DNA from: Pelomyxa schiedti
Taxonomy: Eukaryota; Protista; Evosea
Direction of reading: 5' to 3'
Length of the DNA stretch: 64,000 nt
Assembly: GCA_020536535.1 (NCBI GenBank)
Contig: JAHLWZ010000452.1
Span: 1-64,000 of the forward strand
The translations under genes and the position numbers were made by a program. Of the stretch, positions 1 to 64,000 are shown one piece after another. The notes below the pieces were generated by a model. It was not told the origin of the DNA. It saw only the letters and a list, made by a program, of their open reading frames with translations, and searched no databases. Numbering within the stretch: position 1 is the first letter of the stretch; each line of letters starts with the position of its first letter.

Positions 1-615
1 CGTAAATGTACAGGTTGGGAAGCGTGATCGTCGTCAGGAACTTGGCCGCGTTGTTCTCGACGGCGGGGTGTGACAGGAACGATATCACGATCAGCGCAAT
101 GAACAGAACCATCACGAAAAGTGTGAACCCGCCAAAGAACCGGATTCGCGGGCCAAGGAACGCCACGTCCTTGCTTTCGACGAAGGCGCGCCACACGAGG
201 TAGCCGATCCACAGCAGGTAAAGCACGATCACTCCGCATGCGGCAATCGCAAGGAACTGTGTGCGTGTGTGAATTGAGTGTTGAGTGTGAATGTTGAGTT
301 GAGTTGAGTTTAGTGTTGGCGTAATTGGGGAGGGAAGGTGTCAAGGGCGGCATACGATGTATCCACCCATTTGATCAGCGTAAGAGTACGTGGGGTCCGC
401 GACCGTGTGGAGCTGGTTCCAAGTGAGCAAGGTCACGACGAGTCCCCAGCATGTTCCGATGAACAGGAGTTTCGGGAGGTACAATCTGCACACTGATGCA
501 TTTTGTGATTCCTGGTTGTTGGTTTGAGGTGCGATTTTCGGGGAGTTTCACTCTCAGGAAAGAACCTTTCGAATTCCATCGAAGGTGACCAGCCAGTAAA
601 GGAGGAGAACGGCAA
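1..615 (-). repeat. Near-identical duplicate of part of the TMEM181-like gene (copy of 22267-22868)
   Basis: Direct match to 22267-22868 with a few SNPs/indels; ends at N-gap 616-715. Confidence 0.9.
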
Positions 616-715
616 NNNNNNNNNNNNNNNNNNNNNNNNNNNNNNNNNNNNNNNNNNNNNNNNNNNNNNNNNNNNNNNNNNNNNNNNNNNNNNNNNNNNN
701 NNNNNNNNNNNNNNN

Positions 716-873
716 TAAAAAAAAAAAAAGGTGTAAGCAAAAACAAAAACAAAAAAAAAAAAAACCTCCTCAACGGAACTTGCAGTGGCATTACTTGGCT
801 GTCGAGTACCGTCGTCCGACGATACGTCGTCATCGGCCCTGTTAACCAGAAGAGGAACCTCCACTGACGCCAT
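716..873 (-). CDS. 5' exon of a hypothetical protein truncated by an assembly gap
   Basis: ATG-initiated MASVEVPLLVNRADDDVSSDD...SVEE followed by a GT donor and poly-T intron running into the gap. Confidence 0.4.
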
Positions 874-1139
874 CCCCCGCCCGTGTGCCTTGTTGTGTTT
901 GGTTTATTTGTTTGAACGGCCGTGATGAGATGCAGAAATCGGCAAGCAAAAGCGGCAGTCGACGTTCCGGAAAGACCCCAAGACCCGGGACACACTGATT
1001 TCCTCAGGCTTTTTCTTTTTTAACATACCATACCACTCTAATGGGGGACTCCAGAGCTCTGTCCCCCAACTGCTCTTCCCACAGCGAGTTTTCCCAAAGA
1101 AACAAACGAATTTAGAAAACAAACCAGCCGCCGTTGACG

Positions 1140-3280
1140 ATGAGCGCACAGCCCCTAGTACCTTTTTTTTTTTCCTTTTTGCTTTTGCTGTTGTTACTTT
1201 TGTTTTGCCTCACCATTTTCTCACACAGGGACTTCCCCCCGGCTGGACTGAAGTGTACGATGCCGGTACCAACAAGGTAGTTTCTATGCCGCTCCTCCCA
1301 GCTCTACATCCCGAAACCAAATTTCACATTTCCCGTCTGACCCGGCCTTTTGGGCAGGTGTTTTACGTGAACCAGCTCAACAGAGTCACGCAATGGGACA
1401 GGCCAATGGCGCCGCCGCCAGGTTGGTCGGGAATGGACCAAGCCACCGCTCCCATAATGACGGGGGGGATGCCGGGCATGGCAATGGGCGGGATCCCAAT
1501 CGTGATGGTCCAGCAGTCATCGCCCCCTCCAATGGTCGTCATGACACCCCCGCAAATGGCTATCACGTCCACGGCTCCTCCTCCAACCGGGGGCGTGGTG
1601 CATCTTCCTCCCCCTTGGGTTGCAATTGTCGACCCCAAGACAAAGAAGGTGCGTGATTTCTATATTTAACTTTGCTAAAAATAGCCAGCTTGGGGTTTTT
1701 TTTTTTATTTTATTTCTAATAACAGTGGATTTGATTGGTTTAGGTGTACTACGCTAATACAAAGACTGGGGAGACTCAGTGGACACCCCCGGTTACTCCG
1801 GAATATCCTGGGCAGTTACCACCTGGCAATCAGCCACCCCCCCATTCACACCATCACCACCACCACTCTCCCTCACCCACCCCAGTTGCAACTAGCCCTC
1901 GAAGTACTGCTGCCAGTACACCTGCTTCCACGCCAGCTGCCCTTCCCACTGGATGGGAAGAGAGAGTTGATGCTGCTACTCGAACGGTGCCTGTCCTGCT
2001 ATTATAATTATAGAATATCTTTGACGAACCATATTTACAGAAGTACTACGTGAATGTAACAGCTGGTAAAATGCAGTGGAACTGTCCATCTGCAGGTTAA
2101 TGCTTTTTCACCTCCTCTGGGTTCTGATTTTTTCTTCTTCCAGCTATTGAAATCACCGGGCCACTCTGGTTCTTTTCCTCTTTCTTCTCTCCCTTTTTTA
2201 ACAGCTTTAGTATTCAATGTAAAGCAGCCCACCTACCATCAATGGATCTCACTGATACAGCGGGTAAGAAAGCGCTCATTGGAACAACTTACCTTTTGAA
2301 GATCCTTATTTTTTGATTAAAAATCCTCTCTTTCCCGATAAGGAATTGTTCAGATCCGAGACAATAAAAGGGGTAGGCTCTCATATCTCCTTATCAAGCC
2401 TTACATCGTACAGACCCAAAGCCCTAAGTGGGATATTTTTGTTCTTCTACTTCCAACGAAAGATGTGAATCAGCTTCTTGTTGTTGAAGCATGGGATTGG
2501 GACAGATTCTCCTCTAATGATCTAATGCACTTCTCTCTTTATATCACCCCAAAGTGACATTTATCAGTGGCACTTTTTCTATGCCGGCAAGAGAACTCCT
2601 GGAACATGGGACTGTAACAAAGGATTTACTGAAAGATGGCAGTAAGCGTGGCCAATTCACAATATCCATTCTGTGCCCAGTTGATTTATACTGTGAGGGA
2701 AGAAATCTTCCTAAAATGGATTTTACTGGCAAGGCTGGTATTTATTTAGTGCCAACTTTTTTAAATCAATCAAATGCTTCAAAGGTGTCGATCCTTATTT
2801 CAAAGTGAAGAATCCATCTAAGAAGAACCTGAAGCTCTTCAAATCAGAAATTTTGAAAGATGTAAGGAATATTCTAGACAACTCCTTATTCCAACAGGTT
2901 GTTTAGAATGCAAACCCGAAATGGAAATTTTTTTCACTTTGCATTGCCAACACTGAGTTGGATGAGGCTCTCTGCTTTGAAGTAGTGGATTGGGATAGAT
3001 TCTCTGCAAATGACAAGCTGTATGCAGTAACTAAGTTTTGTATCTTCTAACTGTAACCAGGGGAGAGTTTACGGTTAGCCTCAATCCCCTCCTCTCTTCA
3101 ACTAAGTTCTCCTTCTCGTACTAGGTTACCCCTCGTTCTCTCATTCAAAACGGAATTTCTACAATGGATATTATACATAATGGGACAGCACGAGGAACAT
3201 TTGTAATCAAGGTGCTTCCTCACATTCCCAATTCCCATAGGGACCAACCAGCACCTGCTGCGTCTCATTCAAAGCATTAG
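1140..3280 (+). CDS. Triple-WW plus tandem C2 domain protein (multi-exon)
   Basis: Spliced WW motifs LPPGWTEVYD..VFYVNQLNRVTQWDRP, LPPPWVAIVDPKTKK-VYYANTKTGETQWTPP, LPTGWEERVD..KYYVN..MQW; two copine-like C2 domains (EAWDWDRFSSNDLIG; NLPKMDFTGK..EVVDWDRFSANDK). Confidence 0.8.
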
Positions 3281-3334
3281 AGAAAAAAGTTTTGCTGTGT
3301 ATAGACCCAAATACAAAAATATTATTGTTTGCTC

Positions 3335-4590
3335 CTAAAATTTTTCTGTGTAACTTCGGGTAATGGGTTTGGGTTTTGCTTTTACTTTCTTGTTGGTGGA
3401 GCCTGTTTTGCGTTTCTTTGCAAGTCTTTCTTCCATAAGTTTCTCCTCATCAACTCTGTCAGCCCAGGTACTTTTTCGGAGTTTGCACGGCCTATTTCCA
3501 ACATACTTGCCTAGGGGAGTTTAGCATCAAGTTACTGTAACACTTTACCATTCATTTCTCGCAGGGCACGTGTGAAATCCATTGGGTCAGCAAAACTTAC
3601 AAATCCATAGCCCCTACTTTTTTGAGATCTTTTATCCCTTATGACCCTGTTTTGGGTACTGTCAGTGGAGTTGTCATAGGTAATTGATTGATTCAGTAAT
3701 GTATATTAATTCAAAAGGTCACGAAAGGGCACTTGACTTGGCTTTTTGAAGTGAAGTATATTTGGCAAATGAACTGCGGAGTACTTCGTCGTTAACTTCA
3801 TTTCCTAAGTCTCCAACAAATAGTCTGAAGTCACCTAAAAGAATAAAATTGGTTAAAGAATACATAACGAGAACGCGTACTTTCAGGCCATTCGGCCAAA
3901 GAGGGATCCTCCCAGTGTTGTCCGGCACATGTTCGGAAGAATTTCTTGTTTGTGAGAGGGTATTGCTGAAGTACAGCACCTTTATTTACTCCTACATTGG
4001 CAGCAGCCGCTGCAGCAACGGCTGCAGCTGCAGCCACAGCGGCAGCAGGGTTAGAGACCAGCGCTGGATTTACAAGTTTTCCACTGGCAGCTGCAGCGGC
4101 CACGAGTGCAGCATGTTGCTTTTGAGCAGCAATCGTAGCGGCCGCTGCGGCGGCAGCACTTGACATAGGGGGTGGTATACTCAAGGAACCTGTATCAACC
4201 TGCCAGGGGTGAGTGACAGAACAAAACATTAAGTCAGGTGTTTACCACAACAACAGGAGGCCCGTATTTAGTAAGCGTATACGTAGGTGGTGGCATTGGC
4301 GGAGGAGTCGAACTTGAAGTGGTCGTGGACGTCGTAGCAGTAGTGGATGCCGAAGTTGATGTCGAAGTGGTGGCAGAAGTGGACGACGACGTAGATGAAG
4401 AATTTCCCCCAGGTGTGCTCTGTAAACCCGGCGATGGTGGCACCAGTTGGTTGCTGTTGCCAGTACCACCCCCCCCGGTGTTCGTGGGGTGAGCGAGATG
4501 GTGCAAAAACGGCGCATTCGTGGCGGCGGCAGCGGCAGCGACTGCTGCTGCTGCGGACTTGGGCTGCGACGGAGAAGGTGAGGGGTACAT
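3335..4590 (-). CDS. RBM42: RNA-binding protein 42-like (RRM)
   Basis: WEDPSLAEWP, DFRLFVGDLGNEVNDEVL, SRGYGFVSF, EMNGKYVGNRPCKLRKSTW motifs. Confidence 0.9.
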
Positions 4591-4832
4591 GGGACTTGGT
4601 TTTTTTTTTTAAGTTATAATAAAAGGAATTAACAATCTGAAGAAAATTCGGTGGCGTGCAGGCAAAGTAATGTGCCATTCGGGGTTTGACAACTTAGTTT
4701 CCCAACCCGTGGCATCCGAGACACATGTCAAGATCTGAGGAGGCAGAACCCAAATCACCAACGTGGAAGATTTTCAACCACCACAGCTGACTGCTGTTGG
4801 ACGAAGGGAGGAAGTTATACACTCAAACTGCC

Positions 4833-6054
4833 ATGGATGTTGAGTTTGGCTCTATGTTCCCAGCCCTCGATGAGAATGTCGTCCAAGCGGTTGTTCTGGC
4901 GTGCTCAGGAAACGTCGATGCAGCATTGTCCATTTTGTTGGCCTATGCATCGGAGAAAGAATCTAGCAGTGGTGCCAATGATGCAGGGGAGGGTGCGGTT
5001 GTGTTCTTGGTGGAAATGTTTCCTGACACGGATATTCACTTGATAAAAGCACTTTCTAAGATCAATGAGTACCTAGAGCCCTTACTATTTCCTTTTTTCT
5101 TCTGCTATTACCATTACAGAGATGATACGGACCACACTGTGGGATTCCTTATGGAATTCAAAAACCAACTTGATTCACTTGGTGGTCCTGCTCGTAAGCC
5201 AGGGCAGCTGACTAAGGTCGATAAACAGGCAGCAATTGAAGTACGAAAAAAAAAAAAAATTGAATGTAATCCAGTTTCAGGCACAGTTTCAAAAGTATGC
5301 ATCTATTCCTATCCCAGGGGCAGCTCCACCTACAGTGATCAACGAATCCTCAGTCATAAACTCTGAAGGTTGATTTCATTCACTGGATGTTCTTTGTTCG
5401 ATGCCTACCAAAATAGGTGTTACACAATTGTTATCTGACATGAAGATCGCACCAGACTCGCTATCTGCCCTCATATTTGCATGGCAAATGGGTGAAAAGA
5501 CCATGGGCATCATCACCCACAACGAATTTGTTGAAGGCATGCAGCATCTGGGGTGTTCATCTCCTGAGGAAGCACGGTATACTGCATTGTACACCTCTTT
5601 CCAACAACATGTAGGAAGAAGCTCGAAGAGTTGCAAGTTGTTATAAAAAACAACAGGCAGAAATTCTCTGACTTGTACCAGTACGCCTTCAATTTTTGCA
5701 AAGATACAGAGGTGTCCACGGTCATTGATGTGTCTATGGCAATTCCAATGTGGGAAATTATAATGACCTGCCGACCGAACCTCCGGTAACAATGAAACCC
5801 ACATAACTCCTAACATATTTGAAAGGTATCACACTTCTAAATTGATCGAGTTTCTTCGTCAAAACAAGGCAGTGAAAGCAATCAATCGAGACCAGTGGCT
5901 CACCTGGCCAGAATTTGCACAAGCAATTCCACAGAACTATGACGGGTATGACTCATCACAACCGTGGCCCTTGCTCTTTGACGACTATGTTTCTTGGGTG
6001 AGGTCACCCCCTGCTTGCACACCACCAGACACGGGAATGTCCTCCGATTCCTGA
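4833..6054 (+). CDS. DCN1-like (defective in cullin neddylation) protein with N-terminal CUE/UBA-like domains
   Basis: ALIFAWQMGEKTMGIITHNEFVEGM, LYQYAFNF, AINRDQW..WPLLFDDYVSW of the PONY domain; N-terminal SMFPALDENVVQAVV and EMFPDTD CUE-like repeats. Confidence 0.85.
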
Positions 6055-6194
6055 TTTGCCCTGTACACTAGTCCTTCAACTGTATAAAGGCCAAACAGTG
6101 TCTTTTTGTCAGTTTTTCACGCTTTTTTACCCCTTTTCTCATTGTTTGGAAAAATCACGTAGTAAAACGGGTTTTCTTTCAAAAACAAATCCCT

Positions 6195-7353
6195 TCATCT
6201 GCGCCTTCTCCCTTTCTTCTTATTTGCTTTGGGCTTGTTTGGTTGAGGCTGTGGTTGCGGCTGAGGATGAGGCTGAGGCTCTTGGTGTGGCTCTGCTTGT
6301 GGAAGCTCTTCTTTGTGCATTTGTGGGTGAATTGGGGTTTCATTTGTGGGGTGGGGTTCCGGTTGTGTGGCAACCACAGGAGGAGTGTCAACAGGGGGTT
6401 CTGGTGGAGTCATTTGTGTTGTTGATGTTGTGGTGGTTGTTTGGGCGCTATCCGAAGAGTTGGGCTTTTTTGCGGGTGTCTCTGGCTCTGTGACATAAGT
6501 CATCATTGTCTGTTTGTTTGATAGTATTTTGTTTGTACCTGGAACTGTATTAACAAGGTGCGGAAATTCCTTCTTGAAAACTCTGTGATTGTTATTGAAA
6601 GCGTGTGAGGCGGCTGCGAGTGCTTTCCGGTCTTCGGTAGAGGCCTCGATTGAACCGTAGGTCTGTGCCTCCTCGAGCTTTGGGTGTGGGTTCGTTGGGT
6701 GTGATGTTAGATCACTTTCTTACCATAAACGATAATAGTCCGGTGAGAATGGAGGAGACACTCCACATGGGGTTCCAAGTTTCTGGGTGAACTGAAAACA
6801 ATAGTAAGGGAATAGATTACAGATTAATCTGGCGCACAGTCACTCATTGAGAAGCAGAGGCGAGTATCTGGCTTCAGGCAAAAACACAAGTAAGGAAACC
6901 ATGAAAAAAAAGAAAAAGGGGTATGCACCTTAAATCTACCGTTTGGAGTATGAATCATAATAGAAGGTGGCTAGGAAGCCGTCAAAACCAGAAAGAAAAA
7001 GAGAGGGAAAAACCTTCATAGGGTATTCTGTAGTAAAAATAACGGGTCAACTTTAAAAATAAACTAGCAACAAGACACACCGCCAGGGAAAATCAAAGAG
7101 CCAAAGTATCTGCCGAGGTAGTAGGGCGAATCCGCCGGTCCAGTAATGCAATAGTGCCACACAAGTAAGTCATTTTGCGACGGGTGCGCCTCAACATACG
7201 GCACCGGATCTTTCAAAATTGCTCTGTACTCACGCGTCAACCGCACCTACGTCAAACAAATATTACTCCCATAGGTCATTCGCCTCGAAGTGGAGAAGAA
7301 AAAAAGGAAAAATAACCACCACGCTAACGCCAACAACAACGCACCTTGTACAT
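6195..7353 (-). CDS. Ubiquitin-conjugating enzyme E2, Ubc6/UBE2J family
   Basis: [67 protein letters not shown]. Confidence 0.88.
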
Positions 7354-7447
7354 TGTGTGTTGTGCACAACAAGCTCAAAAATTTAAATTTACAGATCTGC
7401 AATCTGAAAGGGTTCCTGAGGTACTGAGTACAGCACTGGGCCCCTGA

Positions 7448-8814
7448 TCAGGACCAGAAATCGTCGTCGTCCTCCTCCACCTCGCTGAATAGGGCCGGGG
7501 ACTGCGCGCGGCCCGAGCGCTCCAGCGTCCTCACGCGGTTCTGCAGCGCCGCGACCTCGCCCTGCAGGCGCAGTATCACCGGGCGCAGGTGCACGACCGG
7601 GCACGCCCGCGTGTGCTCGGCCAGGTCCGGCACGGCGCCGTGCCACGGGCAGCCCATGTCCGCCGCGGGGCACGCGGCCGCGGCCTTGGGGCACTCCGCC
7701 GCCTCGTGCCTCGCCCGCGCCGACGGCGCCACCTTGGCCCCGCAGCCCAGGGCGCACGGCACCGGGCACGCGTTGATGTGCTCCTCGTAGGTCCCCCTGG
7801 TCACTGCCCCCTTGCAAACTGTGGGTGTGTTTGTTGGTTGGTTGGTTTTTTTTGGTGGTTAGTTGTTGGCGGTTGCAAGGGGGGGGGGGGGGGTTGTGGA
7901 ACGCTACACACCGGGGCACTCGACCTTGAGCTCGTCCAGGGGCTGCGTGATGGCTCTTGGGACGGCGGTCAGTGTGCCGTTCTGGACCGGGGCCCTGCAC
8001 ATCGGGCAATGGTCGCCGAGCACGATGCAGGCCCTGGGGGCGCCCTCGACCTGCCGGGTGCAGAACATGTGGCCGCAGCCAGAGTGCATCATCGGGGCCA
8101 GGAGCGGCATGAAGCAGACCGGGCACTTGAGGTGCTCCCCGCACTTTTCCAGCTCGCCCTCGATGTACACGAACTGAGGAGCGGGCGCGGGTGGAGGTGG
8201 CGGGCGGGGAGGAGGCGGGGGCGTGGGCATAGTGGTGGTGGCGGCGGCGGCGGCGGGCCGCCTAGAGCCCCGTATGATTTCCAACATGGTGTTGCGCGTT
8301 CGCATATTTGATTGGAGTCTGCTTTCTAGGGCAGAGGCGAGAGAAGAAGGCGGTGGTGGTGCGCGTGGGGCCGCGGGGTCGACTGTTCTTGAGAGTCCAG
8401 GTATCACAGGGTTAGTCCCCACCCAAAGAGAATACAAAGCAGTCACCAACAATAACGAAACCAATAAGAGATAAGCCACAGTGTTAAAAAAATGTTGGCA
8501 GGGCGAAACGACAACAAAAGCACCAAAAATGGGAGAGCACACACACAACATCCCCAGCACACACCCAACACCGGGATGCTCCTGTCATTTGTCACGGTTT
8601 TCTTTAACCTGTGGCCCTTGTGTATGTCGGTCAAAAGGGCGCCCCTTCCCGAGGATGCCGGAGGTGGGCAGCACTGCGTCGCCGCCGGCCGCGGCGGGGG
8701 CGGTGGCGGCGGCGGGGGGCAGCTACTGCTCGTGGTCGCGCTCGCGGTGGACGATGGGGACGGCGGGCCCCCGTGGTGGTCGTAACCCATTCGGCGTCGG
8801 CCCCAGTTGAACAT
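7448..8814 (-). CDS. WH2 + polyproline + RING + TRAF-type zinc finger protein
   Basis: GRGALLTDIHKGHRLKKTVTNDRS (WH2); CPVC..CGHMFC..CPMCR (RING); HINACPVPCALGC and CPKAAAACPAADMGCPW (TRAF-like Zn fingers). Confidence 0.75.
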
Positions 8815-9399
8815 TCCGTTGTGTGTCTGGCGCCTCTTTTTTTTTTTTTTTTGTTGGATTTTCAACCGAAACGGTTTCGCTTGGGTTGGATCTTGAGAAG
8901 GTGGTGAGCACTGAATGGCGTTCAAATACGCGGGTGAACAATAAAATGCGAAAAGAGGGATGCAGTTTGGTTGATGTCGTTTGTCGGTGGGGCTCTGGTG
9001 GGTTAGGTGGTGCGTGGCGTGCTACCAGTTACGCAGCCGTTTTGCAATGTGACTGTTGTTGGCAATTTTCATTATGTGTGTCTACTTTTTTTTTTTCCCT
9101 TTTTTCCCCTCGTTAACCTTGGGTTTGTCCAGTATTTACTCTATTATCTTTTTTAGTTAAAAATTTACGATACTAATCGTAACACAGTGGGGACTGGTTC
9201 TGATACGGATACCCTTGCTCTTTGAGATGTGCTTTCCGCTCCTTGAACCTATTTTCTTTCTTCGGCGGGTCCGTTTTTCTTGGTCTGCTACGCGTTGGGG
9301 CCATACTTGTCACAGTGACCTTCCTATTTCTCATATCGTAAAGGTAGGTTTCCCTCGAGTTCTCACTTGCTTCTAACTATATATGTGAGGGGACAGAAC

Positions 9400-9730
9400 C
9401 CTGCTAAGTGGTATTGGTCCAGTATTATTTCCGAATGCTACTGCCCTCTCCCCACAGAAAGAAATGAGAATATCCTTGGAGACATTAAACCGCAAAACAT
9501 AATGATCCATGAACGTTGGAATGTTAAGGTTGTGATACACAACCGTATTTTATTTGATCTAATCAGAGTTTTGGCAGTTGGGAGATATGGGATCATGCAG
9601 GCACTACGATTGCGCGACGAACAGCATTTCCCCGACCGAAAAGCTGGAGGGCACTATGTATACCGAAACAGTCCACCTTCCATTATTATTGGCTCACTGT
9701 CCCCCAGTGGAATATCTTGCCTGTAGTTGT
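9400..9730 (+). pseudogene. Protein kinase fragment, possible pseudogene
   Basis: GDIKPQNIMIHERWNVK and LGDMGSCR..EGT (subdomains VIb-VIII) separated by a GT-AG intron; no clear N-lobe or C-terminal subdomains nearby. Confidence 0.5.
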
Positions 9731-10194
9731 TGCAGGAGACCAGCACCGCTTCCACACAGGCAAACACAACCAAATGAGATTGACTCACTTTGGTATCAGT
9801 TTCGCCTTTGGGGTGAACCTGTGGGATCTGGTTTTTCCGTTTGGGGATTACTGATAGCAACCCATCAAACACAGGATGGGTGTGCCCCAGCAACCAAGCA
9901 ACACTACCACTAGTGCCAGCACTAGGCTCTTATCCATCTGTACAAAAACTTACAACAATGAAGAATACATATCTTTTTGTCCTATGGGTTGCGGTTTTTG
10001 ATTTTAAAGGAAGGCGTTTCCAGACAAAGGGGGTTAATGACGTTTCAGGGGCTAAGCGGCACCAACCGCAGACACATACCAAGACACGAGATCGAGGCCA
10101 AGCCCAAACATTAAAAAACTGTTTTGTTTCTGAACTACACATGAGTGCGAGGCATCTGGCTTGCAATAAGGGATATTATGAATCCCACCCCACT

Positions 10195-10375
10195 ATCCCC
10201 AAAAATGCACCACCCAAATGCTCCCAAGCTGCTCTGCTCCCCAAATGCTTGCTCCCAAACCACCCACTCTTTGCTCCCCCAAATGCTCCCAAATGCGCCT
10301 TGCTGCTCCCAAATGCACCCAAACTGGCAACCCACTCTCCAAATGCACCACCGCTGCTCCCAAAATGCACTGCTG
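10195..10375. repeat. Degenerate tandem repeat of ~20-nt units with a CCCAAATGC core
   Basis: Repeated variants of ctcccaaatgc (about 9 copies) in an intergenic region. Confidence 0.75.
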
Positions 10376-10713
10376 CACTCCAGAAGATTCCTCCCTTAAA
10401 GTTGGTGACAATTCTGCCGTCATGATGAACCCAACTTGGAGCTTGTGCGGTGGTTAGTGCCATCGACCCCTGGGAACGATGTTTGTTGAGGTGATTTCGT
10501 TGGCCGTGTGGAACTGGCTGTACTCTACTGAACTGTACTCTGCCGTACCCAACACAGCCACAACAACCCCACCCATGAACCATGATTCCACCAAGAAGCT
10601 ATCCACCAACCTAACGTTGTTCACATAGTATTGATCAAGAAAGGCTGGGAAGCTAACAATTCAGGTTCATTCTTGAAAGCAAACTACTTGGACATTTATA
10701 AACATAGACACAG

Positions 10714-11546
10714 CTACAGCTTGAGGTTTTTACTTGCCAGAGACACAAGCTCAGATTTCTCACTGCAACCAGAAAAGTCAACCCCCGCAGCTTTCAGTTT
10801 GGCCTTCAGGTCCTGTTATAGAAACAAATCATCAGTCCTACACCAAGGAACAAGGGCAAGGGCAAAAACACACCCTGATCGACATTGAAGAAAACTGGTT
10901 ATGGGAGGCAGACGAGCCGCTGTCGCCCACATTCGGGTACTCCTCCCTCGGCCTTTTCTGTAGCATTTCAGGCACAAAATCATCAGCAGGTGCTGGGGTG
11001 TACTGAGGCGGTGGGCTTGGTGCTGACCTCAGGTGTGCGCCTGACGCAGCATCCTGATCTGGCTCGTAGATGGGGTTTGTGGGGTACGTAGGATTTATGG
11101 GATCCGGCTGGGGAGGTGGGGCAGAGGTGTTTTCGTCGATGACAGGGTTTGTGGGCTCCGAGTTGGGCTGGTTGCTGTAGCTGAAGCTGTTCTCCATCGG
11201 TACCTCTGATGGGTGCCTCGTGGCTTGTTCTGGTGGTTGTGGTTGCGTTTGCGGTTGCGATTGTTGAGGTTGTGGTTGCTCAGCTGGGGTGGTTGTATCA
11301 TGCCTGAATAACAACAGTTTGTTTTTTTGTATTGGTTGTTGGTGGAGTTAATTAATATGAATAATAGCCGTTGTTGTTTTGGTTTGAGGGTGCACACTGC
11401 TTGAGGAGGCTGATTAATTCAGATTTCTCTGTGCAACCAACGAAATTGACGTGCAGTGCTTTCAGTTTCTCCTTTATCTCCCTTATGCTCATGTTGCTGT
11501 ACGCATTGCTCGCGGCCGACGTGCCGACGTTCTCGTACGAGTCCAT
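10714..11546 (-). CDS. Protein with two SAP/HeH-like domains joined by a P/Q-rich linker
   Basis: N-terminal MSIREIKEKLKALHVNFVGCTEKSELISL and spliced C-terminal MSIRDLKAKLKAAGVDFSGCSEKSELVSL. Confidence 0.7.
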
Positions 11547-11684
11547 TCGTTCAACCGTCGATTCCCACTTTGTTTTTTTCCTGTTTTCTCAGATGAAAAA
11601 CCCGAAACGGCAGAAGAAAAGCAGGGAAAAATGTCAAACCATCTTGGATTTCCCAGACAACCACGAGAAATTCGAATGAAATTT

Positions 11685-13665
<1,981 letters not shown>

Positions 13666-14052
13666 GGTTCGTAGGCAATTTACGAAGATCGGTATCGCAC
13701 GCAATTGTTTCTTTCAGGATTAATTAGCTTGCTCAATATTGCTGCTAAGTCCTCCCCGAAGAATCTAAGTCCTGGAGGAGGGTGCTATGCACTGTGATTC
13801 CTCTGATCTGGAAAGATGTAACCAGGGGACCTGTCTGGAGATCATATTTCTGCTAAATCATAACCCAAGCAGGCCAAATGAGCAAGCCACGGGACTCCGA
13901 GGTGTGCCAAAACCGAAACGGCACTCCAAGTTGGGTGCACTGGTGGATTTAGCTATAGGAATTTGATTTTAATCGTGTCCAACATGTTCTTTACCCAAAT
14001 AAGCCGTAACCAATGAAAGAGTCACGTGATTTTACGTGATGGAAAGGTGTTA

Positions 14053-15864
14053 ATGGCACCAAGTGTGGAGCACCTCATTTTTCTCATGTTCATCGATGGT
14101 TGGTTGAACCCTCCTCCTGACTCCCACAGTTATTGTTACGAGTCTATAAAGGACTGACTCGAAAAAGGTGAAGAAAGAAGATTACTGCTGGATAAGAATC
14201 TCTTCCTTGCGGAATTTTTCTTATCATATCAACAAATCACCACCCAGCACAAAGTATTTGATTTGTTGGTAAAGAGGTTTTTGATCCTCTCAATAGTTTT
14301 TCTGCTGCCTAATGTCCCTTAAAGCTTCATGGAACGGGATTCGACTGTGTCACCTACGGCTCAAGAGGAACAAACGAGGTTTGCTTCCTTCTTAGACTAA
14401 ACATATTCAACTTGTGTCAAGAATTCTTCATGCACTCAAAACGTGGCTGTCTCTTGTGCCTGAGGACTTCACAGAAAGTTCGGAACACTGTTCTTTAAAA
14501 ACCTAACCCTTTGTGGTAGACTGCCCAAATGCACTCGTTGAACTACTGAAGTGGCGCGATTGTGCTACGACTCTAATGTGCACTCCCCAAAATCGATCTG
14601 CTTCATCACACAGCATCCTTTTGCAACTGCCACAAGAAGTTCGGAGAGAAATTTGCCTTTCTATGAGGGATCTACTGGAAATATCGCTCAAATTTTCGGA
14701 ATTTTTCCTAGATTTGAAGGTGTTTATCCACCACCGCTGTGCTCACCCTCAATGGAACGCTTTTTCATCGTCAATTGCCTCTCAAATGTATATTTCTCAG
14801 TCCTTCAGTTATTCTCATTTTTTCGCAAATAGATTCCGCATCCCTCCTAAGGCTTCAGCCTTTAATCTTCCTGTACAATATGAATGTTACTCGCCCCAAG
14901 AGCCATTCTCCCAACCTCTTCTTGAACTCATGGAACCTCACGAGTGTGCCTGGCATATCACTTGTGTCACAGGAGAGATTTATCGAAGAATTCAAGTCAA
15001 AGAATTTGCACACCAGGGTTGGATGCGACCGACTAGGCAAACCGATTGTCCCCATATTACAATTATGCTGAATACTTCCAACGCAGTATGTTACAGCAGA
15101 GTTTTCTTTTCTGAGCCCCTTTCTACAAGATTTCCTACTGGGTATGCCGATATGTATTGTCAAAATCCACCATTGACCAAAGAGTCTCTGCTCTGGCAAA
15201 GGTGATTGACCTTGCAGATAATCTCTTGAAGATAAACAATGTATTTTCTTCCATGGCAGTGGTGGCTGGGGTTAACCTTGTGAGCCTACGGAGATTGAAG
15301 AAAACTTTGGCCAAGGTACTTGGTTGTGGGCAGATGTTCGTTTTGTCCTAACACTGTTTCTGAAGTTACCCAAGAAGTCACAAAAGAGAATGGAGTACCT
15401 CTTTAATCTGATAGATCCTAAATTTAGCAGCCGTTCACTTCGAAACTTTATCCGCGCTGCCAAACCTCCTTGTCTGCCATACCTGTGTAAGTACCCCCTA
15501 ACAAGTTCAAGTCATTGATGAACACCAAAACACAATCACAATGGCAAACACAACTACAACAGGTCTCTATCTCACCGACATCGTCTTCATAATGGACGGC
15601 GATCCTGATACCATAGGAACACAAGTCAACTTTGCCAAGTGCCGAATGTTCTCAACAGTAATCCGAGAAATTCTCACCTTGCAGCAAATACCCTTCACAC
15701 CCCCGCCAATGTACCAACACCCACACCACAGAAGCAGCTCCGGTAATAGTAACAGCACCAACCGTGACCTGGTGCAACAAATGTTACTCTCCACAACGCA
15801 CGGTTCTGAAGAAGAAATGTACAAACTCTCTCTGCTCCGTGAACCACGAGCCCAACACCTATAG
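14053..15864 (+). CDS. Ras guanine nucleotide exchange factor (REM + CDC25 domains); start uncertain
   Basis: FFLSYQQ REM-like segment; [42 protein letters not shown]. Confidence 0.88.
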
Positions 15865-15974
15865 ACCTCCTCTTCCTTAATGATTGGCAACCAAAAAAAA
15901 AACGAATTCCAAGGCACAAGAGTGAAAAGAGAAAAATAACAAATTACGATACAATCGTTGTGTGGATGGTTTTT

Positions 15975-18005
15975 TCACTCATAAGCGCCTGATGGTGGTA
16001 AAGTTATTTTCTTCTTGGTGCTGCCACCTATGTACGGAATTAATTTTGGGAATGGTGAATAGCATTTGAGGAATGCACACTGTGGGCCTCCCCTCCAATC
16101 ATGCTGTATACAGGGTGTGGGGCTTCTACCGTCCGGGATTTGTTTGTTGTTGTGGACTTTGCAGGCTCATATGAGGCATGGCTAGGGCGTAGAGCATCGT
16201 TGATTTGTTGAACTGTGAACTCTTCTGGTCCTCTAATCTCAAACTACATCTGAATTAATGATGGAATAATCGTGGGTGTAAACATTTTTGGCCAAGTTAA
16301 TGCCTGCAACGGAAATTTCTTTTGAGACTGTGGGTTTAACTGTAGAATAGACCATTCCTAAATTACATTAAAGAAGGTTTGGAGAGGGAACGTAGTTACT
16401 CATTTTAGCTGGTGATTTATCGGGACAACAGTAGATGAACACTAATATTATAGTTAGCCACATCGATGGAAAGCAGGCTTACGGGATTTAGGTGCTAATG
16501 CCGAAGGTGACATAAAATTGTAAAGGTAAAATCTTGGTTCTGTGGTAATAATCCGGGATCCCACTGATCCAACTGGAATTGAGCCTGTGTATGCAGCAAC
16601 AATTTCTTCTGGGTCTTCAGTCACTTGCTTTTTTTTTTTTGTTATTAGGTTACAGGATAATTCGGGTCATACAAGTTCAATGAAGTTAATTGTATTTGTC
16701 TTGTACTGTGATAATGCTGTGGTGGCACTAGAGGAAAGTGGAAGTTTCACGGTGTGATAGCCACCAATGCCATCAACCCTCACATGTTCTTCTTGCACAG
16801 GTCTAGAGGCTGATGGTGATGTCGATAATTCACCTGGGAATGTAAAAAAAAAAACCTAAAAGAGTGAACAACTGACCTGTGTTCATGTATTCAAATTTTG
16901 CTGCAAGGCCAGAAACACCTGAAGAAGTCGAGGTTGAAACACTGGAGAGAGGGGGAGCTGAAGCAAGTTGAAGTCAGTATTAAGAATGCAACGACTAGGA
17001 AACGGTAACTTGCCTGGTTTGGCAATTGCACTTGGAGCTTTTGTTGTCTTCGGAGAAGCTGGAGTGGTACTAGAGGAACCAACTGAGGGTTTCCTATCAA
17101 CGGGACTCAAAGACCGGGTTTTGTCTGACGCAGTGCCAGATGGTGAGGTGGTAGAAGTACTACTGGATCTAAGTTTTCTACTTGCAGCCTCCTCTTGTTC
17201 TCTACGAGCCTGAGCTTCCATTTCATTCTGAGATATTTGTGGTGTTTGTGAAAGGAAGATATAAGAAAAACCGCACCAATTTTTCTATTTGTTTCTCCCT
17301 TTCACTGAGGCACTTCACTGGCTTTTTGGACTCCAGATATGAGGTCCAGTTGAATTCCTGGGAAAAGAAATTACTTGAGACTCCAATATCACTCACTAAC
17401 AGCAATCTTATCAAAGCGAAAGTCGTCAATAAAACTGCCGCCAAGATTGTGTTTAAGAGGCGAAGTAGTGGCTGCATACACTAGTTTATCAGCAATCTAG
17501 GTTAGACAGCATTAGACATTGGTTTTTTTTATTAAACATTGCTCACGGGAGCCCTGTCTGGGACAAACGAGATAAAGAACCACTGCGAATCAGATTTCCG
17601 AAATAATATGTAACAAGCTTCAGTCTCAGAGACAAGTTCACGCAAAGCATTGAAGTCTACCTCAAATCGGGTTTGTTAAAATGGGAAAATAAGTAAAAAC
17701 AAGGAAATGCACACCCACCATTCTCTACAGAGTTTGTCTTCTCACGTTTTGAGTCAACATCACACGTTTCTACGCAAGACGAGAGAACCCAAATGAGCAC
17801 ACGGCGAGAAAAGGGAGGAAAAAGAGGAAAGGCTGGGAACCGTCTTTTATTCGTATCTTTATCACTCTCACTGTCCCTGTGCTTGGCTTTTGTACCTCCC
17901 ACAGATCACCCAAGCCACGAGAAACTACAAAACGCCCATGAGGTTCTTGTTTTTTTTTTTTGTGTTTGTGGTCTTCCTACTTGGTATCGCTGTAGCAGAT
18001 GACAT
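15975..18005 (-). CDS. Twinfilin-like protein (two ADF-H domains)
   Basis: EACYILFRK..WFFISFVPDRAP-DKLVYAAT; EPRFYLY..FIYCCPDKSPAKMRMVYST; C-tail KKKITLPPSGAYE. Confidence 0.8.
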
Positions 18006-18200
18006 TACTTGCCGGATGCTTGTGTACCGTCAAACGAAAAAAAAACCTTTTTTCTTCTTCCCAATTTTGCGGAGAAAAAAAACTCGTTGCTGAGTGGCGA
18101 CGGACCCAGGTTACACCGAAAAATGGGATAACGGATTATGGTAATAGTATCTTCAAACACAAAAAGCCTATACTGGGTGGACTGTTACTTTGGAATGTAC

Positions 18201-21200
18201 TCAACCCTTGGTGGGTAGGTAGGTCTTGACTATGTTCTCGAGTGAGCCTTTGCGAGCAGTCATCATACCCCGGAATTCAGGTGATTGGACAAGTGCTGTC
18301 CGCTCTGCATTTATCACTATGGAATGTTAGTTATGTGGTAGCACTGGCAGGGGTTGCTTACTCTTTAGTAGGAGCCAGTCCCGGGATTCCGGAGTGAGAG
18401 GGAATCTGGGAGATTCCGGCATGAAAGGTGGGTAAGGTGATATTCCGGCCTTGTTGGCCACGCAAATATTATAACAAGCGGTCTTGGAGGTAGCTTGATC
18501 TACTAGAGGCTCCACGACAAAAAAAGAATCTGGAGAATCTGTAAGGGAAATCCAGTAAAAAAGAAATTGTACGATTAAAATGAGATGTGAGAAGTTTGGG
18601 AGAAAACGTGTCGTTTTGATCTGCCCGCTCCTTGAAAATAATAACAATCTGAGGTATGTTAGAAGGAGAAAAACCCAAGAAAAGAAAGGAAACATACAAC
18701 ATCATTCCCGATATGTCTCTTTCTTTCAACGCGTTGCAAGTCATCAGGTTGAAAGGGAAGATATGTAGAAACCTAGTAAAATGAATGAAAACAAAGAAAT
18801 GGAGGCAATGGTCGCACATGAAACATTATTTCGTATCCTCGGAATTGTATATACACAGACTTTTTACCAGTTGTGCCAGCTAAAATGGTTAAGTCAAACA
18901 CAGATATTTGCTCAAGTATAAATTACTCTTTGCATCAAGCCCAGCACGGTATTTCTCCCAGTTGCACAGGTATACCTTGTCACCAATGAACCTGAGAAAT
19001 TCCTTGTACTGGGGTGATCCATCATGATGAACTGTAAATTGGAAAAATTGGTGGGTTCCCCTTCCCAATTTTGCTCTCGCTTACGGTTACTAAAGATTTC
19101 GTTTTCATCATGCTGGTTTGCTTTAACATAAATAATCCCAAATTTGTAAGCTTTCACTGAGCTTCGCTCTTCAAAGTTCAGTAAATCTTTAACCAGGGCA
19201 GGGGACTTCACTTTCATAATCTTCGAACTGCCACTACAGGAGAAAATACCGTAAGTTTTTTTTAGACTATTACTTGTATTTTAAAAACATTATCAGTGCA
19301 GATAAACCTCAATTTTAAAATAGAAGATGTTATGGTTTTAATAGTGTCCCGGGAGTGCACAAGATATCTGGCAGTTGTCTGAAAGACGATGAGACAAAGA
19401 AAAAAGTTGTGAAGAAATACTTTTTTGTTGAATAGAAGAACTCGCTTGGTTGTATCACGTTCTTTGTCAACATCTTGAATAGCAATGATGACAGGTGAAG
19501 TGTTATCTTCCATACAAACATACAACTCGTGTGCTATGAGGGCAATGGTGAGCTAGAATAATACATCAAAGACAATGTTACGTGATTCAGCAAAGAAAGC
19601 TTTATAAAATAAAAAGTAGCGATGGGGGTCAACAAAGCCCTGAGGATCTTGATTTTGTGTATGTGTTACAGAATTCTGATCGAATTCAATTATAAATGCG
19701 CCATTTCCTCTGCAAGTGAGATCCATGGGGGGCACTCCGTTTTTTTCGATGTTTGGTTCTGATCCCTATGGATGCATATCATTTGGTGGTCAGAGCGTGG
19801 AGATTCTTACTGTCCATGTTTCTCCTTCCTCTGTGGTGCTTGTCCAGTAGTCGGTTACAGACCCATCCCAAGGGGATGTCTCAAGTACTCTGATGTATTT
19901 GACAAGTTCATCTGTATTGTAGACCATCCTATTACGGGTGAAAAATGGCAACGGAAACTTATTGCAGACTGGTTAGGTAGATGAGGGTGTCCAGAGGGGG
20001 GTTTGGCATGTGCCTTGGTATCTGATGATGATGATTTCAACAAAAACCCTTTCAGTTTCATCTTGGAGGATGGAGCGGGTGGGGTCCCAGGTGCAGCCGC
20101 AGATGATGACATTGCACCAGAAACAAGACCCGTACCTCCCTGTATTTCCTGTGAAGATAAGTGTCTTTTTCATTAAGAGTGTAGTGTTTAAACCTTGAAC
20201 AAATTTGAGTCCTGCACGTTTTAGGAGCAGTTTAGGGAAAAAGAAGAAAAAAACTGAGTACACACGGCGGGTTGATGCTCCTCTGTGGTGGGAGTTGGTG
20301 AATTAGCACTTGTGTGAGCTGATAAAGATAGTGGGGCAGACGCATTGCTAGGGGTGGGTTCTGCAGGACTCACAGAAATTGCAGGTGTGTCTGAAGATTT
20401 GCGTGTGGGAGTGGGAGACGAGTCTGTTCTATTTTGAACAGCCTGTTCATTAGGTTTTTGAACTTTAGCTATGGGATACAATTAGATATCTCAGATTCCA
20501 GGAGATAGGTACCATCGTCATCTCGTTTAGATTGCCCAAGAACAAATCCTGATGTTGGCCTCGTCTGAAGAGTTTTTCTGGAAAGCCAGCCCTGATTTGC
20601 ATCATTTGGAGGTGGTATGCTCTCTGTGTCATCCCCAGGTGGAGCAATAAAAAGTTCGTTGTGTGGAGGTGGTATGTTTTCGGTGTTGGAAGTTTCTGAT
20701 GTTGAAGGAGGTGGTATGGGTTCGGCGTTATTTGGGGGTGGTATTGGTGTTTGCTCTGATGTGATAGGCCGAGGTGATGTTGAGGTACCAGAAGAAGTAA
20801 CTGGCTGGTTTTCTGGTGGGGTTGAAGGGTTCAGTTGAGGTTCGCCTGGTGGTGGAGTTATTTGTATAATTTCTGGTGCCTGTGAGGGAGGGAGTTGAGA
20901 GGGTATGGGAACATCTAAAGGTGGTGCAACAGAGCATTCACCGGTAGAAGGTGGAGAAGTGAGTGATGGGTCTTTTGGTGTGTCGGGTGCAGAAATTAGA
21001 TCATTTCCTTGTGGGGCTTCCTTGACATCCTCTTCACCCAAGTCAAAGTCATCAAGTCCTTCTATCTATAGGGAAAGGAAGGGAGGTTAGCAAATATACA
21101 GACTAGATGGAGCTTGCCTGGGGGAGATCAGCAAACAGGTCGTCAAGAGATTTTACTTAGAAAATGGTTAATAGTGTAGCTCAAAGCTATAGAACATACA

Positions 21201-21588
21201 AGCAGAATTCTTTTTCACAAGTTCTTCCCGGTGGTCGATTAGTTGCTTGGCATGCACAAAGTTGATGAAAAATGGCTTGTTAATAAGTAGGGGCAAGTTC
21301 ATTTCTATCAGCTGTGCTCCATTTACCCCCTAGGCCCAAAATTTCTAGTAAGCAATAATTACCCCAGCTCAAATCCCAAAAAACAAAGAAACAAGTATGT
21401 TGCCTTTCTAAGAAAAACAAAAAAAAAAAAAAAAACAAAGTAAAATGCCAAAGCACAGGCACATCACAGGCAAAACACACCGAGAACTTTTCAGCATGCT
21501 CCACAAAATGAGGCCCCAGGGACTTGACCCACGTAACCACCTGTGCCTCGCTCCACGTCCGGGGATCCCCTCCACTTGTCAATGACAT
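18201..21588 (-). CDS. Rap/Ran-GAP domain protein with N-terminal SAM domain
   Basis: DPRTWSEAQVVTWV (SAM); YKFGIIYVKANQHDENEIFSN, ERKRHIGNDVV, SPYPP, INAERTA. Confidence 0.9.
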
Positions 21589-21957
21589 GTTGTTGTTGTG
21601 GTTTGCTACTGCTGTGTGTTAGTGCCTGGTGTGGTGTTGATGATATGATTGGTGCTCTTGGTGGGCGCCTTTTCCAGAAAGGATTGTGGGTCTCAGTCTC
21701 CCCTGGTCTCTTTTGCCAATTGCTCCTCCCTAAGGGGCCTTTGGTTGTCGAGAGCGTCGGGGTGTTATTTCGCTTTTTAATTTTGTTTTTTCCTTCCTGC
21801 CCCAAAGACTTTGTGTTTTCAAAACGAGAAAAACGAGAACGTCTCGAAAATCATTTTATTGTATTCAGATGGGTGCAGTGAGTGAAACTTATTTTGCCAT
21901 GAGTGTGGATTATTTGAAGAGTGTTTGTTTATGTAGTGTATTTACTCTTGTGCTAGT

Positions 21958-25396
<3,439 letters not shown>

Positions 25397-25518
25397 CCTC
25401 GGTGCGCTTGGTTTGTTTTTGGTTTGTTTTTGTGAAATCCCATGGAAGCAACGAGGAAACGGAATTGATTGAAGTAATTCTATGCACAAAATAAAAGGGG
25501 GGGTTGGGCCTCCCTCCT

Positions 25519-26960
25519 TCAGTCAGAGAGCTTGTAGGCAGCACCGGAAAAGGGGGTGAACGAAGGAGTGGGTTGGGATTCGGTGTCCGGTTCTGGTTTG
25601 ACTTCTTCTTGATCGGGGTGCTGTGCTGTGGGTGCAACGTAGGCGACTTCTCCTGTCAGCTTTCTTGCGGTACTGTAAAGAATTAATGCTGTGCACAGAA
25701 ATAATGTGTTTAGCACACCCTGTGAACACTAAAGGCTTACTGTTGCGGTAAGAGTCGGCGGATGCTCGGAGTGGTATTCCCCTCCCTGCGTACGCCCCTA
25801 CAGCAACTGGTGCAGACTGGCGCAAATTGTCAGTGGAACCTATTGGCTTCCCGTTCAGACGGACGGCGGAGCCTGAGAAAGGAATGAACTTTGGTGTTGA
25901 GGTTTCGGTAGTATTTGTCGTGGGGGTATCTTCTGTGTGTAGAGTTTCCAAAACTTCCTCGGTTGTGGAGGTTGTGTTGCTTGATGGTGATGCTGAGGTG
26001 GTTGTTGAAGGTGAAGTCGCGGTAGTGGTTGATGGAGTGGTTGCAGGGTGTGGAAGTGCTGGAGGAGTGGATGAGACCGATGGACGAGGTAGTGCCGAAG
26101 TTTGACTCTGTAAAAAAGGTTATAATGGGAAGATGATATCATGCAAAAGAAAAAAAAAAAAAAACCAGAGGTTCATCAAACTCAATTGATACATCTGTCT
26201 CAACAACAGACACGGCGGAAGCCGGCTTTAATTCACGTACACATACAAGATAGGTTTTATTTCCAAACTTGATAGGTATTTGATCCCCCACAGACAGAGC
26301 CGAAAAGTTTCGAAGGGCTTTTTCTAATCTGAAAATGTTATCATGAGCAAGAAAGAAAGGGCATATACATCACTCTTGGGTTTGTTACTTGTAAAAAATC
26401 ATCAGAGAAGGGTTGAAGTTTGCAAAAAGTGGCGGGATAAAGAAATGCAGATGTTATGAATACAACATCTGAACCCTCAACAAGTGCAAGTTGTTCTTTT
26501 AGCTGATGAAACTGAGGATATAAATGAGCATGAGGAAAACACACCCATTCCGGGAGGTAACATCTGAAAGAAAGAGAAATTAAAAAAAAAATAAACCTCA
26601 GATCAAATGGCAAACCTTCCCTCTTCTGCCGTGAATTCAAGAACCCCAGCATGGGTAGTTAGGTGGGGGTATCTCGGATTAGTCAATTTGAACTGCATAG
26701 GGTATTGTATACGCAAACGAACTAGTAAATGTATTGAGAATAGGGAGAGCAAATGCACTCAAATTTACTAAGAGTCTCCAGTGCACTAGGAGGTAAAATA
26801 ACTGGTTTCCAATATTAGTGGCAAATCAATGAATCGACGCAATACTCTTTCCGCCATAAGTGATTTCCACAGAGTCGCATTTCGTTGCTATTTGGTACAC
26901 TCGCAGGTACTGGTTGTACGCCGTCGGTGTCTGCATGAACAGTCCTCTGAACCACGACAT
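25519..26960 (-). CDS. UFD1: UFD1 (ubiquitin fusion degradation) family protein
   Basis: YGGK-ILPPSALE, PMQFKLTN..THAGVLEFTAEEG-RCYLPEW, KLQPFSDDFL..NPRV-LEKALRNFSALSVGD; SHP boxes FIPFSGSAVRL and FTPFSGAAYKL. Confidence 0.88.
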
Positions 26961-27134
26961 CTGACCAGAACCAGATCTTGTTGTATATCCTTATGCGTGT
27001 TGCTTTCACGTCGCCGTAGCCGTCGCCGTACGAGCAATTACCGCTACTGTACTCCACACCAAATGTTAGTGGATCTGTCTAGTCACACACTTGCCACACT
27101 AAGAGTCTGTTGACACTGTTTTCATCTAAGCATT

Positions 27135-28896
27135 ATGGGGTGTGCGGGGAGTCTCTGCAATCTTATGACTCTTAATGGCACTCTTGGGGCTCCAATCGAT
27201 CAACTTGGGATTTCGCAGTAGAGACTAAAAAGGGGCAGGACTTGGAGATGACCGCGTGTCCTGTAGCTGTTCGGCGAGGCGCAACAGAGGCAATTAGTGG
27301 AAGCACTATCGCGAGAGGTAGTATTGTTACTGTTGCTTTGGGCGTTTCTCTTACGAGTGGCTGAAGGTTAGAGGACCGCCACTACTGGACAACATCGTGC
27401 TGAAGGGGCAAGCTGGGATCGGTGGCTTCTCCAAGGTGTGTGCTCCCAGCACAGTGGATTTTTGTTATTGGAGGTATTCGTGTGACATCGAAACAAAAGG
27501 TGAAGACAGGGACGTGGGTGGTGCAGGGAAATCACATCCCGGTGGCTTGTAAGATGTTTAATGCGAGTGATGTTGAGGAATTCAAAAACGAAGTAAGAGT
27601 GAATTGCTCTCTGAAATTACCACCTATCCATGAAAACATAATACAGTTCTATGGTATCCAATGAGTTATGGGTAAGTTGTTATCCTAATTACTCCTCCTA
27701 AAAAAAGGTATCTGCTCCCTTAGTAACCGCTTAGTTCTCGTTATGGAACATGCACACACAACACTCCCCAGTGTCGTCCGTCAGCCAACCACTGCAGTAG
27801 ACTATATCGACTTCTGCTTGGTATTTTCTTTTTACCATCTTCCATTAACGAAACCAACAGCAAATAGCTAAAGGGATGAGACACATTGTATCAAGGAGAG
27901 TGATACATAGGTAGTATATTAATAAATGTAATATATTATACTACCTACGTGTGTAGTTATTACACTAAATACCACCAGAGATTTGTGCAGTAAAAATATT
28001 CTTGTTTTCATCGGACAAGACTGTGCAATGTGTTTGAAGGTTCTTTTTCATTTTATGTTTTTTGGGACTGCCTTACAGTTGGCAGATCAATGATATCCTT
28101 GAGTCATCATTTTTTTTTCTCTGTGCATCCTTAACTGTAAACACATTTTGGGCTCTCTATACATTACGATGAGTACGTTAGCAGGACTGGCCCTAATCGC
28201 CTTCTAAAGCAACTGCCATATCAAAACCAAGTCAATCCCTTCTATACCCCGTTTGAATGCTTGAAAAATTTAAATGCCATTACACTCGCCTACGATGTTT
28301 GGAGGTACAGCTGCTCTTTCTAAACTCATTAGTGCATGTCTAACAAAAAAAAGTTATGGAATTGTTGTATGGGAGGTTTGAAAAGCTTCCTCATATCCCG
28401 CCTACTTCTAGTTTTCAGATGTACTCACGGATGACAACTCCCTTTGGAGGTATCAAGAGTGATTTTAGTGCGGTACACGACTTTTTGCAAGAGAGCAACC
28501 TACCGCAACCTGAAACTATGCCTAATTCAATCTATGAGCTGTGCCTAGATGTATGTGGTTGCTTAATCTTGACCATAAGTAACTCAATTTGCAAATAGTG
28601 CTGGAAAAGGAACCCACTGGAAAGGTAACCTCCAACAAATAGAAGATGGCACTAATAAGCTTTCCAACAACACAGGCCTACGTTTGATGAAATTACTCTC
28701 CGGCTTGGTCATATTGTTGTACTTCCAAGATACACTCCACACACACAAAGTCAACCCAATCACTACATAACCAGTGGCCTTGATGTCACCGGCTCCCCAC
28801 TGCAACCTTGCAACCCACAATGCTATATTGAGCCCATTGAAGGCCTTCCACTCAAAATCACCCTCAAACCTCTGCCTGATTTCTCAAACCCGTGAA
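27135..28896 (+). CDS. Tyrosine-kinase-like (TKL) protein kinase, N-terminal MGC lipidation motif
   Basis: GIGGFSK, VACK, HENIIQFYG, HRDLCSKNILV, INDFGLS (after AT-AC splicing), YDVWSYG, CWKRNPLERPTF. Confidence 0.85.
28093..28144 (+). other. U12-type AT-AC intron
   Basis: 5' ATATCCTT, branch site TCCTTAAC at 28128-28135, 3' CAC; removal restores D-F-G. Confidence 0.9.
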
Positions 28897-29203
28897 CACT
28901 GGAAATGACCTTTGTCCTTTTTTTTTATTGCGGCTTTCCGTGGGGGTTCAAGTCTGTCGTAACATCAGCGAGGCTGTGACATCCTGGAGTTGGCCTTCCG
29001 GATATGGTAATAACCGCCGTTGATCAGACGAAACGAAATGCAAGCGATCCCTTTCTGGAACCAATTGCATCGGCGATCAAACGAAAAAGAACCGAAAATA
29101 CTGAGACTCTCAAAAAGGGGAACGGAAAGAAAAACAGAACACAAAAAAAAAACCCAAAACACCTCACCACACCAACACCCAACGACAAACGATAACCTGA
29201 CCA

Positions 29204-31110
29204 ATGGTACTAACAACAGTCGTTGGCGGTGTTCTGGTCATAGGCGACGCTTCTGATGCCATGAGGAATACTCGGCGTGCCGGCAAGTTACTCTGCGTCG
29301 ACAGCGACGCCGAAGTCGTTGCTACCGCCCACCACGGCCTCCGCACGATGCGGGTTCCCATAATGATTGCCCCGACCCGGCGGCGCGCCCGCTCCTGCCC
29401 CCGGCGCCCGTCCCAGCACCCCGACGCCGCCGCCAACCAGCAGCCCGGTGCAACCCAAATCCCTTCTTCGCCGACGATCGTGCACAATCCGTCACCCAAA
29501 AGCGCCCGGCACGCCGACCCCGAGAGGCCCCGCGCCCGCGACGCCGCCGACGCCAGCGGCACCACCAAGGTGGCCGTCAACGCCCTTCTTGAGACCGACA
29601 ACATCCACGACAGCCACAGCGAGGAAGATGATTTCGCCGAGTCGCTGACCAAGTGCTTCGACTTTGTGAACGACAACAACGGCATCAGCAACAGCAACAG
29701 CAGCAGCAATGCAAGTAGCAACAACAACTCTCTGCCCGTTGCTGCGGCCAACACTGGTGGATGGGTGGCAAACGAATCCGTTGCGAACCAGGATACGCTG
29801 ATGAAGCAGAGCACGGTGGTATACTGCGCTACGGGCAACAACCAGAGCGTGGTGATGGCAATTGCTTACCTCGTTGCCTTCTGCGGAATGTCACTTATGT
29901 CCGCGGCGTCTTTTATGAAGAGGTCGCGGCCAAGTGCGGCGCCGGCTGAATACTACTTGCAGCAGGTTCTTGGACTACGTCTACTTTGCGTTTTGTTATT
30001 GTCATATGCTTTTTGGTTATAAGTTTTGTTTGGATGTGTAAGTTGAGTTTGCTGTGGCAAAAAGTGAAGTACTGACTCTTTGTTTCCCTGCAGCTTCTGG
30101 GATTCGAAAAGTCTCTCCTACAGAGGTCTTCTGCTACACTAGAGTCACTTGTAAATATATTCCGCAGCAGCCACGAAAATTGTGCCGAGATGGAGGCTAT
30201 GCATATTCCAAATGTACAGGCAAAGAGCAATAACAACATCATTGACATTCTCGGCGAGTTGACTGCTGATGAGATAGCAAACCTGAACAGTGAGAACTAC
30301 CTGCGCCTGGGTGTACCCCCACAGCCCGTTCAGGGCCTGCTATCCCCAGGAAAAGGAGGCTCCCCACAGACACAGCTGCGGTACCAGCAAGTAAGGCTCC
30401 CCTCGCTTAAAATCGGATGCCCCAGGATACTTTCCCCCTCCCCATCGCCGCCCCAGTCACCCCCCTCGACCCCTCCCCAATTCGGGGATGGGCTCTACCC
30501 TACCTCCCCACACGCTCCCGCCCTGCTGCTCTCAACCACCCCGCCGCCGCCCAATTTCCTATACCCGCCGCCTCCCTACACCCCGGCGCTGACACCACCC
30601 CCGCCGCCGCCGTCGCCGTCGCCCGCGCTCTCGCTGCTGAGCCTGGTCCTGCCCCCGGCCCGCACCCCGCCCCCGCACTCGCCGCTCCTGGCGCAGAGCC
30701 CCGCCGAGCCCCCGCGCGCCCGCGCCAGCTCTGTGCCTCCGCCGATGAGGCTCACACCCCGAGAGAACCGCATCTCCCCGCCGTTCCCGCCCTCCAGCTC
30801 CGCCTCGGGCTCCCACGTCTCCGCCCTGCCTCCACTCGCCCCTCTCACTCCCCGTGCAGCGATCACGACAACTACCACCGCAACAACCAACAACAACAAC
30901 AGCAACGTGAGGCCCCCTACGCCCATGTACCCGCCTGCTCCGCCTCCTCCTCCTGCTCGCCTAACCTCCTTGTTTGTGCTGAATCCTGGGCTTGTCACTG
31001 TTAAGCGCCACGCGGCCTCATCCCCTGGTGATACCAACCGCGGCAACACAATTCCGGGGACTGGGGGGTCTCTGAGCAGAAGCAACAAGAGCAAATCTTT
31101 CTGGTATTGA
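29204..31110 (+). CDS. Dual-specificity phosphatase-like protein (probable pseudophosphatase) with Pro-rich tail
   Basis: CFDFV, STVVYCATGNNQSVVMAIAYLV..MSLMSAASFMKRSRP..P..YLQQLLGFE. Confidence 0.75.
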
Positions 31111-31286
31111 GTGAGCACCAGATTGAACTGTAAATGTACCTGTGATATAGCCACAAGCAAAGGAGTCAAGTCAACTTTGCAAACCCACAAAAAAAAAAAA
31201 AAACCAGTTCCCTTGCCAAAAAGAAAGAAGAAAAGAAAATTGTTTATTGTTGTATCTTTCCTTTTCTTTCAGTACCAGTATTAGGT

Positions 31287-32107
31287 TTACTCAGAGTCCA
31301 CGTCAATGACGGTGTCACCATTGATATCCACTGGGGCAGAAACCAAAGATACAGGGGCCTTGTTGTGCTCAGAGGAAGCCGCTGCAGAAGGCACAATGAA
31401 GGCCAGGTGAGGGTTGCCCCATTTCTCAGCCAGCAGTGCCACACACACGGACCCAGGAACGTCCTCAGACCACAGCCGCCGGGTGACTTTTCGTGCTGCA
31501 GCGTGGGCGGCTGGGTGCCATCTTGAGCGGTACCACTGCACAAGTGCAAAGGCAGGAATGTCCAGCAGAATTACAGTAAGGAGAGTCAGCAGCACGACGC
31601 AGGTGGCAACAGTGCCAAAAATAAGCCAGCCGCGGTAGCCCTTGATCTTGGATGCCTTGTGCATGGCGTGATTAACTGTAGAAAGGAAAAGGAAAAGGAA
31701 AAGGGAGGAGGGTACAAGGAGTTAGTGGCTGTAACTTATAACAACAACATTGTCTAGCCAATTCCTACAGAGGCCTGTGCCTGGAGTTATGTGTATGTAC
31801 GTTTTGGGATGTAGTAAGTAGTAAAGTGCGTTGAGGTGCGACTAGGGAAGAATTATGGAGTGTAGTCGAGCACGCCTGTTCGTACGGATCGAGTGTACTG
31901 CTCCCAAGACAAAACGCCACGCAGTTTCGGCGGCAAGGCATCACCCGGCACCCACTCCCTAACAGGATCAAATACCGACGCCCGCTCCTCCACGAACACC
32001 ACGGAACACTTGCAATCAGGCGCGTCGGCCAGCGCGGGAATGTAGCTGCCACCGTCCACTATTTGAGCGGTGACATCGTCGTAGTGGCGGGTGTCGGCGT
32101 CCTCCAT
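31287..32107 (-). CDS. Small membrane protein, weakly ERF4/GOLGA7-like
   Basis: LPPKLRGVLSWEQYTRSVRT-INHA followed by a hydrophobic hairpin; two exons. Confidence 0.45.
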
Positions 32108-32219
32108 TGGGCACTTGTTGTTAAGGAGAAACTCGGGAAGAAAAAAGGTGTTACAAAGAAACGGGAGTCTTGTTTAGTGTGACTCGAGATTGTCGGGGGT
32201 TGGTAGAGTTGGTTGTTGC

Positions 32220-34655
32220 TTAGGGGTGCTGCTGTATTTTAGGAGAGATGTCACAAACTGTTGCTGCTGAGAGGGTGTTGGTGCTGGTGGGTTGCTGTGG
32301 TTCTAGAAAAGGAGGGATGTCGACCGCCTCTGCAGTTGACAGGGTGTTGGTGAATGGTGCTTCGAAGATGTGTATGGAGCCGCCGCACAGCACATACAAA
32401 ACGTTTTTGTGGGTGTCAATGTGGAAGTCAAGCATGTTGGTGAATTCTTCCTCCAGAAACTCGTTTGTCTTGAGTTTGGGGAGTTTAGTGACTTGAGAAG
32501 TTCGCATGTCACTGCCACTGGAAGCTGTGCTGACATTAGTTGACGTAGGTGTTCTGGCTCTTTTGTTGGCTGGTTGTTGTGCAACTCCTCCCTCGCTGGG
32601 TTCTTGCTGAACTGGCGGGGGTGGGGCAGCCGGGGAGTCAATTGGGGCACAGACGAGTTTGAATTTGGTGGGTTGCCTGACAGCATAAACCAAAACAGTT
32701 TGGTCTTCGCATTCGGGACGCCATATTCTGAGGTTCACAACCACCACCGTTGGTATCGATTGAGTCATCCACTGGTAGGAGGTGCCTGGAACTGTAAGGG
32801 AAACAAAGGTTATCATGGTGATCGCAATACCGTTGATCTCAAAATCAGGGAGACTAATCACAATGTCGAACCCGTAGAATCCATCCACCCCTCTAGGTAG
32901 CTTCCTGACCTGGGTGAAGTTCCACGTGGAGTTCTCTTGCCCTGTGTGGTCATGGTGTTGACATGGACATCAAACTGNNNNNNNNNNNNNNNNNNNNNNN
33001 NNNNNNNNNNNNNNNNNNNNNNNNNNNNNNNNNNNNNNNNNNNNNNNNNNNNNNNNNNNNNNNNNNNNNNNNNNNNNATCACAATGTCGAACCCGTAGAA
33101 TCCATCCACCCCTCTAGGTAGCTTCCTGACCTGGGTGAAGTTCCACGTGGAGTTCTCTTGCCCTGTGTGGTCATGGTGTTGACATGGACATCAAACTGAA
33201 AAAGTGGGTTCCACTCACATGTGGGTTTTATCACCCAAATTCCGTTCTTGGTTCCAACGTGAATCTCCGGCATGCTCCTTCCTACCTCGGGTGGTTTGAC
33301 GGTAATTGACATGGCTGGCCCCATTGTAGCGTTGAAATACACAAACACTTGCGCTGCTGAAAAGTCGATGAGTTGCACACAAGGCGTGTGGTTATCCACA
33401 ACAGCCAAAAGGTCACGCCAATGTGACATGCAAGTCGGGTGAACGAAAATAGCGTCATTCAGTGGAATGCAGGAACTGGAGGATATCTCCGCGGGAGGTG
33501 TAAGTGTGTTTCCTCTTCGTTCGGGAATTGTATGCAAAATGTTTTCTGAATTGATTTTTTTTTAAAAAAAAGGGTTGTGAAACCCAAGTAACTGACCTTT
33601 TTTGGAATATTTGAAGATCCGTCCCTCCTTCATATTTTTTTCTGTGATATACATATGAGAGATGTAGACATCACCAGTAGCGCTGTCCGCAGTGATTTTA
33701 GTGTGTTTGAGGGCGAGATCGAGGCTTCCTGGTTTGTCATTTAACACCCTCCCTTTGGAGATAAACATACTGCACGTTTTCGGGGGTTTGGATATTTTTG
33801 GTGGATGGCTTGCTTGATTACTGGTAAAAGAAAATAATCGCTCGTCGACAAGGGTTGAGTATTCGTCGACAAGGGCGAGATAGTCATTTAACAAACCGCG
33901 GACTGCATCTAAATCAAGGGGCTACATTCTTTATAAAACTTGTTTTGATTGTAGGAGGGCATACCTGCTTGTCAGATACAGTCGCACTAGTTCTTGTTGT
34001 TGCTCCTGAACTATCTCCATCAACAAGTGAAGCCTTAGTCCACCAAGCTGTTGTTGTTAATCCTGATAGAGGGGGAGGGGAGAAGGACTTGGGGTAGGAT
34101 CTGCTTCAAAGAAAATGCCAACAACCTTGATTAGTCAATGATTGTGAAAGTTACTCAAAGGATAAAAACCTCCAGGGTATTTTTCGCAGTGAAATGCTCC
34201 CCTGTTTTCAAAGCTGTCTTTGGTACACTTCCCACCTCAACTGTATGGCCACATTTGTGGGTCAGAAGAATTTCTACAATTTCCTTTGTTTTTAAAAAAA
34301 AAACAAAAAAAAAATCTAGTGTGAGATAGAGGAGAGGAACTCGTCCCAAAAAACCAACAACCTGACAGAAAACCTCAGCCAGTTGCTTTGGTCTTGGGTC
34401 CCTGGGCTTCCTCTTTATCCAAGAGCACAGATCCGACTTGTTGAGGTCGTAATCGCGGTTGTCGGCTTTTTGCAGCAACGCACAGTTGTTAAATTTCAAG
34501 CTGTACTTTGAAGAATAAATCGTCAGAGTGCCTCCCTTGGTTGCCGAAACCGCGCCCCCAGTTCTGCTAGTTGTCGAGGTCGCCCCCCGCGGCACAATAA
34601 ATGTCTGCGGTGGTATGTCTACATACTGCGAAGGCCACTCGCCCGCGGACACCAT
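32220..34655 (-). CDS. Hypothetical multi-exon protein interrupted by a gap
   Basis: Chain of long minus-strand ORFs with splice sites; no recognised domain. Confidence 0.55.
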
Positions 34656-35013
34656 GGGGCTTCGGATTGCAAATTTTGAACAGCACGAAAATATTGCCTA
34701 GACTCACCAAGTAGAGGCAAATTGTGTGTGGTTTTTGGATGGGGATATCTTGTAGGGTGAGGAGTGGGGGAGCGTTGCTGGGGTTGAAAGTCCAGCTGAA
34801 TTTTCCTTGTTGCGGAGAATGCTGCGGAATCCTATGGGTAGAATTCATCTTACAATTACTGGAAAAAGCAGTCGATCAACATCATCTTGGAAGAGGAGCA
34901 AGAAAAGGGAAGGAAAAACAAAACTTTTTGTTGAACAACCTCAACCTCATCAGCAATAAGACACAACACACCCAATAACACCGAACTCCCACCCCCCACC
35001 CCACATCCCCGAC

Positions 35014-38000
35014 ATGATCACGGCAGACACGCTGCGGTTCCAACACCTCAAACGGAACGCGGCGCCCACCCCACCACCCTCCCCCAGCACCACAACCGCC
35101 AAGGATGGCAAGAAACCCACAGCCCCCGCCGTAGGCAGCAGCAGCCAAACCGCCGCGCCCATCCCCGCCATGCCCCCCAAGCCCCAGCGGCCGGCTCCCT
35201 CAACAACAACAACAACCACAACAACAACCAGCACCACAACCTCTACACACACCACCGCATACACAGCCGAGCCGCGAGACACCGACATGGCACAGGCGTC
35301 TCCAGCCCATTCCCACACCCACCAACATCTCCCAGCCACCAATGGCTACGGCTACGGCGACGACGACGACGCCGACGTAGATGTAGGCGGGAGCAGCAGC
35401 GGCGGCGGCGGCGGGGCCACCCTACACGACCACAGGCACGGCCACATGGCGCACACCGGCCACGGCGGGCACATCGTCGCGCGCGGCGGCGCACCGGGAG
35501 GGCGGGACGAGGACGCGGACGTGACCGACTTTGAGAACCCGCACAGGCATCATGTTGGGACTGATGATTCGCCCGGGAATGTGATGGGCGGCGGCGGTGG
35601 TGGTGGTGGTGCGAATCATGGCAGGCACGGCCGCAGTGGCCCTTGCCCTGTTTGTGAGTCTGATTCGTCGCAAATTCTGATTGACATTCAACTTCCAATG
35701 CCAAAACCACCCTCAACTGCCACTACCACGACCAGTACTAGCACTAGCACTAGCACCCCAACTTCCTCGACCACCTCACATGCTGCTAATCACTCTGTCG
35801 AAATTCAAACTGGAAATAAGAGTATGAAAAAAACCACTCAACATGATGGCTACTCACTATCACCATTAGAAGAATCAACTTTCCAGGCATCTCGCATAGT
35901 TCAGTGGTTCCTCCACTGGATTTCAAGAGACAAAGATCTAACTGAAGGGTGGAAGCGGATAAATAAAGAAGTCAACTTACCTTATGTGGTATGCTGCTCT
36001 TTCCTTCAACACAAAAGTGTGGTTTATGAAGTGGGAACCCAAGTCAACTTAAGATTTACTCATTTTCAACAGTCACCAGAGAAAAAAAGTAGAGGCTTGT
36101 CTGGTCTTTTACGGGAATGGATCTGGATAAAGTCGAGTGCAAGTGTTGTCTTTGCGGGACCTCGGGGTGTTGGCAAGAGATTCCTTGTAAACACTTTACT
36201 GGAAACAACAGCACAGGATTTGCATAATAACACCCCTACCTCCAAGCCTGGGCTGCAGGATGTGTGTGCCCCCATATTTTATTCTATTCTAAGATCCTAA
36301 AAGAACCTGGCATCACTTGAAGCTACTCATAGCTTAGAATCTGAGTTTTGTTTGGTGTCGGACAACCCTTATGAAATGACTGTATGCAAAGTTTCTTCTT
36401 CTTATAGATGTGGTCAACATACTTTTGAAGGACTCTTCTACAACAACTTCAATGGACAGCAGTGAATTTGTTATAGACCAAATAGCTGCTGACACTTTTT
36501 TCAACAATTATAATTGGGAGGGAGAGCAGTCTTCCTCTGGTGAAACTGCACAATATTGCATAAGTGGACGTGTATCAGTAGATGACATACGACCATATTT
36601 ATTGCCCCAGAGAATTGAATGTAGGATTGGGCAATACCTCTATCACCTAACAAATTGGATTGATTAGTTCCTCATATTACTGTAATGAAGTATGGACGTA
36701 TACCTGAAGCAGTAATCACTTTTTTATCCCCTGAAGACCTGGCTGCATCTCTTTGGGAGTTGTGCCTGGTACATTGTTTGGTCAAGTACCACCCACCTCT
36801 GATTTCACAACAGGAAGCCCATGGTCTGAAGACTCTGGATGCTGACTACAAACAATTTCTACAGTGGAGATTCACAATGATCACTGGAAAGCTTCCAACT
36901 CCAACTCGGCTTCTCTCAATACCGTCTCAACAATTCTTCGTAAACTCTCTCCGACCAGAGATTGCACATTTACTTGGTAAGAAAGCTAGATACAGGTACG
37001 ATTCTCGCATATTAAGCATCACATTACTCATTTAAGAGTAGAGGAAATGGTGCTTCTCTTCCTAAGGATAGAATTTACGTCAGGGAAATGATAAAGCAAG
37101 CTTTTGGGATATGGCCATTTTTCATTGAATCACTTTCAATTAAGTTTCCTTGTGGCCTACTGGACGGAAATCGAGAAGTAGTAATAACTGGTATTCCTCC
37201 TTTTTTCTTGTATATATTGAATGGGGATGCTCAGATTGCGAAATTTGGGAGCCACTCATAACAGCACGTTGTCTCAACGCAATGCACGGAGCAAACTTAC
37301 TCATACTCTCAGTTGACGGCAAAGGCATTACGCAGGACTTTGCAACTATGATCAAGTCTGCCTATTACCTACAAAAAGTCATTATTGCACCTCAGAATCA
37401 TAGGCAATTTATCAATATTTCTTTTTCCTCCTGATGAATTATAGAGTTGCTACCATTGAACTCAATGACCCAAGGCCTCTTGACAGTATGGCTGAGTGGG
37501 GTACTGGACCAGCAAAAGACGATCCTGTAACTCAGCTGTTTTCTCAAAGTGTGCATGAATCCTGTGAGCTGCATAAATTAGCTTTGAGATTGCAGTTACA
37601 GCATCTCTTTGAAGCAACACCCCTGCCACCTCCAATGGACTATAAAATAGCTTCCCCACTCATTGAGCAGGCTCTTGCTAGTATTACTATGATACCAGTG
37701 TGGCCTCTTCTGTACAAATCAGTCTGTCTCCAGCCACTTCTTCAGCGTGCCGCGGAAGTTCGGTCGAAGACTGGTGTCACTACACTTGCTTGTTACATCC
37801 AAAATGCTATTCTGTCGCAGTGTTCACATGATATTCGGGAATTTGGGCACAGCTGGATGTTGAGATTCAACTCGACTTTACAAAGGTTAGTCTATCTAAA
37901 TTATCACTATGGGTTGACGTTGATTTAGCAAGGCATCGCCTTTAGTCAATAAGCTACAATACAAAGATTGGGAAAAAAGACTAAAGCTAGAAATGGAAAT

Positions 38001-41000
38001 TCAGGCTCGGGCCGAGCAAGAGCTTACTTCATCAGCACCAAGTAACACAGCAGCAGCGCCTGGGAGCCCCCCTCCTGGGAAAGTGGATTCTAAGCATAGT
38101 TCTATACCGAGTGACGCAAGTGATCCAGAAAAACTTATGACTGCTTTTCAACAAGTTCTACACATTTCCTCCCAGGTGAGTTAATGCTATATTGCTCATC
38201 TTTCTTATAGATCATCAGGATAGAACTATAACAACATTCGCCTTCATGCAACCAGACCAACTGCTTTCCTCCTTTGAGTATCTTTCATTACTACTCTTTC
38301 TTCCCTTATATTTAAAATAGAGAAAAAATTTCCCAGTGGAAGAGAGACCTCAAGGAGTACTTTAGCACTCCTCAATTTCAGTATCTGCTTCAATCATCGG
38401 CTCAACAATGTACGGCTAAGGCGGAAGCTAGTTGGCCTCAATTTCGGGATAAATACCTCCGAACTAAGGAGGCCTGCCAAGCTCTCATTGCTCTGGAATT
38501 CAAAGGAGAACCTGTTGGCATAGAAGTAACAAGACTTTTCTTTGAGAACTTGTTACACTTTACCCATGAAGTTTGGCAAACCTATATCACTTATACACTG
38601 CCCAACAAAGAGCAGGTAACTTAATTATCTGTCCTTCCTGTATTAACTTTGAAAAGGATATCTTGAAGTTAACTGGGCATGCACTTGCACAGTGTGAGTA
38701 CATCATTGAGCACGCACATATATCGCCAATGGAACATTATCAGTTCAAGCAGTTTCTCTTGTAAGCTCCAACTTCGCATACTTGCAGCGCTCCTTGCATC
38801 ACCTCCATTACATTTTACTCCAATTCCTTATTTACATTCAAGACAATGCCAAGAAGTTTGCCTTTGCACTATTAACACACGCATGGGGCATATCCGAAAA
38901 CTTATCTCTATGCCAATCATGTCCGAATCTCTTGTTAAATCCTGTCAAGAACAGTTAACATTTCTCTTCAAGCAACTGGTCCCAGTTTCTTCAGTACGTT
39001 CCTCTCTCTTGGTAAATGCCACCACTAACGTTTGAAACAGAATCCACAGTACTTCCAAGAAGTAATGAAGTCTTCATTTGAGGCAACCAGCTCTAATGCA
39101 GCCAAAGCAGTCCATGCTACTTTTCTTAAAACGATTGCACTTGTTGACGTGCATTTACATTCGACTGAGAAACAGTTAATACATGTGGTATGAACTCTTT
39201 TGTCCCTCCCTCGTTTACTGTGGTGCAGTTGAGGTGTTTGATAAGCAGCCCCGTGCTCAACCAAACCAATAAATCAAATGCGAATAGCAATCGCACACAA
39301 TTAAATACCCAACATTGCAACCCTACAGCACCTGCCACAACCTCGGATGCCATCACCCTTGCCTCTGGAGGGCTAAGCATTTCTGATTCAGAGCAACACA
39401 ACTACACCAAAGACCTCCTCAATAATAAAATTCCACTTAAGATGAACCAAAATCAAGTACAACAGTTCATACAACAACTAGCAAACAGAGGGTATAAACT
39501 TAAACTTACAATCAACCTCTTTACTCTTCCTAGATTACAAATATATGGAGTAACACCGGATAGCAACTCTCAATTCAGAGCGTTTGCTCAACATGTTTAT
39601 CACACAGAAGAGGCTCATGCGATTGTTCGGTATCTAAAAATAACCTCATTACACCCACAAACTCGCGGTAATAGGTTACTGGTGTTAGCAGAGGTTTTAT
39701 CTAATGAGGAAAAGTATCTTGACCTTATCAAGTCCTCTGATTTCCAAGTACTTTATTTTCACCCTGAAATGTTTGTCTTACATAAACAGATATATGTCAA
39801 CTCACTAACACGTGACGGTGTACCAGGGGATCATGTCACCTTAGCAGCTTTTGCAAATTTTGTTTGCAAAGACCTCTTTTTATATGTTCCTGTTTTGCCA
39901 CAACCAGTACGTATACCAGCACAAAGGGTTGCTGGTAGAGGTGGGCCTGCACTTCATCTTGCTTTACTTCCTGGTAACATCTATCAACCCTTGTTGTGGG
40001 AGGTCAGTGAGTTTCTTCCCTGCGAATTTATCCATCTTACAAGCTTCAACAGGATTCAGAAAATGGAGATAACAAGCAAAAAAAACGTTTCATGAGAGAG
40101 AGAAACGAATCGATACATGGAGGTGGGGGCCCAGTAAAGATTCCGTCCCTCAAGGACTTGTGTGTATCTGCTTGCGCACAAAACATCTGTGCCATGCCAC
40201 ATCTTAATCCTGGGATGATCCCTGAAGAGATTATCCAAGCGGTACTGCAACACAAATGAATATAGTGCAGCATAAATATTTATTCCATTTGAAAAACTAT
40301 CATCATCTGATAATAAGCAAGATTCTATCGTCTGTTATCCAATTCTTCGACATTGAGATGGATTTCGATGTTGTTCTGCACAAGTTATTGAATCCATATA
40401 TATTTGTACTCGATTTGAGTACGTGCACGCATATAAGCAACTACAGCATGCTAGAAATATCAAAAGCCTGTCCCCGATTACAGAGACTAAACCTTTCCAA
40501 CTGTCACAAAGTCACTACAGAGGTAATGGCTTTATGCAATGAACTTAGGAGTGTTGATTTTTTTGCAGGGTTTGTGTGACATAGTGAGTGCATGTTCAGA
40601 CCTTTGCGAACTTAACATACAAGGATGCCAGCTTGTTGCTGATCAAGCTATACTAACATTGTGCACGTGCTGCACAAGCTGTACATCATTAAACATAAAT
40701 GGCTGCAGCAAAATTTCTTCAGGAGTTTTTCCTGTAAGACTCAATTATCATGAATAATCTAAATTATTCTTCCAGTCTCTCAGTGGGCTCCCTCTCCAAA
40801 AACTCGAAGCTGCTGACCTTTCACAATTGGCTATGGTTCCTCAATTAACTACCTTGTCCTCCCTTGACTTGAGTAATTGCCCAAATGTGACAGACTCATC
40901 TCTTTCTTTCGTGTGTTATTCATTAGTCTTAGTATATTTCTCACAAACTGTAGCTGGAAAAGTGTACTGGCTTGATTTCTTTAAAGTTGCAAAACAACAA

Positions 41001-42753
41001 ATTATTGACGGACCAGACTTGTGCCAAAATACTCGCAAGTTGTACAGCACTGCAAGTACACAAGCCGTCAAAATAAGTGATACCTTAAATAAATACCAGA
41101 TTTTGGACTTGAGTGGCTGTGACCATATCCACAATCTCACGACTAAGTCTTTATTGAATTGTACTCGATTGAGTGTACTTTCTCTGTCGAACTGCAACGT
41201 TGAAACGGAAGGTTTTTCTGTACTGATGCAGTTGCCACCTTCCCAGCAAACACCTGCCGTTTCTATGCCTCCACCTTCTTCTGTACAGTCGCCAGTCGGC
41301 TCCCCTATTTGTTCACCACCGTCTTCACCCTTAGTAGCACGTAGTATAACAACCCACAAGCCCCCACATAAATTCGACTGCATGACATCCCTGGACGTCT
41401 CAGGTTTTTTTTTTTTTTGTACCAATTTTTCTCTGGGTATACTGACCAGCCTAGGGTGCACTAAAATAAGCTCTGCTGTTCTTGAAGCACTAGCTGAAAG
41501 TTGTGGTTTTCTGGAAAATTTAAATATCTCGTCCTGCTCAGCGACAACTGACCAGGTACTCACTCCCAATCGATATAACTCTTCACATATATTTTTTTCC
41601 CCAGTCTATCATTTCTGCAGCTCGTCTGATGCCTTTAACTCACATTTCCGTTGGGCGTTGCAACGTGAGCGACTCGGCGTTAGTGGAACTTATGAGAGAG
41701 TGTTCTTGTGATCTTCAGGAATTCATTGCACCTGGCTGTCAAGGTATAGCTGATTCTGTTCTGGGAGCAATAGCCAGTTCATGCCCAAATCTCAAGTAGC
41801 CCTGACATACCATGTATAAACCTAATCACTCCACAGAACTCTTGACCTGAGTCAGTGCGATTGTATAACTGAAACAGCACTGTGTGAAATTTTCACGCAC
41901 TGCAAGAATCTCACTTCCGTCACTCTAGAGGAGTGTACCAATGCCGTAAATGACAATACTGTCTTGGTAAGCTTTTCAATCTTAATGGTTCTCCTTAGAA
42001 GAACTACAGGTAATCTCTGAGCACTGTCACAAGCTTGCAAACCTCTCAATCGGTTATTGCACCTCTCTCACCGATAAGGCACTGTCCCATTTGTGTAACT
42101 TACAATCCCATATACCGGCAACATTGGAGCACCTCGACGTTTCCCATTGTCGCAACTTGTCTCCCTTGGTATTATGTGGATGCTTACAGCATTTGGGCCA
42201 CCTTCGTTCGTTTTCTGCAAGGGGCTCACGCATTTCGACCGAGTCTATTGTGATGCCAATTCTACCTTCTGACTCCGCCGAGCACAACAACAATAAGCAG
42301 GCCACCTTCGTCAATCCTGCACCCCCCACAACAAGCACCCCAACCATATTCCACAGCGTTCCAGCAACGGCAACTACCGCTTCCCCGGACCTCATCCCTA
42401 ACTTCGCATCCAGCACTGCAAAACGGACTCAATCACACAGCAGAGGGTGGCTACAGCTGCGTTCTATAAATCTCTCCTGGTCACGAAACCTACGTGACGA
42501 AGCGGTGGCCGCTGTTGCTGCATGGTGCCCCCTTCTTGAATCCTGTGACTTGAGCCGCTGCCCCTACATAACTGATGTGTCTATACAGCAATTGCACAGT
42601 GCATGCCCATGCCTCAAGAGGTGAAATTACATTCCACTTTTATTCCCCTCTTCCTACTTATGATGAAACAGGCTTAATATTACCGCGTGCAAAAACATAA
42701 GCTCACAAGTAGTGCGGACCCTAACTTACGCCGGTGTATCAATTTTGAGATAG
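35014..42753 (+). CDS. Very large multidomain protein: P-loop-like region, pseudo-OTU, BC-box-like motif, FBXL/AMN1-type LRRs (could be two genes)
   Basis: VVFAGPRGVGKRFLVNTLL; VTPDSNSQFRAFAQHVY..GDHVTLAAFA; IPSLKDLCVSAC; many LxLSxCxxITD repeats. Confidence 0.65.
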
Positions 42754-42998
42754 TCTTCCCAATCCACAAGAATACAGCTGGATTGAGGGATGTTGTGTGT
42801 AATTGTATGTACCTTATTTTCACAACTACCCATCGATCTCACATAACCCAGGTTGTTTGTATAAATTCTTTGTATGTATTAAAATGAACACAACGCTTTT
42901 AGCTCACGAGAATTGTTACAACACAAGATTTAGCCATTGGGCATTTTTTCCCCTCTTCCCTTCTTCTTTCGGCGTTACGCAAAGCACCTTTGATCATC

Positions 42999-45417
42999 AT
43001 GGAACACACAGGAGGAGGGAGCGTGGTGGCGACAGGATCGAACGACAGCGGGGGTGATGTGCCAATGGAGGCGATGCGCGAGTCGGGAGACAAGTTGATC
43101 GCTACGGAGACGGAGCCGCCGCGACCGCCGCCGATAAAAACTTATCGGTCTATCTTCGCTTGGGCTATTCTATTAAATGCTAGCATTGGTTCGTGAGATT
43201 GGNNNNNNNNNNNNNNNNNNNNNNNNNNNNNNNNNNNNNNNNNNNNNNNNNNNNNNNNNNNNNNNNNNNNNNNNNNNNNNNNNNNNNNNNNNNNNNNNNN
43301 NNGTCGGGAGACAAGTTGATCGCTACGGAGACGGAGCCGCCGCGACCGCCGCCGATAAAAACTTATCGGTCTATCTTCGCTTGGGCTATTCTATTAAATG
43401 CTAGCATTGGTTCGTGAGATTGGTTGTTTTATTGATGATTGAGGCCTGGCTGTTTCTTTTTTCTTTTGCTTTTCTTCTTCTCATACTGAAAACAATAGGT
43501 ACCGGCTCCCTGGGGCTCCCTAATGCATTTTTCACAGGCGTATGCTAACCGTGACCATTCCCTCTTTTCTACTCACTCAATTGTCTATTTTCGCTTCTCG
43601 TCTAATTTTTTTTCCTTACAAGGGAATTTTGTTGGCTTTACTGCTGTTTGGAGTTAGTGTTACACTTATGATAGTAACGGCAGTCTACGTCTTGGAAATA
43701 ATGGGACGTTGTAGTGGTGCTTTGCGGGCCAGGGTTGTCTGTGATAATCAACCTTTTGATAACCTTGGGGATGTGCAAGGAAATTTAATTGGGTAAACTA
43801 CAACGATTGATAGCTCTCTGGGCTAACTTTAAGCAGTTACGATAAGATCGATTACACTCGTTTCTCCTATCTTATTGGAGGAAAGTGGGGGAAAATATTC
43901 ACACTTGTCTTTGTATGTATCTATGTGTATGGGCTTCTGTGGGCTTATGTTTCCACCTTGTAAGTTTTCTCCCACTATTGCACAATGGCAAAAATCAATA
44001 ATTAAATGTAGTGGTGCAACTCTCGCCATGCTGATTTATCAGATATTTGTGAGGTCAGAGATATGTGATGTATTATCATCCCCTCCAAAAATGGATTATC
44101 GTCATCTTAACTGTAATTTCAAGTTAAAAATCAAAGAAACTGAAACTAAGCAACCCAAAAAGGTCTCCAGTGATATTGTATCTGCTCGTTGTCAATTGAC
44201 GTATTATATGTGCATCGTGGGAATGGCTTTGCTCTGTGTGCCACTGGCCCTGTTGGATCTTTCTTCACAGTGGCTCTGGCAATTCTGTCTCTCTGTGTAA
44301 GTGGAGAGAGGTAGTGAATTTACTAAAGCATTTTTAGGGCGAGATTTTTGTCCTTCGGCCTCATGTCTGTATGCATCCTAGTAAAAAAGGTCAAATATTG
44401 AACTAGTTAAGATAACATGCGCAATTTTCTTGGGTTTGCAAGGACCTCTCACTGATGAACCTGTTTGGACATTCAAATGGCAGGGATTTGCACTTTGCTT
44501 TGCATCGATAATAATATCTCAAAGCATGCATTCCAAGTACGGTTTTTTTTTTTTTTTCCCACCACAGTGGCAATTGATTGTTCCAGTATAGCAGGAGCTT
44601 GTGCACCCGTACGCGACAAATCTAAGTTGCACTGGGTGATGTTATTCATAGAAACCAGTGCTTGTTTCCTAAATGTGATGTTGGGCATGATATGCGCCAC
44701 CACTTTTCGAGGACAAACTAAAGAATTGGTTGTTCTGAACTGGTCAAACTACACAGGCCGAGATGGGGGATGGGGTGAAGGAAGCACACTGTGGTGGGCG
44801 TACATTATACAGGTTTGTATTTCCTTGAATCCGACAATTTGCCTACAAACATGCAGTTTGTGATTTTGCTTTCCCCTGTACTCATCACTTTGTCAAATTA
44901 CCCTCTGCTTTGTATCACGCTTGGCAACAATATACTTTACTTTGTCCCTGAGAAGTTGTCATCCCGGATTGGCCAGCGTCTAACCAGAGCTCTCTGCCTT
45001 TGCACAGCTTCGGTTCCTCCAATAATTTGCTCTGCAGCACTGGGAGATCTAGAGGGTATGTTGGCACTCAGCAACTAATCAATTTAACAACACACGTTTC
45101 TAGTGATATTTACTTTTACCGGAACTTTCGGTAAGTAAAAGTGATGCTTCCACTCATTACTCATTGAAAACACAGGGTTTTTCCTGGTTTTTTTTGTGCC
45201 CTGCATCTTCCAGCTACTATCTCAAAGATTTATGAGAAGACACAGTCTCACAGAGCGTACTATTTACTCGGGTATTCTTCCCATTTAACCACACTCCCTT
45301 AACACAAATTCCCTAGGCTGGTACAGCCACAAAATAGTGGTTGTTATCACTCTAATTACCGGCGTAATATCTTTCCTGTTTGTACTGGCAAGTGCAATAA
45401 CAGAGCTTTGTATTTAG
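42999..45417 (+). CDS. Amino-acid transporter family protein, TMEM104-like
   Basis: LLNASIG-TGSLGLPNAF, TAVYVLEIMGR, LNWSNY, YPLLCITLGNN; many TM segments. Confidence 0.8.
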
Positions 45418-45479
45418 CTTCTTTTTCTTCAAAAATTCCAAAACTACAACAAGCACAAAATCTGGAGCCCTACAACACA

Positions 45480-47223
45480 ACATGTGTTGTAGCGGCACTG
45501 CTGGTAGTCTGATTAGACGACAGAGGGCCCAACACCCTCCTCCTTTTGTGTTCAACAGGCAAAGGCCCTTTGTTTGCAAATTGCCGTTGCAACGAGGTGA
45601 TGTCACCATCAGAGGAAAACCACACCACGGACGATGTGTCTGTTGGCGTATCTTGCGTTAGCTCCCGGAAAAATTCGTGTCTGTGTGGTGGTAAGAGAAA
45701 GAAGGGTCAGGTAAAAAAGGAGAACCTCAGGACTTTGAAGAGGTTTGTGCCATCCCTGATTAACTTCTTGAGATGGAAAAGTAAATGCTGCTGGTGCTTG
45801 ATAGGATCCTCGTTGGCAACGGCACTTGGATTTATTGTTTCCGAAGTGGGAATGTTCTCTTTTCCTTCCGGTGGGGTTTGCACTTTGGAGGAATCCCACC
45901 GAGGAGCACACGCTTTCATTACATTCAATAGAGATTCATTATCCAATGTGGGACTGAAAGAACCGTGGAATAGTCCCTAATTTTCGTAACAAAACAATGC
46001 ATTAAAGGAAAATGCTGCCGGTACCTTTGGATTTCCTACTACCTCACCAGATGGGAGTTGGATCCGTGACAATCCTGTGTAACTATTAATCCACTGGTGA
46101 AATTTTGGTGTAGTGGAGTTTAAAAGCACACCGAAATCAATCAAAGTTACCAGTGTGTTATTGGTAAACCAAACAGTGCCTGCATCATGGTAAGCCAAGT
46201 GAGTTTTGCCTGAAACTGCTTGGAGTAAAATGTTGCCAGAATGGAGGTCATTGTGATTGAACTCCAAGTCTCTCCGTGCTATAGCCAGGGCATATAGGAT
46301 CTGAGAAAATTTGAACCCAAAAGCAATAAAGGCCTTCACCTACCTGAAAGAAGTAGCACTTGAACTCGTAAAGGGATAGTCTTCTTTCTTGCACTAAGGA
46401 ACGCAGACTGGTGTCTGCGAATTTCAATACAATAACGAGGAACTCTGTCCCATTTAATGCAGGGGGATTTCGAATATCTTGGTAGTAAAGGGGAGTTGTT
46501 ACCTGTAAAAATGATCAATTCATCATGTTGCTAAAGCAGGACTACCTTAAACCACCGAGAAAGCTCCACAAAATTTCCACATTTATTGGCTTTGGTGAGT
46601 GTTCCAAGCTGCAATAGTATGGAGAGTTCTCTGTGGGCAGTATCGGCGTTATTGGCAGAACAAGTAACTTGTCTTTTGATGGCTACTTTCAAATCGTTTA
46701 GGCCTTTTTCTTTTACAATAAAAACGTCCTGTTCGAAATGAGTATAATCTTTCTCTATCTCGTAAATATGGGCCAAATACTCACGCTGTTGGCCTGGTAA
46801 ATCGATTCCACTACTTCGGCACAAAACAGTGGTTCCAGTGCAGAAACCTCACTCGGAGTTTCCTAACCAATAAAAAAATGGTCATGCATCAAACCAAAAG
46901 AGAACACAAGATAAATCCCCTCCCACAAGCAATATTTTTCAACCAACCACGCATAAGACTACGTCCAGCAAATATTTATTAATACAACACAGACAGCGTA
47001 CCTCCGTCCCCTTTGCCGCCTCGTCCGTGATCACGCTTGACAAGTCGGCGGATTCGTCAGTGCGTCGGCGCGACGTCCAAGATACGCTTCGCGTGGTGAC
47101 AGCTCGCGACGTGGCCGAGCTCGCAGCCGAGCCATCTCGCGACTGTTGTTGGCGTTGGAGGTCGACCTCGACCGTGTTGGTGTGTCCGCCTCGTCGCTTG
47201 TGTGGGTCTACGTTGCGTGTCAT
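45480..47223 (-). CDS. Haspin-like Ser/Thr protein kinase; ends approximate
   Basis: KVAIK, HRELSIL, QILYALAIARRDLEFNHNDLHSGNILL, TLIDFG-LSRI. Confidence 0.7.
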
Positions 47224-47437
47224 CGCGAGGCGAAGGGGGGGAAAAAAACAGTGTCGAGGTCGCGGCACCAAGGTCCGCAAAGCTACAATTGGCAAAATAA
47301 AATAAAATGAGGGACAAAACGAAACCTCAGTGCCACTGCCAGAGATGACTCTTTGTTTCGGCGAGCGCTGGTTTTCCACTTTTTCCGACCAAGTTGGAAG
47401 TTTACAGGAAATTGATTATTTCTCCCTGGAAGAACAA

Positions 47438-50403
47438 CTATGTATGGAACAGAAGCACAACGGCTGTAATGTCGTCCGTTGATTCATGTTGGACTGCATA
47501 CTCGACGAGTGCCTCAGCAGCGAGCTATGCAAGGGTAAATGCAGAGAAGCTGTAGGAGACAAAGTTACCTTGCAGTTGGAGTCCTTCTTCAAGGCATTAC
47601 TAACAACCTGAACGGCATTCTCATTGCTGACATTGTTCCAAACCCCGTCAGTTGCTAGAATGAGAAATGTGTCATCCGCCGTTATTATATGCTCCGTCAC
47701 TTCCGGTACCGCTGATAAACAACCGGGTCTTGTGCAGTTCAGTTTTCTTCTATTTTAGAGAGGAGAAATACGGATATTCTGGGGATTTCTTCAATTCAAA
47801 GTCTCCCAATGAGCGTGACACTTCCATTATTCCAAAAAGGCGTTGGTTTTGAACTTTACCCCCATTTTCCACTATTCTTGCCATTTCTGTTGGCGTACTG
47901 GCCTACGCATTTTAATTTTACATGTTAACCACTATGTAATACCTTGTGATCAACAGAAAGGGGAACAGCAGTGTCCGACGTGCAGAGAACAGCGCGAGAA
48001 TCACCCAAGTTGGCTATAAAAAGCTTTTTCCCAAGAATGAGTGCGGCTAGAACGCATGTTCCACAGGTTTTATCTACATTATCTATGACAGACACTAGTT
48101 ATTGCGAGAAAATCTGAGTACTATTACCAGCGTTTTTGAGTTGCTTTGCCAATTCCTCGTCAGTTACTTTGAAGCCTTCCTCGAGTGCCTGTTTTGGGTG
48201 CTGTGGGAAGGTCTCAACAGCAGTAACGTGATTGTAGAGATTTTGTGCGACATATGTACTTGCATATGAATCGGAATGGCCGTCGCATACTAATGCAAAA
48301 GTTGCTCCTGGGGAGAAGTCAAGAACAAAGTGGGAAGAAGGCTACGCACCGCTTCCCACGATAATATTGAAGGTATCCTGGTTATGGGCGTGCCGCTTCC
48401 CAGTTTTCGTGCATCCAGTGGCAGTTGCATTAGGTTCCTATGGAAACACACAGCGGTTAGATTTTGCACTGAGTTAATTTTGTTCGCACTGGTGTGTGAA
48501 GAGTGCCACTGCCAGAGTTGGGTAGAGCAACGTCCTGAGGTGCAGGAGGAAAAGGTATCTTCGTGCTTTTAGTTGTGGAACGATTTTTTTTATGAGATAA
48601 AATCAGCTCTGCTCTTGGAGCCGTGGAGACATCCAGATCATGTGGGGAAGAAGGTGCAGAATTGATCTTCCGGTTGTTTTTTTGTGCAAGTGGCCGGTCA
48701 GGCCTTGCACTGCCAGGAGAAATGTTTCCTCTAACCCCCTGTGTACATTAGAGATGATCTAAATTTGAAGGTTATACCTGTAGGGGAAGAGTTGCAATCC
48801 TGGTCCCATTACGGGGTTTGTCTCCTTTATTTATGTGTCTATCTTGCTCCTCAGGGCCTGAGTTACTTTGGTTTGGAGTGTCTTCTTTTTGAAGGGTCTC
48901 CAATTTCTTCTCCGTACCAGGTTGTTGAGGGGTTTGGTTGTTATTCTCCATTACTTCCGCTGTGCCCTCAGCTTTAACAGATTGCTCAAGTGGAGGTTGG
49001 TGGGAGCCTGTATCTTGTTCTTCAGGTAGTGCGCGACTATTTTGAGTTATCAATGAAGGAGATGCAGATTGCTGAACAATTGATGCCACCGTGGCGGGCC
49101 TATTTGATTTTGGCGTGCCTGTTGGCAATTTTGTTTCTGCATTTACACCCACGGAGCGGGAAAGTGGATGAGACGGTGTCTGCGGTTTTGATGGAGCCAC
49201 ATCTGGTTGAACCTGATTTGTTGCGGAGATTGTGGTCTGCTTAGGGTGGGGTGTTTTTGGTGAGTGTGGGCTTGCATCCCTATGAGGGGACTGGGTAGGA
49301 ACCTTGTTGCGGGAGGAGAGCGATTGTTCCGCCGATGTGTGTGGAGAAGGTAATGTTTGCACAGGACGTTCTTCTACTGTTGGAGTACTGCGGTGACCTT
49401 CCACATCAAGTTGTTTTGGTAACTGAAGAGGGGGTGCTGCTGTGGGTGTGAGTGGTACTGCCTGGTGTGGATATGGAGAAATCTGGCGGTTATGTGGTGA
49501 CACTGTGTGAGGTGACTGTATGCGACTCGAGTGAGGAGAGTGGGGTACATTAGGTGCCTGAGAGCCCATAGTTCCCTCATCTTGAGGATGTTGTGATTGG
49601 ATTTCTTGTGAAGGCTTTCGGTGAGAAAGTGCCGCAGGTTCCTGTTCCAACGTAGGTTTGGACTGTGGGGTTGGGGGCTTGGCAGCCTGGGGACCTTGTT
49701 TTCCAACTGAGCTGGGACGCTTCTGAGGTGTAGGTGGTTTGGCACTGGATTCCCCTTGTGGGCCTGTCTCCTGTGTAGGAGGATTTTCCGTTTGGGCAAC
49801 GAACGAGGTTGGGAGGTCCACAACGAAAACTTGAGTGTGAGGCGATCGGGGGTGCAACTGGCGCGAACGGTAATATTTACGCGCAGCAGTTTGCTGGGGT
49901 TGGTTCGCTTTTCCCGAGTGTGGAGTTAGTGGCGGAATCTGAACACGTACACTGAATTGGGCATCTAGGGCGGCTTTTGCGCCAAAGTACTCAACGCCGA
50001 AGCTGTACGGATCTACCGGTTTGTTGCGCACCAGTTCTCGTGCAAAGGAGCGCAAGATCTGAGCGAAACCAGGCGGGATCTGCGGAAAGTACCTCCCTCT
50101 GCCGTTTATGTCGCACTCTTCTTCCGCAAGGCATTCGCCCTCTGACGTGGCCTGCGGCTTGTTGCGATTGTTGTTGGTAGATGCACCGAAATGGGAGAAA
50201 AACAAGGAAGATGCCGAAGACGTTGTAGAGCACGGCGGTGACAGTACTTGCCTGCCCTGCAACTGCAAACACAGGTGGAACTGGCGGCGCCTCAATTGGG
50301 CCTCGAACTTCTGTTGTGCAATTGGTATCAACAGTTGATTGCCATGTTTTGGTTGTTGCTGTTGTGTGCCTAGTTTGGTGTCCTCGGACGACAAACCGCT
50401 CAT
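47438..50403 (-). CDS. PP2C/PPM phosphatase with N-terminal RIIa dimerisation/docking domain and long Pro/Ser/Gln linker
   Basis: IPPGFAQILRSFARELVRNKPVDPYSFGVEYF (RIIa D/D); HNQD, CDGH, ANLGDSRAVL, DHK, VSRSLGDF, LATDGVW, STDDITAVV. Confidence 0.88.
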
Positions 50404-50677
50404 TGCGAATTAACTTATTTATTGGAAGTAGATGTTCCGTCGCCCCAGGCCAGAACTTGGGTGGTATTGCCATTGAACTACGATCAGGAAGCCAAGCTAT
50501 CCCGTCTAGTGTAGCTCCAGATGATGGATGTTATGACTGCGTAATTTCTATGCTCCAGGCACCGAAATTCTTGGTTTGTGAGAAAAGAATGATGTGTATC
50601 TAGATCGGGTGTTATTTAACGGAAGCCGGGAAAGAAACAAACACAAAAAGAAGCCGAGAAACAACAAAAACAACAAA

Positions 50678-52445
50678 ATGAGCTGTTGCACTCTTGACAA
50701 GGAGAAACCATCCGCATGTTCATCAGAAGCCCCAGTGCCCGTGGACCCGACCATAAGGCTGACCACCACCCGCGTCTCGTGTGCAGACTTATGGGAGCAC
50801 GTGCAGGCCAGGTTCTCGTGGAAGAGAATGTCGCACGGCATCACGCCAGGAGTGTACGTTCTTGACGATAGTGGCAGATACGACCCATCAAAGGGCGTAT
50901 TGCCACCAAAGGACACTCCCATTCTCGTCACAGCCAACTACGCTCTGAGGTCCGCTTCTTTATTTATTTTTTCGGTTTTTTTGGTTTTTTTTCCCCCCCA
51001 CTGACAGTCAAATAGCTTTGATTCACTTCGGTCTTGTATTCCGGCCAGTGCACAGCCGGTTTATATTCTTGTTATTGACACGAAGGCAATCAATGTGTGG
51101 TGCGCTGCTGGAAAGGGTACTTTTGGAACTGACGAACTGTGCAAGAGGATAGTGATGCATGATTTGCAGTCTCTTGTTAGGTGTGGAGAGAGTCAATAAT
51201 ATTTAAAGTGTACTTCTTTCCTCTCTAATTCCTTCATCATCATATAGGCACCGTCTGCTTATTCTCCCTCAGCTTGGGGCAACTGGAGTTTCTGCACGCG
51301 AAGTTAGGGAACGAACTGGATTTACTGTAAATCCTCCCTTCCAACACCCATCAACTTACCTGGTTATTACAGGTGGAATGGGGTCCTGTCCGAGCTGCTG
51401 ATTTGCCAGTGTACCTTTCTAAATCACCAAGGAGAAAAACGAACGAAATGCGTCGTGTAGAATTTCCCATTAAGGATCGTGCGGTACTTATTCCAGTGGA
51501 AGTACTCTCGAACTTGAAGTACAAAGCCATTATAACGGTGAGTGCAAATTTTAGGAAATTGCCTACCTAATTTAATATGTAGTTCTTCGCACTTCTATTT
51601 GGAGGGCTATTTTCTGCGGTAGGCTTCCTCCTTGCTGTATTCTACGGGTATGTTATGGCATTTTATGTAGCCTGTCACCTTCTTATAACAATAAGGACTA
51701 TACTATTCCCGCTCTGTCTTCCTTTGCTACCAACGAGACACTTCACGACAAAGGGTCTTATCTTAGGAGTGGTCGGCTTCTATTTCTATTTGTCTTATTG
51801 ACTCATATAACACTTACAGATATGCACTCTCTCTCACTTGTTCGTTTGGCACAAGCTGGGTTGGGATTGGGCAGACACAACATTTTCTCTTATCACCGGC
51901 ATTTTCACACTGATTGCCATGCCTATTCTTATTTCCCTCTGGGCTCTGAATTTCTCTGGATGCACAACCTTCTCTTCCAAAAGTGAAACACTGAAGGAAA
52001 CACTTTGGTGGCTATGGGTAAGGCAAACACAAAACAACTGTACTCCCTTACTAACCCACCGCTCCAGTTCGTTCCAACCATCTCTTCTAGAGCCAGCAAA
52101 TTCTACAAAACAGAACCTACACTTGCCATTGATACAAACAAATGCGTTGGGTGCCATATCTGCCAAGATGTCTGCCCCCACGATGTCATATCAGGTTTGT
52201 TGCATCCAAACCAACAAAATCCTTGCAACTCAACTCATTCAATCCCACCAGTTGTGAATGGCAAGGCCACAATTTCTCGCCTGAATGACTGCATGGAATG
52301 TGGGGCCTGTGCAATGAACTGCCCAACAAAGGCAGTCACTGTTGAATCAGGAGTTGGTTGTGCCTGGGCTATAATCATGTCAGCCATTAATGGAAGGGAA
52401 ACAGTTGGTTGTGGTTGTGGCGATGGCTGCTGTTCCTCCAACTGA
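50678..52445 (+). CDS. hgcAB: Fused HgcA-HgcB (mercury-methylation corrinoid protein + 2[4Fe-4S] ferredoxin), 9 exons, ~446 aa
   Basis: Exons 50678-50949, 51016-51180, 51248-51326, 51373-51537, 51583-51647, 51696-51771, 51820-52017, 52068-52194, 52252-52445, all GT-AG and in frame. Motifs: TPILVTANYALSFDSLR, ILVIDTKAINVWCAAGKGTFGTDEL, HRLLILPQLGATGVSA, VEWGPVRAADLP, LNFSGCTTFSS, CVGCHICQDVCPH, CMECGACAMNCP, GVGCA, terminal CGCGDGCC. Confidence 0.93.
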
Positions 52446-52508
52446 GGAAAGAGGAAAAGTGCTAAATAAAAGAAACAAACGTATTTATTTATTATGAATT
52501 CATTCCTC

Positions 52509-53740
52509 CTAGTCCTGGTGTTGGGTGGGTGCTGTTTGGGTGTCTTGAGTTGCAGCAGGGAACACAATGAGTTGCTCTGTAGTTGCATTCGGCATAGGAG
52601 TACTTGTGGCAGTGCCAGTTGTTCCGAGAGTAGCAGTGGAGGCAATAGGAGCCGGTGGTGTGAGTGTGATGCTGGCTGAATCACTTGGGGGAACTTCTTG
52701 AGGAGGGGGTGGTGGAGGGTGCTGGGGCTGATTGGGCCCAACCCCCATTGTGGGAAGTACAGAATCGGTGACCAAGCTGACTCCCTGATTGAACCAACCC
52801 CAGAGTGCATTGATGCCGGTGGATGCGGCGCCGGTCACGCGTTCCGCGACGTGGTATTGCTGGTCGATTTCCTTCATCTTGGCGAAGCTGGTGTTGGCGG
52901 CGGAGCTGACTTTCTCGGATATGTGGTAGTTCTGGTTGAGTTGGGACGCCTGTGTGATGATGGTTGACGTGGCAGTGGTGACGTGTTCTTGGATGTGGTA
53001 CTCCTTGTTGATGGTTTTGACTTTGTCAATAGCTTGTTTATTCAGAGTCAGAACGAGTTGTGATTGGGAGAAAGAACGCAGGGGGACCATACCACTGTTT
53101 AGAACAGCAGGAACTGATTGCATAAGGGGTTGCTGGGCAGGCATGGGCTGAGGTGGAGCGACAGAGGACAATGGCATGGGTTCACTTGCCGCGCTCCTTT
53201 GTTCTGGTGCCTGATCCACTGCCATAGTCATTCCTGTAGGCCCGCTTCCAAGATAACCTGCAAGAACCTAATCACGTTATCATGGTGTGATATCCAGGGA
53301 TATATATACTAAGGACTATATTTAATGAAAAATCGAGCTCCCTTGTATTGAATGGAAGAAATCAACAACCAAAGCAAAAACCTCAAAACAATAATAATAA
53401 AAAAGCACACCTCAGCACGCTGGGAGTACTGCGAGACTTTAGCAGAAATCAGCTGGGACCTCTGTGGGTCGGACTCGAACTCAAGCACCTTGGAGAGCAG
53501 CCCCGCCGCGCGCCGGTACGCGTCCACGGCCCCGGGGTAGTCGTGCGCCGTGTCGAGCTGGACGCCTAGCCCCGCCGCCTGCCCCGCGTCGCGGAGCAGC
53601 CCCTCCACCAGCTGCGGGTCCGGCTGCGGCACAACCACCGCCGGCGTGGGCGGAGGCACGGCTGCAACGGCTGCTGCTGTGGTTTCTGCTGACTCGACTA
53701 TTGGGGCTGTGGGAACTGGTGCTGTGTCGGTGCTCGTCAT
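52509..53740 (-). CDS. MIT-domain protein
   Basis: AAGLGVQLDTAHDYPGAVDAYRRAAGLLSKVLEFESDPQRSQLISAKVSQYSQRAE. Confidence 0.8.
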
Positions 53741-53973
53741 TTTTGCTTTTGTAGTTATTATTTCTTTTCATCACGATATTGATCGGCTGAAGGCGGAGTG
53801 AAACGGACCATGGTACCCGTACCACCTCTACCGAACGTTAGGGAATGGCCGGACAGGTCCTGCTGGAGTTGCCATAGTGGAACATGTTCATAGAAATAAA
53901 GCTACTACAATAATCAAAGGAGCTGCAGCAAGGCCAATCAGACCCTTGTCTTTCGAAATTTGTCGGCACATCG

Positions 53974-55518
53974 ATGGGGCACAGCTCGTCGACGCCAGAG
54001 ACTCCGCCGCCTGTGGTCACGCCCACGGCCGTGCCCCCCTTCCCGATCCTCCCCTCGATCCCCGTGCCCGCCGCCCCGCTGCCGCTCGTCAAGTGCGACA
54101 CCGCGGCGCCGCAGCCGCGGCCCTTGTCCGCCGTGCGCGCCCCGTTTGTCCTTAAGATGGCCAGCTCAGACTCCCTCCCGGCCCTGATCTCCAGCGCGCC
54201 GGTGGCCTCGTCCACCACCACGCAGCGGGCCGACGCCGCCCGCCACGCCGCGAAGCTCGCCCTGGCCTGCGCCTACCACCCGCGGCTCGGCGCCCACAGC
54301 CTCGCGACCATCCTCACGCCCGACGTGATCGACTACATCACGGCGCTCGCGTTCGGGGTGCCGCCTCCCGACTGGTGGTTCCCGGCGCCTTCCCTAATTG
54401 TGGGATTGTCCGGCTTCGGCTGTGGAATTGCCTTCCACGACTTCGTTCTTGGAAAGCCGGAACTGCAATCTAGCCGAAAAAGTACTGCTCCTGCTGAGAC
54501 TGAGGAAATTGTACAGCACTCTCCTATTTCCATCGACTCCTGCAAGTGGAATCTTGTTGCTGCTCCCAGAAAAGCTTCTTCTCTGAACCTAACCACTATG
54601 AGAAAAATCAGGTTTGCTTCGGATTATGAGAGGTGCTTCTCAGTCATGCTTGGAACCAGCGCTGGTCACAATTTCCTTAGCGCATTTGACCTTCATAAAA
54701 TGAAGCAATCATATTGCTGTCCATGTATTGCTCGCTGCGTTTGTTTTCTGCAGTCTCAGTCACGACATGTTTATACTGCAGCTAGTGGGGTGATAAACGA
54801 GTGGAGGATTGGAGAAGCTGCATCCAAACGCGGTGTATTGCCCGCTATCGGGAAGATTAGAAACTACAGGATATCATGTGGCTCCATAGACCACCTCTGC
54901 AATGCCTTCTCGCCCAAGCTTCTTGCAGTTGGCTCGAAACTGCAAAACACTGTCTATGTTGTAGAACCGAAGCCGGCTCACGTCAAAGCTAGAAAAAAGA
55001 TGGATATAGGTGTCCTGTGTATGATGGTTCACACCCCTGAAAGCCAAATACAAGTAACGGCAATGCATGGGATGCCACAGTCACCTACCCTCCTCACAGC
55101 ATGCAGTGATTGCTCTATACGTGCTTGGTCATCAACAAGGCAAGTCAACAATATACCACTATGGTCCACTTGTATTACAAGTGAAGTACCAGTGACAGCA
55201 ATGTGCTATCTTCAAGAATCTGAAGTTATATCAGATGAAGCATTTGCAGCCTGTGCAGGAGGGAGGTGCTTCATTTATGACAAGAGAGCGAACGTAAATA
55301 GCCCACTGATTACTATGGATTTGGCTTGCCGCAAGGCAAAGAGTATCTTGCCACTTGCACAGAATACAGTAGCTATTGCTGTCGCCACCAGACAAGGGAA
55401 TGAAGGTGGTGTGTTGTTGTTTGACATCAGGGCGCCAGACGCACCAGTGGCTATACTAAAAACAGGAGCACTAACCTCAATGAATTTATTTGGTACTTTG
55501 GGAGCCCCTTTTTTTTAA
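53974..55518 (+). CDS. Single-exon WD40-like repeat protein with N-terminal HPRLG motif
   Basis: 514-aa ORF; LLTACSDCSIRAWS, CFIYDKR, VLLFDIR; LALACAYHPRLGAHS..LTPDVIDYI. Confidence 0.7.
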   Translation: MGHSSSTPETPPPVVTPTAVPPFPILPSIPVPAAPLPLVKCDTAAPQPRPLSAVRAPFVLKMASSDSLPALISSAPVASSTTTQRADAARHAAKLALACAYHPRLGAHSLATILTPDVIDYITALAFGVPPPDWWFPAPSLIVGLSGFGCGIAFHDFVLGKPELQSSRKSTAPAETEEIVQHSPISIDSCKWNLVAAPRKASSLNLTTMRKIRFASDYERCFSVMLGTSAGHNFLSAFDLHKMKQSYCCPCIARCVCFLQSQSRHVYTAASGVINEWRIGEAASKRGVLPAIGKIRNYRISCGSIDHLCNAFSPKLLAVGSKLQNTVYVVEPKPAHVKARKKMDIGVLCMMVHTPESQIQVTAMHGMPQSPTLLTACSDCSIRAWSSTRQVNNIPLWSTCITSEVPVTAMCYLQESEVISDEAFAACAGGRCFIYDKRANVNSPLITMDLACRKAKSILPLAQNTVAIAVATRQGNEGGVLLFDIRAPDAPVAILKTGALTSMNLFGTLGAPFF

Positions 55519-55872
55519 AAAAAAAGCAATTTCCCCAACAAAAAAAAAAAAACAAAAAATGTGTGGGTTGCATGTTGGAGTGCACAACGCCAGTTGTTAC
55601 ACCCAGGGTTGCTCCCAAGTCCCTGCCTGAGCTAGCTGATCCGAAAACCAACTGCATCGAAGGTAAGGAGCATTATTCGGCCTTTAGCCCCAAATTTGAC
55701 ACCAGTGGTAAGTTTCTCCCTGCAAGAGGGGGTGTTTCGGGGGTACAGGCCTTAACTGTGGTAGTTAGGGAAGCTAGAATGCCTGAATCCGTCGGGGCTC
55801 CGCCCAAACTTATGGGTTTGAATTTGAAATTTGATGGAAATCGGTTGGATTGATCGGATTCGGAATCGCCCA

Positions 55873-57987
55873 ATGGCGAGTAGTGAGCAGCAACGACGTG
55901 CTTCCGAGTGGGTGTCGTGGCTGGCTCAAAGGGGCGGAGGTGCGTCGCACGGAGGGGGCGGTACAGCTACAACTGCCATCAGGCTGGCGGCCAACGACCG
56001 CACGTGGGCCGTGTGCCGGTCCATTATGGGCGGGCCCTATCATGGCCGAGGCCGCCGCGGGCCAGAACAAGGGCAACAGGTGCCGGGAACGCGGGGCTGC
56101 GTGGGCGACGCGGGAGCGGCTCCAGGGGGACACCCGGAGGCCCGCGCTGAGGAAGCCTCGGAGGCCCCGCAGGTGGCACAAGCACGAGCGAGGGTTCAGT
56201 CTTTGAGGCGGTGTGTAGTTTCCTACCTGCTTTGTTGTTTGTTTGGTTGTATTTATTATGGTGAGTCACTAATTTATAGTGCGGTTCAAGTGACACGGAG
56301 CAAGATGGATGACCTGATGAGCAATCATCTTAGACATGAAGAAAATGTGTTTGCTGCTCGGGAAAGAGATGACTATACTCGGTACATTGCTTAAGTCGTT
56401 TAAGGTGTAAGTACGACTTACAAATATCAGTTGCCGCGCTGAGCTCTTCGATGCTTATGCCAATGCATCCAAAGAATCTGCATCCGTGGTTCAACAAGTG
56501 AGAACACGTCTAACAGCTATTTTGAGGCAACTACTACCTGATAGTGCGCAACCTGTATCACCATTCAACGAGGCAACCCTCTAGACACAGATCAAATGAA
56601 ATAACCGGGGCACTAACCTGCTGCAGAGTCTCCAAATGATATCATCTAAGCTAAATGGAATCGCTTCATACTTGAACTCCGAAGTTGTGCACTCCCCTAG
56701 CGCAAAACAGCTCTGTGCTACTTACGCAGAAGGTTCTGATAAAAACTGCCGGCCTCTCCCTCTAATATTCTAATTCCATGGAAGAAATCGTGTCATCTAT
56801 GCCAATAAGTACGGCACTGAGAATTTGTACTATACTTGCTGAAGAACAATCCAAAGACCCTTATTTAGCTCGGTGGAAATCTCTCACTGCATCTCAACCA
56901 TCACCCACGACCCATACTGCAAATGAGTATCTTCAATGCCAAAGTAAACAGCTGCAACGTAGCCAACAAAGGCGCGAGGAGGAGCTTTATACCTCTATAC
57001 TGAACACGGACATATCACTTCAGCTTTCAATCCTTTCAAACCAAACTGCCTGCAAGATTCCTGAACCCCCAAAAGAGCAACTGCCCGTCTATGTCGTGGA
57101 TAGAGCAACACTGGCAGCACTCACGTCTGCAACAGCAACTGCCAAGACATTCATAACCACGCTTTCTGACATGTTCTCACCATCCCAGCGCCAATCCGTC
57201 GAGCAATCTCTTCTGCATCTCGATCACGCTCTGTCCGCAGTCTCGTTTTCAAGGAGCGGCAAGTCTCACCGTACATCACAAGTTGCTGCTGCATGTTTGA
57301 GAATGTGCTTGCCGGCTCCCACTGGAAGACTTTGTGTACATTCTGAACAATGTCTTAATACCTTGAGAGAGGCAAGCAAGACAATACAGAGCGCCATACA
57401 GGCGTGCCAAGCCGTGAATTGTACAAAATCTGGCGTCTCTGCATCCATAGAAAATAGTATTTTTTGGGCCGCACATTTCCCCAGGAATCCATCTCCCTAT
57501 GATTGCACTTTCCAATTGCCAACGGTGAAGTTTTCCATCCCCCCTCTGCGCACAACACTTCATAGTAGCAGTTGTTTGAGTGACTTCAACCGGGCAATAT
57601 GGTCAGAGCAGCTGTATTATGCTACAAAGGATACTCATGAAATGAACAAAATAGCGGCGGAAGAACTTCAAATAAAGCAAGAACAGGAGTGGCTATTGCA
57701 ACAGCAATTAGGCTCAGGCCTCTCCAATTCCGCAATAGCGAACACAATCGCCCAAGCGAGATCGGTCTGTTCCTCTGTCGAGAAAAACAACCAGCACTTA
57801 CAAAGAACACTACTGCCTAAGATCCATGCAGCGCACGCCCGCACCCTCAAAGCCATAGATTTCGCCAAGTATGTATCTTGCCCCACCCCCTTTTTTTTTG
57901 TTATGCCATTTTGACTTGCCCAACACAACAAGATCTGAGGTGTCAAAAGCTGCAGGGGATTACGCCACCCAACCTGCGTTCCGTGAA
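55873..57987 (+). CDS. Hypothetical helical/coiled-coil protein (multi-exon)
   Basis: Linked plus-strand ORFs including a 378-aa exon, with GT-AG boundaries. Confidence 0.55.
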
Positions 57988-58125
57988 TAGAATCACTACC
58001 CCTCCACTAATCGTTGTTGTGATAATAAAATAGCTGTTTTGAATCGCACTTGTCTCTTTCTGTTGTGTGAGGCTCCTTCATTTTCCTTCTGGGAACAACA
58101 CTGCCGGCAGACCAGACGATCAAAG

Positions 58126-59114
58126 ATGATTAGGCCCCGACAACAGTGCGGTGATGCGTTGGATATCGCTAGATCTTGCGGGGAATTAAGTGTTGGGGGT
58201 GCGTCTGAGGAGGAGGTTGTGGCAGCGGTAAACAGACACGTAGATGGAAAAGTTCGTAGTGTGCTACTTGGTGCGGCGTCATCTGGGCCAGAATCTACGT
58301 CGCCTTTGTCTGGAGATTTCACGCTAGAAGTTAGACAGAGCGGTGTCCCTGGCGCAGGAAATGGGGTAGATCTGGCGGAGCCATCTCCTCTTGCTGTTTT
58401 CCTCTGTTCTGACTTCCGCGTAGTTGTTTGTGGCCAGCGGCGCTGTGCGTGGGGGTGATGTAATAACTTTGTATCCTGGTACTGTGTACGGACCAAAAGA
58501 GCAATCTTTCATGTATGCCCTGGTCTTTACCGATAACGATTACCTTGTCACACGGTAAGGACTCCTTTCTCAATTCTGAACGACTCACAATGCCCAGGTA
58601 TGACAGTGTTGTTATCGATGGAAAGATGAAGGAGGGCTCTGCCTCTGCCACTGCACTTAAAGTAGGAACTTTTTCCAGTGTTTTTACTTTGATACCAAAT
58701 GCATATTCATACTGTGAAAAGTGAAGAATTTTCAAACAAGAGACAATGCTATGAGGAAACCACGTTGCAGAAATATGGAGTCAGTAGCACTAGGCAATTG
58801 TAACCAAGTCGCCCCACATTCCTTGTTCTGAATTTATGGGCAGATATCAATCACAGTAAAACCGCAAAAAATGCCACTTTCTGGGATGTCGATATTCCCA
58901 TTGACGACCCCAACACATCCCCTTACATTCCAAATGTGTTGTTCACTGCAAGTACTCACTTGTGCATAAACACAATCTGGCTTCTCATTCTTTTACAGGC
59001 AATCGACCAGTACCTAGTGTCGCGGTAGTAGCCCTGCAGACTATTCCAACAGGCTCTGAAATCTTTGTTGACTACCGGTTCAAGCCACATTCAGCTCCCA
59101 GCTGGTACTCATGA
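58126..59114 (+). CDS. SET-domain protein, SETD9-like
   Basis: FTLEVRQSGVPGAGNGV, VITLYPGTVY, RYDSVVIDG, ALGN-INHS, YIPNV, VVALQTIPTGSEIFVDYR. Confidence 0.78.
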
Positions 59115-59209
59115 TAATCCACTCCCAAATCTACGTCGATTATCCAAAACAAAACATACAGCAAAACAAAGACCAACCACTAAAACATTCCAAAGTTAAT
59201 TACAAGTGA

Positions 59210-59770
59210 ATGAGTGCCCACGGGCCCTCACACCCAACACCACAACCACCAAACTCCAACAACAAGGCCCCCCTGCGGGTACTGGCCATCAGGCCCGGAT
59301 TCGGGCGCCTAACCACTGCCTTCAAAGCCCACTACGGCCCCAGCTTCGCGACCGCCGACGTGCCGGACCGAATACCCGCGTGCGCCTCGTGCCCCGAGAT
59401 GGCCTCCCTGCGCTCCGCCGTCGCGGCGTTCCGCCCGGACGTGCTGGTGTCGTGCAGCCGCGGCGGCGCCTATCTCAACTTGGTCCTGGCGTCGGGCGCG
59501 TGGGCGGGGCCCAGCGTAATCATGTGCAGCTACGGCTGCGGCAGGCTCGACGCGGAGCCGTTCCCGGCCCGCGTGCCGGTGCTGCTGACTTATGGGAGGA
59601 GGGACCCCACCGGGTACGACGTGGGCAGAATCAGGGCCCGGGCCGCCACGGGCACGCCGGGAATGGTGAGGTTCATTTTGACTGAGGACGGGCACCACCC
59701 AGCCTCTCTTGTTGATACTGGCAAGATATTCCAGCTGATAGAGGAGCTGGTGACTTGTGGGAAACTATAG
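59210..59770 (+). CDS. Small alpha/beta-hydrolase fold protein
   Basis: DVLVSCSRGGA nucleophile elbow, VPVLLTYGRRD, EDGH. Confidence 0.65.
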   Translation: MSAHGPSHPTPQPPNSNNKAPLRVLAIRPGFGRLTTAFKAHYGPSFATADVPDRIPACASCPEMASLRSAVAAFRPDVLVSCSRGGAYLNLVLASGAWAGPSVIMCSYGCGRLDAEPFPARVPVLLTYGRRDPTGYDVGRIRARAATGTPGMVRFILTEDGHHPASLVDTGKIFQLIEELVTCGKL

Positions 59771-59835
59771 AATGCGAAAAAGAACTGTTTCAATTGTTGG
59801 AGAGACCAAAAGTTTTGGCTGAATGGGACTTTGCA

Positions 59836-61379
59836 TTAGAATGTAGAGAGAATGGTTGTGGCTCTCAAGGTTGCCTTTAGCTCGGGATTGCCGTCCGCAA
59901 TTGCAGTTAAGAGATCGCGAGAGCGCTCTCTGGTTGACGTGGAAGAGTTTTGTTTCCATGAGGGATTATCCATCAAATTTGATAGTGCCTCAAGCAAAGT
60001 GCATCTAAAATCATCTTCGTCCTCTGTCCTATTTTCAATCTTGTTGTTGTGAAAAGAAAAGAAAAAAAAAAGGAAGAAAAGAGAAACCCTACTAAGATAA
60101 AACGCTGGTTGTGGGAGTGAGGGGGAAAAAAGTCCATACCTCCCTCAGGACTATATCATAGAGAACGTCCAGGTCATTCTGGTAAAAGAAAGGATTCCCA
60201 ACGTCACCACCAATATTGCTCCTCTCAAGAATTGCAGAAATCAGAGACATCACACTCTGATCCACAGCCCTATTTAGAAGGCAAATCATGGGGTTCCCCA
60301 ATTCCCGCGCTTGTTCATTCATAAACAAGCAGTCGAGCACCGCATTCCCACTGCCCACCAAGTCCAGTTCTTCCTCAGTGCCATTGGAAGTGCTTGTTGC
60401 GGTTGCATTCTTCTCACATAGGCCATGAGCGGCAGCGAGGCACACAATCAGGGATGATGCCACAGGGTCGTCTACTCCACCGTCTGCGCATCGCATGGAT
60501 GCAACACCACACAGCATCAATGCCAAATCGGTGTCAACGGCCAGTAGAGAAGCCGGCAAGCTCGAATTGGTTGTGCAGATGCCGCACAGCTGAGATAACA
60601 GACCAGAACACCCCAGAAGTAGTTCTTCATCGCTCTCCGATGAGGCAAATGTCAACCCATCCAGCAGCCACCCCACGCAACCATTCCGGCACAATCCCAT
60701 ACAAGCAATCACAGGAACCTTGAAAATTAGTTCGTTACGTGCTTAGCGCGAGGTGATATTCAACCACTCCATCAGTCTATAATTAACTACTCGAGAATAC
60801 AAGATTGGCACGCGAGAGGGAGTGGATCACAACCGTTTCACACAAAGCAGAGCACATCTTTATAAGCAGCAGCAGAGACTCCCTGCACCGAACAAACTCC
60901 TCCTCGCCGCAACACCCCCCCGCGGACGGCGGGGCCTCCTCCACCGCGTCCTCGACGTCGCCGCCGGAAGAGCGGCCGCCGCCGCAGGAGCGGCAGGCGC
61001 GGGCCAGCAGCGAGGCCGAGGCGCCGATGACCGCGAACATGTCCGCGTGGGACTGGCAGAAGCCCTCCACCCCGCACGCCTGCGTCTGCGCCAGCAGCTG
61101 GCACAGCGAGGTCACGGCGTCGCAGGCCCCGGCCGTGGTCGTGGGCCCCTCCTCCTCCCCCTCGGGCTCCGCCGGCGCCGCCGCGCACGAGTCTGAAGGG
61201 GAGGCAACGGAGGCCGCTGTGGAACACGTGGAAGAGGAAGAGGAAGAGGACGAGGACTCGAGGGCGGCTGCTTGGCGATACAGCTCGGCCGCTGCACGAG
61301 GGGACGTCTTGGCCAGTTTGTCTGCCTTGGCGAGCAACACAGCTCTTTTCCTTTGCCTCGCCGCTTCGTCTTCGCTCAT
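59836..61379 (-). CDS. SPIN90/Ldb17 (WISH/DIP)-like armadillo-domain protein
   Basis: ELGNPMICLLNR..FFYQNDLDVLYDIVLRE resembles the FYxND motif of the SPIN90/Ldb17 leucine-rich domain. Confidence 0.6.
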
Positions 61380-61435
61380 TTGAATTCCTTTGACTCTTTG
61401 ATTGGTTACAGGAACATGCACATTTAATTAAATCT

Positions 61436-62010
61436 ATGGCCACGAGCCCCAGGCAACAACGCTCGGGGGGCGAAAGCAACGCCTACCGAGAACAAGGTGG
61501 CTCGGTGGAGCTCGAATACACCTTGCCGCCCCTCGTCCCCTCGCCCTTGTCCTGCGACGGCGAGTCCGAGAGCTACCTCGAGCGAATACCCGTTCCGGAT
61601 CTAGAATCGGAATGTAAGTCGTCGGCGGCTGTAGCTGCAGCGACCGTGGGGGACCCCTCAGTCTCCGCGGCGTCGAGCTCCTCGTCGATTATGAGCTACA
61701 CGCCGTCCTCGTCGGCGGACCTGCCCTTGTCTGAAATTCTGGAGCGAACATCGCTCCTCGATGGAAAGAACGGGCGCCGTCTCGTTCTCGAATGTTCCAT
61801 CTGCAACGCACTCACAGCATCCTACGAGGTTGGCACGCTCTTCTTTCTTTTTGTTTCTTCTTTCTTCGTGATGAGTCTAACCCCTAGTGCCTAGTGTGAT
61901 CGGTGTGGAAAATTACTGTGTATAGTTTGTGCAATTCATGATAGGAGAAAGGACAGAAGGCGAACACTATGCGGTTCTTGTGTCGCACACAAGAAGCACC
62001 TCAGGTGGTG
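61436..62010 (+). CDS. Hypothetical Ser-rich protein
   Basis: 152-aa ORF with a GT donor after LECSICNALTASYE; 3' end unclear. Confidence 0.4.
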
Positions 62011-62289
62011 CTGCTATGTGTTTGTGGTTCTTACTGTACTGTCGTTTATATTTGTGTTTATTGCTGTGGTGTTTATGGTAAAAAACGGAAGGCTAAGCCC
62101 GTTTGATTCGTCTTTGGTTAAACCGAGTTTTATTTTTCTTTTTTACACCCAAGAGTGATGAGTGGTGCAATGCAAGGACTTTGCATTGACCTCCTATCGC
62201 CGTGGGAGAACAAACGTTACATTTCCGCTGGTTTAGGGTGTGCCTCTACAGTAAGGTTAGAATCATATAAAAAAACGGGTTGTGGAAAT

Positions 62290-64000
62290 TACTGGAACGT
62301 CAATTTTTGATTCTCTAGCAATCCAGCGACCTCTTGTAGTTTGGTTATTGCTTTTCGGAGAGCTTCCAACTTCTTATCACATCGTTCTGTAAACCGGTCA
62401 TTTAATTTGGGGGACAGTGAGAGGCTAACCTTCTTCTGTCATTTTCTCCATCTGCTCGTCTGAGATTCCGAATCCCTCGCGGAAAATTTCTGGCCAGTTC
62501 CACTTGGCATTCGTACAGAAAGGACAGGGGAAAGTATCATCTGCTGGGTGTTCGTGAACCTCCTCGTGGGATTCCTGGAGAGGTGTCTCCAGTTCGGCTC
62601 TGGGTTCTGGTGGGAAGTCTTCAGGCGTAAAGATGGGAAGAAGGTTATCGAGATCCGTATCCAAGTCTTGTGCTGCAGAATCCGCCTTGTCACCAACTTT
62701 GTCGGCGTCTTTAGCAAGTTTATCAAGCTCCTTTGCCAGGTCTTCAGCCTTCTTTTGAAGAGCCGCATCTTCTGGGTGCTCTTTCGCCTCATCGAGCACA
62801 GGTTGAATTTCATCCGCTCTGTGCTTCAGATCATCTGCGATGTGAGCAACGTCATGGGCAAGCTTGTCGGCCTCATTGGCATGATCAACAAGATCCTTTC
62901 CGACTTCGGGTGCAACTTCAGGGGGAAGGACAAAGGTGCGTGCTTTTTCAACGTCTGGCTCACCCTTCTTGGCATGATCTTCCAAATCGTCAGCCAGCTT
63001 TTTCGCGTCATCAACAACCTTCTGGGGATCAATATGCTCGGGGTGTTTGGCGTGCTCTGCATCTTCTGGGTGTTCTGGGTGCTCGGCGTGTTCCGGGTGA
63101 TCTTCGGGTTTGTGTACGTCGTTCGCTTCATGTAGTGCTTCTTTTGCCTTCTTCTTGGCCTTTTCAGCATCCTTGTCAGCTTTCTTTGCTTCGGCAAGAG
63201 CATCAAGAGCTTTCTCAAGTGCAGGGAGAAGTTTATCCTTATCTGGTTCTTCTTCCTTAAGGGCTTCTTCGGCTTCATCCGCCAGTTTATCGGCGTGCTT
63301 TGCATGATCATCTGCTTTATCAGCTTCCTTCTTGGCATCTTCTGCTTTATGCAGGATATCGTCCTTGATAAGTGGGGCTATTTCCAGTGGGTGTACGATT
63401 TCTTCTGCCTGCTGTGCAATTTCTTCTGTCTGCGGCTTCTTCTCGCGTGCTACATTAGCAATATCATGGGCTTGCTTTGTGGCTTTCTTTATCTTTGGAA
63501 TAATATCTGACGGATCCACAGGGGATGGAACGGGTTCAAGTTTTTTGCTGTCGTCCAGCGCATCCTTAGCATCCTCCAGGGCTTTCTTGGCTTTCTTTAG
63601 AGCTTGTTTGGCATCATCTAATAACTTGTCTTCCTCCTCAGGAGTGAGAGGCTGTTCAAGAGCCTCCAACGCTTTGTCATCTACTTCTTTAGCATCATGT
63701 ATAGCGTCATGCGCATCACCCTTTGCAATGAGAGCTTTATTGAAAGCAGGGTCGTATCCTACTGGAGGAGTGTCGGGATTTACTGCACCTACATTCTTGG
63801 CAGTATTAACTGCGTCTTGGGCAATGCTGTCGGCTTCGACAGCTATCGGGAGTGCTTTATCAGCAAACTGCTTGGCGACTTCTGCTTTGGATGGGATATG
63901 TGGCTCATAGTCATGTGCCTTCTTGAGTTCCTCCATTGATTTACCATGGTCTTTATCAGCATGGTCTTCCTTTCCTTCTGTCTCAGTTTTAACGTCATTG
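62290..64000 (-). CDS. Large acidic Ala/Glu/Lys/Asp-rich helical-repeat protein (5' end outside window)
   Basis: >500-aa ORF of repeated helical hairpins, HPEH repeats and a C-terminal CPFC. Confidence 0.75.

Follow-up and report, generated by a model that had tools for sequence, protein, structure and literature searches.

Known HgcAB systems and their relatives

HgcAB-dependent production of methylmercury is described in bacteria and archaea only in the literature examined. The closest described system to the locus reported here is the canonical pair of HgcA and HgcB (NCBIfam families NF040863 and NF040864), known from Pseudodesulfovibrio mercurii ND132, Methanomicrobia and Chloroflexota—two separate polypeptides, with hgcA located just upstream of hgcB. 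In purified HgcAB, cobalamin is reduced to Co(I) by the clusters and methylated by SAM, the methyl donor; the cap-helix cysteine ligates the methyl-cobalt, and the methyl group then passes to thiol-bound mercury (PMC11588087). In P. mercurii, mutagenesis identified Cys93 and the membrane domain of HgcA as necessary, along with Cys73 and at least one of the C-terminal cysteines of HgcB (PMC7305189), and N(V/I)WC(A/S)(A/G)GK is used as a high-stringency HgcA motif (10.1101/2022.03.14.484253).

HgcAB-like fusions (NF043039), e.g., those of Pyrococcus furiosus and Methanococcoides methylutens, likewise carry a corrinoid-binding domain, a membrane domain and a ferredoxin in one chain, and no mercury methylation was found in either of these cultured organisms (PMC4646819, PMC5893877). 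In the 15 HgcAB-like fusions sampled in this study, the cap motif has a different ending (e.g., NVWCAATG or NVWCAAGA), and CMECGA, GxGC and the cysteine tail are missing. Such fusions exceeded the family cut-off in 14 of 251 sampled genomes (Desulfacinum phylum; L125-L138), where they make up at least three subfamilies, some of them beside a canonical hgcA. A more distant relative is AcsC/CdhE (PF03599, NF003195), with a homologous corrinoid-binding domain (PDB 4djd, E 2.5e-8). We also observed ESM Atlas clusters of bacterial proteins of about 540 aa, mostly from Chloroflexota, that join a CdhD/HgcA-like domain to a SAM methyltransferase domain—a combination of interest, SAM being the known methyl donor of HgcAB.

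Structure and expression of the Pelomyxa gene

The locus lies in a stretch of 64,000 nt (the window) from the genome assembly of Pelomyxa schiedti (PMC8887013), in which the original prediction had placed an intron-containing fusion of hgcA and hgcB. Reading the gene in three frames yields successive HgcA and then HgcB pieces with short GT-AG intervals between them, and removal of eight GT-AG introns (45-67 nt) leaves a frame of 446 codons with no internal stop, as predicted (Table 1). The spliced model is identical to the public protein KAH3762501.1, annotated as 'carbon monoxide dehydrogenase'—a name that derives from the AcsC/CdhE homology—and the assembly contains one copy of the gene. Neither intron 5 nor intron 8 contains a stop or shifts the frame, and RNA was needed to decide on both. 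All eight joints are present in RNA contigs from two single-cell runs of one sample, a single contig of 1242 nt extends from 50790 to 52442 across both the HgcA and the HgcB halves, and joints 4-6 and 7 recur in two RNA runs of a second study. These joints rule out a seven-intron model (462 aa) in which intron 5 is kept in frame, and bear out the predictions of a fused and of an intronised gene. The RNA evidence consists of assembled contigs and speaks to presence, not to level or strand. Exon 1, which holds an insertion of about 10 aa absent from the relatives in the alignment, lies under RNA contigs from 50790 onward only; three substitutions in other RNA runs are all synonymous.

Table 1. 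Features of the hgcA-hgcB fusion gene (positions refer to the window; E values are those of the NF040863 matches)
Feature	Position	Strand	Description
hgcA-hgcB fusion gene	50678..52445	+	9 exons, 446 aa, identical to KAH3762501.1
Exon 1	50678..50949	+	N-terminus and start of corrinoid-binding domain; E 2.9e-8
Intron 1	50950..51015	+	66 nt, phase 2; RNA-spliced (X3, X4); position matched in L099
Exon 2 (cap-helix exon)	51016..51180	+	E 9.2e-19
Cap-helix motif NVWCAAGK	51092..51115	+	Residues 117-124
Intron 2	51181..51247	+	67 nt, phase 2; RNA-spliced; position matched in L099
Exon 3	51248..51326	+	Corrinoid-binding domain; E 3.3e-8
Intron 3	51327..51372	+	46 nt, phase 0; RNA-spliced; position matched in L099
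Exon 4	51373..51537	+	End of corrinoid domain, start of membrane domain; E 3.3e-13
Membrane domain	51514..51948	+	Residues ~220-317, exons 4-7; four predicted membrane helices
Intron 4	51538..51582	+	45 nt, phase 0; RNA-spliced (X3, X4, X5); position matched in L099
Intron 5	51648..51695	+	48 nt, phase 2; RNA-spliced (X3, X4, X5); position matched in L099
Intron 6	51772..51819	+	48 nt, phase 0; RNA-spliced; position matched in L099
Fusion junction	51949..52142	+	Residues 318-365
Intron 7	52018..52067	+	50 nt, phase 0; RNA-spliced (X3, X4, X6); position matched in L099
Ferredoxin motif 1, CxxCxxCxxxCP	52143..52178	+	Residues 366-377
Intron 8	52195..52251	+	57 nt, phase 1; RNA-spliced; position matched in L099
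Ferredoxin motif 2 with HgcB signature CMECGA	52290..52325	+	Residues 396-407
GVGC motif	52350..52361	+	Cys419, equivalent of HgcB Cys73 (PMC7305189), ~12 residues past motif 2
Cys-rich C-terminal tail	52404..52433	+	Four Cys; vicinal pair equivalent to HgcB Cys94/Cys95

The surroundings agree with the original description in part. A spliced MIT-domain gene does lie to the right, whereas the PP2C gene said to border the fusion on the left is one gene further out. The immediate left neighbor is an ORF of 543 aa on the minus strand (48772-50403) with a weak match to the RIIa domain (PKA regulatory dimerisation); this low-complexity ORF is arranged head-to-head with the fusion gene, about 275 nt away, and has no cover from the RNA contigs aligned here. 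The claim that no gap lies nearby was correct: the nearest assembly gap is at 43203-43302, none falls within 7 kb and the flanking genes are in gap-free sequence.

Canonical HgcA and HgcB signatures in a single chain

Profile searches against NCBIfam were performed exon by exon, whole-protein searches used KAH3762501.1 (P0151), and the spliced models of P. schiedti and of its relative L099 (see below) served for frame checks, local BLAST and trees. The best match was NF040863 for each HgcA-side exon piece, with exons 5-7 also matching this family, and NF040864 for each ferredoxin piece, the HgcAB-like profile ranking behind both. The whole protein passed the cut-offs for HgcA (309.5 bits against 275) and, marginally, for HgcB (100.4 against 99), but failed those for HgcAB-like proteins (231.7 against 285) and for AcsC/CdhE (54.2 against 306, over residues 76-190 only)—the profile comparison suggested alongside the prediction fell on the side of HgcA and HgcB. 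The cap-helix cysteine, membrane domain and C-terminal ferredoxin that AcsC lacks are all three present in the Pelomyxa protein.

Identity to canonical proteins is 42-46% over the HgcA half and reaches 57% over the HgcB half. The Pelomyxa protein has in common with canonical HgcAB the NVWCAAGK corrinoid domain, the membrane domain, two CxxCxxCxxxCP motifs, CMECGA, the Cys73 equivalent and the cysteine tail; the cap motif was found where the original prediction had placed it, and both ferredoxin motifs that it named were confirmed. The cysteines essential by mutagenesis are all there: Cys120 (51101-51103) corresponds to Cys93, the cobalt ligand (PMC7305189), and residues 220-317, Cys419 and the four-cysteine tail correspond to the other parts that P. 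mercurii needs. The combination of C(M/I)ECGA and GxGC occurs in all five members of the eukaryotic-type clade described below and in 38 of 38 canonical HgcB, as opposed to none of the 10 HgcAB-like fusions scored; in addition, neither the GVGC cysteine nor the cysteine tail was found in any of the 15 HgcAB-like fusions fetched. With its ligands present, the protein would be expected to bind cobalamin and two [4Fe-4S] clusters. The differences from the canonical system—known here from sequence—are one polypeptide instead of two, four membrane helices instead of five, eight spliceosomal introns and residence in a eukaryotic nucleus.

The fusion junction runs from the canonical HgcA TM4-TM5 loop through two short helices, which replace TM5, to the N-terminus of HgcB, such that TM5 is absent and four of the five membrane helices of HgcA are predicted. 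This loop was found in 153 canonical HgcA; the HgcAB-like fusions all lack it and have a different junction. An AlphaFold model (148 sequences, pLDDT 86.5, pTM 0.84) predicts the cap helix (118-122), four membrane helices, two linker helices, the ferredoxin and the HgcB helical extension. For an earlier and weaker model, the best structural match was the HgcAB model 9a0b, chain A (E 7e-14); a PDB sequence search found no experimental structure of a single-chain HgcAB, and the fold search returned only the computed model 9a0b. In the published complex, a Tyr303-Asp8 contact brings the HgcB N-terminus to the end of the HgcA membrane domain, and the published model has the helical extension of HgcB packed against TM4 and TM5 (PMC7305189). 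Since the HgcB N-terminus touches the HgcA membrane-domain end, the junction probably lies where both proteins meet anyway. Intron 7 is a few codons from the HgcA/HgcB boundary; because an intronless relative shares the junction, this intron is unnecessary to explain the fusion.

A eukaryotic family with shared introns

A search with the ferredoxin half, together with follow-ups, recovered four further sequences with the same junction (L099, P0001, P0003 and P0152). The five members are 41-59% identical, form one clade (SH-aLRT 97-99) and all keep the Cys73 equivalent and a tail cysteine. The most informative relative, L099, sits on a metagenome contig of 1.19 Mb (ERZ21831265 ctg82076l) whose genes are fragmented like intron-bearing genes (RING, PARG and kinase pieces). 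Its gene model, which is sequence-based and has no RNA of its own, contains nine GT-AG introns of 37-46 nt and encodes a protein of 430 aa, 54% identical to that of Pelomyxa. Eight of these introns coincide with the Pelomyxa introns in both alignment column and phase (chance about 5e-20 by a rough count). Eight shared introns at this level of identity show an old, inherited eukaryotic family rather than contamination or a recent transfer from a symbiont. Two genes neighboring L099 had no match in the P. schiedti assembly.

P0001 and three near copies are intronless contigs of 1.4 kb with a 5' leader like that of Pelomyxa, and are probably mRNA of a relative. P0003 (L096; SRR22746131 contig, positions 1161-2408) is likewise intronless, lies on a 3.2-kb contig and has a GC3 of 0.71; its contig also holds a neighbor gene with GT-AG introns and long pyrimidine tracts, for which no homologue was found. 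The source is probably a different eukaryote and may be an anaerobic protist unrelated to Pelomyxa—a situation that, if true, would mean either that the gene passed between eukaryotes or that its origin is very old. P0003 has one tail cysteine only and falls below the HgcB cut-off, and P0152 is partial (1.2-kb contig). Eukaryotic origin has been demonstrated for two of the five members and is likely for another two. A plasmid search gave no match, and a metagenome scan with the junction alignment, limited by introns, recovered nothing beyond the P0001 contig and two hgcA loci of the ordinary kind.

Two further candidates were rejected as family members and are bacterial rearrangements instead: P0153/P0273 (bacterial-type contig L097, 7985-9244) and P0119 (L177). 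P0153/P0273 joins an HgcA half and an HgcB half, both canonical, in a single frame, but its junction differs, the end of the membrane domain and the cysteine tail having been lost, probably through deletion or frameshift, and it groups with Chloroflexota-type HgcA and not with the eukaryotic-type clade. Such read-throughs, one of which occurs in two assemblies, are mistakable for true fusions.

An intron-containing gene for a DUF5714 protein (PF18978; Cys-rich and prokaryote-type) lies directly upstream of the L099 fusion (~7384-8420, plus strand), and DUF5714 genes with introns also occur in P. schiedti (C573:49531-49857, C573:81930-82289 and C1176:9609-9935). The matches at C573:49531-49857 and C1176:9609-9935 have equal scores and lengths, which suggests a recent duplication or one locus assembled redundantly. 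Co-transfer of DUF5714 with hgcAB was considered and rejected: the two adjoin in L099 only, lie apart in P. schiedti and were together at none of the prokaryotic hgcA loci (flanks of 0.5-3 kb).

Phylogenetic position and origin

Three quick trees were reconstructed, with Firmicutes and Desulfovibrionales unsampled; L022, a frameshifted HgcA, was wrongly labeled as outgroup in one of them and was left out of the later ones. In all three, the eukaryotic-type clade falls on the canonical side of the long branch leading to the HgcAB-like fusions (SH-aLRT 91-100), together with methanogen and Chloroflexota-type HgcA (support 88-95), and its own branches are long. The HgcAB-like fusions form a clade of their own from which the Pelomyxa protein is absent (SH-aLRT 95-100). 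The protein thus groups outside AcsC/CdhE and outside the HgcAB-like fusions in these trees, as the original prediction had anticipated.

The proposed horizontal acquisition fared well in its core: uptake from a prokaryote is the best reading of the patchy eukaryotic distribution, with an old date, and the clade may be nested within canonical HgcAB or sister to it. A methanogen is a plausible ancient donor. Recent uptake from one of today's symbionts, Methanoregula or Syntrophus, was rejected, given the introns shared at 54% identity and a best prokaryotic HgcA at only ~46%; the available part of the symbiont supplements of PMC10579272 contained no hgc terms. On this reading of sequence and distribution, the ancestor of an anaerobic protist group would have acquired a prokaryotic hgcA-hgcB pair, the two genes would have fused with loss of the last membrane helix of HgcA, and the fused gene would then have gained introns and been inherited vertically.

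Two other accounts of the gene's origin were weighed. A symbiont or prey hgcAB pair could have been joined into the assembly, or a recent insertion could be decaying there, and the circumstances invite the suspicion: the assembly was made from single cells with endosymbionts that include Methanoregula (PMC10579272), a genus with hgcAB (PMC5893877). Contamination or misassembly is, however, already refuted by the RNA joints, seen in two studies, and by the eight intron positions shared with an independent long contig; the gap-free surroundings, the modest identity to the best prokaryotic match and a reading frame with neither stops nor frameshifts point the same way, and we consider this account to have practically no chance. 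The fusion gene resides in the nuclear genome of the amoeba. Alternatively, the protein could belong with, or descend from, the non-methylating HgcAB-like fusions of the Pyrococcus/Methanococcoides type, the fused state being ancestral. It is indeed fused, CdhD+Fer4 fusions make up the nearest ESM Atlas clusters (with scores of 0.82-0.84, at the level of a lead), and AU tests did not reject a placement beside the HgcAB-like clade, as sister to all canonical HgcAB (p 0.08 and 0.65)—in the concatenated tree, the constrained topology was even 6.5 lnL better (the p of 0.65). Against this stand the exclusion of the Pelomyxa protein from the HgcAB-like clade, the failed NF043039 cut-off, a median identity of ~29% compared to 42-45% for canonical HgcA and the canonical TM4-TM5 loop; such descent is very improbable in our view. 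We favor an independent fusion of a canonical pair, as the junction and the motifs suggest.

Predicted activity and alternative functions

By analogy to HgcAB, the Pelomyxa protein is most likely a membrane-bound, SAM-dependent cobalamin methyltransferase that works in the same manner. We infer its topology and mechanism, as well as the direction and source of the transfer, from these comparisons. With an even number of membrane helices, the ferredoxin and the corrinoid domain would lie together on one side of the membrane, where the two [4Fe-4S] clusters would reduce the bound cobalamin to Co(I); SAM would methylate Co(I), with Cys120 as ligand of the methyl-cobalt, and the Cys-rich tail and Cys419 would hand over the thiol-bound substrate. 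Conversion of Hg(II) to methylmercury would probably be a side reaction, because the substrate for which HgcAB is selected is unknown even in bacteria. In the P. schiedti assembly, genes for SAM synthetase were found together with other B12-binding proteins and a match to methylmalonyl-CoA mutase, and several cobalamin enzymes seem to operate in the amoeba. In particular, B12-binding domains over the Pfam cut-off, along with the methylmalonyl-CoA mutase match, were located at C996:21913-22149, C73:25185-25475 and C939:1287-1697. The symbionts of P. schiedti express genes for cobalamin synthesis and transport, according to the supplements of PMC10579272. Together, the host SAM synthetase and B12 proteins and the symbiont cobalamin genes make a supply of cofactors plausible.

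Whether such an enzyme would act on mercury is the more delicate question. We consider it somewhat better than an even bet that the gene encodes a functional, canonical-type HgcAB in a single chain within the amoeba nucleus, able to methylate Hg(II). Counted against this are the inactivity of the tested fusions (which belong to a different clade), the loss of TM5, the marginal HgcB score and the long branches. A competing view, to which we assign a substantial but minority share of our belief, is that of an HgcAB-derived cobalamin and Fe-S enzyme with no meaningful mercury methylation today and another reaction in the amoeba, e.g., reductive dehalogenation of halomethanes, methylation of other metal(loid)s or thiols, or a step in SAM or corrinoid handling. 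That several eukaryotes have kept the gene for long implies a use under selection, and mercury methylation is not thought to be the use for which HgcAB is selected (PMC7305189); a 2026 preprint reports dechlorination of CCl4 by heterologously expressed HgcAB (10.64898/2026.04.26.720869). The loss of TM5 and the long branches fit this view as well, and so does a weak negative, MerB not having been found in the P. schiedti genome. However, the mercury-handling cysteines, i.e., the Cys73 equivalent and the tail, are kept throughout the five members, and a different physiological substrate is compatible with mercury methylation as a side reaction.

Implications for mercury methylation

No report of a eukaryotic hgcAB was found in the literature searched, which included few subscription papers, and an earlier notice is possible; the two Pelomyxa papers (PMC8887013, PMC10579272) mention neither mercury nor hgc, and eukaryotes are not discussed in the hgc surveys examined. 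The enzyme type is known, and what appears to be new is a single-chain form that is eukaryotic, bears introns and has its canonical cysteines intact. It would easily have been missed by hgcA surveys, since its introns leave it in pieces in metagenomes and surveys discard fused genes: gene calling on the 1.19-Mb contig of L099 called only an 84-aa piece of the fusion gene, and the consensus protocol for hgc surveys recommends that fused genes be put aside.

The natural single-chain HgcAB is an attractive target for experimental structure determination, and makes it testable whether the fusion itself or the loss of HgcB cysteines explains the inactivity of known fusions. What HgcAB is selected for likewise becomes testable, because a eukaryote has kept the gene for long, outside sulfate-reducing or methanogenic metabolism. 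One or several lineages of free-living anaerobic protists may methylate mercury with a nuclear, single-chain HgcAB of their own, a proposition that we place slightly short of an even chance. If it is true, eukaryotes would be direct producers of methylmercury in anoxic sediments, and this source would sit one step higher in the food web.
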